From Candidatus Thorarchaeota archaeon (lineage in GTDB: Archaea; Asgardarchaeota; Thorarchaeia; Thorarchaeales; Thorarchaeaceae), in assembly GCA_003345545.1 (NCBI GenBank), contig PRDH01000012.1, positions 1 to 64,000 on the forward strand: a DNA stretch of 64,000 bases, in the 5' to 3' direction. Below, one piece after another: positions 1 through 64,000 of this stretch. Made by a program: the position numbers and the translations under genes. The first letter of the stretch is position 1, and each line of letters starts with the position of its first letter. A model generated the notes under the pieces. It was given only the letters and a program-made list of their open reading frames with translations. It searched no databases and was not told where the DNA came from.

Positions 1-89
1 AAGAGCGGCGACAAGTAGAGCCATTGTTGTTCACTTTCGAAAGCATTTTCAATTCGCCGATTCTCTACCCAGGTCGGACTGTGACCTGA

Positions 90-737
90 TTGAAACGTGG
101 CCCCTATGATGAATACATCGATGTTCACGAGAATCTTTTGCCATATGCAGACGTCGTGAGATTCTTCGAGGAGCTTGAACGAAATGATGATGTCAAGTCA
201 TACTGCAATGGATCAAACATTGCGGGGAGATGGTTCTTTCAGATCTATAGCAGGGAGTTCATCGAGGAGCTTGCATCAATTGTCACGGAATCTCTTGCTA
301 TGACTGAGAACAGCGGCACTGTGTTAGAAGTGATGAGTGGGGATGGAAGGCTCACAGAATTCCTTCAGCCATACATTCAGAGCCGAATCATTGCCACGGA
401 TGCCAAGGATGGACGCTACGATATTGCATACCCCAAGTGGGTGGAATCATTGGATGCTAATGAATCTGCGAAGAGATACGCACCATCGTTCATACTCATG
501 AGTTGGGAGCCGTATCTTTCGATGACTGGCCTTGATATCGTGGCCGTGGGGATTCCGACGGCATGGATTGGTGACCCCAAGATGTGCGGGCATCCCGATT
601 TGTTTGAAACTCCACATATTCCTCTGAAGAGCCGCTACGCACTCAGCCGACATGACTCTTTTCTACGACGTGACTTCAAGACGGATGTCTTCCTGTTCAA
701 TTGCAGCCCTGACATCATCAAGTCCGTTCAGAGGTGA
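90..737 (+). CDS. Hypothetical protein, possible class I SAM-dependent methyltransferase-like fold
   Basis: 215-aa ORF; VLEVMSGDGRL resembles SAM-binding motif I, followed by IIATD (acidic residue at end of beta2). Confidence 0.5.
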   Translation: MKRGPYDEYIDVHENLLPYADVVRFFEELERNDDVKSYCNGSNIAGRWFFQIYSREFIEELASIVTESLAMTENSGTVLEVMSGDGRLTEFLQPYIQSRIIATDAKDGRYDIAYPKWVESLDANESAKRYAPSFILMSWEPYLSMTGLDIVAVGIPTAWIGDPKMCGHPDLFETPHIPLKSRYALSRHDSFLRRDFKTDVFLFNCSPDIIKSVQR

Positions 738-797
738 TACACTGCTTCATATCTTCCCGGCATACAACAGACCCATGAGTCGATAGAAGGTCTTGGT

Positions 798-1739
798 ATG
801 GTGAAGGCTACAGTTGATGCGGTGGACATCGATCTAAAGACAGGTACAACTCTTGGGTTCTACACACTCGGAGAGGAGCGACCGAATCTGCTTATCATCG
901 CAGCAATGGACGGAGGGTCTGCTACAGGTGTCTATGCGAGCTATCTGATCATGAAGCATCTTGAACGACTAGATCGCGTCGATGGATCGGTGACCATTTT
1001 GCCTGTGGCGAATCCGCTTGCCTTCCGGCTAGGAACAAAGGTCTCTCCCCTAGACTCAAAGGACCTGGACTCTGTATTTCCAGGTGATGAGCACGGAACA
1101 GTCACTGAGAGAACAGCATGGGAGATCTGGAGAAGGGCATCACAGGCAGACTACATCATACACCTCAAGACGAACCGACAGAACTGTATTAGTCACGTCT
1201 CCGGTATGCACAGAGAGTATATCCATGTGAGGAATCTAGCATCTCAGATTGCGCTCCCCAACACAGTCCAATGCTCAGGTCAACGAGGGTCGCTGATAAC
1301 GGAAGCAGCGCATGAAGGGATCCCTGTGGTCTCGATTGAGATGCGCGGTGATGTTGACCAGGTGGATTCACAAGCAGCAGTGGAAGTCCGTGAGGCAATT
1401 CTGAACTTCATGCGAATCAAGGACATGATCACAGGGGAAAGAATAGAGACCTCTGTCACCCTCTCAGGAAGACTGAAGCACATCAATGCTGAAACTGAGG
1501 GCTTCTTTGTCCCAGTGGTCAATCTTGGAGAGAACGTCAAGAATGGAACAGTCATTGGCAAGGTTCAGGACAAGACAAACATCGTTTCTGCCTTTGACGG
1601 AGTAGTAATCTCCCTGAGTCGCATGAATTATGTTTTTGAGGGAGATATGATAGCAAGAATTGCTCCACCTCTGGGAGAACCAAGACCCAGTACCGGCAAA
1701 GAGGATGAGGAGCAGATTCCGAAACGTAGGAAATGGTGA
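798..1739 (+). CDS. Succinylglutamate desuccinylase/aspartoacylase (M14-like) family protein, probably catalytically degenerate
   Basis: ILPVANPLAF, DLDSVFPGD..GT.TER, SIE and C-terminal biotinyl-like domain (GFFVP..V.LGE.V..G..IG). Zn ligands HxxE appear as DGGS. Confidence 0.8.
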   Translation: MVKATVDAVDIDLKTGTTLGFYTLGEERPNLLIIAAMDGGSATGVYASYLIMKHLERLDRVDGSVTILPVANPLAFRLGTKVSPLDSKDLDSVFPGDEHGTVTERTAWEIWRRASQADYIIHLKTNRQNCISHVSGMHREYIHVRNLASQIALPNTVQCSGQRGSLITEAAHEGIPVVSIEMRGDVDQVDSQAAVEVREAILNFMRIKDMITGERIETSVTLSGRLKHINAETEGFFVPVVNLGENVKNGTVIGKVQDKTNIVSAFDGVVISLSRMNYVFEGDMIARIAPPLGEPRPSTGKEDEEQIPKRRKW

Positions 1740-2179
1740 CAGTGGACAAGAACTGCTGCGAAATCCAGCATCTTATGCGAACCAATGTTGGGGACCAGAC
1801 GCTACGAGATAAGGGCGGACTCCTGCTGATCGGGAGCTGCATGGAGAGATACCCCGACATCGTTAAGAGTCTCTCGGAGAGAGACGGAGGACTCACTGTC
1901 CTTCATGTGTGTCTGGAAGAGACACATGTCAATCAGGCAGGATTCAAGATTGGCTCCATCATCAAGTACGCAGGCATCACTGGAGTAACGGTCCTGACCA
2001 TCGACGGAAGTCCCCACTGTGTGCAGCTGCACTACGTTGTCGAAGATATCAAGCGACACTTTGCTCCTGAGATTTCAACAAAACATTATGTTCTCGAGAG
2101 GGGGGAAGTCTACGAGGTCTCGCCGGAGGCAGTGAAGAGGTCTCGACATCTCTCAAAGATAGAGAAGATGATGAAGTGA
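1733..2179 (+). CDS. Cys-containing putative Fe-S protein
   Basis: LLLIGSC, HVCLEE and TIDGSPHCVQLH motifs; overlaps upstream gene by 7 nt. Confidence 0.6.
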   Translation: MVTVDKNCCEIQHLMRTNVGDQTLRDKGGLLLIGSCMERYPDIVKSLSERDGGLTVLHVCLEETHVNQAGFKIGSIIKYAGITGVTVLTIDGSPHCVQLHYVVEDIKRHFAPEISTKHYVLERGEVYEVSPEAVKRSRHLSKIEKMMK

Positions 2180-2198
2180 TTTACACTTGAAACTCAGC

Positions 2199-2777
2199 TC
2201 ATAGCCTAGGAAGAATGAACCCAGCCTTCTTCTTGTAGTCCCTGTATTCTTGTCCATAGTGAAGTAGCAGTTTTCGTTCTTCGAGTAATGCCCCCATGAT
2301 TGTATAGACAATCATCGACAGGGCAAACACTATGACCACAGGGAATGGATAGAGGAACGCCATGGCACCAAAGACCATTATGGTCGCAAGATAGAGGGGA
2401 TGCCGTACTCGAGCATAGATGCCATCTGTGACAAGCTCAGGTCGTCGGTCTGTCCGCATATCCGCCACGGTGCTGACGGATATTACCTTCGAGGCTTGCA
2501 TAGCAATGATTGCACCAGAAACAAACAGCAAAATGCCTATTATTAGCAGAATCGGTTGGATAAGCGCGGGTTCAGTCAGGAAATAGAGCCAGTTCCAGAA
2601 GTTCATCGACAAGAACGCAAGAAGGAGCGTCAGCACACTAGTAGTATTGAAGAGGCGTGCGTATCCCTTCTTTCCCCATTTGTCAATGATCCACGATTTG
2701 ACACTCAGGGAAGACACTCCACTGTGCTGTATCCCAAAGATGGATGATGCCAGGATGATTAGTGCATATTCGATCAA
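2199..2777 (-). CDS. Isoprenylcysteine carboxylmethyltransferase (ICMT/PEMT)-family membrane protein
   Basis: LVTDGIYARVRHPLY and EERKL...YGQEY..Y signatures; several TM segments. Confidence 0.85.
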   Translation of the reverse strand: MIEYALIILASSIFGIQHSGVSSLSVKSWIIDKWGKKGYARLFNTTSVLTLLLAFLSMNFWNWLYFLTEPALIQPILLIIGILLFVSGAIIAMQASKVISVSTVADMRTDRRPELVTDGIYARVRHPLYLATIMVFGAMAFLYPFPVVIVFALSMIVYTIMGALLEERKLLLHYGQEYRDYKKKAGFILPRL

Positions 2778-2834
2778 CGGACTTGCCTCGGTCTGTAAGT
2801 CGTAATTCAGACATATAATCCTATGACAGAAGGC

Positions 2835-2876
2835 TTATAAGTTAACTATTGTGTAGATAACTATAGTTAATATATA
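2835..2876. promoter_or_regulatory. AT-rich divergent promoter region with palindromic operator candidate
   Basis: TTATAA TATA-like box; palindromes AGTTAACT (2840-2847) and TAACTATAGTTA (2858-2869); TAACTAT repeated 15 nt apart; GGTGA SD before 2893. Confidence 0.5.
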
Positions 2877-2892
2877 CTTAGGTGAATGAAAA

Positions 2893-3465
2893 ATGAGTGA
2901 AGTGCTAAAGAATCCGTTCACACCCGTCGAGACGTGGGAAGACACGAAGGTCACTATCGAAGAGGGTGACGAGAAGAAGAAAGTTGATGCCAAGTACTAC
3001 AGGATTCGCTATCTGGTTGGAGAGAGCGAAGACCGCCAGTTCATAGACAGTGGCAGTGATGAAGTTGCGAAGATGTCTGAGAAGACTATTTTCCTCAGCC
3101 CAGCCATCCACCGATTGACTGGAGATCCATTCCACTACGATAGGAGCAGGGTTGAGTCCCTGAGTGGAGAGGAAGAGATCAAAGAGCGAACAAAGTATCT
3201 GGACAGGCGGCCAGCATGTGAGGACCACAAGACAATCGAAGTCATTTTCGAGAGTCCGGGGGTTGAATGTTGTGCAATGAGTATGGAAGAGGCTGACAAA
3301 AAAGAAGTTCCTCTCCAATACATCGCTGGATACACGCTTGGTAAGACAAAAGGCCTGCTAAAAGTTGCTCTCTCAAGAACGATCCTAGATAATGGCAAGG
3401 AGTATTATGACAACATCCATATTATTCCTGAGTCAGCAGTCAAACAGTGGGCATGTCTTGAGTAG
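2893..3465 (+). CDS. Hypothetical protein
   Basis: 190-aa ORF with SD (AGGTGA) and coding-like composition. Confidence 0.75.
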   Translation: MSEVLKNPFTPVETWEDTKVTIEEGDEKKKVDAKYYRIRYLVGESEDRQFIDSGSDEVAKMSEKTIFLSPAIHRLTGDPFHYDRSRVESLSGEEEIKERTKYLDRRPACEDHKTIEVIFESPGVECCAMSMEEADKKEVPLQYIAGYTLGKTKGLLKVALSRTILDNGKEYYDNIHIIPESAVKQWACLE

Positions 3466-3670
3466 AGATTCCACAAACAGAGAGGACGAATGCTCGATTA
3501 CTCCTTGGTTCTGCGGGCACCACACCGCTAGTAACTTCTCTCTCAGTCGAGCGTTCACCTCTCCCCTTTTCTTGAGGGTGGCGAGATTGAGCCCTGACCA
3601 CATATGGCAGTCTGGTATGTGAGAGCGGAGGCTCAATGCTGATCTGAGAAACACCGAGTCATATCTCTGA

Positions 3671-3997
3671 ATGAGATTATATTGTCCACAGAGGAATGAA
3701 GTGCAAAGAGAAAGAGGGATTCTGCCGGTGTTTCAGAAGATAGAAAACGCTGATGAGCAATATTTGTCAGGATGGGAGGACGTGCGTGCAGCCCTTCAGC
3801 AAGTGGAGAAGATCAGACAGACTGGACAGGATGCACGAGTTGAGGTCATAAATGCTGTCGCAAACACCACGCTCAGAATTACACTGCGTTCAACGAAAGA
3901 GTTGGACGAGTACTTCAATTCTCACCTACGACGACTGATTCTTGATGGTCTCACAGAGGATTCCTCATGTGTGTCGGGAAGGATTATCCTCTCGTGA
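3671..3997 (+). CDS. Hypothetical protein (start may be GTG ~3729)
   Basis: 108-aa ORF with protein-like composition filling the intergenic space. Confidence 0.6.
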   Translation: MRLYCPQRNEVQRERGILPVFQKIENADEQYLSGWEDVRAALQQVEKIRQTGQDARVEVINAVANTTLRITLRSTKELDEYFNSHLRRLILDGLTEDSSCVSGRIILS

Positions 3998-4089
3998 CGG
4001 TCTGATTGTCCGTACATACTATTGAGAATGATGTATTCTCCTGAAAAGAGTAAGGCGGATTTGCTTCGTACAAGAGCTCTTCCATGCTT

Positions 4090-4100
4090 AAACTTATATA
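4090..4100 (+). promoter_or_regulatory. BRE/TATA promoter of tfb
   Basis: AAACTTATATA about 100-150 nt upstream of the candidate tfb starts. Confidence 0.5.
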
Positions 4101-4196
4101 CGCTAGAATTGCGCTTGGAGAAGGTCTTCTATTGAGTTACAGTTCTGTAATTCCCTGCGAAGCATATCAACGACAATATGACAAGAAGAATCAAAG

Positions 4197-5150
4197 GTGA
4201 CAGCAATGGCAAAGTCAGTACGAGCCACAGCGGACAGGCGAAATGGAATGGCGATATGTTCAGTCTGTGGCGGCAGTGATTTCTACGAAGACCTCACACG
4301 TGGTGAGAACATCTGTACGTCATGTGGCTGCGTGATGAATGAACACGTTCTAGACGCTGGCCCTGAATGGAGAGCCTTCACTGCCGAAGAGAGAAATGCC
4401 AGAGCAAGAACTGGTTCTCCGATGACCTTGACCATGGCTGACAAGGGTCTCGCAACTACTATTGGGTGGTCGGACCGTGACGCGAATGGCCGAGCTATCG
4501 CTGCAAACAGCAGGGCTGCCATCTATCGGATGAGAAAGTGGCAGATCAGGACTCTTGTACACAGCTCTCAGCACCGGAACCTGAGCATTGCAATGAGCGA
4601 GATGGACAGACTGACTTCTCAGCTCGGTATTCCTCATGAAACAAAGGAGACCTCAGCCCTCGTTTACCGAAAGGCGCTGGGTAGGCGTCTTGTCAGAGGC
4701 AGAAGCATTGAAGGCATGGTGGCTGCAACAATCTACCTCTCATGTCGAATTCATAAGATACCCAGACAGCTCGATGAGATAGTGACCGAGGCGCGGGTCA
4801 ACAGGAAGGAGCTCGGCCAGTGTGTTCGACTCATCCTGAGGAACGTTGATGTCAGGGTGCCAATTCCATCAGCAAATGACCTCATGCCAAGAATCTCTGC
4901 GGATCTCAACCTCGATGGGAAGACGGTGCAGACAGCTATGAACATCATCAACGAGGCACGGGACAGAGGTATCACTGCCGGCAAGGATCCAGGCGGTCTT
5001 GCTGCAGCTGCGCTCTACATCGCAGGTATCATCGAGGATGACAGACGGACTCAGAGAGAGATTGCCGAGGCTTCAAATGTGACAGAGGTCACCGTGAGGA
5101 ACAGATACAAGGATCTCGCCCAGAGCCTCCAGATCACAATCAAGCCATAG
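4197..5150 (+). CDS. tfb: Transcription initiation factor IIB, paralog 1
   Basis: Zn ribbon CSVC..CTSC, B-reader GPEWRAF, two cyclin repeats, GKDPGGLAAAALY, VTEVTVRNRYK; true start may be 4206 or 4248. Confidence 0.97.
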   Translation: MTAMAKSVRATADRRNGMAICSVCGGSDFYEDLTRGENICTSCGCVMNEHVLDAGPEWRAFTAEERNARARTGSPMTLTMADKGLATTIGWSDRDANGRAIAANSRAAIYRMRKWQIRTLVHSSQHRNLSIAMSEMDRLTSQLGIPHETKETSALVYRKALGRRLVRGRSIEGMVAATIYLSCRIHKIPRQLDEIVTEARVNRKELGQCVRLILRNVDVRVPIPSANDLMPRISADLNLDGKTVQTAMNIINEARDRGITAGKDPGGLAAAALYIAGIIEDDRRTQREIAEASNVTEVTVRNRYKDLAQSLQITIKP

Positions 5151-5493
5151 TGGCTACGAATCTCTCCATACTCCTCACTTCTGATTCACTACATTCATGA
5201 CCTATCTCTTACATTATAGTGTGAGTGAAACTCAACTGCAAGAAACCCATCTTTTTGGTCGCACACGAATCTTGTCAAGTAGTCTTAAGCATTGAGGATT
5301 TGTCACATAGAACAGGTTTCGCTGAAAGAACAGCCCGGTCATTAGTTTTATCTGAATATCCCTTACACTTCAGAATTAAGCACTGAGTTTACCCTTTAAC
5401 TCAACAGTGGAAGGGTGTTCAGTTCTAGTTCTCAGCTGTAAGAATTGTAGAAAGAAAAAAAGAATGTGTGCCATAGCATATGAAGGAATAGAA

Positions 5494-6522
5494 ATGCTGG
5501 ACGAATATGGTGGAGTGTTGCTCAGATGTGATGAGCTACAGTATCATTCATTACCAAGTAGGGAACAGTTGACTAAACAGCTGGTTAAGAATCTAGAAGC
5601 CGCATTGAGAGAACATGCTGTTTCATTCAATGAAATTCAACCAGCATGCCAGTTTATTTACATTAAAACTACCAATATATCAGAAGTCACTAGAGTTAGT
5701 TCTGGAGTCTTTGGTGTTTCATCAGTATCTCCAGTTATTGTTTCTTCTACAATTGACGCTGATTCTCTCCCTTCAAATCACGCATTCTACAAAGAGGAAT
5801 GTGACAACAAAGTGTTCCTGTCAACAGAGAAAGTTGATGGAGTGGGTGGCTTACCTACCGGGTCTCAAGGAAGAGTAGTGTGCACGATTTCTGGAGGTCT
5901 TGATTCTCCTATTGCTGCCTACAAGATGATGAAGCGGGGATGTGTCCCAGTCTTTCTTCATTTCGATAATGTGCCATATGGGGATGAGTCAACACGAAAC
6001 CTGGCAATCAGACAAGCAAAAAGACTCTCTGAATATATCCACGGTCATGAAATCAAGATGTATGTTGTGCCACATGGCGATGATCTGACTGAAGTGCTTA
6101 GGCATGCACCCCGAAAAATGACATGTATCTTCTGTAGAAGAAATATGTATAGATTAGCTCAGGAAGTAGCCCTTCTAGAAAATGCAGATGCGATTGTGAC
6201 TGGTGAGATCATTGGAGAACAGGCTTCACAGACAACTCGGAATCTTCTAGCAGAGAATAGCGCGATATCTGAGATTCCCATCATGAGACCATGCATTGGA
6301 GATGATAAGGTTGAAGTTGAAAAGATGGCAATGAAGATTCGAACATACGACTTTGCACAAGAGGCTGTTTCGTGCTGCTCTCTGCCGCCAAAGTATCCTA
6401 CTGTATGCTCCAAGCTCGACATCATTGATCCCATAGAAGAGAAGATGAACATGGACTGGAAAGCCTCAGAAATATCTGAAGCTGAGGTCATTATCCTGAA
6501 GGACGGTAATGCAAATGACTGA
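5494..6522 (+). CDS. thiI: tRNA 4-thiouridine synthase ThiI-like protein, apparently lacking most of the THUMP domain
   Basis: GVGGLPTGSQG, PP-loop SGGLDS, CIFCRR (archaeal Fe-S CxxC), TGEIIGEQASQT; start placed at ATG 5494. Confidence 0.85.
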   Translation: MLDEYGGVLLRCDELQYHSLPSREQLTKQLVKNLEAALREHAVSFNEIQPACQFIYIKTTNISEVTRVSSGVFGVSSVSPVIVSSTIDADSLPSNHAFYKEECDNKVFLSTEKVDGVGGLPTGSQGRVVCTISGGLDSPIAAYKMMKRGCVPVFLHFDNVPYGDESTRNLAIRQAKRLSEYIHGHEIKMYVVPHGDDLTEVLRHAPRKMTCIFCRRNMYRLAQEVALLENADAIVTGEIIGEQASQTTRNLLAENSAISEIPIMRPCIGDDKVEVEKMAMKIRTYDFAQEAVSCCSLPPKYPTVCSKLDIIDPIEEKMNMDWKASEISEAEVIILKDGNAND

Positions 6523-6820
6523 CCCTTTCATCATCAAGCTCTGTTCTGGCAAAGTTGCCTTTGAGGTCAAATCCAAGACTAGAGTCAAACTTGATTTGAC
6601 ATCGTTCAGTGAGGAATTGGCTACCCTAATGAAAATGAAGATTCGAGTCAGTCTTCCAGTGATTCTGATTCTTGAGGGTGATGATGGTCGTTCTATCACA
6701 ATCTATCCATCAGGTCGACTGCTTCTCCGCAAGTTTCCTACTGAAGAGAGTGTGAGGCAGGCTACTCTGCTCCTCTCACCAAAGCTCTATTCTTCTGTAA
6801 GCAATGGTTCATCAAGATAA
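6509..6820 (+). CDS. Small hypothetical protein overlapping thiI
   Basis: 103 aa; beta-rich ITIYPSGRLLL motif reminiscent of TBP-like folds; overlaps the thiI stop. Confidence 0.65.
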   Translation: MQMTDPFIIKLCSGKVAFEVKSKTRVKLDLTSFSEELATLMKMKIRVSLPVILILEGDDGRSITIYPSGRLLLRKFPTEESVRQATLLLSPKLYSSVSNGSSR

Positions 6821-7241
6821 ATCTCTAAGATGAAGGCTCGAAGTACAGGCGACTGGGGCAGGTGTTCAGGGAACTTGCCCGTTCCTCACACTGTTGAGCC
6901 CCCTCTCATTTTGTCTTCAATACAAGTAGCCATATGGAGGGCTCCTCCTCATTAAACCACTACGGCTTATTTCTACTCTGGCCATGAAAAGGTTGCTATC
7001 TATTTGATTGAGGGCGGCGACCACACAGGGAATCGTGGTAGGAGGGGGGAGTTTCGTAATTGAGGGTATGTAACGAAAACAAGCCTGTGTGCTCGCCATG
7101 GGACTGTGCCAACCAACTCCCACACACAATTGTTTCACGACCTTCCTAATAAATCAAGATATTATATTCCAGACGCTTTCAGACTGACGATGATGAAGCA
7201 ATTAGCTAGGAGCTTGTATCGTCCATACAAGACGTGAGAGC

Positions 7242-7412
7242 ATGACAACGAACATTCGTGATAGGATTGAGGAGTTCAGCAACGCTCAGCTTGATGCTGT
7301 GATTGAGGTACTTGAGCCGTTTGACATTGAGGAGTGGGATGAGGAGTCCGCAGAGTATGGCCTCTGTGATGATCGGCAGGATGTGGAGAACGCGCTCATC
7401 GTAGTCCAGTGA
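7242..7412 (+). CDS. Small acidic protein, 56 aa (not in ORF track)
   Basis: Read manually: MTTNIRDRIEEFSNAQLDAVIEVLEPFDIEEWDEESAEYGLCDDRQDVENALIVVQ*; GTGAGAG upstream; co-oriented with pstk. Confidence 0.5.
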   Translation: MTTNIRDRIEEFSNAQLDAVIEVLEPFDIEEWDEESAEYGLCDDRQDVENALIVVQ

Positions 7413-7462
7413 TAGTGAGGAGAGGGCTACATTCATCTATCAGTTAGTCAAGGGCATATCGA

Positions 7463-8224
7463 TTGATCATGGAGCAATTCCTACTTGCCCTCTGCGGACT
7501 GCCTAGCTCTGGAAAGACCACTCTCGCACATGCAATCAGAGAAGCACTGGATGCCAATGTCACAATTGTGTCGAGTGATGACTGGCGTGACGCAGACTAC
7601 TACACAGATTGGCGACCCCAGAGAGAGCGATTGGTTCGGCAAGCCACTCTGGCAAAAGTAGACGAACTTCTCAGGCAGGGAAAGAGCGTGATCGATGATG
7701 ATACGAACTACTACGAGAGCATGCGTCATGAACTGTTCAAGATTGCTCTTGAGAGAGAGTGCATATTCGCCATTGCCCACGTGACCACGTCGTTAGAGGA
7801 TGCTATCTCATGGAATAGCAAGAGAGAGAGCACGGAAATCACTGAGGACATCATTAGGCGCATAGACGAACGGTTCGATCCGCCGGGAGGACGATATCTG
7901 TGGGACTATCCAGCGGCAGAGGTGGACATGGCAGGCCAGAACCTTGATTCAGCGGTCGCGAAGATACTCAAGATTCTTGATAGCCTCAAGATTGCAGAGG
8001 AGCAAGAACCGACAAGAATCACTGAGAGAACTGGTGAGATGATTGACAAGACCACAAGAGAGGCAGTCACAGAGTTTCTCGAAAAACATCCAGAACTGCG
8101 GGGAAATCGGGAGGTCTCAGATGTTCGCCGTAGTGTGCTCAAGAAGGCAATCGAGAGCAATTTGGACACGATAGCGGCGAGGAGAATGACACTGAAGCGA
8201 CTACGAGGACTTCTGGATAGATAG
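7463..8224 (+). CDS. pstK: L-seryl-tRNA(Sec) kinase (PSTK)
   Basis: P-loop GLPSSGKTT, DDTNYYESMR, RFDPPG..Y.WD; adjacent to tRNA-Sec. Confidence 0.9.
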   Translation: MIMEQFLLALCGLPSSGKTTLAHAIREALDANVTIVSSDDWRDADYYTDWRPQRERLVRQATLAKVDELLRQGKSVIDDDTNYYESMRHELFKIALERECIFAIAHVTTSLEDAISWNSKRESTEITEDIIRRIDERFDPPGGRYLWDYPAAEVDMAGQNLDSAVAKILKILDSLKIAEEQEPTRITERTGEMIDKTTREAVTEFLEKHPELRGNREVSDVRRSVLKKAIESNLDTIAARRMTLKRLRGLLDR

Positions 8225-8225
8225 A

Positions 8226-8316
8226 TGGCGGCCTTCTAAGAGAATCGAACTCTTATCGCTTGCACGATCATGGGTTTGAAGCCCACGGAGCCAGACCACT
8301 TGCTCTATAGAAGGCC
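8226..8316 (-). tRNA. selC: tRNA-Sec (anticodon UCA), 9/4 archaeal/eukaryotic fold, encoded CCA
   Basis: Reverse complement: GGCCTTCTA TA GAGCAAG TGGT CTGGCTC CGTGGG CTTCAAA CCCATG ATCG TGCAAG CGAT A AGAG TTCGATT CTCT TAGAAGGCC GCCA; 9-bp acceptor, long D stem, 6-bp anticodon stem, variable arm, 4-bp T stem, G discriminator. Confidence 0.97.
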
Positions 8317-8360
8317 ACAAGTGAGCACAAGAAATAAGCTACTGCGCTGCTTTTAAGAAT

Positions 8361-9014
8361 CTAGAGATAACGGCTGATGATCTCCTGGGTCTCGCGTTTC
8401 CATTCAACGCTCTTCTTTGCCAGTTCAGAGGCCACAGAGCCGGGCAATGTTTTATCGCGGGGAAGTGATTCTATCTGCGACAACCAAGCGGAGGTAGTAA
8501 GAGTGATGGGGTGCACACCGTTCTCACCCTCAAGGGCCTTGATGATCATTTCTCTTCCGTGAGCTACCTGGTAATAGATGTTGGTCAAGGGGGATCTGTT
8601 CAGAATCTCGCGGACCATCCGGTCCCAGCATGTTTTGGCAGTCAGAGCTCTCCGAAGCCTTCCGCGGTCCTCTTCTGGTAAGGATTGGTACTTGTCTATT
8701 GCATCCTTCAACGATTCGATGACGCCACCTACATACCCTGCCAGAGCTATTTCATCCATGCCCAACGTGTCGATCTCGACCGAGGACTTGGATCCATCCA
8801 AGCGAATTATCGCCTGACCATTCTCACCCGCGATTTGAAGAGAGAAACGCGCCATCCCCTTGAAGTGTTTGCCTTCACCCTCGCTATACTCCTCAAGAAG
8901 AACGTTAGGTTTGGAGGCAATTGCATACCAAGCAATACGAAACACTGCTGCAGCCTCATCAGAGCTGAATTTCAATGTTCGGGAGACTTTTGCCTGTTCA
9001 TCTGCTGCGGTCAT
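8361..9014 (-). CDS. Uncharacterised protein inside the Sec cluster
   Basis: 217-aa ORF with SD GAGGGAGG, 29 nt after sepsecS and 44 nt before tRNA-Sec. Confidence 0.85.
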   Translation of the reverse strand: MTAADEQAKVSRTLKFSSDEAAAVFRIAWYAIASKPNVLLEEYSEGEGKHFKGMARFSLQIAGENGQAIIRLDGSKSSVEIDTLGMDEIALAGYVGGVIESLKDAIDKYQSLPEEDRGRLRRALTAKTCWDRMVREILNRSPLTNIYYQVAHGREMIIKALEGENGVHPITLTTSAWLSQIESLPRDKTLPGSVASELAKKSVEWKRETQEIISRYL

Positions 9015-9043
9015 GTATCTTGCCCTCCCTCAGGGACGCTTAA

Positions 9044-10363
9044 CTATCTGCCAGCTTCCTTATCAAGTTTGGTTGTCGCAGTCTCGACGTCTTCATGGCT
9101 CGCTCCGATTGCAGCATTCATCACGATGTAACTGTGAGGATAGTTCTCGACAGAGGACCCAAAGGCTCCAGCCTCGACCGTTCTTGGCCCTGTGACCCTA
9201 GCATTGTACAGCCGAGCCCCAATCTCTTGGACATCAAGACCATTCAAGGTCATTGCCCATGCCACAGGATTCTTGACATCAAGAACCCGTTGACCATGTG
9301 TTTCAGCAATTGCTGCAAGTCGATCCCTAAGAAATGCTAGGTTCTCTAGTTGTTGTTGCTGCAGGTCCCGATACCTGTCAAGACCAAGAGAGAGAAGAGC
9401 GGATAGTGTTTGGACAATGGGCGCCGCTGTTGCTCTACCCGCATAGGTATCTGCTGTCCAGTCAATGACAGCAGGGTTCGGCGATACAATGATAGAACCA
9501 CCAACTGGTGCCATGAAGTTCTTGTCACTGCTCTGAACAATGGCGTCAACACGACCAGCATCGACTGCAGACTTTAGCTGATTCATTATGTCTTGAGACT
9601 GCACCCCGTAGGCATTATTGACCACGAGGGGGACATCATGGTCTGCACATAGTCGTGCAACAGATTTCACGGGGTCAGACTCTCGTGGTGGAAAGAACGT
9701 AGTTGTACAGAGAACAGCACAGGACTTGGTCTTCGGGATTAGTGTCTCTAATTCACCGAGGTTGACACGGACTGCATCATCTTCAATGAGTGTCGATACT
9801 GGTACCTCTTTCAGACCAGTGAGGGAGATTCCTCGTCTAGGGGAGATGTGGTCAATTCGAGGATAGAGTACTCTCTGAATATGCAGTTCTCTTCGCAGGG
9901 CACCCAGTGCGAGGGCAAGTGTCATTCCTGTAGAGAGAGGGGTGACAATACCTGCCTTCATATTACTCAGACCTAATTTCCGAATGGCATCAAGGGCAAC
10001 AGTGTTGGCAACCTGCTGCATCAGGGATGCCCCGGCAGCCTTTGGCTGGGGAGCGTTAAGCTGACCACTTCTCCCTATGCCATGATTGAATCCAGCTGCA
10101 AGAGCGCCGATGAAGGGCGATGCTATACGACCCTCACGTTCTCCAACACGAGCGGCCTCTGGGTCCTTGTCCGTGTCCATGGATGAGAGAATCTGGACCA
10201 TCAGTTCGAGCTGCGCATCCGTCAATGACTTATCAGGGAATACTCTTCTGTTCAAGACGTCTCGAATCGGAGCCATCATGGAGTCGATGGTCGTGCGACC
10301 TCGACGTGCGATGCTCTCAGGAATCGTCTTGTCCAGTATCCTGTCAAACTCATCACGGTCCAA
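9044..10363 (-). CDS. spcS: O-phosphoseryl-tRNA(Sec) selenium transferase (SepSecS)
   Basis: GEREGR, HGIGRSG..APQPKAAG, NNAYG, QSSDKNF (PLP lysine), YAGRA. Confidence 0.95.
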   Translation of the reverse strand: MDRDEFDRILDKTIPESIARRGRTTIDSMMAPIRDVLNRRVFPDKSLTDAQLELMVQILSSMDTDKDPEAARVGEREGRIASPFIGALAAGFNHGIGRSGQLNAPQPKAAGASLMQQVANTVALDAIRKLGLSNMKAGIVTPLSTGMTLALALGALRRELHIQRVLYPRIDHISPRRGISLTGLKEVPVSTLIEDDAVRVNLGELETLIPKTKSCAVLCTTTFFPPRESDPVKSVARLCADHDVPLVVNNAYGVQSQDIMNQLKSAVDAGRVDAIVQSSDKNFMAPVGGSIIVSPNPAVIDWTADTYAGRATAAPIVQTLSALLSLGLDRYRDLQQQQLENLAFLRDRLAAIAETHGQRVLDVKNPVAWAMTLNGLDVQEIGARLYNARVTGPRTVEAGAFGSSVENYPHSYIVMNAAIGASHEDVETATTKLDKEAGR

Positions 10364-11750
10364 AGCTGTATGTCTCCTCTACAAACCTCTCATAGTCCAC
10401 TTCTTCATTCTTCTCGATAGGAGTTTCGAACTCTACGGAAACAACGCCTCTCGTACCGAATGTTGCCCTAATAATACCGTCTACGCCGCCTCTTGTTCTC
10501 ACCCGCAGTCCTATTAGCGATTCAGCCGCCTTCTTGCTAGAGGCAAGTCCCTCAACAAGGACATCATGGCCGCGAACCCTCTGGACCTTGCCAGTGCGAA
10601 CCTTTCTTCGCTGGAGCATGATACTGTCAGGAATCTCGGTGATGATGCCAGATCCGATAATCCGCATCTGAGTAGGAGGCAAGTCCGTTCGGACGAGTAA
10701 GACTCTAGCGTGTGCATATACTGCCACTGGCTTTTGAAGGGCAAGAGCTGCATCGAATTCCGGCTCTTCGACTGAATCCACCACAACCCTGCGACCTCCC
10801 ACCACCTGAAAGGGGATGATTTGCCCTGTCGTTATCGGCATACCCAACGCTGCACTCACAACGAGATTCTTTGTGATTCGACCGTTGTACAGTGGATTGA
10901 CATGGATATGCACATGAACGCAGTCAGAGGTTGGAATGCTCTTGGGAGAACAGAGGTAGTCGCCCCGACTGATTAGGGTGGAATCCACCTCAGGAATGTT
11001 GATTCCAACTCGGTCACCTGCAGATGCCTGAGACCTGTTATGGCTAAAGGTCTCGATTGAGCGGACTCTACTGCTGATGCCGAGAGGCGCAATCTCAACG
11101 AGGGCGCCCTCTGCAAGTCTTCCCCGAACAATTGTGCCCGTTGCAACAGTGCCATGACCTTTCACTGGAAATGCATGATCAATGGGTATCAAGAGGGAAC
11201 CATTCACATCACGCACTCTGGGAACGAGAACTCTGAGAAGTGCCTTGCGAAGTCGATCTATGCCTTCATTCTTGTGAGCTGAAACTCGGACATACTCGAC
11301 CTTTTTGAATCCGGCATCAGCAACAATCTTCCTCATTTTGGCTTCGATCTGAACAATCTGGTCGTTTGCAGCCGCGTCGATTTTGGTGATGGCTACAACT
11401 AACGAATCGATGCCCATTGAAGAGAGGACAACCAAATGCTCTCCAGTCTGAATCTTGGGGCCCTCGTCTGCAGCTACTGCCAGAATTGCAGTATCAATGA
11501 TACTGGCCCCAGCAACCACACTCCTGATGAGATCGGCATGTCCCGGGGAATCAACGAGGGTCACCAGATAGTTCTCAAGGACAAACATGGTGAATCCAAG
11601 ATCAATCGTTATCCCACGTTCTTGCGCTTGGGGATGCCTATCGAGTCCTGCAGTAGATACCTGTTCGCTCAACACCCGTGCGAGCGCTGTTTTTCCATGG
11701 TCAATATGACCCATCAGACCAACGTGAACAGGGATTAGAGAGTCCATCAT
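10353..11750 (-). CDS. selB: Selenocysteine-specific elongation factor, archaeal SelB/EFSec
   Basis: GHIDHGKT, RGITIDLGF, DSPGH, TKID, IDHAFPVKGHGTV; short archaeal-type C-terminal domain; overlaps sepsecS. Confidence 0.95.
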   Translation of the reverse strand: MMDSLIPVHVGLMGHIDHGKTALARVLSEQVSTAGLDRHPQAQERGITIDLGFTMFVLENYLVTLVDSPGHADLIRSVVAGASIIDTAILAVAADEGPKIQTGEHLVVLSSMGIDSLVVAITKIDAAANDQIVQIEAKMRKIVADAGFKKVEYVRVSAHKNEGIDRLRKALLRVLVPRVRDVNGSLLIPIDHAFPVKGHGTVATGTIVRGRLAEGALVEIAPLGISSRVRSIETFSHNRSQASAGDRVGINIPEVDSTLISRGDYLCSPKSIPTSDCVHVHIHVNPLYNGRITKNLVVSAALGMPITTGQIIPFQVVGGRRVVVDSVEEPEFDAALALQKPVAVYAHARVLLVRTDLPPTQMRIIGSGIITEIPDSIMLQRRKVRTGKVQRVRGHDVLVEGLASSKKAAESLIGLRVRTRGGVDGIIRATFGTRGVVSVEFETPIEKNEEVDYERFVEETYSFGP

Positions 11751-11848
11751 ATCTCTCGGCACACAACAGTGGGAAGCAGACATAAACTCTTGCTCACAAC
11801 AAATCGAACTCAGAGTAGTTTATGTGGTAGAATGCAGGAGAGATAAGT

Positions 11849-12253
11849 ATGGTATCTAGGTCTCTTGAGAAGATGATGCTGATAGCAGTTGGACTCTCCA
11901 CAGCAGTCATCATTGGAGTGCCTGTTCTACTCTATGCTATCAATACAATGTCGTATACCACGCACCTCCAGGATGCACAGATGGCTGCTGAAGACATATT
12001 CGAAGCTGCAAATCGCATAGATAGTGGGGAACTCATGAACCTGACAATCCAAGTCCATATTCCCACAGGGGTGTCAATGAGTGCGAATGGCAGCTTATTG
12101 ACGATTATTCTGCTCATAGACAGCCAGCAGACTAAGTGGTCTGAGACCTTCGACCATCAGGTGTACATCATCCCTCCGACTGCTGAAGGTCACTACAACA
12201 TCATGTTCACTATTGTCTCCAATGTGATATACATTACACACTCGTTGGTCTAG
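11849..12253 (+). CDS. Membrane-anchored pilin-like protein
   Basis: N-terminal RSLEKMMLIAVGL hydrophobic helix resembling a class III signal peptide, then a beta-rich domain. Confidence 0.5.
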   Translation: MVSRSLEKMMLIAVGLSTAVIIGVPVLLYAINTMSYTTHLQDAQMAAEDIFEAANRIDSGELMNLTIQVHIPTGVSMSANGSLLTIILLIDSQQTKWSETFDHQVYIIPPTAEGHYNIMFTIVSNVIYITHSLV

Positions 12254-12363
12254 ATATAGCAGACACCATTAACTTACTATACTGGCTGTTTCAATTCAGC
12301 ATAACGTTTTTAATGACGGCACAAGTTGTCGCCGGTGCCAGCACCCAAGCGAGGAACGAATCG

Positions 12364-13413
12364 ATGGCTGAAGATACCGAGAGGCTTGATGAAACCGCTG
12401 AGGAAGAGGAACTTCCTGAGTCAGAAGGGCAGACTGAAGAACCAGTCGAGAAAGAAGAAAAGAGTGAGAGAGAGCCCAGACATAATCCGCTTGGGATCAT
12501 TCTCAACGTACGTATGCTTCGCAGGGTCGTACAGATTCTCTTTCTTCTGGGCATCAACGCCTACGTATTCACTGCATGGTTTGGTGCTGAGTACATCACG
12601 GCCTTCTGGACCACCATAAGAAACTATCTTCCCAGCATACCGATCCTGGCACCCCTAGAAGCGCCTTTTGCTGTCATCTCGGGCTCATTCGACACAATGC
12701 AGCGGACCTTCACATCTGCATTCTTTCCATTCTTCACGATCGGAGCGATGATCATCATCCTGATTTTCGTTGGCCGAGCACCATGTGCGTGGGCATGCCC
12801 GATTGGGACTATACAGGACTTTGCAACATTGCCGAAGCGCGAAAAAGTGAGACCGACAGCAGCTACTGAGATAGAAATGCGGAAAGGCAAGCTCTACATC
12901 TTTGTGGTCGTCGCTGGACTTGCAGTCTGGCTAGGAGCTTCCAGAGCTGTTGGCGGAGAATTAGTGCTTGAAACCATGCTTGGCGCATTTGCCAATGATG
13001 CATTCAATCCTCTGAATCCAGCATACATTCTCTTCAAGGTCATTCCAGAGCAACTGTGGCCAACAAGCCTAAGCACGCTCTGGTACTTCACTCAGTGGGG
13101 ATTCGCACTACTGCAACTCGCCTTTGTCATCTTCGTCTTTGCGGTCTCTATATGGGTACCAAGATGGTTCTGTAGATGGATTTGCCCAGCAGGGTGGTTG
13201 TACAGCGTCTTCTCTAGAGACGCACTCATTGGAATTGGCAGAAATCCAGCACGATGCACTCCCGATGTATGCAATGTCTGTGAAATGGTCTGTCCAATGA
13301 ACATACGAATCAGAAAATATCCGTATAAACACATGCACAGTCCAGATTGTATCATGTGTCTCGAATGCAAGAGCCACTGCCCCAACGATGCAATCGTCAT
13401 TCGCTTCTCATAG
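12364..13413 (+). CDS. NapH/MauN-type polytopic membrane 4Fe-4S ferredoxin protein
   Basis: GRAPCAWACPIG, RWFCRWICPAG and two C-terminal ferredoxin motifs; acidic N-terminus. Confidence 0.88.
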   Translation: MAEDTERLDETAEEEELPESEGQTEEPVEKEEKSEREPRHNPLGIILNVRMLRRVVQILFLLGINAYVFTAWFGAEYITAFWTTIRNYLPSIPILAPLEAPFAVISGSFDTMQRTFTSAFFPFFTIGAMIIILIFVGRAPCAWACPIGTIQDFATLPKREKVRPTAATEIEMRKGKLYIFVVVAGLAVWLGASRAVGGELVLETMLGAFANDAFNPLNPAYILFKVIPEQLWPTSLSTLWYFTQWGFALLQLAFVIFVFAVSIWVPRWFCRWICPAGWLYSVFSRDALIGIGRNPARCTPDVCNVCEMVCPMNIRIRKYPYKHMHSPDCIMCLECKSHCPNDAIVIRFS

Positions 13414-13767
13414 ACTGAGGTAACCGCTCTTCTTCAGGACATCCTCAAAGGCTCTGTGCAATTCAGAGTAGGCCTTGATGAACTTCAGACCTTGTTCAGT
13501 CACTCTTGCACCGCCGCCACCAGTCTTACCGCCCTTAAAGGTTTCAATAAGAGGCATGCCAAGTTTGTGTTCAATCTTCCTAATGGCGCCCCAAGCATAG
13601 CGGTAGGACATGCCAAGCTTCTCAGCGCCTTTTGTCAGCGTACCCTCCTCCAGCACAGCGGTCAGAATGGCACAGGCTCCAGGACCAAAAATGTACTCTC
13701 CTTCTGATTCAAACCACAGCTTGTAGTTTGGTTTGAAACCGCGTTTAGCACTGCCGCTCTTGGACAT
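13408..13767 (-). CDS. ModE-family winged-helix regulator (DNA-binding domain only)
   Basis: IFGPG..IL.AV.EEGTL..GA..LGMSYRYAW, GGKTGGGGA; SD GAGGTG before ATG 13767. Confidence 0.85.
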   Translation of the reverse strand: MSKSGSAKRGFKPNYKLWFESEGEYIFGPGACAILTAVLEEGTLTKGAEKLGMSYRYAWGAIRKIEHKLGMPLIETFKGGKTGGGGARVTEQGLKFIKAYSELHRAFEDVLKKSGYLSL

Positions 13768-13822
13768 TTCAATACACCTCAGCCTAGCAAGAAGTCCGCT
13801 CCAGTCATACACGCATACTGAT

Positions 13823-14047
13823 CTAATGGCCCCAACGGAGTCGCTCGGGTTTTGTATCCTTCTTGAAAGCCTTCTTCACAATCTTCCAGTGATCAGCACA
13901 GACATGGACCTTCCTTGCTTGAGCGTCCTTGACCTTCAGACCTGAGTTGGCGATGCTCTCCATGATTCTTACTGTTGCAAAGGATCTCTTCGACTCCTTT
14001 GAACAACCGATGATACTGCATACCTTTGTAGACGACACCTGGGACAC
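13823..14047 (-). CDS. Small zinc-finger protein
   Basis: CSIIGC...HVCADH followed by a basic tail. Confidence 0.7.
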   Translation of the reverse strand: MSQVSSTKVCSIIGCSKESKRSFATVRIMESIANSGLKVKDAQARKVHVCADHWKIVKKAFKKDTKPERLRWGH

Positions 14048-14093
14048 TTCGCTTGTCTACCAGTGATTGGACAATATAACGCTAACGCAGGTG

Positions 14094-15086
14094 TCATTCA
14101 TGGTCATTCTTCGGCGTGAGCACTGGACCTTTTGTGAAGTCGAATATTGTACGTTCTTCCCCATCCATGGAGAGCCTAACTACTCGGGATTCATCAACAA
14201 CACCGATTATGCATGCTGATAGAGCGTGGTTCTCAGCGATGCGTCCAACTTGAGTTAGATGCTCCTTTGCGGTGGCGACGAGGAAGCCCAGTGAAATGTA
14301 CATTCGAAGCCAATCCTCTAGCGGAATCTCAGAAGGTTTTGACATCCGAATCTCATCAAGATCGAGAGTACCCCCTTTCCCTGAGTACTCCAGCATCATC
14401 ACTGCTGTTCCCACTATACCAGCCACGGAAACATCCTTTGACGCGGACAAGATATGATGTTCTGCAAGATCATTCATGACTGACAGCCTACGCACAATCT
14501 CATCAGATGGCCTGTCAGTCACCGAGTCCCACCCGAGTCTGTAGTGTGCACCTCTTTGTCCGGCTCGGTCAAAAAGCAGAACGAGCATGTCTCCTACCAT
14601 GGCGCCTCCTGCAGTCAGCAGGTCATCCTTCTGAACGGTGCCTGTCGCGGAGCCCACAACATAGGTCGACGATGATCGGGGGTTGGTATGGCCGCGAACA
14701 ATGGGTATCTTGAAAGTATGAGAGCCAGCAATAAGACCGTCGAGTATCTTGTTTCCGATTTCCTGGTTGGAATAGGATAATGCGACCGCAAAGGAAGTCG
14801 GAGTGCCTCCCGCCGCATAGATATCCATGACATTGGCCAAGACGGCATTGAATCCTGCGGCTCGAGGGTGACCAAGGCAGAGGTCTTCAACAATGGCATC
14901 TGTGGTAAGGAGAACAATGTCATTGGAGCTAGTAACAATCGCAGCGGAATCCTCTCCGAGAGCGTGCGGAGTATTGCCCTTAAAAGATCTCAATCGCAGC
15001 TTATCAATTATGGATGGAAGGACGAATTTCCGTGAGATACCATCAAAGCTGAGCAGCAGATGTACAATATCATCAAGGCGGGCCAA
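14094..15086 (-). CDS. AIR synthase/PurM-superfamily protein (methanogenesis marker 2-like), not canonical SelD
   Basis: GEDSAAI, LLTTD, ANVMDIYAAGG, RGHT, KDVSVAGIVGT; lacks the N-terminal Cys/Sec-x-x-Lys of SelD. Confidence 0.8.
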   Translation of the reverse strand: MARLDDIVHLLLSFDGISRKFVLPSIIDKLRLRSFKGNTPHALGEDSAAIVTSSNDIVLLTTDAIVEDLCLGHPRAAGFNAVLANVMDIYAAGGTPTSFAVALSYSNQEIGNKILDGLIAGSHTFKIPIVRGHTNPRSSSTYVVGSATGTVQKDDLLTAGGAMVGDMLVLLFDRAGQRGAHYRLGWDSVTDRPSDEIVRRLSVMNDLAEHHILSASKDVSVAGIVGTAVMMLEYSGKGGTLDLDEIRMSKPSEIPLEDWLRMYISLGFLVATAKEHLTQVGRIAENHALSACIIGVVDESRVVRLSMDGEERTIFDFTKGPVLTPKNDHE

Positions 15087-15115
15087 GGGTTATCACCCCG
15101 TGTGAAGGCCCATCT

Positions 15116-15241
15116 CTAGGGCCAGGTAAGAAAACCGATAGCAAAGGCCGCCTGACCGAGCAGTACGCCAATACCTAGAAGTGATATTCCAATCATGAAG
15201 TAGATGAGCGCGCGCATCTCAGGGCGGATTTCCTCAAACAT
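15116..15241 (-). CDS. 41-aa single-TM microprotein (not in ORF track)
   Basis: MFEEIRPEMRALIYFMIGISLLGIGVLLGQAAFAIGFLTWP*; SD AGGTGA and a TATAA box upstream. Confidence 0.65.
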   Translation of the reverse strand: MFEEIRPEMRALIYFMIGISLLGIGVLLGQAAFAIGFLTWP

Positions 15242-15324
15242 AGTTACTCACCTTTGCACTACTGAGAGAAAAATCCTGCTACTTATAGACATTACGGGCT
15301 CTGCAAGAGGACGCGCTGCAGATG

Positions 15325-15648
15325 TTATACCTTATTCTTGAGTTTCTTTGCGATATCCTTTGGGATTGCGTCAGGGTATTCGTCCTCCGGCCCCATGTCA
15401 ACTACAGGTTTGGCTTTTTGTGCCGGAGGCTTGCACTTGCCATCTTCTGTCATTCGACGCTCTAGGCATTTTGAGAACTGGCACCATGCGCCATCACAGT
15501 CCTCATCAATCCATGTGCACCAGACTATCTTCTTGTTCCCCTTTTGAACTATCTTTAGAGCAAAGGGCTTCTTCTCACATCGAAAGTTCCTACAGAGTGC
15601 ACTACATTCCACATAACCTGTTGCCATTCCATTTCGCTCCAAGATCAT
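15325..15648 (-). CDS. Cys-rich hypothetical metal-binding protein
   Basis: CSALCRNFRC, WCTWIDEDC, WCQFSKC, GKC. Confidence 0.75.
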   Translation of the reverse strand: MILERNGMATGYVECSALCRNFRCEKKPFALKIVQKGNKKIVWCTWIDEDCDGAWCQFSKCLERRMTEDGKCKPPAQKAKPVVDMGPEDEYPDAIPKDIAKKLKNKV

Positions 15649-15662
15649 GCTTCTTCGTTATT

Positions 15663-16472
15663 TCATCTCTTCTTTGTTTGACTTAGCAGTTCATCTAGCC
15701 TTTTTTGGCCGCCTTCAAGAATGCGCGTTCCCCGTTCCAGTCTTGCTCTTGATGATTCATACTTCTCTCTTGAGATATCCCCGATTTTGAACTTGGCATC
15801 AAGTCGACTGCTTTCCTTCTGGAGAGCCTTCAGAGTATTCTTGATTCCCTTTGACCACTTATTTCCAGTCTTGATTGCATCCTTCAGGCTTGTTTGGAGT
15901 GCTTTGATGGACTGAAGTATTTCAGTTCGCTGTTCCTCGTACACATCCTTGTCAAGAGTCCCTGCGACACCCTCAAGTTTAGAGAGCCTCGCTTCGTGTC
16001 TGTCAAGATTCTCCAGGATTGTTTCGAGGGGGAGCTTTTCCTTCACTACGATTAGTTCATGACGCCGTTGCTTGGCGCGCTCGAATTCCTCTCGAAGAGC
16101 CTCTGCTCGTACTGTCAGCACTCCTTTGTCAGCCTGTTGAAGTTGCAGTGCTTGTCGGGTTGCCTTAGTCTGATCGATGATGCGATCGAGCTCCTCATCG
16201 AGAACAATGAGTTCAGCACCTGAGAGGAGAACTACAGCTGCCTCAGATGGCATGTCCTGAATAGTCACATCAAAGTGAGGAAGCAAGGCGGGGTCAATTG
16301 ATGTATCAGTTTCTGGACCTTCGGTTTCAGTGACTTGATCATGGAAGGAATCCTCTAACTCAGCGACTTTCTGAGAGTCCCTGAGAGTGAGAGGTTTCCC
16401 ACAAAGATTGCAGTACTTTCCATCAGGGACGTTTTGGCCACAAGAAGGACATTCAATGAGTGGTTTTGGCAT
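15663..16472 (-). CDS. Zinc-ribbon plus long coiled-coil protein
   Basis: CPSCG..YCNLCG N-terminus; heptad-rich helical C-terminal two thirds. Confidence 0.8.
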   Translation of the reverse strand: MPKPLIECPSCGQNVPDGKYCNLCGKPLTLRDSQKVAELEDSFHDQVTETEGPETDTSIDPALLPHFDVTIQDMPSEAAVVLLSGAELIVLDEELDRIIDQTKATRQALQLQQADKGVLTVRAEALREEFERAKQRRHELIVVKEKLPLETILENLDRHEARLSKLEGVAGTLDKDVYEEQRTEILQSIKALQTSLKDAIKTGNKWSKGIKNTLKALQKESSRLDAKFKIGDISREKYESSRARLERGTRILEGGQKRLDELLSQTKKR

Positions 16473-16531
16473 TCTCCTGTTCCATCCACATCTTAGACAG
16501 GTCTACAAGAGACCACGAATCATTACACAAG

Positions 16532-16849
16532 CTACTTCAAAGTGCCTAACCGACCCGCGACTTCGTCGAGTTGCGCCTTCGTGGTGACAATAGTATCTGC
16601 GCCATACGTGGGCAACACCTTCAGCTCTTCTACCAATAGCGCAATCGCCTTCACAGGATCAATCTGCTTCTTGTCTAGGGACCCATCCGGAAAAGTTAAC
16701 GACGCCTCAACCCACTTAGTCTTCGTGTCGTCAGCGGGGTACAGACAGTAAATGTAGTCACCATTACTGCAGATGAATGAGGGAGTATTCTCCCAGGCTT
16801 TTGCCAACAGCACACCAAAAGCCTTTGCATTTTCAGCTTTGTTAGCCAT
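16532..16849 (-). CDS. Hypothetical protein
   Basis: 105 aa, SD GAGGATGA. Confidence 0.75.
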   Translation of the reverse strand: MANKAENAKAFGVLLAKAWENTPSFICSNGDYIYCLYPADDTKTKWVEASLTFPDGSLDKKQIDPVKAIALLVEELKVLPTYGADTIVTTKAQLDEVAGRLGTLK

Positions 16850-16930
16850 CAGGATTCATCCTCGGGGCTAGATGTTGTAGCAAATGTCACGCCTGTGAAC
16901 TTATTTGTTTTGCTCATGGATGGTGGACAC

Positions 16931-17497
16931 TCAGGGTCGATGCCATACGAACGAATAGTGGGCGATTTCGCCACTCGCCTTGACTGTCGCAATGATAAAC
17001 CGCTTCCTCACACTCGTAGCCAAGCGACCTGCGCGGACAATGTCTAGTGGAACGACCCCATTCTTCTGGGGAATAACATGCACAAGAAAAGGTGCATGAT
17101 CGAGCCCTGGACCCTTCTCATAGACTGCAAAGTCAGTCCCGAACTTTAGACCGGGACGCACGACATACCCTAGTTCACGAAGTTGCGCATAGACCAAGAA
17201 CTGGTCTTTGAAATCCTTAGACCGCTTTGAGCCCAGGTTCATGATTTTTCTCAAGCTTAGAATACGATCATCTTTCGAGTCCAAGACCTGTAGCTTCTTC
17301 TCACGAGTCAGGTAGGCACATTCCAGAAGAGAGAGCTCAAGGGGTTTGTCGAAGACTGGTGACTTAGGTTTTCTTATACCCACAGGTTGTCCAAAGTAGC
17401 CATTGTCATAGAGTTGCATGCCGTCCTTCGGGTCCCAAACAATCGCTCTGCCCCCAACAAGCCTTGCAATCGCAGTTCCTTGGACTTCTCCTGTCAA
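16931..17497 (-). CDS. endA: tRNA-splicing endonuclease, catalytic subunit
   Basis: LELSLLEC.YL, GLKFGTDFAVY, DHAPFLV, RLATSVRK (Tyr/His/Lys triad). Confidence 0.93.
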   Translation of the reverse strand: MTGEVQGTAIARLVGGRAIVWDPKDGMQLYDNGYFGQPVGIRKPKSPVFDKPLELSLLECAYLTREKKLQVLDSKDDRILSLRKIMNLGSKRSKDFKDQFLVYAQLRELGYVVRPGLKFGTDFAVYEKGPGLDHAPFLVHVIPQKNGVVPLDIVRAGRLATSVRKRFIIATVKASGEIAHYSFVWHRP

Positions 17498-17516
17498 TTC
17501 ACGGCACCAGCCAGTA

Positions 17517-18188
17517 TCACATATTCAATGTGAGCGAGAGAGCTCTGATCGTGATTGCAGCATCCTCCCCGAAGTTCGCAATGTCTTCCATCATATTGAT
17601 GAAGTCGCGGAATCTCAAGAGAATGGCTATGGGGATACTGGCAGGATAGAGGAGCGTGACAATCTCACGCTGAACAGAGTCAATCTGTTTCTCAAGTCTG
17701 CAGATTTCATCTGCTCGTTTCATCGATTCTTCCATGTTGATTGACAGAAATCGTACTGCTTCCCTCTGCTGAGTGTTCTCTTCTATCGCAAGCTCGTTCA
17801 ATTTGGCTATCTTTCCCTTTAGCTCACCTTCAGGACGCCAAGACCCTGCAATGGCAGCCAAATGATACAAGCACCACTCCGCGCCATCAGCCAATTTGTC
17901 ATTATAATGCACGAGACGCAGAAGATCCTCACGCTGTATCAGGCTGTTTGCTTTTGCAAGTTCAACGAGTATGGTGTGCTTCAGATCATCACCCTTCTCC
18001 TCGAGAGCTGTGATAGCCTTGAGGTCTTCGGCTGGAATGCTGGTCTTTCCAGATAGCCAGTCATTTACAGCATTATATACCATCTTGCTAGCAGATAACG
18101 CAGCTCGAAAATGCTCCTCTAACATCTGAGTTATGTTTCCAAGTTCTGAACTGAGAAATCTGTCTTGATCCAACACCAATTTGCACAC
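17517..18188 (-). CDS. DUF47/PhoU-like phosphate transport regulator
   Basis: LEEKGDDLK, REDLLRL..DKLAD, LEKQID, EDIANFGEDAA repeats. Confidence 0.85.
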   Translation of the reverse strand: MCKLVLDQDRFLSSELGNITQMLEEHFRAALSASKMVYNAVNDWLSGKTSIPAEDLKAITALEEKGDDLKHTILVELAKANSLIQREDLLRLVHYNDKLADGAEWCLYHLAAIAGSWRPEGELKGKIAKLNELAIEENTQQREAVRFLSINMEESMKRADEICRLEKQIDSVQREIVTLLYPASIPIAILLRFRDFINMMEDIANFGEDAAITIRALSLTLNM

Positions 18189-18261
18189 CTACTTGAGCTG
18201 CTGTCGAGTGGAGTATCTTTTTAATTCTTCTGGATGTCGGTTGGGAGCAGGAAATGATAGC

Positions 18262-19065
18262 ATGGAACTCTGGCAAATAGTAGTCGCGCTCTTGCAGGGA
18301 TTTCTCGAATGGCTCCCAATCAGCAGCGAAGGGCAGGTCCTGTTCTTTATCAATAATTTCACGGAAATAACACCAGACGCAGCGCTGATCCTAGCAGTGT
18401 GGCTCCATTTGGGCACTGCTCTTGCAGTCGTTGCACGCTATCCTAGGATAATGCTTGATATCATATCACTGAAAGACAAGACTCTGCTTCGGTTACTGCT
18501 CATTGCCACAGTCGCCACTGCCATCACGGCTATTCCGCTGTACGTGTTTCTGAAAGACAGTATTAACGTCTTTCAGGGAGAGATACTCAACGCCCTTGTG
18601 GGCGTGCTGCTCTTGGTTACTGCATTGGCACTGTACCTGCCTACCCGGCAAGGGAAAAGTGCAGACTCTGTCGATGTAAAGACCCCGACAGACAAGGAGG
18701 CAATCCTGACTGGTCTTGTTCAGGGAACTTCAGTATTGCCCGGGCTCAGCCGATCGGGTGTCACGGTATCTGCTTTACTCATGCAAAAGGTCGACAGAGA
18801 GACTGCACTGAGATTCAGCTTCCTAATGAGTGTTCCAGCTGTCATAGGCATTCTTGGCCTGGAGATTCTGACGGGCAACCCAATACCGCAGAGTGTAGGT
18901 CTATTCGACCTGATCATCATCGAGGCGATTGTATTTGTTGTTGGTCTAGCCTCGATGGAGTTGCTTCTTCGATTGGCGAGATGGCTCAATTTCTGGAAGC
19001 TATGTCTCATTCTCGCATGCATTGCAATAGCTTTCGGAATTCCAGCTCTATTCAATATTGCCTAG
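18262..19065 (+). CDS. uppP: Undecaprenyl-diphosphate phosphatase (BacA/UppP family)
   Basis: QGFLEWLPISSEG, HLGT, PGLSRSGVT, RFSFLMSVPA. Confidence 0.92.
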   Translation: MELWQIVVALLQGFLEWLPISSEGQVLFFINNFTEITPDAALILAVWLHLGTALAVVARYPRIMLDIISLKDKTLLRLLLIATVATAITAIPLYVFLKDSINVFQGEILNALVGVLLLVTALALYLPTRQGKSADSVDVKTPTDKEAILTGLVQGTSVLPGLSRSGVTVSALLMQKVDRETALRFSFLMSVPAVIGILGLEILTGNPIPQSVGLFDLIIIEAIVFVVGLASMELLLRLARWLNFWKLCLILACIAIAFGIPALFNIA

Positions 19066-19787
19066 GAGTGGTCTGCACGTTTCTGGAAGATCATCGCGAT
19101 TGGAGAGTTCGCCTTGCGCCACTCAGCCAGTTTGCCTTCGTAGTCAAGAGGGACTGGATGTCGGCCATGATTGCCGATTATGATGAACAATGTTTCATCT
19201 CGCGCCTGTCTGAGTAGAACCTTTATCCAGTTGTCAGTTCGTCGAACTATTTTCTCAAGAAGGGTCTTGGGCGGGGTCCGATGTCCATACTGAGCATAGA
19301 GGCTCTCAAAGTCCAAAAAGTGGAGATATAGAAGCTCACTCTTGAAGATGTACTTAGTAGCCTCAATATATGTTGCCATGTCATCATGTGGGGTGACCGT
19401 ATACGCAGAGTCGAATCCCAAGGTAGCTTGGTCAGCCTCCCTGCATATGACCTTGATCACTTTGCCACAGTCTTTGATGTGTTTGATCATATGAAAGTCG
19501 GAACGAGGTCCCTGCAAGAGAGTCTTGATCAGAGGAATTGCGTAGGGGTCATCAGTCTCGAGGAGGGCAAGAGCCTCCATGTTCTTGATGAGTGCCTCAG
19601 GCTTGTAGACGACTGCTTCAAAGAGCCCAAAGTTGTCGATGACAACCATAACCACAGCCTTGGGACTGAACTTGCTGACCAGTTCTTCATTTGCTGGATA
19701 CAGCCCTTCTGGAATCTCTAGGCCGAGTAGTCTAAGGATAGTAGAGGGAAACTCGACTGCTGTGGTTCGGACTTGCGGGAACGACAT
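19062..19787 (-). CDS. Alkaline phosphatase-superfamily-like protein, divergent
   Basis: MVVIDNFG, LYLHFLDFE and IIIGNHG match the core strands of the AlkP/PglZ fold. Confidence 0.6.
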   Translation of the reverse strand: MSFPQVRTTAVEFPSTILRLLGLEIPEGLYPANEELVSKFSPKAVVMVVIDNFGLFEAVVYKPEALIKNMEALALLETDDPYAIPLIKTLLQGPRSDFHMIKHIKDCGKVIKVICREADQATLGFDSAYTVTPHDDMATYIEATKYIFKSELLYLHFLDFESLYAQYGHRTPPKTLLEKIVRRTDNWIKVLLRQARDETLFIIIGNHGRHPVPLDYEGKLAEWRKANSPIAMIFQKRADHS

Positions 19788-19953
19788 TCCTCTTTCCTCA
19801 ATACACTGCTTACTCTTGTGAATCGACCTATTGAATAAGCTTTGGTGACTGTCCTACGATGACATGACCTCTCTGCCCCAATTCAGAATCCCTCTTTAAC
19901 CTATGGAAGCATTAATAGAGAAACCAGACAATCAGCCGTTCAGAGGTCTTGGA

Positions 19954-20919
19954 ATGACTCTCAAAGATATCATCTACAGTGACTCGGTCAAGTTCATCCT
20001 CTCGGGAGGTAAAGGAGGAGTTGGAAAGACAAGTTGCGCTGGTGCGATAGCAGTGCTGTCAGCACAGCATGGGTTTCGAACTCTGGTCTTATCGACTGAT
20101 CCGGCACATAGTCTCAGTGACAGCTTCAACCAGAACCTCTCAGGGGGAGAAGTCATTCCTATCGAGGGATTCGACAATCTCTGGGCGATGGAAATAAGCA
20201 CTGAGAAGGGAATGCAGCAGTTCCAAGATATTATCGGGGACGGATCTGCTGGTCCTGAGGCACAGATGGCAGCGAATCTTATGGGCGACATGACAGGCAT
20301 GACACCACCCGGGTCGGATGAAGCAATGGCATTCGGAAAGATACTCGAGTTCATCGAAGACTCCTCCTATGATCGGGTCATCTTCGATACTGCACCCACA
20401 GGTCATACTCTGAAACTCCTTGAATTGCCAGACCTTCTAGATAGTTGGCTGGGCAAAATCATGACCCTTCGTCAGCGATTGAGCGCGATGATGGGTGGAC
20501 TCAGAAGTATGTTTGGCGGCGGAAAGCAAGAAGAAGACAGCTCCTGGGAGATGATTCAACAGACTAAGGATAAGATTCGGGCGGCCCGTATCGAACTCTC
20601 AGATCCGGACACCACGCAGTTTGTTGTGGTCATGATTCCAGAGGCAATGGCAGTCTTCGAAACGCAACGTCTGCTCGCTAGTCTAGACAAATGGCATATC
20701 CCTGCCACCAATATGGTCGTGAATCAGCTTGTTCCTCCCAATCCATCCTGCAAGTTCTGCACAAAACGATATGAGATGCAACAGACGAATCTCAAAGACA
20801 TTAGAGACCTGTTCTCCGACATCGACATCACGGAGGTTCCACTGTTTGATGGAGAGATAAGAGGAATCGAAGAACTCACACGGCTGGGCATGATTCTGAT
20901 TGGAAACACGGAGGACTGA
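19954..20919 (+). CDS. Get3/TRC40-type ArsA-family ATPase
   Basis: GGKGGVGKTS, STDPAH, DTAPTGHT, Met/Gly-rich helical insert (MMGGLRSMFGGG), CKFC zinc motif; single ATPase domain. Confidence 0.9.
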   Translation: MTLKDIIYSDSVKFILSGGKGGVGKTSCAGAIAVLSAQHGFRTLVLSTDPAHSLSDSFNQNLSGGEVIPIEGFDNLWAMEISTEKGMQQFQDIIGDGSAGPEAQMAANLMGDMTGMTPPGSDEAMAFGKILEFIEDSSYDRVIFDTAPTGHTLKLLELPDLLDSWLGKIMTLRQRLSAMMGGLRSMFGGGKQEEDSSWEMIQQTKDKIRAARIELSDPDTTQFVVVMIPEAMAVFETQRLLASLDKWHIPATNMVVNQLVPPNPSCKFCTKRYEMQQTNLKDIRDLFSDIDITEVPLFDGEIRGIEELTRLGMILIGNTED

Positions 20920-20921
20920 AC

Positions 20922-21023
20922 TTGAAACGTGAGACCAGAAGGAAGGTGTACTCTATCATCTTTCTGATTTTGCTCCTTGTATCAGCTGCGGTGACAACGA
21001 TGCTAATCCTTGGCATGATATGA
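20922..21023 (+). CDS. 33-aa tail-anchored-type membrane peptide (not in ORF track)
   Basis: TTG start 2 nt after the Get3 stop, SD GGAGG; MKRETRRKVYSIIFLILLLVSAAVTTMLILGMI*. Confidence 0.6.
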   Translation: MKRETRRKVYSIIFLILLLVSAAVTTMLILGMI

Positions 21024-21044
21024 TGGGCAAAATGAGTGAATTCT

Positions 21045-21188
21045 TCATGCGCCCTTCACGCGTTTCACTACTGGTGGACGGACTTTGTAAAGAATTCTCC
21101 CACCGCAGTATGGACATTTGACGCCTGGCAGTGTCCTAAGGCCATCTGGGGTTACTTCACGATGACAGTTATGACAGGTGTATACCAC
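21045..21188 (-). CDS. rpoP: DNA-directed RNA polymerase subunit P/Rpo12 (not in ORF track)
   Basis: MVYTCHNCHREVTPDGLRTLPGVKCPYCGGRILYKVRPPVVKRVKGA*; GTG start with GGTGG SD. Confidence 0.93.
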   Translation of the reverse strand: MVYTCHNCHREVTPDGLRTLPGVKCPYCGGRILYKVRPPVVKRVKGA

Positions 21189-21243
21189 GGTGTGCCACCG
21201 TTCTGACTCCCGGAGCCTTAGCAATATGAAGCTTTGCCTAGAG

Positions 21244-22848
21244 CTATCTTGATTCGAGTTCTGGTTCTCGAACGATCTCGCCCTCTACAAGTCCGCTGCT
21301 CAGGACCCTTTGAATTCTGACCTGGAGCATTGTGCCTGCCGAAAATCCCCCGGGAACTGTCATAAGCGGACCTTCCTGCAGGGGGTATACCATGGTATAA
21401 CCGACTTGTGCCCAAGACGGCTCAGCAGCTATCCCCTGTACGACTCGTCCAAGATAGTCAGTCTTCTTTTTTCGATTGACTCTCTCTGCCTCTCGACGGA
21501 GCTGTGCCCCGAACTCGTCCCTAGTTGAAGACTCCGGAAAACCCTCGAAAGCAGACCCGGGCAGAGATCTGAAACCATAGAGAATGATTCTCTCAGCCCC
21601 AGCATCACTGAGAGCCCGCATCATCCTGATTGATTCCTTTGTGCTCTCTGCATCCTCTCCCGGTAGCCCATAGATGAAATACACGAAGGGTTTCATGCCA
21701 TGGTCTACTGCTATACGTACTGCAGTAAGCACGTCACTAGGGCTTCCACACTTGCCGATGGCCTTAAAGTGTTCGTCAGACCCAGTTTCAATGCCAATAT
21801 TCGGAGAGCTTGATATCTTCGACTCATTCAACGCCAGCGCAACAGCTTCAGTGAACAGACACGCTTTCATGTTCTCGATGGCTATGTGTGCTGTTCCGTC
21901 CACAAGTTGAGGAAGAGAGTTGAGTTGACCAAGGAGACCTCGGATGGCATCAAGATTAGCAGGGGGAAAGCAAGGATCTGTGAGTGGTTCACTACCACGC
22001 ATATAGTCAAGGAATCCAGGAGACTCAAGCACGATTCGGTGTGCGCCAAGCTCCAGCAGTCCCTTCACCTCCTGCATAATCACAGCAGAGGAACGGCTTC
22101 TTGGAGGCCCCCATGTACTCGGAACACTGCAGAAACCACAGCCGGGAGGAATATCCTCCGGGCAATTCATTCTAACATCAAGTTTCTCTGAGTCACAGTT
22201 TCCACAATCGGAACACTGCCTTCCATTCCTGAGGGGGAGGGTCGTCCTTCTGAAATTCGAACATCCCCGAGTCACCTCGACATAGATCTTACTCGCCTGA
22301 TAGGCAGGATAATCGATAATCCTGGTTATTGAGGGCATGTAATCCCGTGAGAGTGCCTCTGTCGTGATGAACTCACGAGCTGGTGTCACATGGATCCCGT
22401 TAGCTCCCCGAAAAGCAATCCCCTTGACTGATGATAGATCGATGGGGTCTTCAAAGAAGTGCCGAGTCACCAACTCCTCAAGCGTAGCCTCTCCTTCTCC
22501 CATCACCAATACATCAGCGCTCAGTTCCCTCAGGACCTCAGGGTTGGATGCGATAGGGCCTCCAATGATTGTCCTTCCAGAGGAACGAGATCTATGTTGC
22601 CATTGCTTCATCAGCGTCTTCACAACAGGAGAATCCATGGTCATAGCACTGATAGCTAGGTGGTCGAACTGCTGGAGGATACTCTTCTTGGATAAGACCT
22701 CTTCTGCCCTACGAATTCTGCAATTCAGCCCGTGTTTCTCGAGAATGCCTGCAACGGACCTTGGTCCGCATCCTATGGAGTCACGTGAGCTGCGACGTTG
22801 GCCAGTGCCTGTACTCAATGCATCAATGATCAAGATTCGGCCTGTCAT
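21244..22848 (-). CDS. B12-binding radical SAM protein with TRAM-like C-terminus
   Basis: IIGGP, VMGEGE, EVTRGC...GCGFC split motif, GIETGS, FIYGLPGE. Confidence 0.88.
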   Translation of the reverse strand: MTGRILIIDALSTGTGQRRSSRDSIGCGPRSVAGILEKHGLNCRIRRAEEVLSKKSILQQFDHLAISAMTMDSPVVKTLMKQWQHRSRSSGRTIIGGPIASNPEVLRELSADVLVMGEGEATLEELVTRHFFEDPIDLSSVKGIAFRGANGIHVTPAREFITTEALSRDYMPSITRIIDYPAYQASKIYVEVTRGCSNFRRTTLPLRNGRQCSDCGNCDSEKLDVRMNCPEDIPPGCGFCSVPSTWGPPRSRSSAVIMQEVKGLLELGAHRIVLESPGFLDYMRGSEPLTDPCFPPANLDAIRGLLGQLNSLPQLVDGTAHIAIENMKACLFTEAVALALNESKISSSPNIGIETGSDEHFKAIGKCGSPSDVLTAVRIAVDHGMKPFVYFIYGLPGEDAESTKESIRMMRALSDAGAERIILYGFRSLPGSAFEGFPESSTRDEFGAQLRREAERVNRKKKTDYLGRVVQGIAAEPSWAQVGYTMVYPLQEGPLMTVPGGFSAGTMLQVRIQRVLSSGLVEGEIVREPELESR

Positions 22849-23062
22849 GTGTCTAAATTGAGATGCAAGATCGTACTTTACTCTTGCCCAACGAGTATGA
22901 CGATTCTACCCTGACGTTCATCCTGTGCTGCAGGCAGAGGTTGACTACAGGCAGTTGTCCTTTTGATGCGTTTGGTGCCTTCTAAGAAGAGTATTTATAT
23001 GCTCAGAGTGAAAAGCCTCCCCAAGTATATTGCTAAACCAAATCTAAGGAGTACATGACTTA

Positions 23063-23407
23063 GTGAGTAATGACGATGGCGGAATATGCCCCAATTGTGG
23101 GTTACCTACGGATCTGTGCGTCTGTGAGACCATCGCACAGGAAGAGGCTCGGATTACTGTGAGTATAGAGCGAAGAAAATGGGGCCGGTTGACCACTATT
23201 GTCGAGGGTTTTGACAAGAGTATTGACCTCGGTGACCTGGCTACAAAACTTAAGGCCAAGCTTGCTTGCGGAGGAGCAGCAAAACACGGCCATATCGAAC
23301 TTCAAGGAGACCATCGGGGAGTCATTGGAGAAGTTCTAGCGAAGCTTGGATTTCCAGATGAGATGGTCCAGATTGATTGGTCCTTCGTATCTACTGGAAG
23401 AGGGTAA
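23063..23407 (+). CDS. Translation initiation factor aIF1/SUI1
   Basis: CPNCGLP.DLCVC, RRKWGR..T.VEG, LK.KLACGG, IELQGDHR; TTTATAT box near 22994. Confidence 0.95.
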   Translation: MSNDDGGICPNCGLPTDLCVCETIAQEEARITVSIERRKWGRLTTIVEGFDKSIDLGDLATKLKAKLACGGAAKHGHIELQGDHRGVIGEVLAKLGFPDEMVQIDWSFVSTGRG

Positions 23408-23460
23408 TTACGCCCTCCGAAACTCCTATTTCATAACTGAGTAATCTACAGGCAACAAGA

Positions 23461-24441
23461 TCAGAAGTCCATAGGTTCCAGACCTAGGGAGTCGATACCC
23501 AGCTTCTTGACTATCTCCTTGTACCTGTTCCTTACAGTGACTTCGGTCACTCTAGCAACCTCAGCGATCTCTCGCTGAGTCCGCCGCTCATCAAGCATGA
23601 TTGAGGCCACGTAGATGGCAGCAGCCGCTAGCCCAAGTGGGTCGCGACCGATCGTGAGGCCTATATCCCGGCTCTGTTGTAGTATCTCGACAGTCCGAAG
23701 TTGCACAGGGCTTGACAGCTCAAGCTGGCATGCAAACCGTGAGATGTAGTCAATGGGATTGGAGAGGGGAATCTTGATGTCAAGACTTCGAAGAAGTAAC
23801 CGATAACACTGGCCAAGTTTCTTGCGGTCAATTCGTGATCCATCAGCCACTTCATCAAGGGGTCGTGGCTTCAAACGTATTCTGCAGGCAGCATAGAGAG
23901 TAGCTGCGACCATCGCCTCTATTGAACGACCGCGGACTAGTTTCTTGATAATTGACTTTCTATAGAGGAGCGCAGCAAGCTCGCGAATTGGTTCTGGAAT
24001 GCCAAGTTGTGACGAGAGTCTCTCAAGCTCGGACATCGCCTGAGCAAGATTCCGATCGAGAGAACTATGAACGCGACTACGTATCTGCCATTTGCGAAGC
24101 CGGTAGATTTCGGATCTCCTAGTCGGACTGAGTTTCTTTCCTGCAGTATCACGGTCTCGCCAGTCAATAATCGTACTGAGCCCTTTGTCGTGCACGGTGT
24201 AGCGGAGCGGAGCACCTACTCGACTCCGTGAATCACTCTCCTCTGAGCTGAAAGCTCTCCACTCAGCACCTGTATCAATTCGGTGGTCTGAGAGTACAAG
24301 TCCACATCCGCCGCAGACTCGTTCACCGCGAGTAGAGTCCTCTACAACAATTGCCGATTTGCACTCAGGGCACCTCAGAATTTCGACAGTCGCTTCCGAT
24401 GCTCCTTCTTTTTTGTCCTCGGCGCTTCCTGTGCGGTCCAA
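23461..24441 (-). CDS. tfb: Transcription initiation factor IIB, paralog 2
   Basis: CPEC..CGGC ribbon, GAEWRAF, RSRVGAP, LVRGRSIE, GRDPLGLAAAAIY. Confidence 0.97.
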   Translation of the reverse strand: MDRTGSAEDKKEGASEATVEILRCPECKSAIVVEDSTRGERVCGGCGLVLSDHRIDTGAEWRAFSSEESDSRSRVGAPLRYTVHDKGLSTIIDWRDRDTAGKKLSPTRRSEIYRLRKWQIRSRVHSSLDRNLAQAMSELERLSSQLGIPEPIRELAALLYRKSIIKKLVRGRSIEAMVAATLYAACRIRLKPRPLDEVADGSRIDRKKLGQCYRLLLRSLDIKIPLSNPIDYISRFACQLELSSPVQLRTVEILQQSRDIGLTIGRDPLGLAAAAIYVASIMLDERRTQREIAEVARVTEVTVRNRYKEIVKKLGIDSLGLEPMDF

Positions 24442-24629
24442 TCGCTCTCCTCCGATGTGTAGGAACCGGTTTAAGACCGTCAGTATTCACTGTCATATCG
24501 ATGTACCGATGACAGTCTCCCAGGACCCACAATAACAAAACTACGGAAAAAATACTTTTAATCCTTCTGTGTCCACCGAAAATCGATTCGGCAAGGGACT
24601 ATGTAATGAAATGTGCATCTCAGAGAAGG

Positions 24630-25571
24630 CTAGGTGGTCTGTTCATGTCCTTTCTCAGTGATAATGACAGTGTGTTCATGCTGGGACACAAACTGACCCT
24701 TCTCTTCAGCTAGGATATGATGCGCGTATAGGACACCATTCTGGCGAAGCTCTCTGATTGCCATCTTGAGTGTCGCATGCTTCATGCGCTCTGCGAGCCA
24801 GCGTTCAGCGAACGGGAACTCTCTGTATTCCTTTCTAGCAATCCCTAGGAACTGTTTCGAACCAGCAAACCGTAATGGGACACGTATCGGAAGAAGCTGA
24901 TAGATTGTGGGGTTGGGTAGATCAGTTATGTTCCCAGAACCTGTACTTGCAAAGGTCTCGACAGCATAGACTTCTCCTGCTTCAACCAAGACCTCGGATT
25001 TCCCACCAACACATGGCACCTGTTTTTCAGCGTGAAGCTCATATTCCTTCAGCTGGTGTCCTGTAAGCTGTTTGATGGGCTTGAACCCTGCCTTGGTGAT
25101 GGTATCTTCGATGAGCGCACCGATTGTATTGAGCTTCGCGCCGGGGCGCATCATCTTGACAGCTACATTGGTGGCATCCTCAGCGGCCTTCACGAGATCC
25201 TGATGATCAGGATTCAGAGCCACTGTGAATGCAGTATCCGCAATACAACCGTCAACATGGGAACCACAGTCTACGGTGACAAGATCGCCTTTCTGGAGAG
25301 TGGTTTCATCATTGAGGGGTGAGGTATAATGTGCCGCAATGTTGTTCAGTGATACATTGCATGGAAACGATGTTCCTGAGGAGTTCGCGCGGATGTAGTT
25401 CTCAACGGTATTGATGATATCAAGAACCTTGATTCCGGGCTCAATCATTGGTCGAGCAAGGGCGAGAGCCTCACGTGCCACTGCTCCTGCACGCCGCCAC
25501 TTTTCCCAGACATCCTTGTTCTCGTTGTCGTCTTCTTTCTCTTTTGGCATTTCATCCGGCACAGTAACCAC
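24630..25571 (-). CDS. map: Methionine aminopeptidase type II
   Basis: FPCNVSLNNIAAHY, DCGSHVDGCIADTA, LTGH, AVETF, SQHEHT. Confidence 0.95.
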   Translation of the reverse strand: MVTVPDEMPKEKEDDNENKDVWEKWRRAGAVAREALALARPMIEPGIKVLDIINTVENYIRANSSGTSFPCNVSLNNIAAHYTSPLNDETTLQKGDLVTVDCGSHVDGCIADTAFTVALNPDHQDLVKAAEDATNVAVKMMRPGAKLNTIGALIEDTITKAGFKPIKQLTGHQLKEYELHAEKQVPCVGGKSEVLVEAGEVYAVETFASTGSGNITDLPNPTIYQLLPIRVPLRFAGSKQFLGIARKEYREFPFAERWLAERMKHATLKMAIRELRQNGVLYAHHILAEEKGQFVSQHEHTVIITEKGHEQTT

Positions 25572-25626
25572 CGACCTGACTGCTCGTCATTGGTGGGACA
25601 GATAAAAGTGACGATGGAGCAGAAAC

Positions 25627-26034
25627 CTATGATAGTACTTGTTCAATACGTCGTGCAGTTCTGGACATTGAGAAGAACATGTATCCAATGTTGGCACGCT
25701 TATTGGTCAGAACGGCAAGGATTGCATCATTCCCAGCATCACAGATGATGACATATCCACTCTCTCCCTCGATGAGCATCCTAATGAGAGAACCGCGCTT
25801 CAGTTGCTTGAACACCTTTCTGGTAGCCTCTTGTATCTGAATGGTGCGTCCTGCAATGACATCCTCTTCAGGAATCCGCTTCTCATCAGGACCTTCAGGG
25901 TACAGGGAGTATATAGGAAGTCCTTGCGACTTTGAGATGATAGCACTCGCTTCCACATTGCCTTGGGAGGCTCTACTCAAATCTAGAAGAAGTTCTTTCA
26001 GTAACTCAGTCTTTGAGGACAAGCTATAGCGCAC
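25627..26034 (-). CDS. Roadblock/LC7 domain protein
   Basis: ASAIISKSQGLPI, MLIEGESGYVII, AILAVL..K..NIG. Confidence 0.85.
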   Translation of the reverse strand: MRYSLSSKTELLKELLLDLSRASQGNVEASAIISKSQGLPIYSLYPEGPDEKRIPEEDVIAGRTIQIQEATRKVFKQLKRGSLIRMLIEGESGYVIICDAGNDAILAVLTNKRANIGYMFFSMSRTARRIEQVLS

Positions 26035-26073
26035 CTCCCAGAGGAGACTGAGTGAAAAGGGGTTGTCAAGTAT

Positions 26074-26874
26074 TTAAACTCTCTTGGCGCCTGCTTCCTT
26101 CAAGGCTTTGACTATCTTCTTCAGTCCTTCACCCTTGTCTTTTTGAACATATTTCTCGAGATAGGTCCCTTGGACAACTATTGATGCTCCAGCCTCTATG
26201 GCACCGACCACAGACGCTGCATCATTAAAGCCTCCTCCGGTAATCACAGGAATCTCGATGAACTTCGAAACCATGGCTATCATCTCAGGAGGCACACCTC
26301 CGCCTTCTGCTCCGCTGCCAGCTTCAAGATAGACAAGCTTCATGCCAAGAAGTTCGGCAGCAATGGCATACATCGCTGGAATCTTGGGCTTGTCCCGAAG
26401 GAAGGGTTTTGCGTCGCCGACCCATGCTGCAGTCTTCCCGGGAGCCACCATGAGATACGCCATTGGGATTGTCTCAATACCGGCGAGTTTGATTTTCGGT
26501 GCCGCTAGAGCCTGTGCTCCAATGATCCAGTAGGGATTTGTGCTGTTGAGAAGAGTCATGAAGAACATTGCGTCCGCGTATTCAGAAACCCCTGTGATAT
26601 TGCCGGGAAAGAGGATCGTTGGAATATCAATAGCCTCGTTGATCTCACGCACTGCGTCGTCAATCACACCAAAGACTGTGCTTCCACCTATCATTGCCGC
26701 ATCGCTGCCTGCCTTCTCAGCAAGTTTAGCAATCTCTACAACATCTTCGATAGTTGTAGAAAGTGGATCAGGATCAAGTAGGGAGAAATGAAGTGCACCC
26801 TCAGTCTCTAGCTTCTCCGTGATGTAGCTCCAGACCTTGCCTGGCATTATGAAACCTCCATCGGATATGGCCAT
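26074..26874 (-). CDS. Geranylgeranylglyceryl phosphate synthase
   Basis: LLDPD, MIGGS, ILFPG, VYLEAGSGA, ITGGG. Confidence 0.93.
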   Translation of the reverse strand: MAISDGGFIMPGKVWSYITEKLETEGALHFSLLDPDPLSTTIEDVVEIAKLAEKAGSDAAMIGGSTVFGVIDDAVREINEAIDIPTILFPGNITGVSEYADAMFFMTLLNSTNPYWIIGAQALAAPKIKLAGIETIPMAYLMVAPGKTAAWVGDAKPFLRDKPKIPAMYAIAAELLGMKLVYLEAGSGAEGGGVPPEMIAMVSKFIEIPVITGGGFNDAASVVGAIEAGASIVVQGTYLEKYVQKDKGEGLKKIVKALKEAGAKRV

Positions 26875-27013
26875 CCGGTCCCAGCGTGCTTTTTACACTT
26901 TTGGTGGGATTTTCCACTAGATTAATGTCTATCTAGGTAGGCTGCATTCTCATCAAATACCTCAACGTGCAATTCGACGCTGTTGCCCGGGAGAGTACTG
27001 TGCCGGTGAGCTA

Positions 27014-27649
27014 GTGGTCAGTGAAAGTATGAAGGATGTGACGGTGGCCATCTTGGCTGGAGGTGACTCAAGACGATTCGGTTCAGATAAGGCCTTGAAG
27101 GAGTTTCAAGGGCGGCCTCTAGTATCACATATGCTTGACATCGCTCGGGAGATTTCGCCCACTGTCCTTGTCGTAGTGTCAGATGGTGAACATCTTGAGA
27201 GGATCAAGCCGCACATCAAAATGGGACGTGTTGTCGTGGACCCAGAGGACAGCACGAAGTCAGCCTTGAATGGAGCTGTCACTGCATTTGAGCACGCAGA
27301 AACGGACTACACACTGCTACTGCCAATTGATACACCCCTTGCGAGGCCAAGCCTGTTGAAGATACTTGTGGAGATGAGTCCTAAGCACGGAGCTGTAGTG
27401 CCCTCATGGCCATCTGGATATATCGAGCCGCTTCACTCGGTCTACATGACAGAGCATGCCTATTATCACGGACTAAAGGTCTTGGGGCAGAAGTCATTCG
27501 AGATGCACAGCCTACTTAATCGACTCCAAAATGTCTTGTATGTGTCAACAGAAGCCCTGAAGCAGTTTGACGCCAAACTTGAAACCTTCAAGAATTTCAA
27601 TACATTGGGCGAATTGAAGGCTGCAGAGGGAAAGTACCGGAGCAAATGA
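27014..27649 (+). CDS. mobA: Molybdenum cofactor guanylyltransferase
   Basis: ILAGGDSRRFGSDKA, PIDTP, IEPLHSVY, FKNFNT. Confidence 0.9.
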   Translation: MVSESMKDVTVAILAGGDSRRFGSDKALKEFQGRPLVSHMLDIAREISPTVLVVVSDGEHLERIKPHIKMGRVVVDPEDSTKSALNGAVTAFEHAETDYTLLLPIDTPLARPSLLKILVEMSPKHGAVVPSWPSGYIEPLHSVYMTEHAYYHGLKVLGQKSFEMHSLLNRLQNVLYVSTEALKQFDAKLETFKNFNTLGELKAAEGKYRSK

Positions 27650-27702
27650 CCTGCGAGTCTTCTGAGAGTTTCGGTAGATGGACTTCGGTTCAGGCGAGAT
27701 CC

Positions 27703-28782
27703 TTAGGCTCCTGAGTTCTCATGGCGGATTCTGCACGTGCCCTCATGACCAACCATGCATGGCCCATAGGGGTTCTCAGGGGTGCAACGGTTCCCAAATA
27801 ACTTGCAGTCCACAGGGTCAACCATACCGAGAATCACTTCATGGCATCTGCAACCAGGGAGGATATCCACAGACTCAGTATCCGGAAAGTCGAACCTGAG
27901 TCTAGCGTCATGCGCGCGGTACTTTCGTTTGATGAAATAGCCGGATTTCTTGATGATTCCGAGACCTCTCCAAGGAGCGTCACCAATCCTGAATGTCTGG
28001 CTCAATACTCTCTGTGCTGTAATGTTGCCCTCAGGACGAACTACACGTGTGTACTCATTCTCTGAGACTGCTCTACCTTCAGATATCTGTAACGCAATCA
28101 TCCGAATGGCCTCGAGGACATCCAGTGGTTCGAAACCAGCAGCAACACACGGCACATGACGTCTCTCCGCAAAGGACTGGAATGCATTCGAGCCAATGAT
28201 TGCTGAAACATGTCCCGGAGTGATGAAGCCATCCACCGCAAATCCTTCAATGTTGACGAGAAGATCCATCGCAGGAGGAATGACCTTCAGTGACGTGAGA
28301 ATCGAGAAGTTAGGAGGAGGCGAGCGAAGGAGCTCTAGTCCAATAGTGGGGGCGGTGGTTTCAAAGCCAACTCCGACGAACACGACTTGCTTGTTAGGAT
28401 TCTTCCTAGCAATCTCAACGGCATCATTGGTACCATACACCACTCGAACATCGGCACCCTTCGTGCGCTCTTTTGCCAGTGAGGAGTCAGTCGAGGGAAC
28501 ACGAACCATATCTCCAAAGGTCGTCACTATGTGGCCCTGCCGCGCCAGCGCGATTGCCATGTCTACATCTTCGGCTGCGCACACGCACACTGGACACCCA
28601 GGGCCCGCAACTAGGTGCATGCTCTCGGGCAACAGGGAGCGAATTCCGTATTGACTTATCGTGTCCTCATGCGTGCCGCACACATGAACAATCCTTAGCT
28701 GCCGATTATGGCTCAGAGTCTCGATCTCTCTCTTCAGAGCTTGAGCGTATCGGGCACTGCGGAATTCAAGTTGTTTGCTCAT
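27703..28782 (-). CDS. hypD: [NiFe]-hydrogenase maturation protein HypD
   Basis: HVCGTHE, GPGCPVC, GFETTAP, PGHVS, C-terminal Fe-S cysteines GPCMVGHEGTC. Confidence 0.97.
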   Translation of the reverse strand: MSKQLEFRSARYAQALKREIETLSHNRQLRIVHVCGTHEDTISQYGIRSLLPESMHLVAGPGCPVCVCAAEDVDMAIALARQGHIVTTFGDMVRVPSTDSSLAKERTKGADVRVVYGTNDAVEIARKNPNKQVVFVGVGFETTAPTIGLELLRSPPPNFSILTSLKVIPPAMDLLVNIEGFAVDGFITPGHVSAIIGSNAFQSFAERRHVPCVAAGFEPLDVLEAIRMIALQISEGRAVSENEYTRVVRPEGNITAQRVLSQTFRIGDAPWRGLGIIKKSGYFIKRKYRAHDARLRFDFPDTESVDILPGCRCHEVILGMVDPVDCKLFGNRCTPENPYGPCMVGHEGTCRIRHENSGA

Positions 28783-28846
28783 CGCATTATGACCACTTGG
28801 TACCTAGTGGACTTAGCATAAAAATGACGATGTGTGGCAAAAAGAT

Positions 28847-29173
28847 TCAGGATTTCGATTCGTATCCTTCTAGAATGGCGAGGGCTTCTCCCACGGTAAT
28901 GGACAACTTGCTGGCGAGTTCCCTTGCTGTGATCTTTGGATCCTCCGGAATGATATGATTGATTGCGTACCCTGCATTGCCTGCGAACAGAGGATTATTC
29001 CTTGCAGTTTCAATCAGAATAGGCCATAGAGGATGCCCCTTGAAATCAGCAACGTCAATATCGATTGTTCGACCAGATTCATACTTAACAGAGCGGACGT
29101 TAACCGACTTCTTTGATGTTTCCTTGGTCTTAGTAGAATCAGTGAGCTTCGCCTGTCTCAATGCGACATCCAA
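28847..29173 (-). CDS. Hypothetical protein with C-terminal HTH-like segment
   Basis: ITARELASKLSITVGEA. Confidence 0.6.
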   Translation of the reverse strand: MDVALRQAKLTDSTKTKETSKKSVNVRSVKYESGRTIDIDVADFKGHPLWPILIETARNNPLFAGNAGYAINHIIPEDPKITARELASKLSITVGEALAILEGYESKS

Positions 29174-29411
29174 CCTTTCTTTTCCCGGCGTTGCCTATGA
29201 CAATAGGAACATCTCAGAAGTCTTCGTTGACACGATATAAGCCTTGGGGAGCGTCATCTGTCCTGAAACTGAGTAGCGCCACTAGCAGAATTGGTGCTCA
29301 TGCCTGAATTTTCAATGGCAGTATTATGTCGCAAGATTTAACAAGGGAATCAAGAAGAGCATGAAACGAAGCAGAATAAGGCCTCAATGCCAAAATGGGA
29401 GAATGCGATCA

Positions 29412-29708
29412 GTGCCTCAAGGCATTCGGAGAATAGTATTGGATGTTTTGAAACCTCACAGTCCGCCGCTGACTGAGCTCTCCTTGATGCTCGTACGAGA
29501 TGCACGCGTAAGTGGAGTCAACATCTCGCTCAAGGAAGTAGATCAAAACACTGAGAGCATCACTATCACTCTGGAGGGAGATGACCTGAACTTCAGCAGT
29601 ATCAGGGAGGTTCTAGAAGACGCGGGAGCAGTCATCCACTCCATTGACCAAGTTGTAGCAGGAAAGTCATTTGTTGAGGAAGTAAACCTTCAGCTTGAGG
29701 ATACATAG
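29412..29708 (+). CDS. DUF211 family protein
   Basis: IRRIVLDVLKPH, GAVIHSIDQVVAG. Confidence 0.9.
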   Translation: MPQGIRRIVLDVLKPHSPPLTELSLMLVRDARVSGVNISLKEVDQNTESITITLEGDDLNFSSIREVLEDAGAVIHSIDQVVAGKSFVEEVNLQLEDT

Positions 29709-29713
29709 AGATA

Positions 29714-30328
29714 CTATCTTCTCTGGATCTGGTCACTTACCCTCTTGCTCTCGATCTCAATCTTCTTGCGGACAAGGGCATATAGCTCTGGCTCGAAAAT
29801 GCCAGGAATGATTTTCACAACACTGCACAGCTGATCGACTATCTTCTCAGCTAGAGACTCTGGTGAAAGCACATTACGGCTAACAATACCGATTACAAGC
29901 TCTTCACCAACATTGGCACGAACGACAGAGTCAACAACGCTAGATATCGTTCCCTGAGGATCCATGAAGAAGGGGAGCTGCGTGCTATCATGAATGGTTG
30001 AGAAGCCAAGCTTGTCGCAGATACTCTCCGTGTACCATTCCAGGCTGGATTCCTTCATATTGAGCTTGTTAGCGAACTCTGTTTTCGTCAGAGGATTCGG
30101 GTGACTCCAGGGGTGTCGTGTCACAATATAGAGCGCTGCGGCAAAGAGGGGATCTTCCTCCCGTGGCCTGCCCTGTTGAGAAACATATCTCCGGACAAGG
30201 TCAAGTGCCATCTTCTCATATCTTGCATCAATCCGGTTCTCTTTGAAAAACTCATGAGCATGAAGCACAGCCTCCACAATGATTTGAGGACTGATAGGGA
30301 ATTCTTCTGAGTCATGATGAGATTCCAT
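29714..30328 (-). CDS. Hypothetical protein with one TFB/cyclin-like repeat
   Basis: EDPLFAAALYIV..LTKTEFANKLNMKESSL..Y..ICDKLG parallels TFB repeat 2; start at ATG 30328 with GAGG SD. Confidence 0.65.
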   Translation of the reverse strand: MESHHDSEEFPISPQIIVEAVLHAHEFFKENRIDARYEKMALDLVRRYVSQQGRPREEDPLFAAALYIVTRHPWSHPNPLTKTEFANKLNMKESSLEWYTESICDKLGFSTIHDSTQLPFFMDPQGTISSVVDSVVRANVGEELVIGIVSRNVLSPESLAEKIVDQLCSVVKIIPGIFEPELYALVRKKIEIESKRVSDQIQRR

Positions 30329-30444
30329 CTGTGTTCCTCTCGAATACGCTCTGCAAGCTACAGCTGGTTTCAGTGGAACTAGATGCAAGATATATTCTTT
30401 TGCAAAGGAAGTAAGGGTGAGTTCTTAAGGGCGCCATCACTGCT

Positions 30445-31023
30445 TCATCTAGCGCTGTACGTCTTTTCGAGGGCCCAACGGAGAGTAGACTGTATCTCCT
30501 TCATTCGGTTCTCATCACCGCAGTTCCTGATGACCATCTCACCTAGGATGTTGTCTTCTGAATGCACTTCAAAATCAAAAGCATCTTCCCATTCAATCTC
30601 ACCGTTCTCAACTCTATGACGGTCTTCCTGCTGGAATTTACCGAGAATTCTCTCCACGAAGAATCGGGCAAAGGCTCCACGAGTGATGTCATAGACTGCA
30701 TGCTCGGCAGGTAGGAACCGCATGGTCTGTTCAGAGATCTCAATGATTCCGAGCTCTAGTTTGCCAGCCTTGTTCATCAGGACTATACTCTGAGGCTCGG
30801 TAGTTTCTGCTGCTACCTTGGCCGGAGCTGCGCCTTCGACACTCGGAGCCTTCGCCAACGCGGCATCAGCTGTTGTGAAACTGGCTTTGGCGATCTGAGC
30901 ATCAAGATTCTCTATGTGCTCCTCGAAACGTGCAATCATATCTCGTAGTCTATCAATCTCTTCGTTCAACTTAGTTCTAATATTCAGAAGAAATTGAATG
31001 TCAGGATTCTCCACTCTGTGCAC
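30445..31023 (-). CDS. Hypothetical protein (N-terminal coiled coil, Ala-rich linker, globular C-domain)
   Basis: 192-aa ORF. Confidence 0.75.
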   Translation of the reverse strand: MHRVENPDIQFLLNIRTKLNEEIDRLRDMIARFEEHIENLDAQIAKASFTTADAALAKAPSVEGAAPAKVAAETTEPQSIVLMNKAGKLELGIIEISEQTMRFLPAEHAVYDITRGAFARFFVERILGKFQQEDRHRVENGEIEWEDAFDFEVHSEDNILGEMVIRNCGDENRMKEIQSTLRWALEKTYSAR

Positions 31024-31117
31024 CTACATAGACAACTGACTATACAGGTCATTGTCTGATGATATATCATTGCATGTATTATCATAAAGCTCGCAGAAAG
31101 CGAGTGTGCTGATGAGG

Positions 31118-31333
31118 TTATTCCTCGACGGAGATTGCAAAGTCAGGACACTCCATCTCACAGAGCCGACAGACCTTGCAGGACTCAAGATCTACTACAA
31201 TAGGGAGAAAGGAACCACGATTATCCACAACATCTGACTTTTTCAAAACACCATGGGGACAGACGGAGATGCAGATATGGCATCCCTTGCACAATTTGGC
31301 GTCAATATGGATTTGCTTTGCCTTCCTCGGCAT
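31118..31333 (-). CDS. 2[4Fe-4S] ferredoxin (2-oxoacid oxidoreductase delta-like)
   Basis: CKGCHICISVCP and CKVCRLCEMECPDFAI. Confidence 0.9.
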   Translation of the reverse strand: MPRKAKQIHIDAKLCKGCHICISVCPHGVLKKSDVVDNRGSFLPIVVDLESCKVCRLCEMECPDFAISVEE

Positions 31334-31453
31334 TGTCAGATTCCCAAGCGAAAACGCCGGTTGCACTGGATATAACAATATTCATCCGACCAGAGAGAGC
31401 GACCATTAAATAGCCAGAACTATAAACACTGTACTAGTGCTGGGGCTTCACCA

Positions 31454-32167
31454 TTGAAACAATTCGTAGTGTTCATGTGTGCTAAGTGTAGAAACTTCAC
31501 GAATTCTCCGGTGGGGCAGAAACACAGACGATGCAGCTATTGTGGCAGCATCATCGATATCACGAAGGCGAACTGTGCTCTCTTTGATGGACCCGAACAG
31601 GCTATGGAAGCAGTCAAGAAGTTCAATGCTGCAAGGGGAGGAAACGAGTTTCAAGATGCTGTGGAAAGGTCGAAGGAAAGATACCGTTCCCTATTGCCCG
31701 AGGAACCAGTCGATATTGACAAGATGGCGACCGACGATGAACAACTGGTCCTCCCAGGAAAACGAGCGCGTCTGATGGCGATACTCGAAGAAGAGGCTAG
31801 GGGAAAACCTTGTTCGCTTGACAGACTCGAGGAGTTAAGCGATAATCGGCAACTTCGCTGGACATGGGTCGAGAAGACTATTCAGGACCTATCAAATAGT
31901 GGAGCACTAATATTCCCACACCCATGGGAAGTGCAGCTAGTGGAAACCAACGAAGACTCGTCGCCAAAGAGCACTGCCGAGCGTGATGTATCAGCGGAAA
32001 TCATCTCATTTCTGAAGATGCAAGGAGAGAGAGTGAGGGTTGATGAGATTGTGCGTCATTTCGAGAAGAGGGGGATCTCAGAAGCATCAGTCGACAGCTC
32101 ACTTGAACGACTCATGAGAAGTGGAGATATCTTCCAGCCGACTGTCGGGTATGTGAGTTTGGTATGA
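31454..32167 (+). CDS. DUF1922-like zinc ribbon fused to winged-helix domains
   Basis: CAKC..CSYCG N-terminus; two wHTH-like segments ending ALIFPHP and GDIFQP..GYV. Confidence 0.7.
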   Translation: MKQFVVFMCAKCRNFTNSPVGQKHRRCSYCGSIIDITKANCALFDGPEQAMEAVKKFNAARGGNEFQDAVERSKERYRSLLPEEPVDIDKMATDDEQLVLPGKRARLMAILEEEARGKPCSLDRLEELSDNRQLRWTWVEKTIQDLSNSGALIFPHPWEVQLVETNEDSSPKSTAERDVSAEIISFLKMQGERVRVDEIVRHFEKRGISEASVDSSLERLMRSGDIFQPTVGYVSLV

Positions 32168-32207
32168 ACTGTTCGATTCATTCAAGAGGGTTGGAACAGT
32201 AAGGAAT

Positions 32208-32606
32208 GTGATACAAATGCCAATTGTCGAGCTCGTGGCCATAAGGATACTGGAGAGGAATCCAGGTATCGGTCTCGATGTTGTCGACTTGATTGTGTTA
32301 CTATGGATGTACACCAATCCCTATGACAGCCATCGTCGTCAGCTCAGTTCGATGAGAAACATCCTGAAGATGAGCGAAACCCTACAAGTCCCGGGTGGAA
32401 CGCTTGATGTGACAGAGGAAGAACTGACGCAAATAGTCCTGAAAAGTCTCGAGAGTCTCAGAAAGAAGGGATTCGTGTATATTCAATCAGCAGGAGTTCA
32501 CTACATCAAAGGCACGCTTACGGACACCGGAGTGAAACTAGTCCAAAGGACAGTGAGCAGTCCACTCTTGAAACGAGTCACAGATGAGTTTGGCGATAAT
32601 CCATAG
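32208..32606 (+). CDS. Hypothetical winged-helix-like protein
   Basis: SLESLRKKGFV..TLTDTG motif. Confidence 0.7.
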   Translation: MIQMPIVELVAIRILERNPGIGLDVVDLIVLLWMYTNPYDSHRRQLSSMRNILKMSETLQVPGGTLDVTEEELTQIVLKSLESLRKKGFVYIQSAGVHYIKGTLTDTGVKLVQRTVSSPLLKRVTDEFGDNP

Positions 32607-32625
32607 ATGTGGTTCTCGGACATGT

Positions 32626-32848
32626 GAGAAGGTTTAAATGCTAAAGTCATCCGGAACCGAGCAGTTGCTCATTGAACGTGACTGTTTCAGAGCCGATGGA
32701 TGCAGTGCAGACTACTTGGTTCTGCTCGCGAGAACTGTCTGCAGACGTGTGCCTGTAGGGTCTGGAGTGGTTACAGAGCGCGAATATGACTTAGAAGCTT
32801 GCAGAATAATGTGAGCTTTCCATAGTCACACAGCGGAAGTGACGCACG
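32626..32848 (+). promoter_or_regulatory. Promoter and structured upstream/leader region of the ribosomal operon
   Basis: GAGAAGG-TTTAAA (BRE/TATA, 32633-32638) followed by about 200 nt with several complementary segments. Confidence 0.5.
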
Positions 32849-33313
32849 ATGCCATCGTATGGATATTCAATCATAGGCATTGACCCGGATAGAACTGCTA
32901 TTGCTAGTGGAAGAAACATTCGGGTTTCTCCAAAACAGTGCAGAGAAGTCTGTAAACAAATCCGAGGAATGATGCTTGACAAGGCCATAGAACTTCTGGA
33001 GGCCGTAATCAAGGAAGAGAAGTGGATTCCCTACAAGCGCCATTACAAGAGCCGTGCGCACCATCCCGGAATGAGAAAGTGGATGGCAGGCGGGCATCCC
33101 GTCAAGGCTTCTACTCACATCATCAAGATTCTAAAGAATGCTGAAGCGAATGCAGACAATAAGGGACTCGACATTGATCGGCTCAAGGTCATCCATGCAG
33201 TCACACACAGAGGCCGAATGTACAAGAAGTACATGGAGAGAGCGTTCGGAAGAAGCTCGCCGTTTTTTGAGGAATCCTCACATATTGAAATCGTTCTGGA
33301 AGAGGTGGCGTAG
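32849..33313 (+). CDS. rpl22: 50S ribosomal protein uL22
   Basis: RVSPK, LKNAEANADNKGLD, RAFGRSSP, HIEIVL. Confidence 0.97.
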   Translation: MPSYGYSIIGIDPDRTAIASGRNIRVSPKQCREVCKQIRGMMLDKAIELLEAVIKEEKWIPYKRHYKSRAHHPGMRKWMAGGHPVKASTHIIKILKNAEANADNKGLDIDRLKVIHAVTHRGRMYKKYMERAFGRSSPFFEESSHIEIVLEEVA

Positions 33314-34207
33314 ATGTCGGCGGTCAAGTATTTCATTGAGCAGAACACACGCAAACTGGCAATTGACGAATTCCTGAACAAAGAACTCAATGCTGCAGGA
33401 TATGGTGGCGTTGAGATCAGAAAGATGCCCATGAAGACAGAGGTCGTCATCAATGCTTCGCGACCTGGTGTTGTCATTGGAAGACGTGGAGCAAAAATCA
33501 GGGAGCTGACCTACATTCTTGAGAATGAGTTCGGACTAGAGAATGTCCAAGTCGAAGTCAATGAGATAGAGAATCCATGGCTTGATGCGGCAGTCATGGC
33601 ATCGAGGCTAGCTAGACAGCTAGAGCGTGGTGTCAGATTCCGGAGAATGGCATACTGGATCCTTAGGAGAGTCATGCGAGCAGGTGCCATCGGATGCGAG
33701 ATTATTGTGAAGGGCAAGCTCTCCAGCAGAAGAGCCCGTTATCAGAAATTCAGACAAGGGACCGTTGCCAAGACGGGACAACCAGCAAGTGTCTTTGTCG
33801 ATGAGGCGGATGACAAAGCTATTCTCAAGCCTGGAGTCATTGGCATAAAGGTCCTGATTATGAGACCGGATGCAAATATGCCTGGAGTCATTACCATCAA
33901 GCCTCCAAAACCAAAGAAACCTGAAGAGATTGAACTGGTCAAGAAGGCTGGTGAAGAGAAGGCCACTGAGGAAGAAGAGGCCATGGAGGAGGCTCTTGAG
34001 GGAATCACGAATATCGATGAACTTAGAGAACTGGAAGAGCTTGATGGTCTTGAACTTCTGGAAGACGAAACAGCTCCAGAGGAGCACAAGACTCCCGAGA
34101 AGACGCCAGATGAAGAGCCTAAAAGAGATGCTAGTGAACCAGCCGATGAGAGTGTCGTAGATGATCTCTCAGAGCTGGATGAGCTAGACGAGGAGGATGC
34201 TGATTAA
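33314..34207 (+). CDS. rps3: 30S ribosomal protein uS3 with long acidic C-terminal tail
   Basis: RPGVVIGRRG KH domain, GCEIIVKGKL, GVIGIKV. Confidence 0.97.
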   Translation: MSAVKYFIEQNTRKLAIDEFLNKELNAAGYGGVEIRKMPMKTEVVINASRPGVVIGRRGAKIRELTYILENEFGLENVQVEVNEIENPWLDAAVMASRLARQLERGVRFRRMAYWILRRVMRAGAIGCEIIVKGKLSSRRARYQKFRQGTVAKTGQPASVFVDEADDKAILKPGVIGIKVLIMRPDANMPGVITIKPPKPKKPEEIELVKKAGEEKATEEEEAMEEALEGITNIDELRELEELDGLELLEDETAPEEHKTPEKTPDEEPKRDASEPADESVVDDLSELDELDEEDAD

Positions 34208-34419
34208 TGGTAAGACTCACCTCGAAAGATATACGAAAGCTGACACCTGCAGAACGTCAGAAGAACTTGGATGATCTCTATGATGAGATGTCCAGAATCA
34301 GAATTGAGTCTGCAACAGGTGGAGGTACTCAGAATCCGTACAGGATCCGCAATGTTAGGAGGGCAATAGCCCGGATTCTAACGATTCAGCACCAAGAGGA
34401 GCCGGAGGCATCTGAATGA
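34207..34419 (+). CDS. rpl29: 50S ribosomal protein uL29
   Basis: NPYRIRNVRRAIARILT; operon position. Confidence 0.95.
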   Translation: MVRLTSKDIRKLTPAERQKNLDDLYDEMSRIRIESATGGGTQNPYRIRNVRRAIARILTIQHQEEPEASE

Positions 34420-34700
34420 GAATCACTCCAGAGAATGTCACAAGACATGAACTCACCGGTCTGCCAATGCACATTGTCGAATCGACGGACCCGAGCTTCG
34501 TGTGCAGGAAGGGCGTCATCTTAGGAGAATCAAGGGAGATGATTCACTTCCGAACAGAGGACAGGGAAGTAAATGCGCCCAAGAGCAATTGTGTCTTCGA
34601 TGTGACACTCCCTGATAATACAGTGGTTCGAATCAATGGAGAGGTCCTTCGAGGAAGACCAGAAGACAGAATGAAGAAACGCCTCAGCAGGAGCTGGTAA
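34416..34700 (+). CDS. rnp1: RNase P protein component 1 (Rpp29/Pop4)
   Basis: HELTGL, GRPEDRMK; canonical position after rpl29. Confidence 0.93.
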   Translation: MRITPENVTRHELTGLPMHIVESTDPSFVCRKGVILGESREMIHFRTEDREVNAPKSNCVFDVTLPDNTVVRINGEVLRGRPEDRMKKRLSRSW

Positions 34701-34702
34701 GG

Positions 34703-35068
34703 ATGGTACAAACCAAGACAAAGGTCAGAAACATTGGCATTCCAAACGTGGAGCCGCCAGAGGCAACATGCGATGACATTCATTGCCCATTCCATGGTAA
34801 TCTCTCGGTCAGAGGTCGTATTACTGAGGGCATAGTCACCAGTACAATGATGCGCAATACAATAGCATTCCAGCAAGACTATCTAAGCTTGGTGAAGAAG
34901 TACTCCAGATACGAACGCCGAAGATCAAAGAAGCTCGCCCATCATCCACCATGTATCAGTCTCAAAGTGGGCGATACTGTGAAGGTCATCGAGTGTCGAC
35001 CCGTTAGCAAGAATGTATCCAGTGTTGTTGTGGCTGTGACGCACATTGGGGAAGCGCAGGAGGAATAA
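34703..35068 (+). CDS. rps17: 30S ribosomal protein uS17
   Basis: CDDIHCPFHG.LSVRG, KYSRYERR, ECRPVSK. Confidence 0.97.
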   Translation: MVQTKTKVRNIGIPNVEPPEATCDDIHCPFHGNLSVRGRITEGIVTSTMMRNTIAFQQDYLSLVKKYSRYERRRSKKLAHHPPCISLKVGDTVKVIECRPVSKNVSSVVVAVTHIGEAQEE

Positions 35069-35071
35069 TGC

Positions 35072-35494
35072 GTGTCAAGAAAGCTGGCAAGAGGAATCAG
35101 GAAATTCATACCGAGAATGGCCAGAGGGCTTCCGGTTGGAGCCACACTAATGTGCGCGGATAACTCGGGAGCAAAAGAACTTCAGCTACTCACTGTCTTC
35201 GGCTACAAGGGCAAACTGGGAAAGATTGGCAAGGCAGGAATCGGAGACATAGTGAACGTTTCAGTCATCAAGGGAAAACAGGAACTGAGAAAGCAGGTGC
35301 TACAAGCTGTAGTGGTCAGGCAAAGAAAGCCATTCAGGAGGCCAGATGGCACTTGGATGCAGTTTGAGGACAATGCGGCTGTTCTGGTAAAACCCGGTGG
35401 AGAACCTCAAGGCTCAGAGTTGAGAGGGCCCATGGCCAGAGAGGTCACTCTGAAGTGGCCTCGTGTCGCTGCGATAGCGTCAAAGATAGTGTGA
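35072..35494 (+). CDS. rpl14: 50S ribosomal protein uL14
   Basis: CADNSGAK, VRQRKPFRRPDG, FEDNAAV. Confidence 0.97.
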   Translation: MSRKLARGIRKFIPRMARGLPVGATLMCADNSGAKELQLLTVFGYKGKLGKIGKAGIGDIVNVSVIKGKQELRKQVLQAVVVRQRKPFRRPDGTWMQFEDNAAVLVKPGGEPQGSELRGPMAREVTLKWPRVAAIASKIV

Positions 35495-35505
35495 GGATGA
35501 GTCAA

Positions 35506-35895
35506 ATGGTGAAGAAAACCAGTCCAATATCGCCTAGGAAACAGCGGAGGAAAGTAGAACAGAGCCCCATGCATGCCCGCAGAACCCTGCTCAAGTGCAG
35601 GCTTGATGAGTTCTTGCAGGAAGAGTATGGTCTCAGATCACTTCCCGTAAAGAAGGGAGACCTTGTGAAGATAATGAGAGGGCAATTCCGGGATACAGAA
35701 GGCAAAGTCATCAGAGTGGACCAGAAGAATGTCCGTGTCCATTTGGATAGCGCTACCATCACCAAGTCGGACGGCAAGGAGGCGAACGCACCACTCCACC
35801 CATCGAATCTCATGCTGGTGAAGCTGGAGTTGGATGATGAGAGAAAGAAGCTCATCGAAAGCAAATTGATGAAGACTCCGGAGAGTGAGGAGTAA
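35506..35895 (+). CDS. rpl24: 50S ribosomal protein uL24
   Basis: PRKQRR, RSLPVKKGDLVKIMRG, PLHPSN. Confidence 0.96.
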   Translation: MVKKTSPISPRKQRRKVEQSPMHARRTLLKCRLDEFLQEEYGLRSLPVKKGDLVKIMRGQFRDTEGKVIRVDQKNVRVHLDSATITKSDGKEANAPLHPSNLMLVKLELDDERKKLIESKLMKTPESEE

Positions 35896-36651
35896 ATGAC
35901 AAGAAGAGGTCAGAAAAAGCACTTGAAACGCCTGCCAGCACCAAAGCACTGGCCAATGCCAAGGAAGGAGGTCAAGTTCACAACACGCGTGATTCCAGGG
36001 CCACATCCACGTGATCATTGTCTGACGCTGGCACTGATCCTGAGGGAGATACTCGGCTATGCAGAGAATATGCGTGAGATAAGGGCAATCCTCTCGACAG
36101 GTCAGATAAAGGTGGATGGACAAGTCAGGAAGGATGCTCGATTCCCAGTGGGATTGATGGACATCATTGAGATCATAACCTCTGGGCAGCGCTTCAGGGT
36201 GCTTCCTAGGATAGGCGGAGGCCTGCGTCTGGTCAACATCGATGAATCAGAGGCCAAGTTCAAGCTCTGCAGAATCGAGAGGAAACTGATGAATAGAGGC
36301 GGAAAGGTGCAATTGGGCCTTCACGATGGTCGCACACTACTACTTGCCGGGAATGAGAAGGCCTCAAAGTACAGCAACCTTGATACTCTCAAAATATCGG
36401 TACCTGACCAGAAACTCTTGGCATCAATACCTCTTGAGAAGGGTGTTCAAGCAGTAGTTTCACGAGGGAACAACATCGGGATTCAGGGTAAAGTCTTTGC
36501 AGTTGAGAAGCGGCATGGTACTCACGCAAGCACTGTGACCTTGGAGGACCCAGCAGGTAATAGATTCCAGACTGCCCTAGAATATGTGTTTGTGGTCGGT
36601 AAGAACAAGTCAGAAGTGAATCTTCAGATTGAGGGAGGAAGTTCTGAATGA
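35896..36651 (+). CDS. rps4e: 30S ribosomal protein eS4
   Basis: KHLKRLPAP, PGPH, FPVGLMD, LHDGR. Confidence 0.97.
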   Translation: MTRRGQKKHLKRLPAPKHWPMPRKEVKFTTRVIPGPHPRDHCLTLALILREILGYAENMREIRAILSTGQIKVDGQVRKDARFPVGLMDIIEIITSGQRFRVLPRIGGGLRLVNIDESEAKFKLCRIERKLMNRGGKVQLGLHDGRTLLLAGNEKASKYSNLDTLKISVPDQKLLASIPLEKGVQAVVSRGNNIGIQGKVFAVEKRHGTHASTVTLEDPAGNRFQTALEYVFVVGKNKSEVNLQIEGGSSE

Positions 36652-37223
36652 GCATCGAGAATGAGAAAGTCTATGCTGAGAACTGGAAGGCGTACCCAAT
36701 GCGGGAACCCTTCGTTTCGAAGGTTGTGGTAGATATCTGCACTAGCGGGGGCGAGGAGCTCAATAGAGCAAACACGATACTCGAGCAGCTCACAGGTCAG
36801 ACGCCAATTCAGTCTAAGGCACATCAGACGATACGTGACTTTGGTATTCGCAAGAAGGACCCGATAGCTGTTAGAGTCACTCTTAGACACGGGCGTGCTG
36901 ATGAGTTCCTACGAAGGGCTATGAAAGCTAAAGATAACGTTCTTCTATTGAAGAACTGGGACGAAGACGGCAACTTCGCATTCGGGATAAGTGAACATAT
37001 CGACATCCCCGATGTGAAGTACGACCCCGCTCTAGGGGTTCAGGGAATGAATATCACAGTCTGTGTTGAGCGACCTGGCTACAGAATAAAGCGAAGACGC
37101 AGACAGAAAGCAAAGGTACCCTATAGACATCGTATGACTCCAGAGGAGAGTATGGTGTTTGTGAAGAGTAAATTCGGTATCGAGATTCTTGAGAAGGAGC
37201 GAGAACGGACATACCTATTCTGA
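36648..37223 (+). CDS. rpl5: 50S ribosomal protein uL5
   Basis: FGIRK..PIA.RVTLR, GNFAFGISEHID, YDP..G..GM. Confidence 0.97.
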   Translation: MSIENEKVYAENWKAYPMREPFVSKVVVDICTSGGEELNRANTILEQLTGQTPIQSKAHQTIRDFGIRKKDPIAVRVTLRHGRADEFLRRAMKAKDNVLLLKNWDEDGNFAFGISEHIDIPDVKYDPALGVQGMNITVCVERPGYRIKRRRRQKAKVPYRHRMTPEESMVFVKSKFGIEILEKERERTYLF

Positions 37224-37234
37224 GGTGATCAGTA

Positions 37235-37405
37235 ATGAGTACAAAGAAAGAGCGGACACGACAGAGAAAGAAGATGGGCAAGGGCAGCAGAATATGCGTC
37301 CGTTGCGGAACACATCAGGCAATCATCCGTTCCTACGGTCTGTACATGTGCCGGCGCTGTTTTAGAGAGAAGGCAGAGAACCTCGGGTTCCGCAAGTATA
37401 ACTGA
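37235..37405 (+). CDS. rps14: 30S ribosomal protein uS14 (not in ORF track)
   Basis: [56 protein letters not shown]; SD GAGGTGA. Confidence 0.97.
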
Positions 37406-37422
37406 AGGAGGTCTAAGAGAGA

Positions 37423-37815
37423 ATGACACTACTAGACCCATTGGCTGATGCAATGTCAAACATACACAATAGTGAATCGGTAGGCAAGTCCGAAGTGGTC
37501 GTTGCTCCAGCATCACAACTGATTGAAAAAGTGCTGCAAGTAATGCAGTCCAAGGGTTACATCGGTGAGTTTGAACGAATCGATGATGGAATGGCAGGCA
37601 GACTGCGCATCCAACTCATGGGTCGTACAAACAAATGCGGTGTGATAAAACCGAGATACCCAGTCCCGCGGGATGGTTTTGAAAAATACGAGAAGCAATT
37701 CCTTCCTGCCTACAACTATGGTATCCTGATTGTCACAACACCAGCAGGCGTGATGACTCATCAGGATGCAAAGGACCGCGGAATCGGCGGGAGACTACTA
37801 GCATACGTGTACTAA
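37423..37815 (+). CDS. rps8: 30S ribosomal protein uS8
   Basis: [26 protein letters not shown]. Confidence 0.98.
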
Positions 37816-37828
37816 GGAGATCTGGCAA

Positions 37829-38398
37829 ATGTCAAAAGAGTTAGAGTTGGTATATCATCAGACGATTGAGATTCCCAGTGACTGTCAGGTCTCCTTGGAA
37901 GACAAAACAGTCACTGTAAAGGGTCCCAAAGGCACACTCAAACGTTCTTTTCCAGAACGTCAGACAACGATCAAAATCCAAGGAAGTGAGGTGTATGTGG
38001 GTACAGACATCAGCAGAAAACGTAGTAGAGCTCTGGTCGGAATGATAATAGCGCACGTCCGGAACATGATGCTCGGAGTACGCCTGGGCTATGAGTATCA
38101 GATGAAGATAGTCTACAGTCACTTTCCTATCAACGTTGAAGTACAAGACAGTACCGTCCTCATCAAGAACTTCCTCGGCGAACGAGGAGTTAGAAAGGCT
38201 CGGGTTGTTGGTGACATTAAGATACGAACCTCTGAGGATGAGATCTTCGTCAGTGGCATAGACATCGAACAGGTGGCACAGAGTGCCGCAAATATCCAGC
38301 AAGCCTGCAAGATCCGCGACAAAGACCGACGTGTCTTCATGGATGGAATCTATGTGATCAAGAAGACAAAGGGTGACGTAGTGAAGTCCATAGTATAG
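37829..38398 (+). CDS. rpl6: 50S ribosomal protein uL6
   Basis: VKGPKG, YSHFPI, NFLGER, DRRVFMDGIYV. Confidence 0.98.
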   Translation: MSKELELVYHQTIEIPSDCQVSLEDKTVTVKGPKGTLKRSFPERQTTIKIQGSEVYVGTDISRKRSRALVGMIIAHVRNMMLGVRLGYEYQMKIVYSHFPINVEVQDSTVLIKNFLGERGVRKARVVGDIKIRTSEDEIFVSGIDIEQVAQSAANIQQACKIRDKDRRVFMDGIYVIKKTKGDVVKSIV

Positions 38399-38409
38399 GA
38401 GGCAACAGA

Positions 38410-39318
38410 ATGTCAAAGAAGCCAGAACTAAAAGACCTGCCCGGATTAGGCCCAAAGATTGAAGAGAAGCTCAGAGAGGCTGGGATAAAGACAGTACTCA
38501 GTCTATCGCGGGCTAGCGCAGACAAGCTTGCTGAGAAGGTAGATGGACTCAGCGTGAGCCGTGCACAGACACTGATTGCCGCAGCTCAAAATACCCTTCA
38601 AAGTGCTCCATCGAGGGAAGTGAAACCCAAGAAGACTGAAGCCAAGGAAGAGGTGCCTAAGAAGAAGGCTGCTGTGAAGAAGGAACCCAAAGAGAAAGCC
38701 GAGGCGAAGAAAGAGGCACCGAAGAAGACTGCAGCAAAGAAGGTCTCAGAGAAGAAGGGAGAGGTCACCACAGAGAAACCAAAACCTTCGAAGAAGTCAA
38801 AGGCAACGAAGGTCAAGCCAAAGGTCAGAGCTGTAAAGAAAGAAAAGAAAGAGAAACACGAAGTTCCGCTCAGATTCAAGAATGTAGACCAACGGCTTGT
38901 AAGAATCGCACGGAACAAGAAGATGCGTATGCCTCCGTTTCAGCACGAGAATGCGCATCGCTGGACTCGTGTCGCTAGGAGATGGCGGCAAGTACGTGGA
39001 ATTGACAGCTATACCAGACAGAAGAAACATGGTCGAATTGCCATGGTAAGATCAGGGTACAGAACTCCCAAGGCCATTCGGAATCTTCATCCATCTATGT
39101 TCATCGAGATTCCAGTTTCCAGACCATCGGACCTTCAGAATCTTAATCCTGACATCCACGCAATACGCATTGCTGGAACAGTAGGAGGAAGAAAGCGTCA
39201 GGAAATTCTTTCGGCGGCAGATGCAAAGCTCCTACGGGTACTTAATCCAGGCACAACCGAAGAGATTGGTGAAGAAGATCTCTTCACTGACCTAGACTTG
39301 GAGGAGGAAAAATCATGA
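38410..39318 (+). CDS. rpl32e: 50S ribosomal protein eL32 fused to N-terminal HhH domain and Lys-rich linker
   Basis: LPGLGPKIEEKL HhH; K/E/A/P-rich linker; WRQVRGIDS, GYRTPK.IR.LHPS, VLNP. Confidence 0.93.
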   Translation: MSKKPELKDLPGLGPKIEEKLREAGIKTVLSLSRASADKLAEKVDGLSVSRAQTLIAAAQNTLQSAPSREVKPKKTEAKEEVPKKKAAVKKEPKEKAEAKKEAPKKTAAKKVSEKKGEVTTEKPKPSKKSKATKVKPKVRAVKKEKKEKHEVPLRFKNVDQRLVRIARNKKMRMPPFQHENAHRWTRVARRWRQVRGIDSYTRQKKHGRIAMVRSGYRTPKAIRNLHPSMFIEIPVSRPSDLQNLNPDIHAIRIAGTVGGRKRQEILSAADAKLLRVLNPGTTEEIGEEDLFTDLDLEEEKS

Positions 39319-39767
39319 AACTCTCCACTCAAAAGAGACTAGCTGCTCAAGTATTGAAGGTCGGTACTTCGAGAGTATGGATTGACCCAACATTTGAAGA
39401 TGAAGTCAGTCTAGCAATCACTCGAGAAGACATCAAGCGTCTGATAGACGAGAGGGCCATTCAGAAAAGAGCAGCGACCGGTGTCAGCCGGGGTCGAGCT
39501 CGTTATGTTCTCGAACAGAAGCGAAAGGGCCATAGAAAGGGGCCTGGCACGAAGAAAGGTAAGGACAGAGCAAAGCTGACCGGCAAGGACCGTTGGATGA
39601 TCAGAATACGCCCGATGCGAAAAGAGCTACGCGAGCTTCGCGACAATAATAAGATTACCAGCAGGACCTACCGAGAACTATACCTGATGGCCAAGGGTAA
39701 TGCATTCCGAAATACAGCACACATTAGAATGTATATTTCAGAGCACAAGCTGGAGGTGTCCAAGTAA
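39315..39767 (+). CDS. rpl19e: 50S ribosomal protein eL19
   Basis: [33 protein letters not shown]. Confidence 0.97.
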
Positions 39768-40537
39768 TGGCGCAGGGGCCAATGTACCGAGTGAAGTTCC
39801 GCCGTCGACGAGAAGGTAAAACAAACTATTACCGCCGCCGCAGTCTACTACAATCACGACGGGCAAGACTCGTTGTAAGAAAGACCAATGCAGACATGAT
39901 AGTCCAAGTCATCAATGCCAGCGTTGGAGGAGATATGACTGTAGCATCAGCGTCTGCAAAAGAACTCACTGACCATGGTTGGACAGCAGGAACAGCCAAT
40001 ACGCCTGCAGCCTATTTGACAGGACTCCTAGCAGGCTTGAGAGCAAAGAGCCGAGGAGTCAATGAAGCAGTGTTAGATATCGGACTTAACCCTCCTACAA
40101 AGGGCTCAAGAATTTACGCTGCACTCAAGGGAGCGCTTGATGCTGGCCTTGACGTACCGCACAGCCCAGATGTTCTCCCGGATGACTCAAGAATCTCAGG
40201 AGAGCATATTGTTGCCGGGTATGACCACTTCAGTGGAGTAGATGGCACCCTGATGTACATCAGAGTGGGCAAGAAGAAGACAGCCATCACAGCAATACCA
40301 AAGCAGGTAGAAACTGTAAGGAAGGCGCTTCAGGCGATTCCAGCTGCTGATCTCAAGAAGAAGAAGACAAAGAAGGCTCCCGCAAAGGCGAAGGCGGCCG
40401 CTGAAAAACCAGCGAAGAAAGCAAAGAAGGAAGTACCTTCCGTCAGACCTCAGCGGGCAGTACCAAGGAAACCCAAGCCCAAGAAGTTGCTTGCCAGAGG
40501 TAAGGGCAAGAAGGCTAAGAAGGAAGCAACGGAGTAG
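39767..40537 (+). CDS. rpl18: 50S ribosomal protein uL18 with basic C-terminal extension
   Basis: [34 protein letters not shown]. Confidence 0.96.
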
Positions 40538-40550
40538 GGGATGATTGGTG

Positions 40551-41228
40551 ATGAGTAAACAACAAAGAAGAAGAGCACCCCGACCAGAAATCAACCCGCT
40601 GGATGAGTGGACTCCAAAGACGAAGCTTGGAAGGCTCGTCAAAGATGGCCACATTAACGGTATAGAGGAAATCCTGGAGAACAACTACAGAATCAGGGAA
40701 CCCGAGATTGTGGATGCTCTCTTCCCAGAGCTGAAACAAGAGGTTGTCGATGTCAGTATGGTACAACGCCAGTCTGACAGTGGACAGCAGAAGAGCTTCA
40801 GGATTACCGTCATTGTCGGAAATGGTGAGGGTGTGCTCGGGATTGGAGTGGGAAAAGCTCCCGAATTTGTCCCTGCCGTCCGTGCAGCTGAATCACGAGC
40901 TAAACTAAACATCACGAAATTCCGAAGAGGATGTGGGTCTTGGGAGTGCAGATGTCATGATCCTCATAGTATTCCGTTCGAGGTGCACGGAACATCAGGG
41001 TCTGTTAGTGTCACCCTTAGGCCGGCACCGAAAGGAACAGGACTTGTGACTGCTGATGTTGGCAAGATTGTGCTGCGAATTGCTGGCCTTAACGATGTGT
41101 GGTCCATATCCAAGGGACGCTCGCGGACATCATCCAATTTCGCCAAGGCATTCGTTGACGCACTCTTACAGACCTACAAGATGCTACCACCACAGGAGTG
41201 GGTTTCATCGGGGGCGACTGAGCAATGA
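40551..41228 (+). CDS. rps5: 30S ribosomal protein uS5
   Basis: W.PKTKLGRLV, RRGCGSWEC, PAPKGTGLV. Confidence 0.97.
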   Translation: MSKQQRRRAPRPEINPLDEWTPKTKLGRLVKDGHINGIEEILENNYRIREPEIVDALFPELKQEVVDVSMVQRQSDSGQQKSFRITVIVGNGEGVLGIGVGKAPEFVPAVRAAESRAKLNITKFRRGCGSWECRCHDPHSIPFEVHGTSGSVSVTLRPAPKGTGLVTADVGKIVLRIAGLNDVWSISKGRSRTSSNFAKAFVDALLQTYKMLPPQEWVSSGATEQ

Positions 41229-41707
41229 GGGAAGACGAGAAAGTCATCCTTGCAATTCGGGTCAGAGGTATAGCAAGAGTTCGACCTCAAATAGAAGACA
41301 CTCTTGACAAGCTGCTTCTTGGTCGTGTACACCAAGCAAGAATCATCAAGACTACGCCAAGCATGCAAGGTATGATCACAAAGGCCAAGGACTTCATTAC
41401 TTGGGGAGTGCCCTCTGAAGAGGTGATTGAGAAGCTCCTCACAAAGAGAGGGCGAGTTCCAGGCAATGCACATCTGACTGACGCCTATGTGAAGAAGAAC
41501 TCGAGCCACAGCAGTGTGAAGGCCTTGGCAAAGGCCATCGCATCAGGGAAGGCCTCGGTCACTGATGTTGAGGGTCTGAAGCCTGTCTTTCGACTCACAC
41601 CGCCGACAAAGGGATTCAGAGGAACAAAGTACCTGCCAATTGGCATGGGTGGCATCACTGGTGACCGTGGCGAAGGTATAAGCGAACTCGCACTACGTAT
41701 GATCTGA
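41225..41707 (+). CDS. rpl30: 50S ribosomal protein uL30
   Basis: AIRVRG, ITWG, VFRLTPP.KGF. Confidence 0.96.
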   Translation: MREDEKVILAIRVRGIARVRPQIEDTLDKLLLGRVHQARIIKTTPSMQGMITKAKDFITWGVPSEEVIEKLLTKRGRVPGNAHLTDAYVKKNSSHSSVKALAKAIASGKASVTDVEGLKPVFRLTPPTKGFRGTKYLPIGMGGITGDRGEGISELALRMI

Positions 41708-41717
41708 GGGATAACAT

Positions 41718-42257
41718 ATGTCTTGGGACAACGATCATGATGATAATGATGATGAGAATAAGAAGAGAATACGCCGTTGGTTTGGCGACTTCATCCCAGA
41801 GGAGGTACTTAAGCAGATCGAAGAGATGATGGAACGAATGATGTCAGAGATGAATCAAGGTGCATTCATGAATCCTGAAGGCTTCGAGGAGATGCTTAAG
41901 AACCAAGAGGGAACAAATCCATTCCTGTTTGGTTTCTCCATGAATCTAGGCCCAGACGGAAAGCCCATAATACAGCGATTTGGTAACACACCAGGTGAAG
42001 AAGGAGAAACTCATACTCTTGAACCTCTGGTAGATGTTGTAGAGGAAGACGGCGAGATCATCGTTGTTGCAGAGGTACCTGGAGTGGATAGAGACGAGAT
42101 CAAGGTCCGAATCAAAGGAACCGAACTGACAATCCATGCAGAGAATCCAGAGAGGCCTTATCATAAGGTCATTAAACTACCGTCAAAGGTAAAGAAAGAC
42201 GAGGCGAAATCAGCAATACGAAACGGCGTGCTGGAAGTACGATTGAAGAAGATATAG
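41718..42257 (+). CDS. Small heat-shock protein Hsp20 (archaeal type)
   Basis: FGFSM.LGPDGKP.I..FGN, EPLVDV, VAEVPGV, NGVLEVRL (alpha-crystallin domain). Confidence 0.93.
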   Translation: MSWDNDHDDNDDENKKRIRRWFGDFIPEEVLKQIEEMMERMMSEMNQGAFMNPEGFEEMLKNQEGTNPFLFGFSMNLGPDGKPIIQRFGNTPGEEGETHTLEPLVDVVEEDGEIIVVAEVPGVDRDEIKVRIKGTELTIHAENPERPYHKVIKLPSKVKKDEAKSAIRNGVLEVRLKKI

Positions 42258-42273
42258 AAAGGAGATTGCAGCT

Positions 42274-42741
42274 ATGCAAAGGAGAACACCAAAGAGAGCT
42301 CTCAAGATGAGAGGCCTTAGATCACAAGGCTATGGACATACCAAAGGACATAGGGCTGCTGGACAGAGAGGCGGCAAGGGTATGGCCGGCTCACATAAGC
42401 ATCATTATCAGAAGAGACTGCAGGACAATCCACACTACTTTGGTAAGTGGGGATTCAAGAGACCGCAGAAGCTGCTTGAGAGTCTATCAGTTATGAATAT
42501 TGGCGAGATTGATGAGGCTGCTGATAGGCTGGTTGCTGGAAATGTTGCCACAATGACAGGAAAGAGTTACAATATTGATGTATCCAAGCTTGGTGTTGAT
42601 AGGATCCTCGGCTCCGGAAAGGTCAACCGAAAGTTGAACCTCACTGGGGTGAAGTCAATCACACCTGGAGCTAGAAGCAAGGTAACAGCTGCCGGTGGAA
42701 CTCTCGATCTTCCAGAGGAAGAGAGCAAGCCAACTAGTTGA
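42274..42741 (+). CDS. rpl15: 50S ribosomal protein uL15
   Basis: G.RGGKGMAG..KHH, YFGK.GF, ILGSG. Confidence 0.96.
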   Translation: MQRRTPKRALKMRGLRSQGYGHTKGHRAAGQRGGKGMAGSHKHHYQKRLQDNPHYFGKWGFKRPQKLLESLSVMNIGEIDEAADRLVAGNVATMTGKSYNIDVSKLGVDRILGSGKVNRKLNLTGVKSITPGARSKVTAAGGTLDLPEEESKPTS

Positions 42742-42927
42742 TTGCCGTTTCTATACAAAGAACATCGGACACCCCACACCTGCCTCGCTAATAGTGTCTA
42801 TGCCTTGGCGGCAATGTTGCGCATGTTGCCGTATTACTTCAGAAGCGGTGCGCATTCAAAACAATCAATATGTTTAAAGGTATGGGCCAGCTGGAGCCGA
42901 AAAGTACCTGCAGGAGGCAAGGTGTGA

Positions 42928-44448
42928 ATGCCTAGCACATTTCTCAAAGCTCTTTCCCCGTTTGTCAGGATACTGCCTGAAGTAAAGGTGCCTGACAGAA
43001 AGGTTTCTTTTCGAGAGAAGATTGTTTGGACTGCTATCGTGCTCATTATCTTCCTTATCATGTCACACATGCCATTGTACGGCGTGGACAGGACAGTAGG
43101 GACAGATTATCTTTGGGCAATGCGAGTCATTCTCGCATCTACTAGAGGCACATTGATGGAGCTGGGAATAGGGCCAATTGTCACTGCAGGTCTGGTCATG
43201 CAGCTATTGTCTGGTTCCAAGATTATTAGTGTGGACTTTGGAAACCCAGAGGACCGAGCGCTCTTCACTGGTGGTCAGAAGGTACTGGCTCTGTTCATGA
43301 CAGCCTTTCAGTCCATTGCATACATCGCAGGCAATGCATATGGTGTTCTAGAGCCAGTAGCAGCGCTTCTAGTGTTCCTCCAACTCTTAATTTCAGGAAT
43401 CATCGTGATCCTCATGGATGAGCTTGTGCAGAAGGGATGGGGTCTTGGGTCAGGCGTATCCCTCTTCATCATGACCAATGTCGCAGGACAGGTTCTCTGG
43501 AACATGCTTGATTTCACACAGGTAGAGGGCCCAGGTCCGACAGGCTATGCCGGAGTTGACCCAGCAAATCCAACGGATACCGGACTTCCAAACGGTATCA
43601 TCGCAGCAATACTCTCGAACATCTTGAGAGCATTTGGAATCGGTACAGCCGCGGGACCTGCTGTAGATGCGGGATGGCTGTTCTTACGTAATGGATTCAC
43701 TCCAAGCCTCTTCTCAATGCTCATCACATTCAGCATCTTCGGCGCGGTCATCTATCTAGAGTCTGTCCGTGTTGAGATACCCCTCCAATATGCGAAGTAT
43801 CGGGGCATGAAGGCACGGTATCCAATCAAGCTCCTCTATACATCGAACATTCCAGTCATTCTTGCACAGGCACTCTATGCAAATGTGCTGTTCTTCGGGC
43901 AGATGATCTGGAGCGCCTTCAATAGCGACAATAGCAATCCATTCCTAAGCTGGATAGGTGTCTTCCATAAGGATGCGGAATCAGGGAGAATGATAGCAGA
44001 CGGGGGTCTTGCAAGGTACATCACGCCGCCTCAGGGACTGTTCAGCCTAAGAGGGGAAGCTGACTGGCTGCCTCATGTTGTCATCTACTTCGTCCTCATG
44101 ATCCTCCTATGTTGGGGCTTCTCCAAGGTGTGGGTGGACATCTCAGGTATAGCGCCACGTGATGTCTCTCGACAATTGCTCAATTCGGGCTACATGGTCC
44201 CTGGTTTCAGGACCAGCGAGAAGGTCATGGAGCGGCTACTTGAACGCTACATCCCAGTTGTCGCAGGTCTTGGAGGGTTCCTGATAGGAGTGCTTGCTGC
44301 GACAGCAGATGTCATGGGTGCCCTGGCCAGCGGTACTGGTATCTTGCTGATGGTTTCAATCATCAAGCAGTACTGGGAGAAGATAGCGAAAGAGCAGCTT
44401 GCAGGCATGGGCGGCGAAGGCGTCGCTGGGCTTCTTGGAATATTGTAG
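42928..44448 (+). CDS. secY: Protein translocase SecY/Sec61alpha
   Basis: GTLMELGIGPIVT, KGWGLGSGVSLFI, YPIKLLYTSNIP, SGTGILL; TTTAAA box upstream. Confidence 0.98.
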   Translation: MPSTFLKALSPFVRILPEVKVPDRKVSFREKIVWTAIVLIIFLIMSHMPLYGVDRTVGTDYLWAMRVILASTRGTLMELGIGPIVTAGLVMQLLSGSKIISVDFGNPEDRALFTGGQKVLALFMTAFQSIAYIAGNAYGVLEPVAALLVFLQLLISGIIVILMDELVQKGWGLGSGVSLFIMTNVAGQVLWNMLDFTQVEGPGPTGYAGVDPANPTDTGLPNGIIAAILSNILRAFGIGTAAGPAVDAGWLFLRNGFTPSLFSMLITFSIFGAVIYLESVRVEIPLQYAKYRGMKARYPIKLLYTSNIPVILAQALYANVLFFGQMIWSAFNSDNSNPFLSWIGVFHKDAESGRMIADGGLARYITPPQGLFSLRGEADWLPHVVIYFVLMILLCWGFSKVWVDISGIAPRDVSRQLLNSGYMVPGFRTSEKVMERLLERYIPVVAGLGGFLIGVLAATADVMGALASGTGILLMVSIIKQYWEKIAKEQLAGMGGEGVAGLLGIL

Positions 44449-44480
44449 AATGGCGAGGGGCCTTCGAGCCCCTCTATTCT
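44447..44480 (+). terminator. Hairpin after secY
   Basis: GAGGGGC-CTTCGA-GCCCCTC stem extended by AGAATG/TATTCT, followed by a pyrimidine-rich tract. Confidence 0.55.
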
Positions 44481-44552
44481 CTCTATTGATGCCTTTCATA
44501 CCACGGTGTATTTATGGGAGCCTCCGTTCCTGTTCACAGAGAGGTTTCAACA

Positions 44553-45593
44553 ATGCCAGAGAGAGTCACTGTCGGGAATGCAACCGCGAGTAGAGGAGAA
44601 CTGCAGAAGGGTGTCATCAAGGGAATTGAGCTGAATACAACCACTCCTATTGATATTCCAGTCTTAGTGATGAATGGAGCGAAGGATGGCCCCACACTGC
44701 TTATGGTGTCGACACAACACGGTATAGAGATACAGGGGATTGAGGTCATTCTCAAGATAATGAGAGAGAAGGTCAATCCCAAGGAGCTTCGAGGAGCCAT
44801 CATTGGCATCCCAGTGGAGAACCCACTCGCCTTCATGCATCACCAGTATCTCTCATGGATTGACAACTTGGACCTAGGTGGTGGTGGAAGTGCCAGCCCT
44901 CTGACAGCAGACCAGCCTCATGGGGCATCAACGGAACGCCTGGCGCATGCCCTCTGGAAGGAGGCATGGAGCAAGGCAGACATGGTCTTGAACATACACT
45001 GTAATGTGAGACCTGATTCGCTCTTCTTCACTGAGATCAATGTTGGCAATCCGTCGACCAGGGAGAGGCTAGAGCGGATGGCACGGGTGTTCGGTGTGAC
45101 CAATGTAGTGGAGAACATCACTATCAAGAAGAATGCGCCAGATACCCTCACAAACTTGGCCGTAAAGAATGGAGTTCCGGATATCCTCATCGAACTCATT
45201 GATGGCCGATGGATATCAGAACCCTCTACATCAGTTGGCGTCAGAGGCGTTCTCAACATCATGAAGGAGTTCGATATGATTGATGGTCCCATTGAGCCAC
45301 AGAAGAGCGTTCCCATCATTCAAGGTGTGTGTACAGGTCATGGCATCGTGCGGGCAGACAGAGGTGGTCTCATCAGATTCAAGAAGACCCCCGGTGAGTT
45401 CATGAAGAAGGGCACCGTCTTTGCGGAGATTTATGACCTGTATGGTGATGTCCTTGAAGAGGTGACATGTCCTGTTGATGGGTACATCTGGGCCTATCCC
45501 TGCGGCGACATCTTGGGTACGCCTGGCAGTCTTCAGGCTGTGCAGGCTGGAGCCAACATTGCCTATGCGTTCACATCAGACGAGCATCAATAG
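44553..45593 (+). CDS. Succinylglutamate desuccinylase/aspartoacylase family metallohydrolase
   Basis: QHGIE and NIHC zinc ligands, IPVENPLAF, LIEL; biotinyl-like C-domain; SD GAGGT. Confidence 0.88.
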   Translation: MPERVTVGNATASRGELQKGVIKGIELNTTTPIDIPVLVMNGAKDGPTLLMVSTQHGIEIQGIEVILKIMREKVNPKELRGAIIGIPVENPLAFMHHQYLSWIDNLDLGGGGSASPLTADQPHGASTERLAHALWKEAWSKADMVLNIHCNVRPDSLFFTEINVGNPSTRERLERMARVFGVTNVVENITIKKNAPDTLTNLAVKNGVPDILIELIDGRWISEPSTSVGVRGVLNIMKEFDMIDGPIEPQKSVPIIQGVCTGHGIVRADRGGLIRFKKTPGEFMKKGTVFAEIYDLYGDVLEEVTCPVDGYIWAYPCGDILGTPGSLQAVQAGANIAYAFTSDEHQ

Positions 45594-45597
45594 TATA

Positions 45598-45777
45598 GCA
45601 CTTAGTGAGGAAGGGGAGGAGCTGGGGACATATGACCTACCGCAAGATTGGTTTGTGAATCAGCAGAAGAGAGATGGGAGTTGGTTTCTGTATCTCCTCA
45701 AAAGAGCTGGGTACAAATGCCACGGTTTCTGGATTGCTCTTGTCATAAGCAGAATGCTCAAACGTTTCTTTGGATAG
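45598..45777 (+). pseudogene. Probable 3' gene remnant with a QxxDGxW motif
   Basis: DWFVNQQKRDGSWFLYLL...FWIALVISRMLKRFFG*; no credible start of its own. Confidence 0.45.
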
Positions 45778-45869
45778 TTCATACCTACGCAGTTCATGTG
45801 CATAGAAGGAATTATAACCACCTCATTCGCCCAAGCGGTCAGACTTAGGAGCAAAGGTGATTCTGCCCA

Positions 45870-46460
45870 ATGAAAGAGTCAAGGAACATAGTCATTGTGA
45901 CCGGCATTCCGGGTGTCGGAAAGACAACTGTGATCAACACAGCCGTAGATATTGTCAAGCAGAAGCACGGAGAAGATGTGCTTGTCTTGAACTTTGGGAC
46001 TGAGATGTTCGAAGTTGCCTCTAAAGCGGGGCAAGTCAAGGACCGCGATGAGATGAGAAAGATGCCCACTGCACAGCAACGCGAGAACCAGAGGCTCGCA
46101 GGACAATCAATAGCTAAGAAAGCCCGAAAGGCCAGGGTGATTGTGGACACCCATACCCTCATCCAGACCAACAATGGATACCTGATTGGGCTTCCTGAAT
46201 GGGTAGTGCGAGAGATTCAACCGAAGACCGTCGTGCTGGTAGAGGCGGACTCCGAGAAGATTGCCAGCCGCAGAAACAACGACCCGTCCCGTGCCCGTGA
46301 TGCTCAGGCTGTCAGTGACATTCAGATTCATCAGGAGATGTGTAGAGCAGCAGCAGTATCTGTAGGAACTCTGACCGGAGCCACGGTGCGGAGAATCATA
46401 AACCACGAGGGCAAAGTTGAAGAAGCTGCCGTCGAACTGGCTCAGACAATAATGGAGTAG
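45870..46460 (+). CDS. adkA: Adenylate kinase, archaeal type
   Basis: TGIPGVGKTT, NFG, RDEMRK, VDTH, GYL.GLP. Confidence 0.96.
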   Translation: MKESRNIVIVTGIPGVGKTTVINTAVDIVKQKHGEDVLVLNFGTEMFEVASKAGQVKDRDEMRKMPTAQQRENQRLAGQSIAKKARKARVIVDTHTLIQTNNGYLIGLPEWVVREIQPKTVVLVEADSEKIASRRNNDPSRARDAQAVSDIQIHQEMCRAAAVSVGTLTGATVRRIINHEGKVEEAAVELAQTIME

Positions 46461-46467
46461 AGGCTCG

Positions 46468-47040
46468 TTGCAGGATCTCTTCACCGACTTTGCCATATGG
46501 TTTGCAACAACATTTCAGTTGTTCCAGTCACCGCCCTTTTCTGGGCTATTCATCATGCTCGTTTCAGTCGCTGTGTCATCACTGAGTAACCTTGCCATGA
46601 GACGATTCTCTGACATGCGAAGGCTGCAACGCCAGCAATTGGAGGTCAAGCAGTATCAGGAGATGGAGAAAGAGGCGAAGAGAACACAGAATGAGAAGCT
46701 TCTCAAGAAGGTACGAAGAAGAAAGGCCTATATCAACCGAATTCAACGGGAGCAGATGAGCTCTCGGTGCAAACCATCGCTGATATTCCTGATTCCTTTC
46801 ATGGTGATATTCACTCTCCTTAGGGCCTTCTATATCGTTGATGGAAGTGAAGTCATTGTTGCAGTCATACCCTTCAATCTTCAGAAGGTCCTGCCATTCA
46901 TTGTGGGGATGGGTGGCCGAGCGACAGAGGCGGGTTTTGGCCTTACGTTCTATATGTTCTACTTCGTAGTAGGGCTTGGTCTCTCAAGCATCCTTCAACG
47001 AATCATGGGTACCCAGGTCATGGCACCACCGATGAGATGA
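46468..47040 (+). CDS. EMC3/TMCO1 (DUF106, Oxa1 superfamily) membrane insertase
   Basis: TM1, coiled coil, KPSLIFLIPF TM2, TM3; canonical position after adk. Confidence 0.9.
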   Translation: MQDLFTDFAIWFATTFQLFQSPPFSGLFIMLVSVAVSSLSNLAMRRFSDMRRLQRQQLEVKQYQEMEKEAKRTQNEKLLKKVRRRKAYINRIQREQMSSRCKPSLIFLIPFMVIFTLLRAFYIVDGSEVIVAVIPFNLQKVLPFIVGMGGRATEAGFGLTFYMFYFVVGLGLSSILQRIMGTQVMAPPMR

Positions 47041-47118
47041 TGAATCAACGACCCACCGCTTTGCTTAAAAGAGAACAACCACCGGGCTCAAGGGAAAATA
47101 GAGGAATGGTGTTGAGAT

Positions 47119-47385
47119 ATGGCAAGGCCCGGTCAACTCACTAGAGGAAAAGCAAATCGTTTGGTAAAGACGCCTGGCGGCAAGAGTGTTGTACATAGGC
47201 AGAAGTTCTACAAGGCTGGAGGCGTCTGTCATTTGACTGGTTCTCAGCTGCAGCTTCCTAAGGCATCACTCTATGGATTGAGTAGAAGGTCTAGTCGGTC
47301 ATCCAAGCGCCCTAACCGGCCATATGGCGGAGTCCTATCTTCAGCAGCTACACGCCGCGAGATAATCACAAAGGCGCGAGAGTAG
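47119..47385 (+). CDS. rpl34e: 50S ribosomal protein eL34
   Basis: VKTPGG, KRPNRPYGG. Confidence 0.92.
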   Translation: MARPGQLTRGKANRLVKTPGGKSVVHRQKFYKAGGVCHLTGSQLQLPKASLYGLSRRSSRSSKRPNRPYGGVLSSAATRREIITKARE

Positions 47386-47389
47386 AGCG

Positions 47390-47935
47390 ATGAAGCGAGT
47401 CATTACTATCGGTGGACTTCATGGTACAGGAAAGAGCTCTGTGGCTGATGCTGTAGCAAAGAGATTCAAGTTGAGGCGGATTTCCGCAGGAGCAACATTC
47501 CGTCAGTTGGCTAAGGAGAGAGGGCTCACCCTAGAGGAGTTCTGCAGGGTGGCGGAGGGAGATGGAGAGATTGACAAGCTCATCGATGGCGCTCAGAGGA
47601 GGGAGGCGGAGAATGGCAATGCTGTCATTGATGGACAGCTTGCAGCATGGATGGCGGGAGAGCATGCGGACCTGAAGATTCTCTTAACAGCACCTCTCGA
47701 AGTGAGAATCAAGAGAATTGCTGCCCGTGATGGAACGGACTTTGAGTTTGCCCGGCGTGAAACCATCCATCGAGAGGGTAGCGAGAAGGCAAGATATCTC
47801 GAATATTACAAGGTAGATGTCACGGATCTGTCTGTCTATGACCTCATTCTGAACACGGGAAAATACCCTCTAGATGGCGTCAGCAAAATAGTAATTGCGG
47901 CTGTTGAAACATACTTTAGGCTAGCAGCACAATGA
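47390..47935 (+). CDS. cmk: Cytidylate kinase, archaeal type
   Basis: ITIGGLHGTGKS, SAG..FR.LA, RY.EYY.VD. Confidence 0.93.
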   Translation: MKRVITIGGLHGTGKSSVADAVAKRFKLRRISAGATFRQLAKERGLTLEEFCRVAEGDGEIDKLIDGAQRREAENGNAVIDGQLAAWMAGEHADLKILLTAPLEVRIKRIAARDGTDFEFARRETIHREGSEKARYLEYYKVDVTDLSVYDLILNTGKYPLDGVSKIVIAAVETYFRLAAQ

Positions 47936-48055
47936 GCATTCTGTGGGCCTAGCGGAAGGCTCTTATTGTTAACGAAATTTCGTGTTGTCATTCTCCCAGT
48001 CCAGATGGATGATACGCCGAGGTGACTTGGTTGCAGACTATGGACACGGCGAGGT

Positions 48056-48346
48056 GTGACTGATATGAAGCTGTACGATATTGGTAGAATCTGTGTAAAA
48101 GTGCTAGGCCGTGAAACCGGGAGCCACTGCGTCATCGTTGAAGTTAAGGATAACAACTATGTTGTTGTCACCGGCCCCAAAGACATTAGCGGTGTCAGAC
48201 GAAGAAACTGCAATGTCAGACACCTTGAACCATTAGAAACCGTTCTTCCAATCTCAAAAGGTGCCGATGACGAAGCTGTTGCAAAAGCGATTGCTGATGC
48301 AGGACTTACTGAGAAGTTTCGAGAGAAGATTCGGATTGGAATCTAG
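48056..48346 (+). CDS. rpl14e: 50S ribosomal protein eL14
   Basis: IGRICVK..GRE.G..CVIV, GVRRRNCNVRHLEP. Confidence 0.95.
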   Translation: MTDMKLYDIGRICVKVLGRETGSHCVIVEVKDNNYVVVTGPKDISGVRRRNCNVRHLEPLETVLPISKGADDEAVAKAIADAGLTEKFREKIRIGI

Positions 48347-48377
48347 ACGAATCAACTCGTAATAGGAGTGTCTGCGA

Positions 48378-49397
48378 ATGGTGGGCTTGCTGCCTTCAGA
48401 CCAACCTCGTGAAGTGATTCAACGGGCATCAGACACTACAAATCCGGAATACGGATTCCCCTCGCTTGATAATCTTCCAATCAAATACCTGCTTGAGAAT
48501 GGAATCATAGTCCTTGACAAGCCAGCAGGACCGACCAGCCATGAGGTAGCAACATGGGTCAAGAAGATCCTCGAAGTAGACCGTGTCGGTCACGGAGGAA
48601 CATTGGATCCCGGTGTGACCGGTATTCTTCCCACAGGCGTCGGCAATGCGACAAAGGCAATGCAGGCTCTCATCCCTGCTGGGAAGGAGTATGTCTGTGT
48701 CCTTGAACTCCATCACCCAACTCCAGAGGACGAGATACGGCGAGTGATCAGTGAGTTCGTAGGTAAGATCTACCAGAAACCTCCACTCAGGTCATCTGTG
48801 AAGCGAGTGACACGAGTTCGTGAGATATACTACAATGAGATTCTTGAGATCAGCGCAAGAATCGTTCTCTTTCGAGTTGGATGTCAAGCAGGAACCTACG
48901 TCAGAAAACTCTGTTTTGACATTGGCGAAGCGCTCGGTGTTGGAGGGCACATGAGAGAACTTCGTAGAACAAGGGTAGGAACATTCAGGGAGGACGAGCA
49001 TTTATGCTCTCTATACGACCTCAAAGACGCCTACATCTTCTGGAAGGAGAATGGTGAAGAGCAGCTCCTTCGCAGGTACCTGCTGCCAACAGAGTTCGCC
49101 TTGGGCCATTTGCCATTCATACAGATACGAGACTCTGCTGTTGATGCAATATGCCACGGTGCTGATCTTGCTGCTACAGGAGTTGTCAGATTGAACACGG
49201 GCATCAAGAATGGAGACCTCTCACTCATCAAGACCTTGAAGGGGGAAGCCGTTGCGCTTGCAAAGAGTAATGACACTAGTGAGAGGATTGCAAAGGCCAA
49301 GAGTGGAATAGTGGCTACTAGTGAGCGTGTCTTGATGGTCAGAGGGAGATATCCTCAGATGTGGAAGAAACACTCTGAGGATGAGCGAAACTTGTGA
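48378..49397 (+). CDS. cbf5: H/ACA RNA-guided pseudouridine synthase Cbf5
   Basis: DKPAGPTSHEV, GHGGTLDP, GTYVRKLC, LRRTR, PUA domain. Confidence 0.96.
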   Translation: MVGLLPSDQPREVIQRASDTTNPEYGFPSLDNLPIKYLLENGIIVLDKPAGPTSHEVATWVKKILEVDRVGHGGTLDPGVTGILPTGVGNATKAMQALIPAGKEYVCVLELHHPTPEDEIRRVISEFVGKIYQKPPLRSSVKRVTRVREIYYNEILEISARIVLFRVGCQAGTYVRKLCFDIGEALGVGGHMRELRRTRVGTFREDEHLCSLYDLKDAYIFWKENGEEQLLRRYLLPTEFALGHLPFIQIRDSAVDAICHGADLAATGVVRLNTGIKNGDLSLIKTLKGEAVALAKSNDTSERIAKAKSGIVATSERVLMVRGRYPQMWKKHSEDERNL

Positions 49398-49434
49398 GAT
49401 TAGCCATCTTTTTATGAGTTGATTCATAGAGGAA

Positions 49435-49794
49435 GATGTAGCTCCGGAGCAGAAGCGCAACTGACGGTACTCATCCTTCGGGGTGAGAGCTGAGGAAACT
49501 CCCGACTCGTGTCGGCGTCAGTCCAACGAAAGAAGGGAGGCGAGAGCCTCGCTCTGGGAACAGAAACGACACCCCCGTTCGGGATGTGACAATGATACAG
49601 ACTCGAATCTGTCGAGGACTCGTACGGACAGGTTGAAACGGCCCATCACTGGTTGAGCAATTCCAAGAATACACTGTTGACGTGTCGACCTGAGGTGTAG
49701 GGTAGGAAGCTTAGTTTGATGTTGCAAGATCCCAGGCAGGCAACTGTCTGGGGTGGAACAGAATCGGGGTCACTCTCTGGACCGGAGCTACATC
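49435..49794 (+). ncRNA. rnpB: RNase P RNA
   Basis: Terminal helix GATGTAGCTCCGG/CCGGAGCTACATC; GAGGAAACTCC, ACAGAAA, TGAAACG, GAGCAA and ACAGAATCGGGGT conserved regions. Confidence 0.93.
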
Positions 49795-49801
49795 ATATCA
49801 A

Positions 49802-50329
49802 TCATCGATTTTGTAGTTCCATGTACTCTTTCTGTATTTCTATAACCTCCCTGCTTGTACTGCATTTTGAATATGCTTCCAAGAACTCGTGATTCAATGT
49901 TATGAAGGCCGACCCCCATTTGAAGATAGACATAATGTCTTCAGCCTCTTCCTTGAAACCAGCAATATAGAGCGCTGCAGCCACAGCCTCAGCAGTTGAC
50001 AACTTGATTGGTTTGTAGGTGTTGACTGGATTCGCAGCGAGGAGGTAAGGTAATGCTCTCTGGATACCTGATTGCGAGCTCGCGAATATCTCTTCAGCCT
50101 TTTTCCACGAACAGTCAAGTGCGACAAGACCTGAACGCAGAACAGGATTCCTGTCTGCCCCTGAAAAGGCGACCTCAGAGACCGGGTTGAGCACAACACT
50201 CCCAACAGATATCTGGTTCATGCTCTTGAGTATCTGAGCCCTCTTCATTCTGATGAGCCGTGTCCCAGTGCATTTCTTTGGATCACACTGATCAGCGTGA
50301 TAGATGAGAACTCTCGGTCGTGCGGTCAC
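49802..50329 (-). CDS. tsr3: 16S rRNA aminocarboxypropyltransferase Tsr3
   Basis: QCDPKKCTG, LDCSW, RALPYLLAANPVN, LSTAEA, FKWG..F..LN; GTG start 50329 with GGTGA SD. Confidence 0.95.
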   Translation of the reverse strand: MTARPRVLIYHADQCDPKKCTGTRLIRMKRAQILKSMNQISVGSVVLNPVSEVAFSGADRNPVLRSGLVALDCSWKKAEEIFASSQSGIQRALPYLLAANPVNTYKPIKLSTAEAVAAALYIAGFKEEAEDIMSIFKWGSAFITLNHEFLEAYSKCSTSREVIEIQKEYMELQNR

Positions 50330-50409
50330 ACTTGATTCACCAATCGTATCATCCAAAAGGGTAAAGGATTTCTGTGTTGTCATAGGCCTAAACAAGAGGT
50401 AATGCTGAA

Positions 50410-50682
50410 GTGTACCATGTAGCTGCATCCTCATGCGAGATCTGCGGTGAGGATGAGATGCATCTTGTCTCCTGCAAGATGTGTGGGGCATATGTCTGTC
50501 CTCAATGCGTGACCCACGATACTCAACTATGTCTGAACTGTGTTGAAGCCAGATGCCAGATCTGTGGTGAGTACCTGGCCTCACGGGCATGCAATATCTG
50601 CGGCAGACTTGTCTGTGAGGACCATGGAATGAAAGTGGATGAGTCTACAATATGTGATTACTGTCGGAAGAGAGAGGCATGA
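50410..50682 (+). CDS. Tandem zinc-finger Cys-rich protein
   Basis: Two repeats of CxxC-CxxC-VCxx(C/H)-CxxC; ATGA overlap with tiaS. Confidence 0.75.
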   Translation: MYHVAASSCEICGEDEMHLVSCKMCGAYVCPQCVTHDTQLCLNCVEARCQICGEYLASRACNICGRLVCEDHGMKVDESTICDYCRKREA

Positions 50683-52013
50683 GGCTACAAGAGATCCACA
50701 TCGGTCTTGACGACATTGACAGTCCAAAGGGAGGCTGCACTACACACTTTGCAAGCCTCCTTGTTGAACAGCTCTCACGCCAATCAATCAAGTGGATAGA
50801 CTACCCTAGACTGATCCGATTGAATCCTGGTATTCCGTTCAGGACACGGGGCAATGGTGCCGTGGCACTTCAGTTGCTCTTTGATACTAGCAGGATTAGC
50901 GACCTGATAGAACAGATTGAACAGATGGTCCACAACTATGTTGATGAAACCTATCCCAATACGAACCCTGGTGCCGTCATTGTCACAGGAGAGATTCCTG
51001 ATAGCGTGCAGCTACTGTCACAGCAGGCATTGTGGCGCATGATCCCGATAGAACTAGCACAGAGGCTAGTGGAGAGATATGACATAGTCCACTACAAAGG
51101 GGGCAACGGGAGAGGACTGATTGGAGCTCTGGCATCTGTTGGAAACGCCCTTGAGCATGACCACACGTACGAGTTCATTGCCTATCGTTCAATGGACCAA
51201 TCTGGATTCAAGAGAGGAGTTGAACCCGAGTCTGTACTCGAAATGGTGGAGAGAATGAAAGACAGGGTGTTCTCGAATATCGACCCTGATGAGGGGAGAG
51301 TCCTAATCGAACCTCACGGTCCGGACCCCGTAATCTATGGAATCCGGGGAGAAGCGGCAACTGATGTCATTGAAGCGGCAGGACTCGTAAGGAGCAAGCA
51401 AGATGTCGACAGATGGATGGTGTTCAGAAGCAACCAGGCCACTGCTGAGCATCTTACGCATACCATGACGATTCGTGACCTGAGACCGTACATGGCCTGC
51501 CTTGTCCATGGACGCGTAGAGAGTCGCCCAAGGATAATGGAGGGAGGTCATGTCTTCTTCGAACTTGGAAATGATGATGAGAGAATTGACTGCGCGGCAT
51601 ACGAGCCCACTCGGGGCTTTAGAGAGATTGTCAGGGGGCTTCGTGTTGGTGATGAGATCTGTGTGCATGCGAATGTCAAGCCGAGGTCAAGAACGCATGG
51701 CCTCACGCTCAATATCGAAGGCCTTGAGATTCTCAACCTTGGGCCTGATGTCTTGTTAGTGAATCCAGACTGCCCTCACTGTCTGAAGCGGATGAAGAGT
51801 GCAGGAAGCGGGAAAGGCTTCAAGTGTTTCAGATGTGGCTTTAAGGACCGGAATGCAGCGAAGGTCGAGAAGAGGGCAGAGAGAACCATCAAGGAGGGGC
51901 TTCACCTCCCACCCCTCAGCGCGCAGAGACATCTCACTCGACCTCTTGCCAGGATTAATCGTTCGAACTCAGGAAGACCAGAGCATCTTGTCAGCAAATG
52001 GCATAGTCACTGA
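50679..52013 (+). CDS. tiaS: tRNA(Ile2) agmatinylcytidine synthase
   Basis: GLDDIDS..GGCTT, RTRGNGA, GRGLIGA, PHGPDPVIYGIRG, SNQ.T, AAYEPT, Zn ribbon, RHL.RP. Confidence 0.95.
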   Translation: MRLQEIHIGLDDIDSPKGGCTTHFASLLVEQLSRQSIKWIDYPRLIRLNPGIPFRTRGNGAVALQLLFDTSRISDLIEQIEQMVHNYVDETYPNTNPGAVIVTGEIPDSVQLLSQQALWRMIPIELAQRLVERYDIVHYKGGNGRGLIGALASVGNALEHDHTYEFIAYRSMDQSGFKRGVEPESVLEMVERMKDRVFSNIDPDEGRVLIEPHGPDPVIYGIRGEAATDVIEAAGLVRSKQDVDRWMVFRSNQATAEHLTHTMTIRDLRPYMACLVHGRVESRPRIMEGGHVFFELGNDDERIDCAAYEPTRGFREIVRGLRVGDEICVHANVKPRSRTHGLTLNIEGLEILNLGPDVLLVNPDCPHCLKRMKSAGSGKGFKCFRCGFKDRNAAKVEKRAERTIKEGLHLPPLSAQRHLTRPLARINRSNSGRPEHLVSKWHSH

Positions 52014-52051
52014 ATAATCTGTCAAATGCACAGAATAGGAAGCGTTTGAAA

Positions 52052-52477
52052 CTACACACGTCTGCCACGACGACCTCCAGCTTTTCTGGTTCCATCGTGT
52101 GGCATAGGAGTGACCTCATCAATGATACCGATCCTAAGACCAGCCCTGCTGAGCGCACGAATGGCTGCCTGAGCACCGGGACCTGGAGTCTTTGGACCAG
52201 AGCCACCCGGAGCTCTGACGCGAATATGAATGCCGTAGACACCCTTGTCCTTTGCCTCTCTGGCCGCCTGAAATGCTGCCTGCATGGCAGCGTGCGGTGA
52301 GGACTCGTTCCTGTCAGCCTTGACCATCATACCACCAGTATGTCGTGCCAAGGTTTCTGCACCAGAGATATCAGTGATGTGAACGATGGTGTCGTTGTAT
52401 GACGCAAAGATATGCGCGACGCCCCACTTGTCTCTCTTCTCTTCCTTACTCAAGTTCTTCATCTCCTGAAACATCAT
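52052..52477 (-). CDS. rps11: 30S ribosomal protein uS11 (start may be TTG 52453)
   Basis: [37 protein letters not shown]. Confidence 0.98.
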
Positions 52478-53108
52478 CAGGTTCGTTTCTCAGCGGCTCT
52501 CTCTCATCTACAGATTCCATCGAAACAAGTCGTCGTCTTGGGCGTTCTTCGTCGATCTCCTCAGGAACCGCAGTGATTCTTGTCGCTGCGTCTGAGGCAG
52601 CGATTCTTGCTGGGTGGGACTGATCATTCAATGCAGACTTTGTAGTATATGTGATGTGCTCCTCTTCTGCGGTGGTGATCAATCGTGCAGGTGTTGTCAC
52701 ACGGCGGTCGTTCAGTCCAATATGACCGTGGGTCACTAACTGCCTAGCATGATGCATGGAGGCTGCTAGACCCTTTCGAAAGACGATTGTCTGGAGTCTA
52801 CGTTCGAGAACTTTCTCGAGTGTCAGGTTCAAAACATTATCAAGAGTCAAATCACCAGAAAGGATGCCAAGTCTGCTGAGCTTATCAACAAGCTCTCTCT
52901 CATCATGGGCTCTCTCTGAGGGAGGTAGTGCTAGGAGATACCTTGCCGTTCTGCGGTAATGAGAAAGTTCTGTCCTATGAATCCAGATCTCTTTCTTGTT
53001 CCGTAGGCCAAAAGTACCAATCAATTGAAGCTCCTGTTCAAATCTATCTGTGTCGAAGGGACGCTTCGGCATTACGTACTTCTTGCTCTGGAATCGTATA
53101 TCTCCCAT
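52446..53108 (-). CDS. rps4: 30S ribosomal protein uS4 with acidic tail
   Basis: [28 protein letters not shown]. Confidence 0.97.
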
Positions 53109-53111
53109 CTC

Positions 53112-53570
53112 TCATGCCGCCTTTACTTCTTTCCTTGACACACCGACTGCTACGCCACCACGACCAGTCGTTCTGGTGTGTTGGCCCCTTACCTTAAGAC
53201 CAGCTGCGTGTCTTGTGCCTCGCCATGATTTGATCCTGCGGAGTCTGTCAATATCGTTTCTGCTGGCAAAATCAAGGTCAGAACCAGTCAAATGCAGCAT
53301 TCTGCCACTCATTCTGTCTCTCGGGCGGTTTAAGAACCAGTCAGGAAAACCTGCCGCCAGAGGATCACGAAGAACGGTTTCTACCGCCTTAATGTTCTCA
53401 TCCGAAATGTATCCGAGTCTGTCATTGGGATCCATTCCAAGATGTGCTAGAATGGTCCTGGACATTCGGAGACCAACACCCATGATATGGGTTAGCCCCT
53501 GAAGCAGGCTCTCTTGGCCGTCAATGTCGGATCCACCTATACGAACAATATGCTTGTAGTCTTCAGACAC
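53112..53570 (-). CDS. rps13: 30S ribosomal protein uS13
   Basis: W.LNRP.D, RG.RH..GLKVRGQHTRTTGR. Confidence 0.98.
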   Translation of the reverse strand: MSEDYKHIVRIGGSDIDGQESLLQGLTHIMGVGLRMSRTILAHLGMDPNDRLGYISDENIKAVETVLRDPLAAGFPDWFLNRPRDRMSGRMLHLTGSDLDFASRNDIDRLRRIKSWRGTRHAAGLKVRGQHTRTTGRGGVAVGVSRKEVKAA

Positions 53571-53689
53571 GGTCTGTTACCTCATTCTGACTGGATTTGG
53601 CTAGTTCCGCTCTTTTGGATTCCTTATAACCATTGCCATAGAGAACCGATTCTTGAAGGTCCTCTTAGCCCTCAGTAAGGACTCATCTC

Positions 53690-54094
53690 ATGGGGACACA
53701 CGTGTCATACGAACCTACCCTTACGCCCAGTATTAAATCGAGTATCTCAGCCCTTCTAAAAGAGACCATCCTTGAGAGTTGCAGCAGACAAGAGGGAAGA
53801 GGACGAAGGAGCGTTCTCATCTCCAGCAACAGCTTAGCTAGCAGGATCGTATATCTTCGCTGGGGAATCAGGCCATCGCAGCGCAGACAATACAGAAACC
53901 TATTCTCTGAAGTGAGAGAACAGTGCCGCGAGCTCTTCCGGTACTATGTCAATCAGGGAGAAGTTGTCAGCCAGAAGGAAGGAACAGAGTATAGATACGG
54001 AGTCTACAAGTTCGATGAGGTTCGTGGAAACCTGATTCTGGGGATTGTATATGTTGATGCGGACTCACCTTTTCTGCCAAAGCCCTCGAACTAG
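53690..54094 (+). CDS. Hypothetical protein
   Basis: 134-aa ORF. Confidence 0.65.
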   Translation: MGTHVSYEPTLTPSIKSSISALLKETILESCSRQEGRGRRSVLISSNSLASRIVYLRWGIRPSQRRQYRNLFSEVREQCRELFRYYVNQGEVVSQKEGTEYRYGVYKFDEVRGNLILGIVYVDADSPFLPKPSN

Positions 54095-54977
54095 GCGGGA
54101 TTGAAACGAAGCAGGGCATCTGGTGAGATGTCCGGGACCTCTAGTCCAAAGGGCTCGCATAGCAGATGCACCAGACTTCTGAGCAGGTTTGTTCGATATG
54201 CTAAGTCTACAGCGACTATGGAATGCACATCAGCTCCAATGACCTTGCCAATGGCAGACGGGTCTAGAGCATTCGGGAGCTCTTGTTTGTTTGCAAACGC
54301 TCTGATTGGAAGCTTGGGATAGTCCTGCTGAATCTTCGCCATGATTCCTTTTGATATGACTAGGTTTCTTGGCGTGGAATCAGATATGAGAAAGGCAACA
54401 TCAGCTCTGCTAAAGTCCCACAGTTTTTGGGACTGCAATTGCCCTCCGAAATCAAGTATCATGATATCGTAGTTAGCAAAACGGATGTTGGGGAGAACCT
54501 CCGTATTGAGCAAGACAGTAGGAAGATGCTCCTCAGGAGGCGGCGTTTCCATGAGGAGATGAAGAATCGAGGTCTTTCCTACGCCACTCTCACCGACCAA
54601 TGCAATGACAAAATGTGATGTGGCCATGGGATCGACAATCCCAGAGAAATTCGTCCGAATATGGCTCGCGGACATCACGCCAGTGATTCCTCGAAGGATG
54701 CGCGCGACACTGTTGATTCTTTTGGTGATCTCATCGTCGGACTCCGCAAATCGGTGGAGAAACTATCAGACTACTGTCTCCGCACTCACGACCGAAGAAC
54801 TTCAAGTCATCAATCGCAGTTGACTTGTACTTGAGCCGTTCTGGACTTCTCTGCCATTTCGGCCGGACTTGAGAGATACCTATTCAGTTGTGCTCGTGAT
54901 AGTCTATTGCTCCAATAATTAAGAGAAGCAATCCTGCATCGATTAGCGGCATTGACTACGACGACGCTATAGATCAT
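54091..54977 (-). pseudogene. Longin-like domain plus Ras/Arf-like small GTPase, frameshifted in the 5' part (GTPase frame open 54091-54678)
   Basis: GESGVGKT, PTV, DFGGQ, NKQE; the frame stays open upstream of 54678; separate-frame start MIYSVVVVN at 54977 with GAGGT SD. Confidence 0.6.
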
Positions 54978-55395
54978 GGTGCGTACCTCTCAGTGGATTC
55001 AAAGATAAATCATCAATATGAGAGCAAGTATTGACAATACAGATGAGAGCGCAGTGAGTACTCGCACTCTTAGAGCATATTCTGATGACGCAACAATCTT
55101 CTCGCTCACAGACCTTCTTTCCCATCTATGTCAGCAGGCCAAGGAGAAACCCGGTATTAGTCTGACGACTATTATTCATTCCCTGCAATAGAAGACGCCA
55201 TTTTCTCTTTTGCGTGGTGTCTTCATATGGCTCTCTGACGAGGCTGAACTCAGTGAGGAACAGACTGAGTTCTTAGCAAGATCTAGGCCATGAAATACGG
55301 TGATACTGGTTTGAAACACAATATCGTGCTGCGAGTCGGTATCCTTTTGAGCGTGTGAGGGTCTTGAAATAGCGTTCGAAGGGCGGCGTTGTCGT

Positions 55396-56985
55396 ATGAC
55401 TGAAGCTCAGGGACAAGGTGGCAGAGGCCATTCTAGACTCGGATGGCTTACTCTTCTTGTAGTGCTTGTCGTGTTACTTGGTTCCGCTGAGGCGCCTACT
55501 GGTGCATATGGCGCGAACGACTTGACAGATGCAACCACGCATAGCAGAGTTGCCCTTACCTCCACCGAAAACAGAATAGCTCTAGTCAAGCCCATTTTTT
55601 CTGCGACTGCCTACTCAGCCGCTTTCTATCAATTCTACTATACGTACGACTCGGTACCTCCAGGGGAGTATGTTACAACTAACCTCGGACTCTTGAACAG
55701 AACAGTGGTTGATGACTGGGGGTGGAGCAGGCGACTCAGTACATGGTTTGAGAGTGACACAGCTCGCTCTCTGCACCTGATTCTCGGAGAGACTGTGACG
55801 CTCATCAACGAAATCGACGTGGACGGTGGTGCGCTCTTTCACGATGGTGTGAGGTCGTATGATGTCCTGATACTCGGGTTTACCGAGTATGTCACAGAGA
55901 GGGAGTACCTCTACTATAAGCAATTCGTGGCGTCAGGAGGCACACTGATCATACTGGATGCCTGCAACTTCCTCGCCGAAGTTGCATATTCCAACGGCTA
56001 TCTAAGCCTAACCAAGGGACACGGGTGGGAATTCAACGGAACCCATGCTTGGAAGTCCGCCTACCACAGGTGGTACGAAGACAATAGGAATTGGGTTGGT
56101 AGCAACTTCTGGAAATATTGGATCGGCACACACTATAATGGCATCAGAGTAAACACAACAAATGTTCTCAGCAACTTCATCAAAACTACGTTGGGTGAGA
56201 ACATATCGACGACTTACCCCGGCCATGAAGAGAACTCTCTACAAAACCGGACAGCGACAGACATTATCGGTTACTGGAATTTTATCGACCCCAGTGAAAG
56301 CCCTGACAATCCTGTAGTAGCTTATATGCACAGATACGGAAATGGAATGGTCATACATTCGGGGATAATGGCAAGCGATGTGATTCTCTCTGATTCATTC
56401 CTCAAAGTGTTCCTTGCCGCTTCTATAAGGTTTGGTCTCGCCGGAGAAATCGGTCAATGGAAGTACCCCGAACCGTTAGTTTCGCCAGACGACTTTGTAG
56501 AATCTACAATAGCAATGTATGAAAAGTATGGAGGGCCAATTTCCGGAGCGCTTTCTGGTTTGGTCTACTGTGACATCAGTTTCAACGTGACGACAGATAT
56601 TCTCCGGAGCGGCTATCGATGCAACCTTGAATCTGTGACGGGATACCTGACCAAACAGGCCGATATAGAGGGGCAAGCATTGCTTGAATCCGTCTTGGAG
56701 GCTCGGGCCGTGAACGACACTTACTGGCGATTGGACATAAACACATATCTGTTCACGAATGGAAACCACAGGCTAGCGATTGACGCAACATGGAAGGCGG
56801 TTGGGTGTTCGAATTTGGCGAACGAGTCCATAGGAGCCTTGTATCTCACTGTTCAAAACAGTTGGTGGATGTCGATACTCCCATGGGCTTTGCCTCTAGG
56901 TGCCGCAATATGTGCGGCTGTTGTCACAGTCATATACATGCAGTTCAACAGGATGAAACTCCGAAGGTCTTTCGTTCCAAACTAG
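55396..56985 (+). CDS. Secreted, C-terminally anchored surface protein with a DMFase-beta/GATase-like domain
   Basis: Signal peptide; TAY, YDVLILG..EYVT..EY..Y..FV..GG.LI; many N-x-S/T sequons; C-terminal TM plus basic tail. Confidence 0.7.
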   Translation: MTEAQGQGGRGHSRLGWLTLLVVLVVLLGSAEAPTGAYGANDLTDATTHSRVALTSTENRIALVKPIFSATAYSAAFYQFYYTYDSVPPGEYVTTNLGLLNRTVVDDWGWSRRLSTWFESDTARSLHLILGETVTLINEIDVDGGALFHDGVRSYDVLILGFTEYVTEREYLYYKQFVASGGTLIILDACNFLAEVAYSNGYLSLTKGHGWEFNGTHAWKSAYHRWYEDNRNWVGSNFWKYWIGTHYNGIRVNTTNVLSNFIKTTLGENISTTYPGHEENSLQNRTATDIIGYWNFIDPSESPDNPVVAYMHRYGNGMVIHSGIMASDVILSDSFLKVFLAASIRFGLAGEIGQWKYPEPLVSPDDFVESTIAMYEKYGGPISGALSGLVYCDISFNVTTDILRSGYRCNLESVTGYLTKQADIEGQALLESVLEARAVNDTYWRLDINTYLFTNGNHRLAIDATWKAVGCSNLANESIGALYLTVQNSWWMSILPWALPLGAAICAAVVTVIYMQFNRMKLRRSFVPN

Positions 56986-57168
56986 TCCTGCCCGACTGCC
57001 AATGCTTCAGGATTCTGCGCGAATTACGGCTTCAGTGAAGACATCACTTAGTTGAGTTGATGGGGCACTCAACATAACCTAGACAGTGAAAGCTTCTGGA
57101 TTGAGAGGTTTTTCACGCTCAGCACAGCTAAGCACACTTCCTCTACTTCTGCACTTGATGGAAGAGAA

Positions 57169-57286
57169 TGGCGCCCGGAATGAGACTCGAACTCATGCCT
57201 CCCAAAGGGAGAGCAGCTGCCTGTCGGGCTGTAATAAATACGCTATCAGCTCCAGGCTGCCGCCATAGCCACTAGGCTATCCGGGC
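57169..57286 (-). tRNA. tRNA-Ser(GGA) with 31-nt intron at 37/38 (57219-57249), encoded CCA
   Basis: Reverse complement: GCCCGGA TA GCC TAGTGGCTAT GGC G GCAGC CTGGAG [intron] A GCTGC long variable arm ATGAG TTCGAGT CTCAT TCCGGGC GCCA. Confidence 0.9.
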
Positions 57287-57365
57287 TTGCAGCCTGTAGA
57301 TTCTGCAGTCCTTTTCATCTTTTCCCTGCGCCTATGTTCGAGCCTGCACACAGGAATCCGTTCTC

Positions 57366-58421
57366 TCAAGGGGCGTGCAATTGGCCCGGAGTACCGGAGT
57401 AGGACATCTCACCTACGTAGCTAATTCCCATCATGTCCCGGACTCTATCAGGCTCACGAGTATGGCCTAGTACCCATGCGAGTTTCACTAGCGCAGCTTC
57501 AGAGGTCATATCATAGGCGCTCATGGCACCAACATCCATGGCAGCGTGGCCGACCTCATAGACTGACAGGTCAGCTTGCCCAAAGGCACATTGTGAACTG
57601 ACTACTACAAAGCAACCTTGATCCATTGCCTGTAGGATTCCACCTGTTAGAGCATTCTCGTCAGTGGGAATGTTGCCCGATCCAAAGCCCTCAATCACAA
57701 TCCCGTGATAACCCATATCGATTATCTTGGCAAGCGCCTGCGGGGGAAGCCCAGGGAACACTTTCAACAAGAAGACTCGATCATCGAGTCGTGTGTCAAA
57801 GCGAGGAATAAGACTCATGTTACGCCTAATGCGGCCCTCGTAGAGTACAATATCCCTCGCTAGAATGCCAGTTGGTGATGGGTCCATGGAGTCGAAGGCA
57901 TCGTAAGAATTCACCCGAACCTTCTTTGCTCTGGTAGCACGATGTATCTCACCATTGAATACAATGACAGTTTCGCCAAGATCACCGAAAGCGGCGACTC
58001 GCATTGCATCCAAGAGATTCCTTGGACCGTCGCTCCAAGGTATACTGGCAGGTATCTGAGCGCCAGTAAAGACTATAGGTTTTCCAAAGTTCTGAATCAT
58101 GAAACTGACGGCGGCAGAGGAGTAGGTCATCGTGTCGGTTCCATGAGAAACAACAATGCCGCGGAGATCCTTGATCTCCTCACTCACTTGCTTGATAGCA
58201 CCAGCAAGTGTCTGCCAATGGTGGGGCTGTGCATTTGCAGAGTCAAGTTGAAAAAGCTCTCTCTTGATGACTTCAATATTGCGCAGGCCTTTGGGTAGTC
58301 TCTCAAGCAGCTCATCTACTGCAAGACCTGGACGAAGAGCCTGTGTTCGCTCGTCATAGATACTTGAGATTGTGCCGCCTGTGGTCATCAGACAGATTTT
58401 TGCTGTTTCTTCAGTGGTCAT
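57366..58421 (-). CDS. ansA: L-asparaginase type I
   Basis: TTGGTI, HGTDTM, FTGAQ, G.GSGN.P, MT.EAA.VKL. Confidence 0.92.
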   Translation of the reverse strand: MTTEETAKICLMTTGGTISSIYDERTQALRPGLAVDELLERLPKGLRNIEVIKRELFQLDSANAQPHHWQTLAGAIKQVSEEIKDLRGIVVSHGTDTMTYSSAAVSFMIQNFGKPIVFTGAQIPASIPWSDGPRNLLDAMRVAAFGDLGETVIVFNGEIHRATRAKKVRVNSYDAFDSMDPSPTGILARDIVLYEGRIRRNMSLIPRFDTRLDDRVFLLKVFPGLPPQALAKIIDMGYHGIVIEGFGSGNIPTDENALTGGILQAMDQGCFVVVSSQCAFGQADLSVYEVGHAAMDVGAMSAYDMTSEAALVKLAWVLGHTREPDRVRDMMGISYVGEMSYSGTPGQLHAP

Positions 58422-58498
58422 GATGCATCCTCCAACCTAGAGTCACACTAGCAGATTTATTCATATTGTGATATAGTTCACTAGGTAGATGACCAAGA

Positions 58499-59728
58499 GT
58501 GCACGACCTTCTAGTCATAGGTGGAGGACCAGCAGGGGCAACCTGTGCTAGAAGAGCCGCGCAGAAGGGGCTGGATGTAGTCCTTATTGAGAAAGCAATC
58601 CATCCACGGGAGAAGACGTGCGGCGGTGTCCTGAGTCCGAAGGCCGTGCACTTGCTTGACTTCGATGTTTCACATCTCTTTGAGAGGGAGTTTCATGCTG
58701 CACTTGTTCATACGCCGGCAGGAAGACGCACGCTCTTGACTCGTGATGGACTCAGAGGATACCTCGTACAGAGAAGTACATTCGACGACTTCCTGCTCAA
58801 GAAGGCTCACGAGGCAGGAGCGGAGATTGTTCAAGGAACCAAGGTCGTGGCAATCGAACAGCTTCGGAAAGGAATCCGTGCGCTCTGTGCTGGTGACTCC
58901 TATAGGGCGCATCTACTGGTCGGGGCTGACGGAGTCAATGGCATTGTAGGCAGGGAACTGAGGATTAGAAGCAGGTGGGATCCGGATTCCGTCGCTGTAT
59001 GCATTAAGGCTGAAGTTGAAGTCGACCCATCAGAGATCAATAGAATGTGCACCCCGGAGGAAGGGCATGGTCGGACTGCTCTCGATTTCTACTATGGGCT
59101 TATTGAGTGGGGATATGGATGGTGCTTCCCTAAACGCGATACCCTCGATATCGGTATAGGATGCAGGATGGACCGGGCTCGAAACCTTCGTGACAAATGG
59201 GAGGTGTTGATTTCGCATGTCAACAGGACAAAGGGGTTGGACCTCAAGGTCACAGCGAAGACATCGGCTCGAGTGCCATTTGGTGGAATAATCGGAAGCT
59301 ATGTTGCAAGACGTTCGATGTTGATTGGTGACGCGGCCGGGCTTGTATCGCCCGTATCAGGAGAGGGAATCTCATATGCTATCGAGTCTGGAACAATAGC
59401 TGCTGATGTTGCATTTGAGGCGGTCAGGAACAGGTCCGCTGCCCGAATTGTCGAGTATGAGCATAGACTAGGACAGGGACTACTTAGAGAGCTGAAGGAA
59501 CTGAGATGGCTTGCGAGAATTCTCTACAGGTCAAACAAGAATATCGAACTCATCTGTGCGATTGTTGACGAGGACTCCGTAATGAGAGAGTCCTTGACAG
59601 ATCTGTTGGCAAGAGCCAAGTCGCAGTCAGATTTGTTGCGTCAGATTCGCAAGAGAATGCTCCTACGATACCCCCTCAAGACGATTAGGCTGGGTCTCCA
59701 GCAGTCTGGGCAGTCCCGGGCTGTATGA
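58499..59728 (+). CDS. Geranylgeranyl reductase-family flavoprotein
   Basis: GGGPAG, KTCGG, GADG, GYGWCFPK, GDAAG..SP.SGEGI. Confidence 0.9.
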   Translation: MHDLLVIGGGPAGATCARRAAQKGLDVVLIEKAIHPREKTCGGVLSPKAVHLLDFDVSHLFEREFHAALVHTPAGRRTLLTRDGLRGYLVQRSTFDDFLLKKAHEAGAEIVQGTKVVAIEQLRKGIRALCAGDSYRAHLLVGADGVNGIVGRELRIRSRWDPDSVAVCIKAEVEVDPSEINRMCTPEEGHGRTALDFYYGLIEWGYGWCFPKRDTLDIGIGCRMDRARNLRDKWEVLISHVNRTKGLDLKVTAKTSARVPFGGIIGSYVARRSMLIGDAAGLVSPVSGEGISYAIESGTIAADVAFEAVRNRSAARIVEYEHRLGQGLLRELKELRWLARILYRSNKNIELICAIVDEDSVMRESLTDLLARAKSQSDLLRQIRKRMLLRYPLKTIRLGLQQSGQSRAV

Positions 59729-60650
59729 TGGTGTGGCTCCCATCCTTGTCCAAGGTGACTGTGAGCAGGTCTCGGGCTAGAATGGTATTGGGAAAGTGTG
59801 CTCGTCCCTCATTCAGGATAGCCTCGCCATCATAGTACCTTGGACTATAGTGGGTGAGGATGAGCAATCTAACACCAACTTCAGAGGCTATCTTGGCGAT
59901 GGCCTCAGCTGTTGAGTGACCTCGCTCCTCAGCAAGGTCTGTGTGTTCTGCGGTGTACATGGCTTCCGAGATGAGAATGTCAGCGTCCTGTGATGCACTT
60001 CGTAGTAGCTGACATGGACGAGTGTCTCCAGAGTAGACTATCTTCAGAGACCTTGGGCGTGGTCCTGTGACGTTTTCAGGTTGGATAATCCTACCATCCT
60101 CAAGGGATACCTGGTTCCCTTTTGCAAGGAGACTCCAAAGAGGCCCCTTTGGAACTCCTAGGTCCTCGGCCTTCTCTGGCATGAACTCTCCCGTTGGATT
60201 TTGAAATAGAATTTCATAGCCAAACGCAGGCCCTCGATGGTCGACTTCAAATGCACGAATTGTGATAGGTCCCTCCTGAAACACGATTCCGGGCCCAATT
60301 GCATGGACAACGGTTTCAAAGGTAGTCCCAAGATTGATTGTGGCTTGATTGACCTTGACATACTCGATTATTTCCCTCGGACCGTAGATGTTCAGGGGTC
60401 TCCCTCTTCCTAGGAGCGAGAATCTCAATAGGAGTCCGGGAAGTCCAAGAATGTGATCTGCGTGCATATGAGTGATGAAGATCGCCATGTTCTTGTTCAA
60501 GCCCAGCCCGGCCTTTTCGATCTGGCGCTGTATATCTTCACCGCAGTCAAAGAGGAAGATCCATCCTAGGTAACGAATTGCAATAGCAGGGAGGTTACGA
60601 CCCTCAGTAGGCATTGATCCACCTGTACCTAGGAATATGATGTCTAGCAT
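59685..60650 (-). CDS. rnz: Ribonuclease Z
   Basis: FLGTGG.MP, DCGE, THMHADH, GVPKGP exosite, YSGDT, GHST, THYSPRY. Confidence 0.97.
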   Translation of the reverse strand: MLDIIFLGTGGSMPTEGRNLPAIAIRYLGWIFLFDCGEDIQRQIEKAGLGLNKNMAIFITHMHADHILGLPGLLLRFSLLGRGRPLNIYGPREIIEYVKVNQATINLGTTFETVVHAIGPGIVFQEGPITIRAFEVDHRGPAFGYEILFQNPTGEFMPEKAEDLGVPKGPLWSLLAKGNQVSLEDGRIIQPENVTGPRPRSLKIVYSGDTRPCQLLRSASQDADILISEAMYTAEHTDLAEERGHSTAEAIAKIASEVGVRLLILTHYSPRYYDGEAILNEGRAHFPNTILARDLLTVTLDKDGSHTIIQPGTAQTAGDPA

Positions 60651-60711
60651 TGATAATTCACTCTGGTCCTACAATGTCGCACAAGATATGGGTTTTGCCG
60701 CGTAGATGCCT

Positions 60712-62139
60712 CTATGCGAGGTCAAGGGGAATGTTGTAGGGAGATGCTTCCTTCCTCAAAACGCTGTAGGTGACTGCATCAAAATGCCGAGAAACATCAT
60801 ATGCCCAAGTGTTTTGGCGGCGGTCATACATACTTGAAACCTTGGTGACCCCACCCATTCCTGCAGCAACAGTCCACGCAGAGTAGTCGTCCACCTTCGA
60901 GGTTTCATCGTTGAGCACACTAAGTACAGATGTACCTGAACCTGCTGGAAGGGCGGATATCAGTAACACCTTCTCATCGGAGTTGTCCTCGAGATTGGAG
61001 ATTCGGCTTATATATGTCAGGGGCAGATTCTGCCAGCCCGGAGTGAGATTGCCTCCCACCTCAGGGCTACACATGACAACTATACGGTCACTCAATTGTG
61101 ATATATTGACCCGTGCCCGAGAGATGACGGTGCCCTTCGCAAGAAGGCTAGCTCGTTTCCGGAAGACGGTGGATAGAGACAACCCTGTTTTCTTGGCAAT
61201 ATCGTTCGCGGTGTCATCCAAGCTCTCAATCAATGCATCCATCACTTGAGTGTCCCCATATGTGAAGCGAGTGTTTTCCGTGGTAGAAGGAACTGGAATA
61301 TCAGCCAGAGTAATAGGATCGCCACCCTTTCGTAGCATAAGTCGGAAATGTAGGAGGTCAAGAGTCCATCCCTTCTGCGGGTCAGAATAGAGGCCACTGA
61401 AACTGGGATGACCTGTCGAAAGACTATAGACTGATGCATTCGTTGTTGAGTTCCTCAGACTCCTGACGGTATCCATGAGGTCCTTCCGCTTAATGTATGG
61501 AACTATGGCAACAATCAGAACCAACGGAGAGTAGCCATCGACAAAGAGCTCTTTTTGGCAGTACGGACCCGACAAGACGAGAGAAGGATTTTCAAGGACT
61601 ATGAGAATGCGTTCTAAGCCGAGCTGGTCTGTATTCAGCATGCCTCCAATCTTAAGAGCTCCACTTTCGCTGAGCCGCTTTTGAGCTCGACGTGCCTGAG
61701 GGTAGCTAAATCCGGCTCTCTCAGAGAGGCTCTTCAGTGAATCTCCAGGAAACTTCAGTACTGCTTCAAGAAAGGGCAGTTCTGTCTTTGTGAGCGTTGA
61801 GATGTTGTCAGCCCACAACTTATCGATTAGCGACATAATATCCCTCTGTGTGATAATCTCCACACCGCCAAGTCTGAGGACTTGCCTTAGCCGCTTCATG
61901 AGCAATGGATAGAGATGCCCTCTGTATGATTTGACAATCTTACGTAGATGTGCAGTGTCTGCATCTTCGCTGAATACCTCTATCTTGCCGCCAGTCTCGC
62001 TGACCTGTATGAATCTCAGAATGGCTCTAGCGCTTGGCGACAGTTTCCTGTCAAGTTTGAGGGCAGCTTCATCATCTGGCATCAAGTCGTCTTCCTGAAC
62101 ACGGTCATCTGAATCGGACTGCGTCATCACTACTACCAC
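60712..62139 (-). CDS. Large regulator-like protein with two HTH (Lrp/AsnC-like) repeats
   Basis: SLKSLSERAGFSYPQARRAQKRL..SG and TANDIAKKTGLSLSTVFRKRASL..KG. Confidence 0.6.
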   Translation of the reverse strand: MVVVMTQSDSDDRVQEDDLMPDDEAALKLDRKLSPSARAILRFIQVSETGGKIEVFSEDADTAHLRKIVKSYRGHLYPLLMKRLRQVLRLGGVEIITQRDIMSLIDKLWADNISTLTKTELPFLEAVLKFPGDSLKSLSERAGFSYPQARRAQKRLSESGALKIGGMLNTDQLGLERILIVLENPSLVLSGPYCQKELFVDGYSPLVLIVAIVPYIKRKDLMDTVRSLRNSTTNASVYSLSTGHPSFSGLYSDPQKGWTLDLLHFRLMLRKGGDPITLADIPVPSTTENTRFTYGDTQVMDALIESLDDTANDIAKKTGLSLSTVFRKRASLLAKGTVISRARVNISQLSDRIVVMCSPEVGGNLTPGWQNLPLTYISRISNLEDNSDEKVLLISALPAGSGTSVLSVLNDETSKVDDYSAWTVAAGMGGVTKVSSMYDRRQNTWAYDVSRHFDAVTYSVLRKEASPYNIPLDLA

Positions 62140-62200
62140 CTGAATAGTTCAAAGCGAGTGTTACTGATGGTAGATTGTCTGGAGCTGAGAATATAAGCTC

Positions 62201-62977
62201 CTAAATCGGCCTGGAGTCTTTCCACAGAGACTCAAAATAGCTTGACGACATGGCTGCGAAGATTGCGTGACTGCTATATATCCCGAGAAACTCGTTGCTA
62301 TCTTCTCCACCGGGCAGCATGATCAGGGTGTTTCGTTGATCAACTACAAGGCCTGCCCCAAAAACACGTTCTCTAGTTCTCACCTCAAACTTTCTGGGAA
62401 TTTGGTCTTTGAGAGTGTCCGTGATAGAAGATGTCAAGATTCGAACTCTCGCTTTGACTCCAAGAACTCTCTCAACGATAACATCCACATCTTCTGCAGA
62501 GAGGTCAAAAGATGGCAGTGAGAGAAGCACTTCTTCTTTTGCTGAGTCGAGCATCTCCATGGCCTTTGCAAGAATCGACGCACGACCATGAACAACCCAG
62601 ACATCGCGTGTCGTTGCATGTTGCTCTTGCTCAAATAATGGCTGGAGCTCCTCAACGACAACTTTGCTAGACTCTTTCAGCCTTTCCTCCCACTCGAGCC
62701 GGATGAGACGCATGACCTCCGTGGGAGCCTTGGCAACATATGATGTGGGTCTGCCCTTGCGAACTTGGACGAACTGCTTCTCCTCCAACCGGCCAAGGAC
62801 ATCGTAAATCCGCGAGAATGGCACCTTAGACTTCGCAGAGATATCTGATGCGGCCATCTGGCCACCTCCTACTAGAGCTAAGTAGGCTTGAGTCTCGTAT
62901 TCAGTGAGTCCAAGCTGCTTGAGAGCCTTCAGGGTCGCCTCACTTGCGGACATCATTAACACCGAGGTTGAGTTCAT
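62201..62977 (-). CDS. TrmB-family transcriptional regulator
   Basis: LGLTEYE..AY..L, SKVP.SRIYDVL..LE.K, GRPT.Y; PLD-like effector domain. Confidence 0.93.
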   Translation of the reverse strand: MNSTSVLMMSASEATLKALKQLGLTEYETQAYLALVGGGQMAASDISAKSKVPFSRIYDVLGRLEEKQFVQVRKGRPTSYVAKAPTEVMRLIRLEWEERLKESSKVVVEELQPLFEQEQHATTRDVWVVHGRASILAKAMEMLDSAKEEVLLSLPSFDLSAEDVDVIVERVLGVKARVRILTSSITDTLKDQIPRKFEVRTRERVFGAGLVVDQRNTLIMLPGGEDSNEFLGIYSSHAIFAAMSSSYFESLWKDSRPI

Positions 62978-62988
62978 TGTATTCCAAC

Positions 62989-63561
62989 TTAAGGATTCTC
63001 AGGTGCACTTGTTTTCCAATCCAAGAATGCTCTGAATGCCTTAGTGCGATGTGAGATACGAACTTTTTCAGAGAGTGATAGCTGAGCATATGTACAAGAG
63101 AAGCCACTCGGAACGAAAATTGGATCATAGCCAAATCCACCCTCTCCAGAGGGGCTCTGGCTGATCGTTCCGGGCATCTGGCCGACAAATGATCTCAGAG
63201 TATCTTCATCACAGAACGCAACAGCAGTCGCGAATCTAGCGGAGCGGTCTTGAACCCCTTCCAAGAGTTTGAGGATCCCGCGGTAACCAATAGTCTGTAA
63301 GACATATGCAGCGTAGGAACCCGGAAAATCACTGAGTGATGCTACAAAGAAACCTGTGTCATCAACAACGACAGGACGGTTCAGACTCTCATGAGCATGC
63401 CTCGCTGCTGCCAGTGCAATCTGCTCGACATCCTGGGATCGTATCTCAAGTTTCTCAAGGTCAGTGGTATCAAAACGAACCTTATACTCAGCAAACAGGG
63501 GTTTTAGTTCTGCAAGCTTGTGCTTGTTTTGTGTGACTAGGACAATTCTATCCTTTGACAT
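62989..63561 (-). CDS. rdgB: Non-canonical purine NTP pyrophosphatase (RdgB/HAM1)
   Basis: TQNKHK, DDTG, FPG.Y, GFGYDPIF, ISHR. Confidence 0.96.
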   Translation of the reverse strand: MSKDRIVLVTQNKHKLAELKPLFAEYKVRFDTTDLEKLEIRSQDVEQIALAAARHAHESLNRPVVVDDTGFFVASLSDFPGSYAAYVLQTIGYRGILKLLEGVQDRSARFATAVAFCDEDTLRSFVGQMPGTISQSPSGEGGFGYDPIFVPSGFSCTYAQLSLSEKVRISHRTKAFRAFLDWKTSAPENP

Positions 63562-64000
63562 ACGAGAGAATCTCCTTCATCACGCCGTAGGAGGATTTGG
63601 TCTTGGAGAGGTCAAACATACCAGAGGCATTCCAGAGGATCATATGCTTCAGACCCTGTGCCGCATAGTCTTCGAGTCTCTTGATCATAGATTCAGCATC
63701 ACCTGTCATGTAGAAGTTCTCCAAGACGCTCTGTGGGACGGCATCCATAGCTTTCAGAGTTGTTTCTCTATTGTAGCGCATCGGAATATAATCTGTGAGA
63801 GAGTGGAACTCCTTACCGAAGGGGTGATCATATCCCAGTTTCTTCCACTCACTCGCGGGCAGTAAGAGCGCAAATGCCTTGGCTAAGGGGGTATTCAGCA
63901 TCCGCTCACATTCAGAGGGTTCATTATCAAGGATACACCAGTTCCACAACGCTGGTGTGAATACACCTGTTCTGTCCTTCTTCTTACGATGGGCCTGTAT
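63548..64000 (-). CDS. LLM-class (F420/flavin-dependent) oxidoreductase, 3' part only
   Basis: Frame open to the window edge; C-terminal GDAESMIKRLEDY...G.KH.IL pattern typical of luciferase-like barrels. Confidence 0.6.
   Translation of the reverse strand: MQAHRKKKDRTGVFTPALWNWCILDNEPSECERMLNTPLAKAFALLLPASEWKKLGYDHPFGKEFHSLTDYIPMRYNRETTLKAMDAVPQSVLENFYMTGDAESMIKRLEDYAAQGLKHMILWNASGMFDLSKTKSSYGVMKEILSYVKG

Follow-up and report, generated by a model that had tools for sequence, protein, structure and literature searches.

The stretch of DNA analyzed here (the window, 64,000 nt of a Thorarchaeia genome) carries a set of genes for selenocysteine (Sec) synthesis and decoding. The order selB-sepSecS-ORF217-tRNA-Sec on one strand, with gaps of 29 and 44 nt and with pstk convergent, had been read from the sequence alone, and ORF calls, ARAGORN, and family matches confirmed every element of it (Table 1). 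The encoded SelB has GTP_EFTU, domain 2, aSelB_III, and eEFSec RIFT domains, and a winged-helix SECIS-binding domain was not found in this protein. tRNA-Sec was the sole tRNA that ARAGORN detected in the window. The GAGGGAGGG box falls within the 29-nt gap between sepSecS and ORF217, and given this short gap and its ribosome-binding-like box, a shared transcript and translational coupling are probable for the two genes. The public runs listed as carrying this genome were wetland metagenome DNA, with no RNA run among them. The TTAAAA box upstream of tRNA-Sec is a candidate promoter element, so the tRNA gene probably has a promoter of its own. An AIR-synthase-like neighbor (14094-15086) was considered as SelD and rejected, as its NCBIfam type is methanogenesis-marker-2/sll0787, with only 42.8 bits for selD.

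Table 1. Features of the Sec locus, with positions counted from the first nucleotide of the window.
Feature	Position	Strand	Description
ORF217	8361..9014	-	217 aa, ATG start; member of NF045535 'Sel_Asgard' (protein P0001)
ORF217 N-terminal domain (residues 1-111)	8682..9014	-	Predicted TBP-like beta-alpha-beta4-alpha fold; AlphaFold2, VIA, hhalign
ORF217 C-terminal four-helix bundle (residues 112-217)	8364..8681	-	Predicted Vps28-C-like; AlphaFold2, VIA, homology to P0122
GAGGGAGGG box	9023..9031	-	Ribosome-binding-like (Shine-Dalgarno-like), 8 nt 5' of the ORF217 ATG; read from the sequence
sepSecS	9044..10363	-	29 nt 5' of ORF217; PF05889 E 2.8e-111; TIGR03531 446 bits
selB (archaeal SelB/EFSec)	10353..11783	-	11-nt overlap with sepSecS; TIGR00475 match
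tRNA-Sec (UCA)	8226..8316	-	ARAGORN; 44 nt 3' of ORF217
TTAAAA box	8351..8356	-	About 37 nt 5' of tRNA-Sec, in the 44-nt gap; read from the sequence
pstk (PSTK; KTI12/TIGR03574)	7463..8224	+	Convergent; ends 1 nt from tRNA-Sec
74-aa basic C2CH zinc-finger protein gene	13823..14047	-	Member of the same ancestral gene block
o134 and NapH-like Fer4_5 ferredoxin	11849..13413	+	Stay beside ORF217 in Sec-losing Thorarchaeia genomes

How the SECIS element communicates with SelB in archaea is a long-standing question, and its position makes ORF217 an obvious candidate in Asgard archaea. Both database curators and one paper have flagged the gene for this position. The sequence-only reading recognized no family in ORF217, and this held for Pfam, where no family was found and a scan of 26 family members at E up to 5 gave nothing consistent. 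NCBIfam, however, already covers the protein: ORF217 scored 220.7 bits (cut-off 132) against the equivalog NF045535.1, 'Sel_Asgard, putative selenocysteine system protein', matching end to end (ORF217 residues 19-214 to profile positions 3-195 of 195), and some GenBank relatives already bear that product name. The Asgard-only range and the secS/efSec/pstk neighborhood are the same for NF045535 and ORF217, with no difference at the level of the family. Huang, Xiao and Zhang (2024, ISME J; PMC11227280) described an Asgard-only hypothetical protein (e.g., MBD3157761.1) often encoded near secS, efSec, and pstk, and raised a possible link to the Sec pathway. By this description, theirs is very probably the ORF217 family, MBD3157761.1 not being among the cluster members listed. 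The family and its Sec neighborhood are hence already known, and the idea of a Sec role is not new.

The family HMM matched 281 of 400 Asgard species genomes, while SepSecS (TIGR03531) was found in 243 of the 400. None of 14 control genomes matched, a Methanocaldococcus/Methanococcales control included. Among 1.84 billion proteins, the family comprised 63 clusters at 50% identity, some full-length, some limited to the C-domain, and four fused, and all named members were from Asgard archaea. The gene was present in Thor-, Loki-, Hel-, Hermod-, and Odinarchaeia, whereas Borrarchaeum/Sifarchaeum and the large families f8, f10, f11, and f13 were without it. With 302 homologues and conservation over its full length, ORF217 is a real gene.

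Linkage to sepSecS was assessed in the 30 best loci with 1.5-kb flanks. In 28 of these, sepSecS lay directly upstream on the same strand, and one of the other two ended at a contig edge. The same pairing was seen at loci L037-L041. In about 100 genomes listed with both positions, sepSecS was followed at 90 to 725 nt by the homologue in the same orientation, and the sepSecS→ORF order recurred in seven GTDB families (labeled f1, Thorarchaeia; f4; f16; f17, Helarchaeota; f21 and f22, Lokiarchaeia; and f23). Family f21 includes genomes assembled as one contig, of 4.4 and 6.0 Mb, in which both genes are present. The conserved synteny with Sec genes that the sequence-only reading looked to was thus borne out. 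In family f15, the homologue was found 0.8 kb upstream of selB. Of 18 Thorarchaeia loci, 15 had tRNA-Sec after ORF217, and pstk was again convergent. In Lokiarchaeia, the sepSecS-ORF pair was flanked by genes for an aldo-keto reductase and small coiled-coil proteins, with the other Sec genes elsewhere. That the pair persists amid unrelated flanks suggests functional or expression coupling of some kind; this persistence exceeds what plain inherited synteny would lead one to expect, and is the strongest argument pointing to such coupling.

Clustering of neighboring genes uncovered an old gene block common to Thorarchaeia, f4, Hermodarchaeia, and Odinarchaeia. Its genes encode DUF47, a tRNA-splicing endonuclease, a 105-aa protein, a 269-aa zinc-ribbon protein, the AIR-synthase-like protein (not SelD), the 74-aa C2CH zinc finger, and the NapH-like ferredoxin. 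The Sec genes sit inside this block in Thorarchaeia and f4, and where they are absent, ORF217 remains by the zinc-finger gene. The latter lay immediately 3' of the ORF217 homologue, co-oriented with it, in the Sec-negative Odinarchaeia, f28, and f6, was convergent and adjacent in 15 of 15 Hermodarchaeia loci, and at most 5 kb away in Thorarchaeia, f4, f16, and f23. In the zinc finger itself, three cysteines and one histidine (C, C, C, H) are invariant, and the tail is rich in lysine. The AIR-synthase-like gene was also present in Sec-negative Hermodarchaeia and f6.

Homologues equally common in Sec-negative genomes had been named as a finding that would speak against a Sec-decoding role, and Sec-negative lineages did keep the gene. 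The gene was present in 19 of 19 Hermodarchaeia (157 bits), 4 of 4 Odinarchaeia (143 bits), two of three f28 genomes (143.5 bits), three of four f6 genomes, and the single genome of f2, which belongs to the same order as the window's genome. A TIGR03531 search returned no SepSecS in the Hermodarchaeia, Odinarchaeia, f28, f6, and f2 genomes, and neither PSTK nor tRNA-Sec was found in representative genomes of these groups, which were 91 to 98% complete. An apparent tRNA-Sec in f28 (RF01852, 50.3 bits) proved to be tRNA-Leu (UAA). The neighbors of ORF217 in these lineages were unrelated to Sec, and the homologues kept all invariant residues. A restriction of the family to Sec-using genomes, as implied by the NF045535 name, fails on these data and on the five Thorarchaeia genomes described below. 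Since the Sec-negative Hermodarchaeia, Odinarchaeia, and f28 proteins score above the NF045535 cut-off, the Sec role in that name is not borne out; the product name seems to overstate what is known.

The same independence from the Sec trait was seen close to home. Five Thorarchaeia genomes of the window's own family lacked SepSecS (G370, G353, G324, G350, and G396; 84 to 93% complete, contigs of 16 to 258 kb). All five kept the locus, with genes for TFB, the ORF, o134, Fer4_5, HTH, zinc-finger, AIR-synthase-like, and zinc-ribbon proteins, and the ORF was intact in each, at 215 to 217 aa and with every invariant residue. In these genomes, sepSecS, selB, and pstk were absent or reduced to frameshifted scraps, for example SepSecS residues 412-439 with SelB 13-124 spread over three frames, SepSecS 383-437 likewise over three frames, or PSTK 3-59 with SepSecS 318-439 and SelB 6-112, and ARAGORN did not find tRNA-Sec in any of the five. 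To gauge constraint, we used 64 columns that were at least 90% conserved among 18 Sec-positive Thorarchaeia proteins. The Sec-negative proteins departed from these at 2, 2, 12, 4, and 4 columns, which is about the range of the Sec-positive proteins themselves (0 to 10, leave-one-out), so constraint on the ORF is not relaxed. This comparison was chosen because dS was saturated in nearly all pairs; the sole usable Sec-positive/Sec-negative pair gave a dN/dS of 0.07.

The reverse situation, Sec without ORF217, was also encountered. All five genomes of f30 (Borrarchaeum/Sifarchaeum), two of them 100% complete, encoded SepSecS, and none had a match to the family, even by a broader profile. Borrarchaeum and Sifarchaeum have been reported to have eSECIS-like elements and large selenoproteomes (PMC11227280). 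In the Sec-using families f18 and f19, only a C-domain protein of 121 to 144 aa was present, encoded between ppsA-like and uL16 genes and unlinked to Sec. SepRS was present in Odinarchaeia and f28 and was not found in Hermodarchaeia, f6, or f2. A service of ORF217 to Sep-tRNA enzymes in general was rejected on this distribution.

In an alignment (A1) of 26 sequences from Thorarchaeia, Lokiarchaeia, and six other lineages, with 13 to 62% identity to ORF217, residues F25, D131, R154, E155, and K206 were invariant and Y147 and L172 nearly so. D131, Y147, R154, E155, and K206 all lie within the C-terminal helical bundle. No cysteine or histidine was conserved in this alignment, nor any cysteine in a further one (A3), and C129, the single cysteine of the Thorarchaeia proteins, was missing in other lineages. 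The Thorarchaeia members were acidic (pI 5.1 to 6.0, net charge -2 to -9, with -4 to -9 for the N-domain) and the Lokiarchaeia members neutral to basic; net charge was thus not conserved across the family, a poor fit to a conserved RNA-binding surface.

The AlphaFold2 model built from A1 (pLDDT 94.2, pTM 0.90) had a beta-alpha-beta4-alpha unit (residues 8-111) and after it four long helices (114-216), in agreement with the alpha/beta N-domain and helical C-domain that had been guessed by eye. Its predicted fold, TBP-like plus four-helix bundle, also agreed with the remark that the protein is not L7Ae-like, and no L7Ae (PF01248) match was obtained in 26 members at E up to 5. Foldseek found nothing in the PDB at E ≤ 0.001 (its top match was RnlA, 8.4e-3, TM 0.20), and when PDB sequences were searched with the family profile, all matches were at chance level. 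A HEPN-like reading of the bundle was dropped, there being no R-x4-6-H motif. With VIA, the N-domain matched 1vjh (Z 11.0), Roco COR (9.8), KA1 (9.6), and the AP-2 beta2 appendage platform (3h1z_A, Z 9.3), the last no better than other TBP-like or helix-grip folds. The C-domain could be aligned over 93 of 94 residues with the yeast Vps28 C-terminus (2j9u_A; Z 11.3, rmsd 2.2), a score tied with the CheA P1 and FbpA bundles and short of the Z of ~13 below which helical-bundle matches call for caution. Taken alone, these model-based matches are generic.

A more specific assignment came from larger Asgard proteins. The NF045535 HMM also matched the last ~200 residues of ~790-aa Lokiarchaeia proteins, with E down to 9e-10, and hhalign of A1 against the C-terminus of one of these, P0122, aligned both domains across 200 columns with a probability of 97.3% (E 2e-11). 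The large proteins (P0122, P0123, and P0124) contain zinc ribbons, four winged-helix repeats (Pfam PCI, E3_UFM1_ligase, DDRGK), an appendage-like region, and Vps28-C. The C-terminus of P0122 matched Pfam VPS28 directly (28.8 bits, cut-off 24.5), and the four best matches in its PDB sequence search were all Vps28 C-terminal domains (E 0.008 to 0.09). A VPS28 (PF03997) Pfam match was not found in ORF217 or its 25 relatives. In a model of the last 336 residues of P0122 (pLDDT 85), the sandwich plus platform matched the appendages of alpha-adaptin (1w80_A, Z 14.9, 209 residues aligned), beta2 (3h1z, Z 13.7), and gamma-COP (1r4x, Z 12.6), the platform by itself matched that of AP-4 beta (2mj7, Z 12.8), and model residues 242-334 matched Vps28-C (2j9u, 18% identity, Z 12.9). 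This class of Asgard multidomain proteins, which bring together Vps28-C, an adaptin appendage, and HTH/PCI domains, has been described before (Makarova et al., 2024, mBio; PMC10936438). In a shape search of the ESM Atlas, the nearest neighbors of ORF217 were Asgard multidomain clusters only.

From the HMM and hhalign homology and the fold matches of P0122, we conclude that in ORF217 the C-terminal module of the large proteins occurs as a protein of its own, 'platform + Vps28-C-like' and without the beta-sandwich. A match to an unrelated known family, another finding that would speak against a Sec-decoding role, was thereby obtained at the level of domain class, as adaptin-appendage platform/TBP fold with a Vps28-C-like bundle. 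Both domains of ORF217 align with the ~790-aa proteins in the same topology, but ORF217 lacks their zinc ribbons and winged-helix/PCI array, begins at the platform-like domain where adaptin appendages and P0122 have an N-terminal beta-sandwich, and stands alone, linked to sepSecS and not to ESCRT genes. Its C-domain is a four-helix bundle of the same size as Vps28-C of ESCRT-I (PF03997; 2j9u), without a direct Pfam or PDB sequence match to Vps28, an ESCRT context, or the 'steadiness box'. The likeness of this domain to Vps28-C runs through a transitive sequence link and a Z score shared with unrelated bundles. Hermodarchaeia have been reported to be without an ESCRT system (PMC10936438); ORF217 homologues are nonetheless present there.

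Together, the linkage to Sec genes that the sequence-only reading drew upon is conserved, whereas a dedicated decoding role fits poorly with the retention of the gene in Sec-negative genomes, its known class of protein-interaction domains, and its absence in Borrarchaeum/Sifarchaeum. ORF217 is probably not the missing component of archaeal Sec decoding. Our preferred reading, to which we assign a probability of roughly 0.55, is that ORF217 is a Sec-independent protein-binding adaptor, found only in Asgard archaea and co-transcribed with sepSecS. It would be a small, non-enzymatic protein in which a TBP-fold (appendage-platform) domain is joined to a Vps28-C-like four-helix bundle and which, by analogy with eukaryotic trafficking domains, would work by holding other proteins together. 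This adaptor role is suggested by the predicted fold class. TBP-fold domains are also able to bind nucleic acids. The core job of the protein would be independent of selenocysteine, with a main client that is not a Sec component; its place in the selB-sepSecS operon would reflect old gene order, and whatever it added to Sec synthesis would be accessory and not the work of a SECIS/tRNA-Sec decoding factor. What this analysis usefully provides is the assignment of the domains and, in the Thorarchaeia relatives, a natural deletion series.

An accessory role in Sec is possible, and its most concrete form would be a scaffold for Sec synthesis that docks on SepSecS, perhaps also on PSTK or SelB, and aids the hand-over of tRNA-Sec, with a second partner where Sec is absent. 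Adaptor-type folds (here predicted) are compatible with such a scaffold, and the isolation of the Lokiarchaeia pair from all other Sec genes argues for it, as do the adjacency to sepSecS in the best loci, at L037-L041, and in the seven families, the close spacing in the ~100 genomes with both genes, and the coupled expression suggested by the Shine-Dalgarno-like box and 29-nt gap. Scaffold proteins of this sort exist in SepCysE of the methanogen SepRS-SepCysS complex and in SECp43 of eukaryotes. Like ORF217, SepCysE, the methanogen transsulfursome scaffold, is small, has no catalytic function, and is encoded alongside a PLP enzyme that depends on Sep-tRNA; the two proteins showed no match in sequence or fold, however, and ORF217 persists without the Sep-tRNA pathway in Hermodarchaeia, f6, and f2. 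With SepRS absent from these three groups, the scaffold idea is not saved by a role in Sep-tRNA pathways at large, and there was no family match in the Methanococcales control. Further against it, the gene is unchanged after Sec loss in the five Thorarchaeia genomes, is kept in Hermodarchaeia, Odinarchaeia, f28, f6, and f2, is absent from Sec-using Borrarchaeum/Sifarchaeum, and is represented only by an unlinked C-domain in Sec-using f18 and f19. Co-folding of SepSecS (alignment A2) with ORF217 (A3) gave an ipSAE of 0.00 in both runs, which speaks neither for nor against binding. On balance, we consider this scaffold somewhat unlikely.

A further, doubtful reading is that in Sec-using Thor-, Loki-, and Helarchaeia, ORF217 would physically recruit SepSecS, or the hand-off of Sec-tRNA-Sec, to another partner, and would serve a second, Sec-independent client elsewhere. 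If this were true, adaptor and trafficking domains of the eukaryotic type would organize a translation-recoding pathway.

We also considered a nucleic-acid-linked module, in which ORF217 would act with the 74-aa C2CH zinc finger as an RNA- or DNA-binding partner in a process common to Sec-positive and Sec-negative Asgard archaea. The repeated proximity of the two genes favors this idea, whether adjacent on the same strand (Odinarchaeia, f28, f6), convergent (all 15 Hermodarchaeia loci), or within 5 kb (Thorarchaeia, f4, f16, f23), as do the four invariant C/C/C/H positions of the finger and its lysine-rich tail. However, zinc-finger look-alikes, recognized by features only, are widespread in archaea without ORF217, and in Hermodarchaeia the zinc-finger gene shares its orientation with the ferredoxin gene and not with ORF217, which makes such a module improbable in our view.

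An analogue of SBP2, binding the eukaryote-like Asgard SECIS or tRNA-Sec and bringing SelB to the ribosome, would correspond to the SECIS/tRNA-Sec adaptor of the sequence-only reading. An earlier study of Lokiarchaeota (Mariotti et al., 2016; PMC4989117) detected no SBP2 there and did not settle what reads the SECIS. ORF217 shares with SBP2 only a hypothetical niche, that of a factor whose gene accompanies the Sec machinery where SECIS elements are kink-turn-like. Its location between sepSecS and tRNA-Sec is what suggests this role, together with the binding of nucleic acids by the TBP fold in other proteins. In contrast to SBP2, ORF217 has no L7Ae domain or other RNA-binding family match, has another fold, and is acidic in Thorarchaeia (net charge -2 to -9), with a charge that is not conserved; in the model, the invariant residues lie in the helical bundle and not on the sheet. 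Moreover, Borrarchaeum/Sifarchaeum decode eSECIS-like elements without the ORF217 family, so that ORF217 is dispensable for Sec there, and the gene is kept where SECIS and tRNA-Sec are both gone. We regard this role as very unlikely; the outliving of Sec genes by ORF217, its absence in Borrarchaeum/Sifarchaeum, and its adaptin- and ESCRT-I-type domains should redirect the search for the archaeal SECIS reader.

Least credible of all is a selenium delivery or binding factor that would feed selenide or selenophosphate to SelD or SepSecS, also raised in the sequence-only reading: only the position beside sepSecS favors it, and it is opposed by the lack of any conserved Cys, Sec, or His (C129 being specific to Thorarchaeia), by the absence of a rhodanese, TusA, NifS, or SelD-like family match, and by the retention of the gene in Sec-negative genomes.

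In three collapsed loci from Thor relatives (L115, L117 and L118), selB, sepSecS and pstk persist as frameshifted pieces on the flanks of an intact homologue of the 217-aa gene ORF217; in these relatives, a single archaeal family has lost the 21st amino acid several times, apparently independently. In the relatives with Sec loss, TFB lies directly against the ORF217 homologue, and the fetched stretches gave no match to ThiI; the ThiI-like gene and the neighboring 103-aa ORF, therefore, seem to have been lost together with the Sec genes. Among the 30 best ORF217-homologue loci, the only one that lacked an upstream sepSecS and was not cut by a contig end was L027 (G251:C56), where no sepSecS was found within 1.4 kb upstream of the Loki-type homologue. 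The same genome gave only a partial SepSecS match, located elsewhere (E 7.5e-36).

Three further genes of the window recur beside Sec genes or ORF217 homologues. An AIR-synthase-like gene adjoins the Sec clusters of Thor and of the GTDB families f4, f16, f18 and f19, and is also carried by Sec-negative Hermod and f6. Its identity as SelD was ruled out, as the selD score was only 42.8 bits. Homologues of the Fer4_5 ferredoxin adjoin the ORF217 homologue in Hermod and selB-sepSecS in f19. The gene for a 74-aa protein, for which no family match was obtained in Pfam or NCBIfam, is the immediate neighbour of the ORF217 homologues of Odin, f28, f6 and Hermod; a language-model search returned look-alikes, by resemblance only, in Thermoproteota, Thermoplasmatota and Bathyarchaeota.

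Coordinates of the features in the window and in the fetched loci (L)
Feature	Source	Position	Strand	Remark
ThiI-like PP-loop protein + 103-aa ORF	window	5407-6820	+	between TFB and pstk
NapH-like Fer4_5 membrane ferredoxin	window	12313-13413	+	
74-aa basic protein	window	13823-14047	-	invariant C-x4-C...C-x2-H residues, lysine-rich tail
AIR-synthase-like protein	window	14094-15086	-	nearest "methanogenesis marker 2" TIGR03267 (220 bits) and sll0787 type
Collapsed Sec loci, Thor relatives	L115	5351-5741		
	L117	5670-5832		
	L118	3681-6192		
~790-aa Lokiarchaeial proteins	L051	4658-7030	+	
	L053	3094-5499	+	
	L052	5700-7904	-	
C-terminal-bundle-only proteins, f18/f19	L069	1480-1878	-	
	L070	1453-1818	-	
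	L071	1471-1905	-	

In Sec-using f18 and f19, the ORF217 family is reduced to the C-terminal bundle alone (121-144 aa), with the motif VYFALADSRE, and its gene is flanked by a PEP-synthase-like gene and the gene for ribosomal protein uL16. The ~790-aa Loki proteins carry N-terminal zinc ribbons, followed by four winged-helix repeats matching Pfam PCI, UFL1 and DDRGK, and continue with an adaptin-appendage-like sandwich and platform and then a Vps28-C-like bundle. In two Loki genomes, a Fer4_5 ferredoxin homologue lies ~3 kb from the genes for these proteins.
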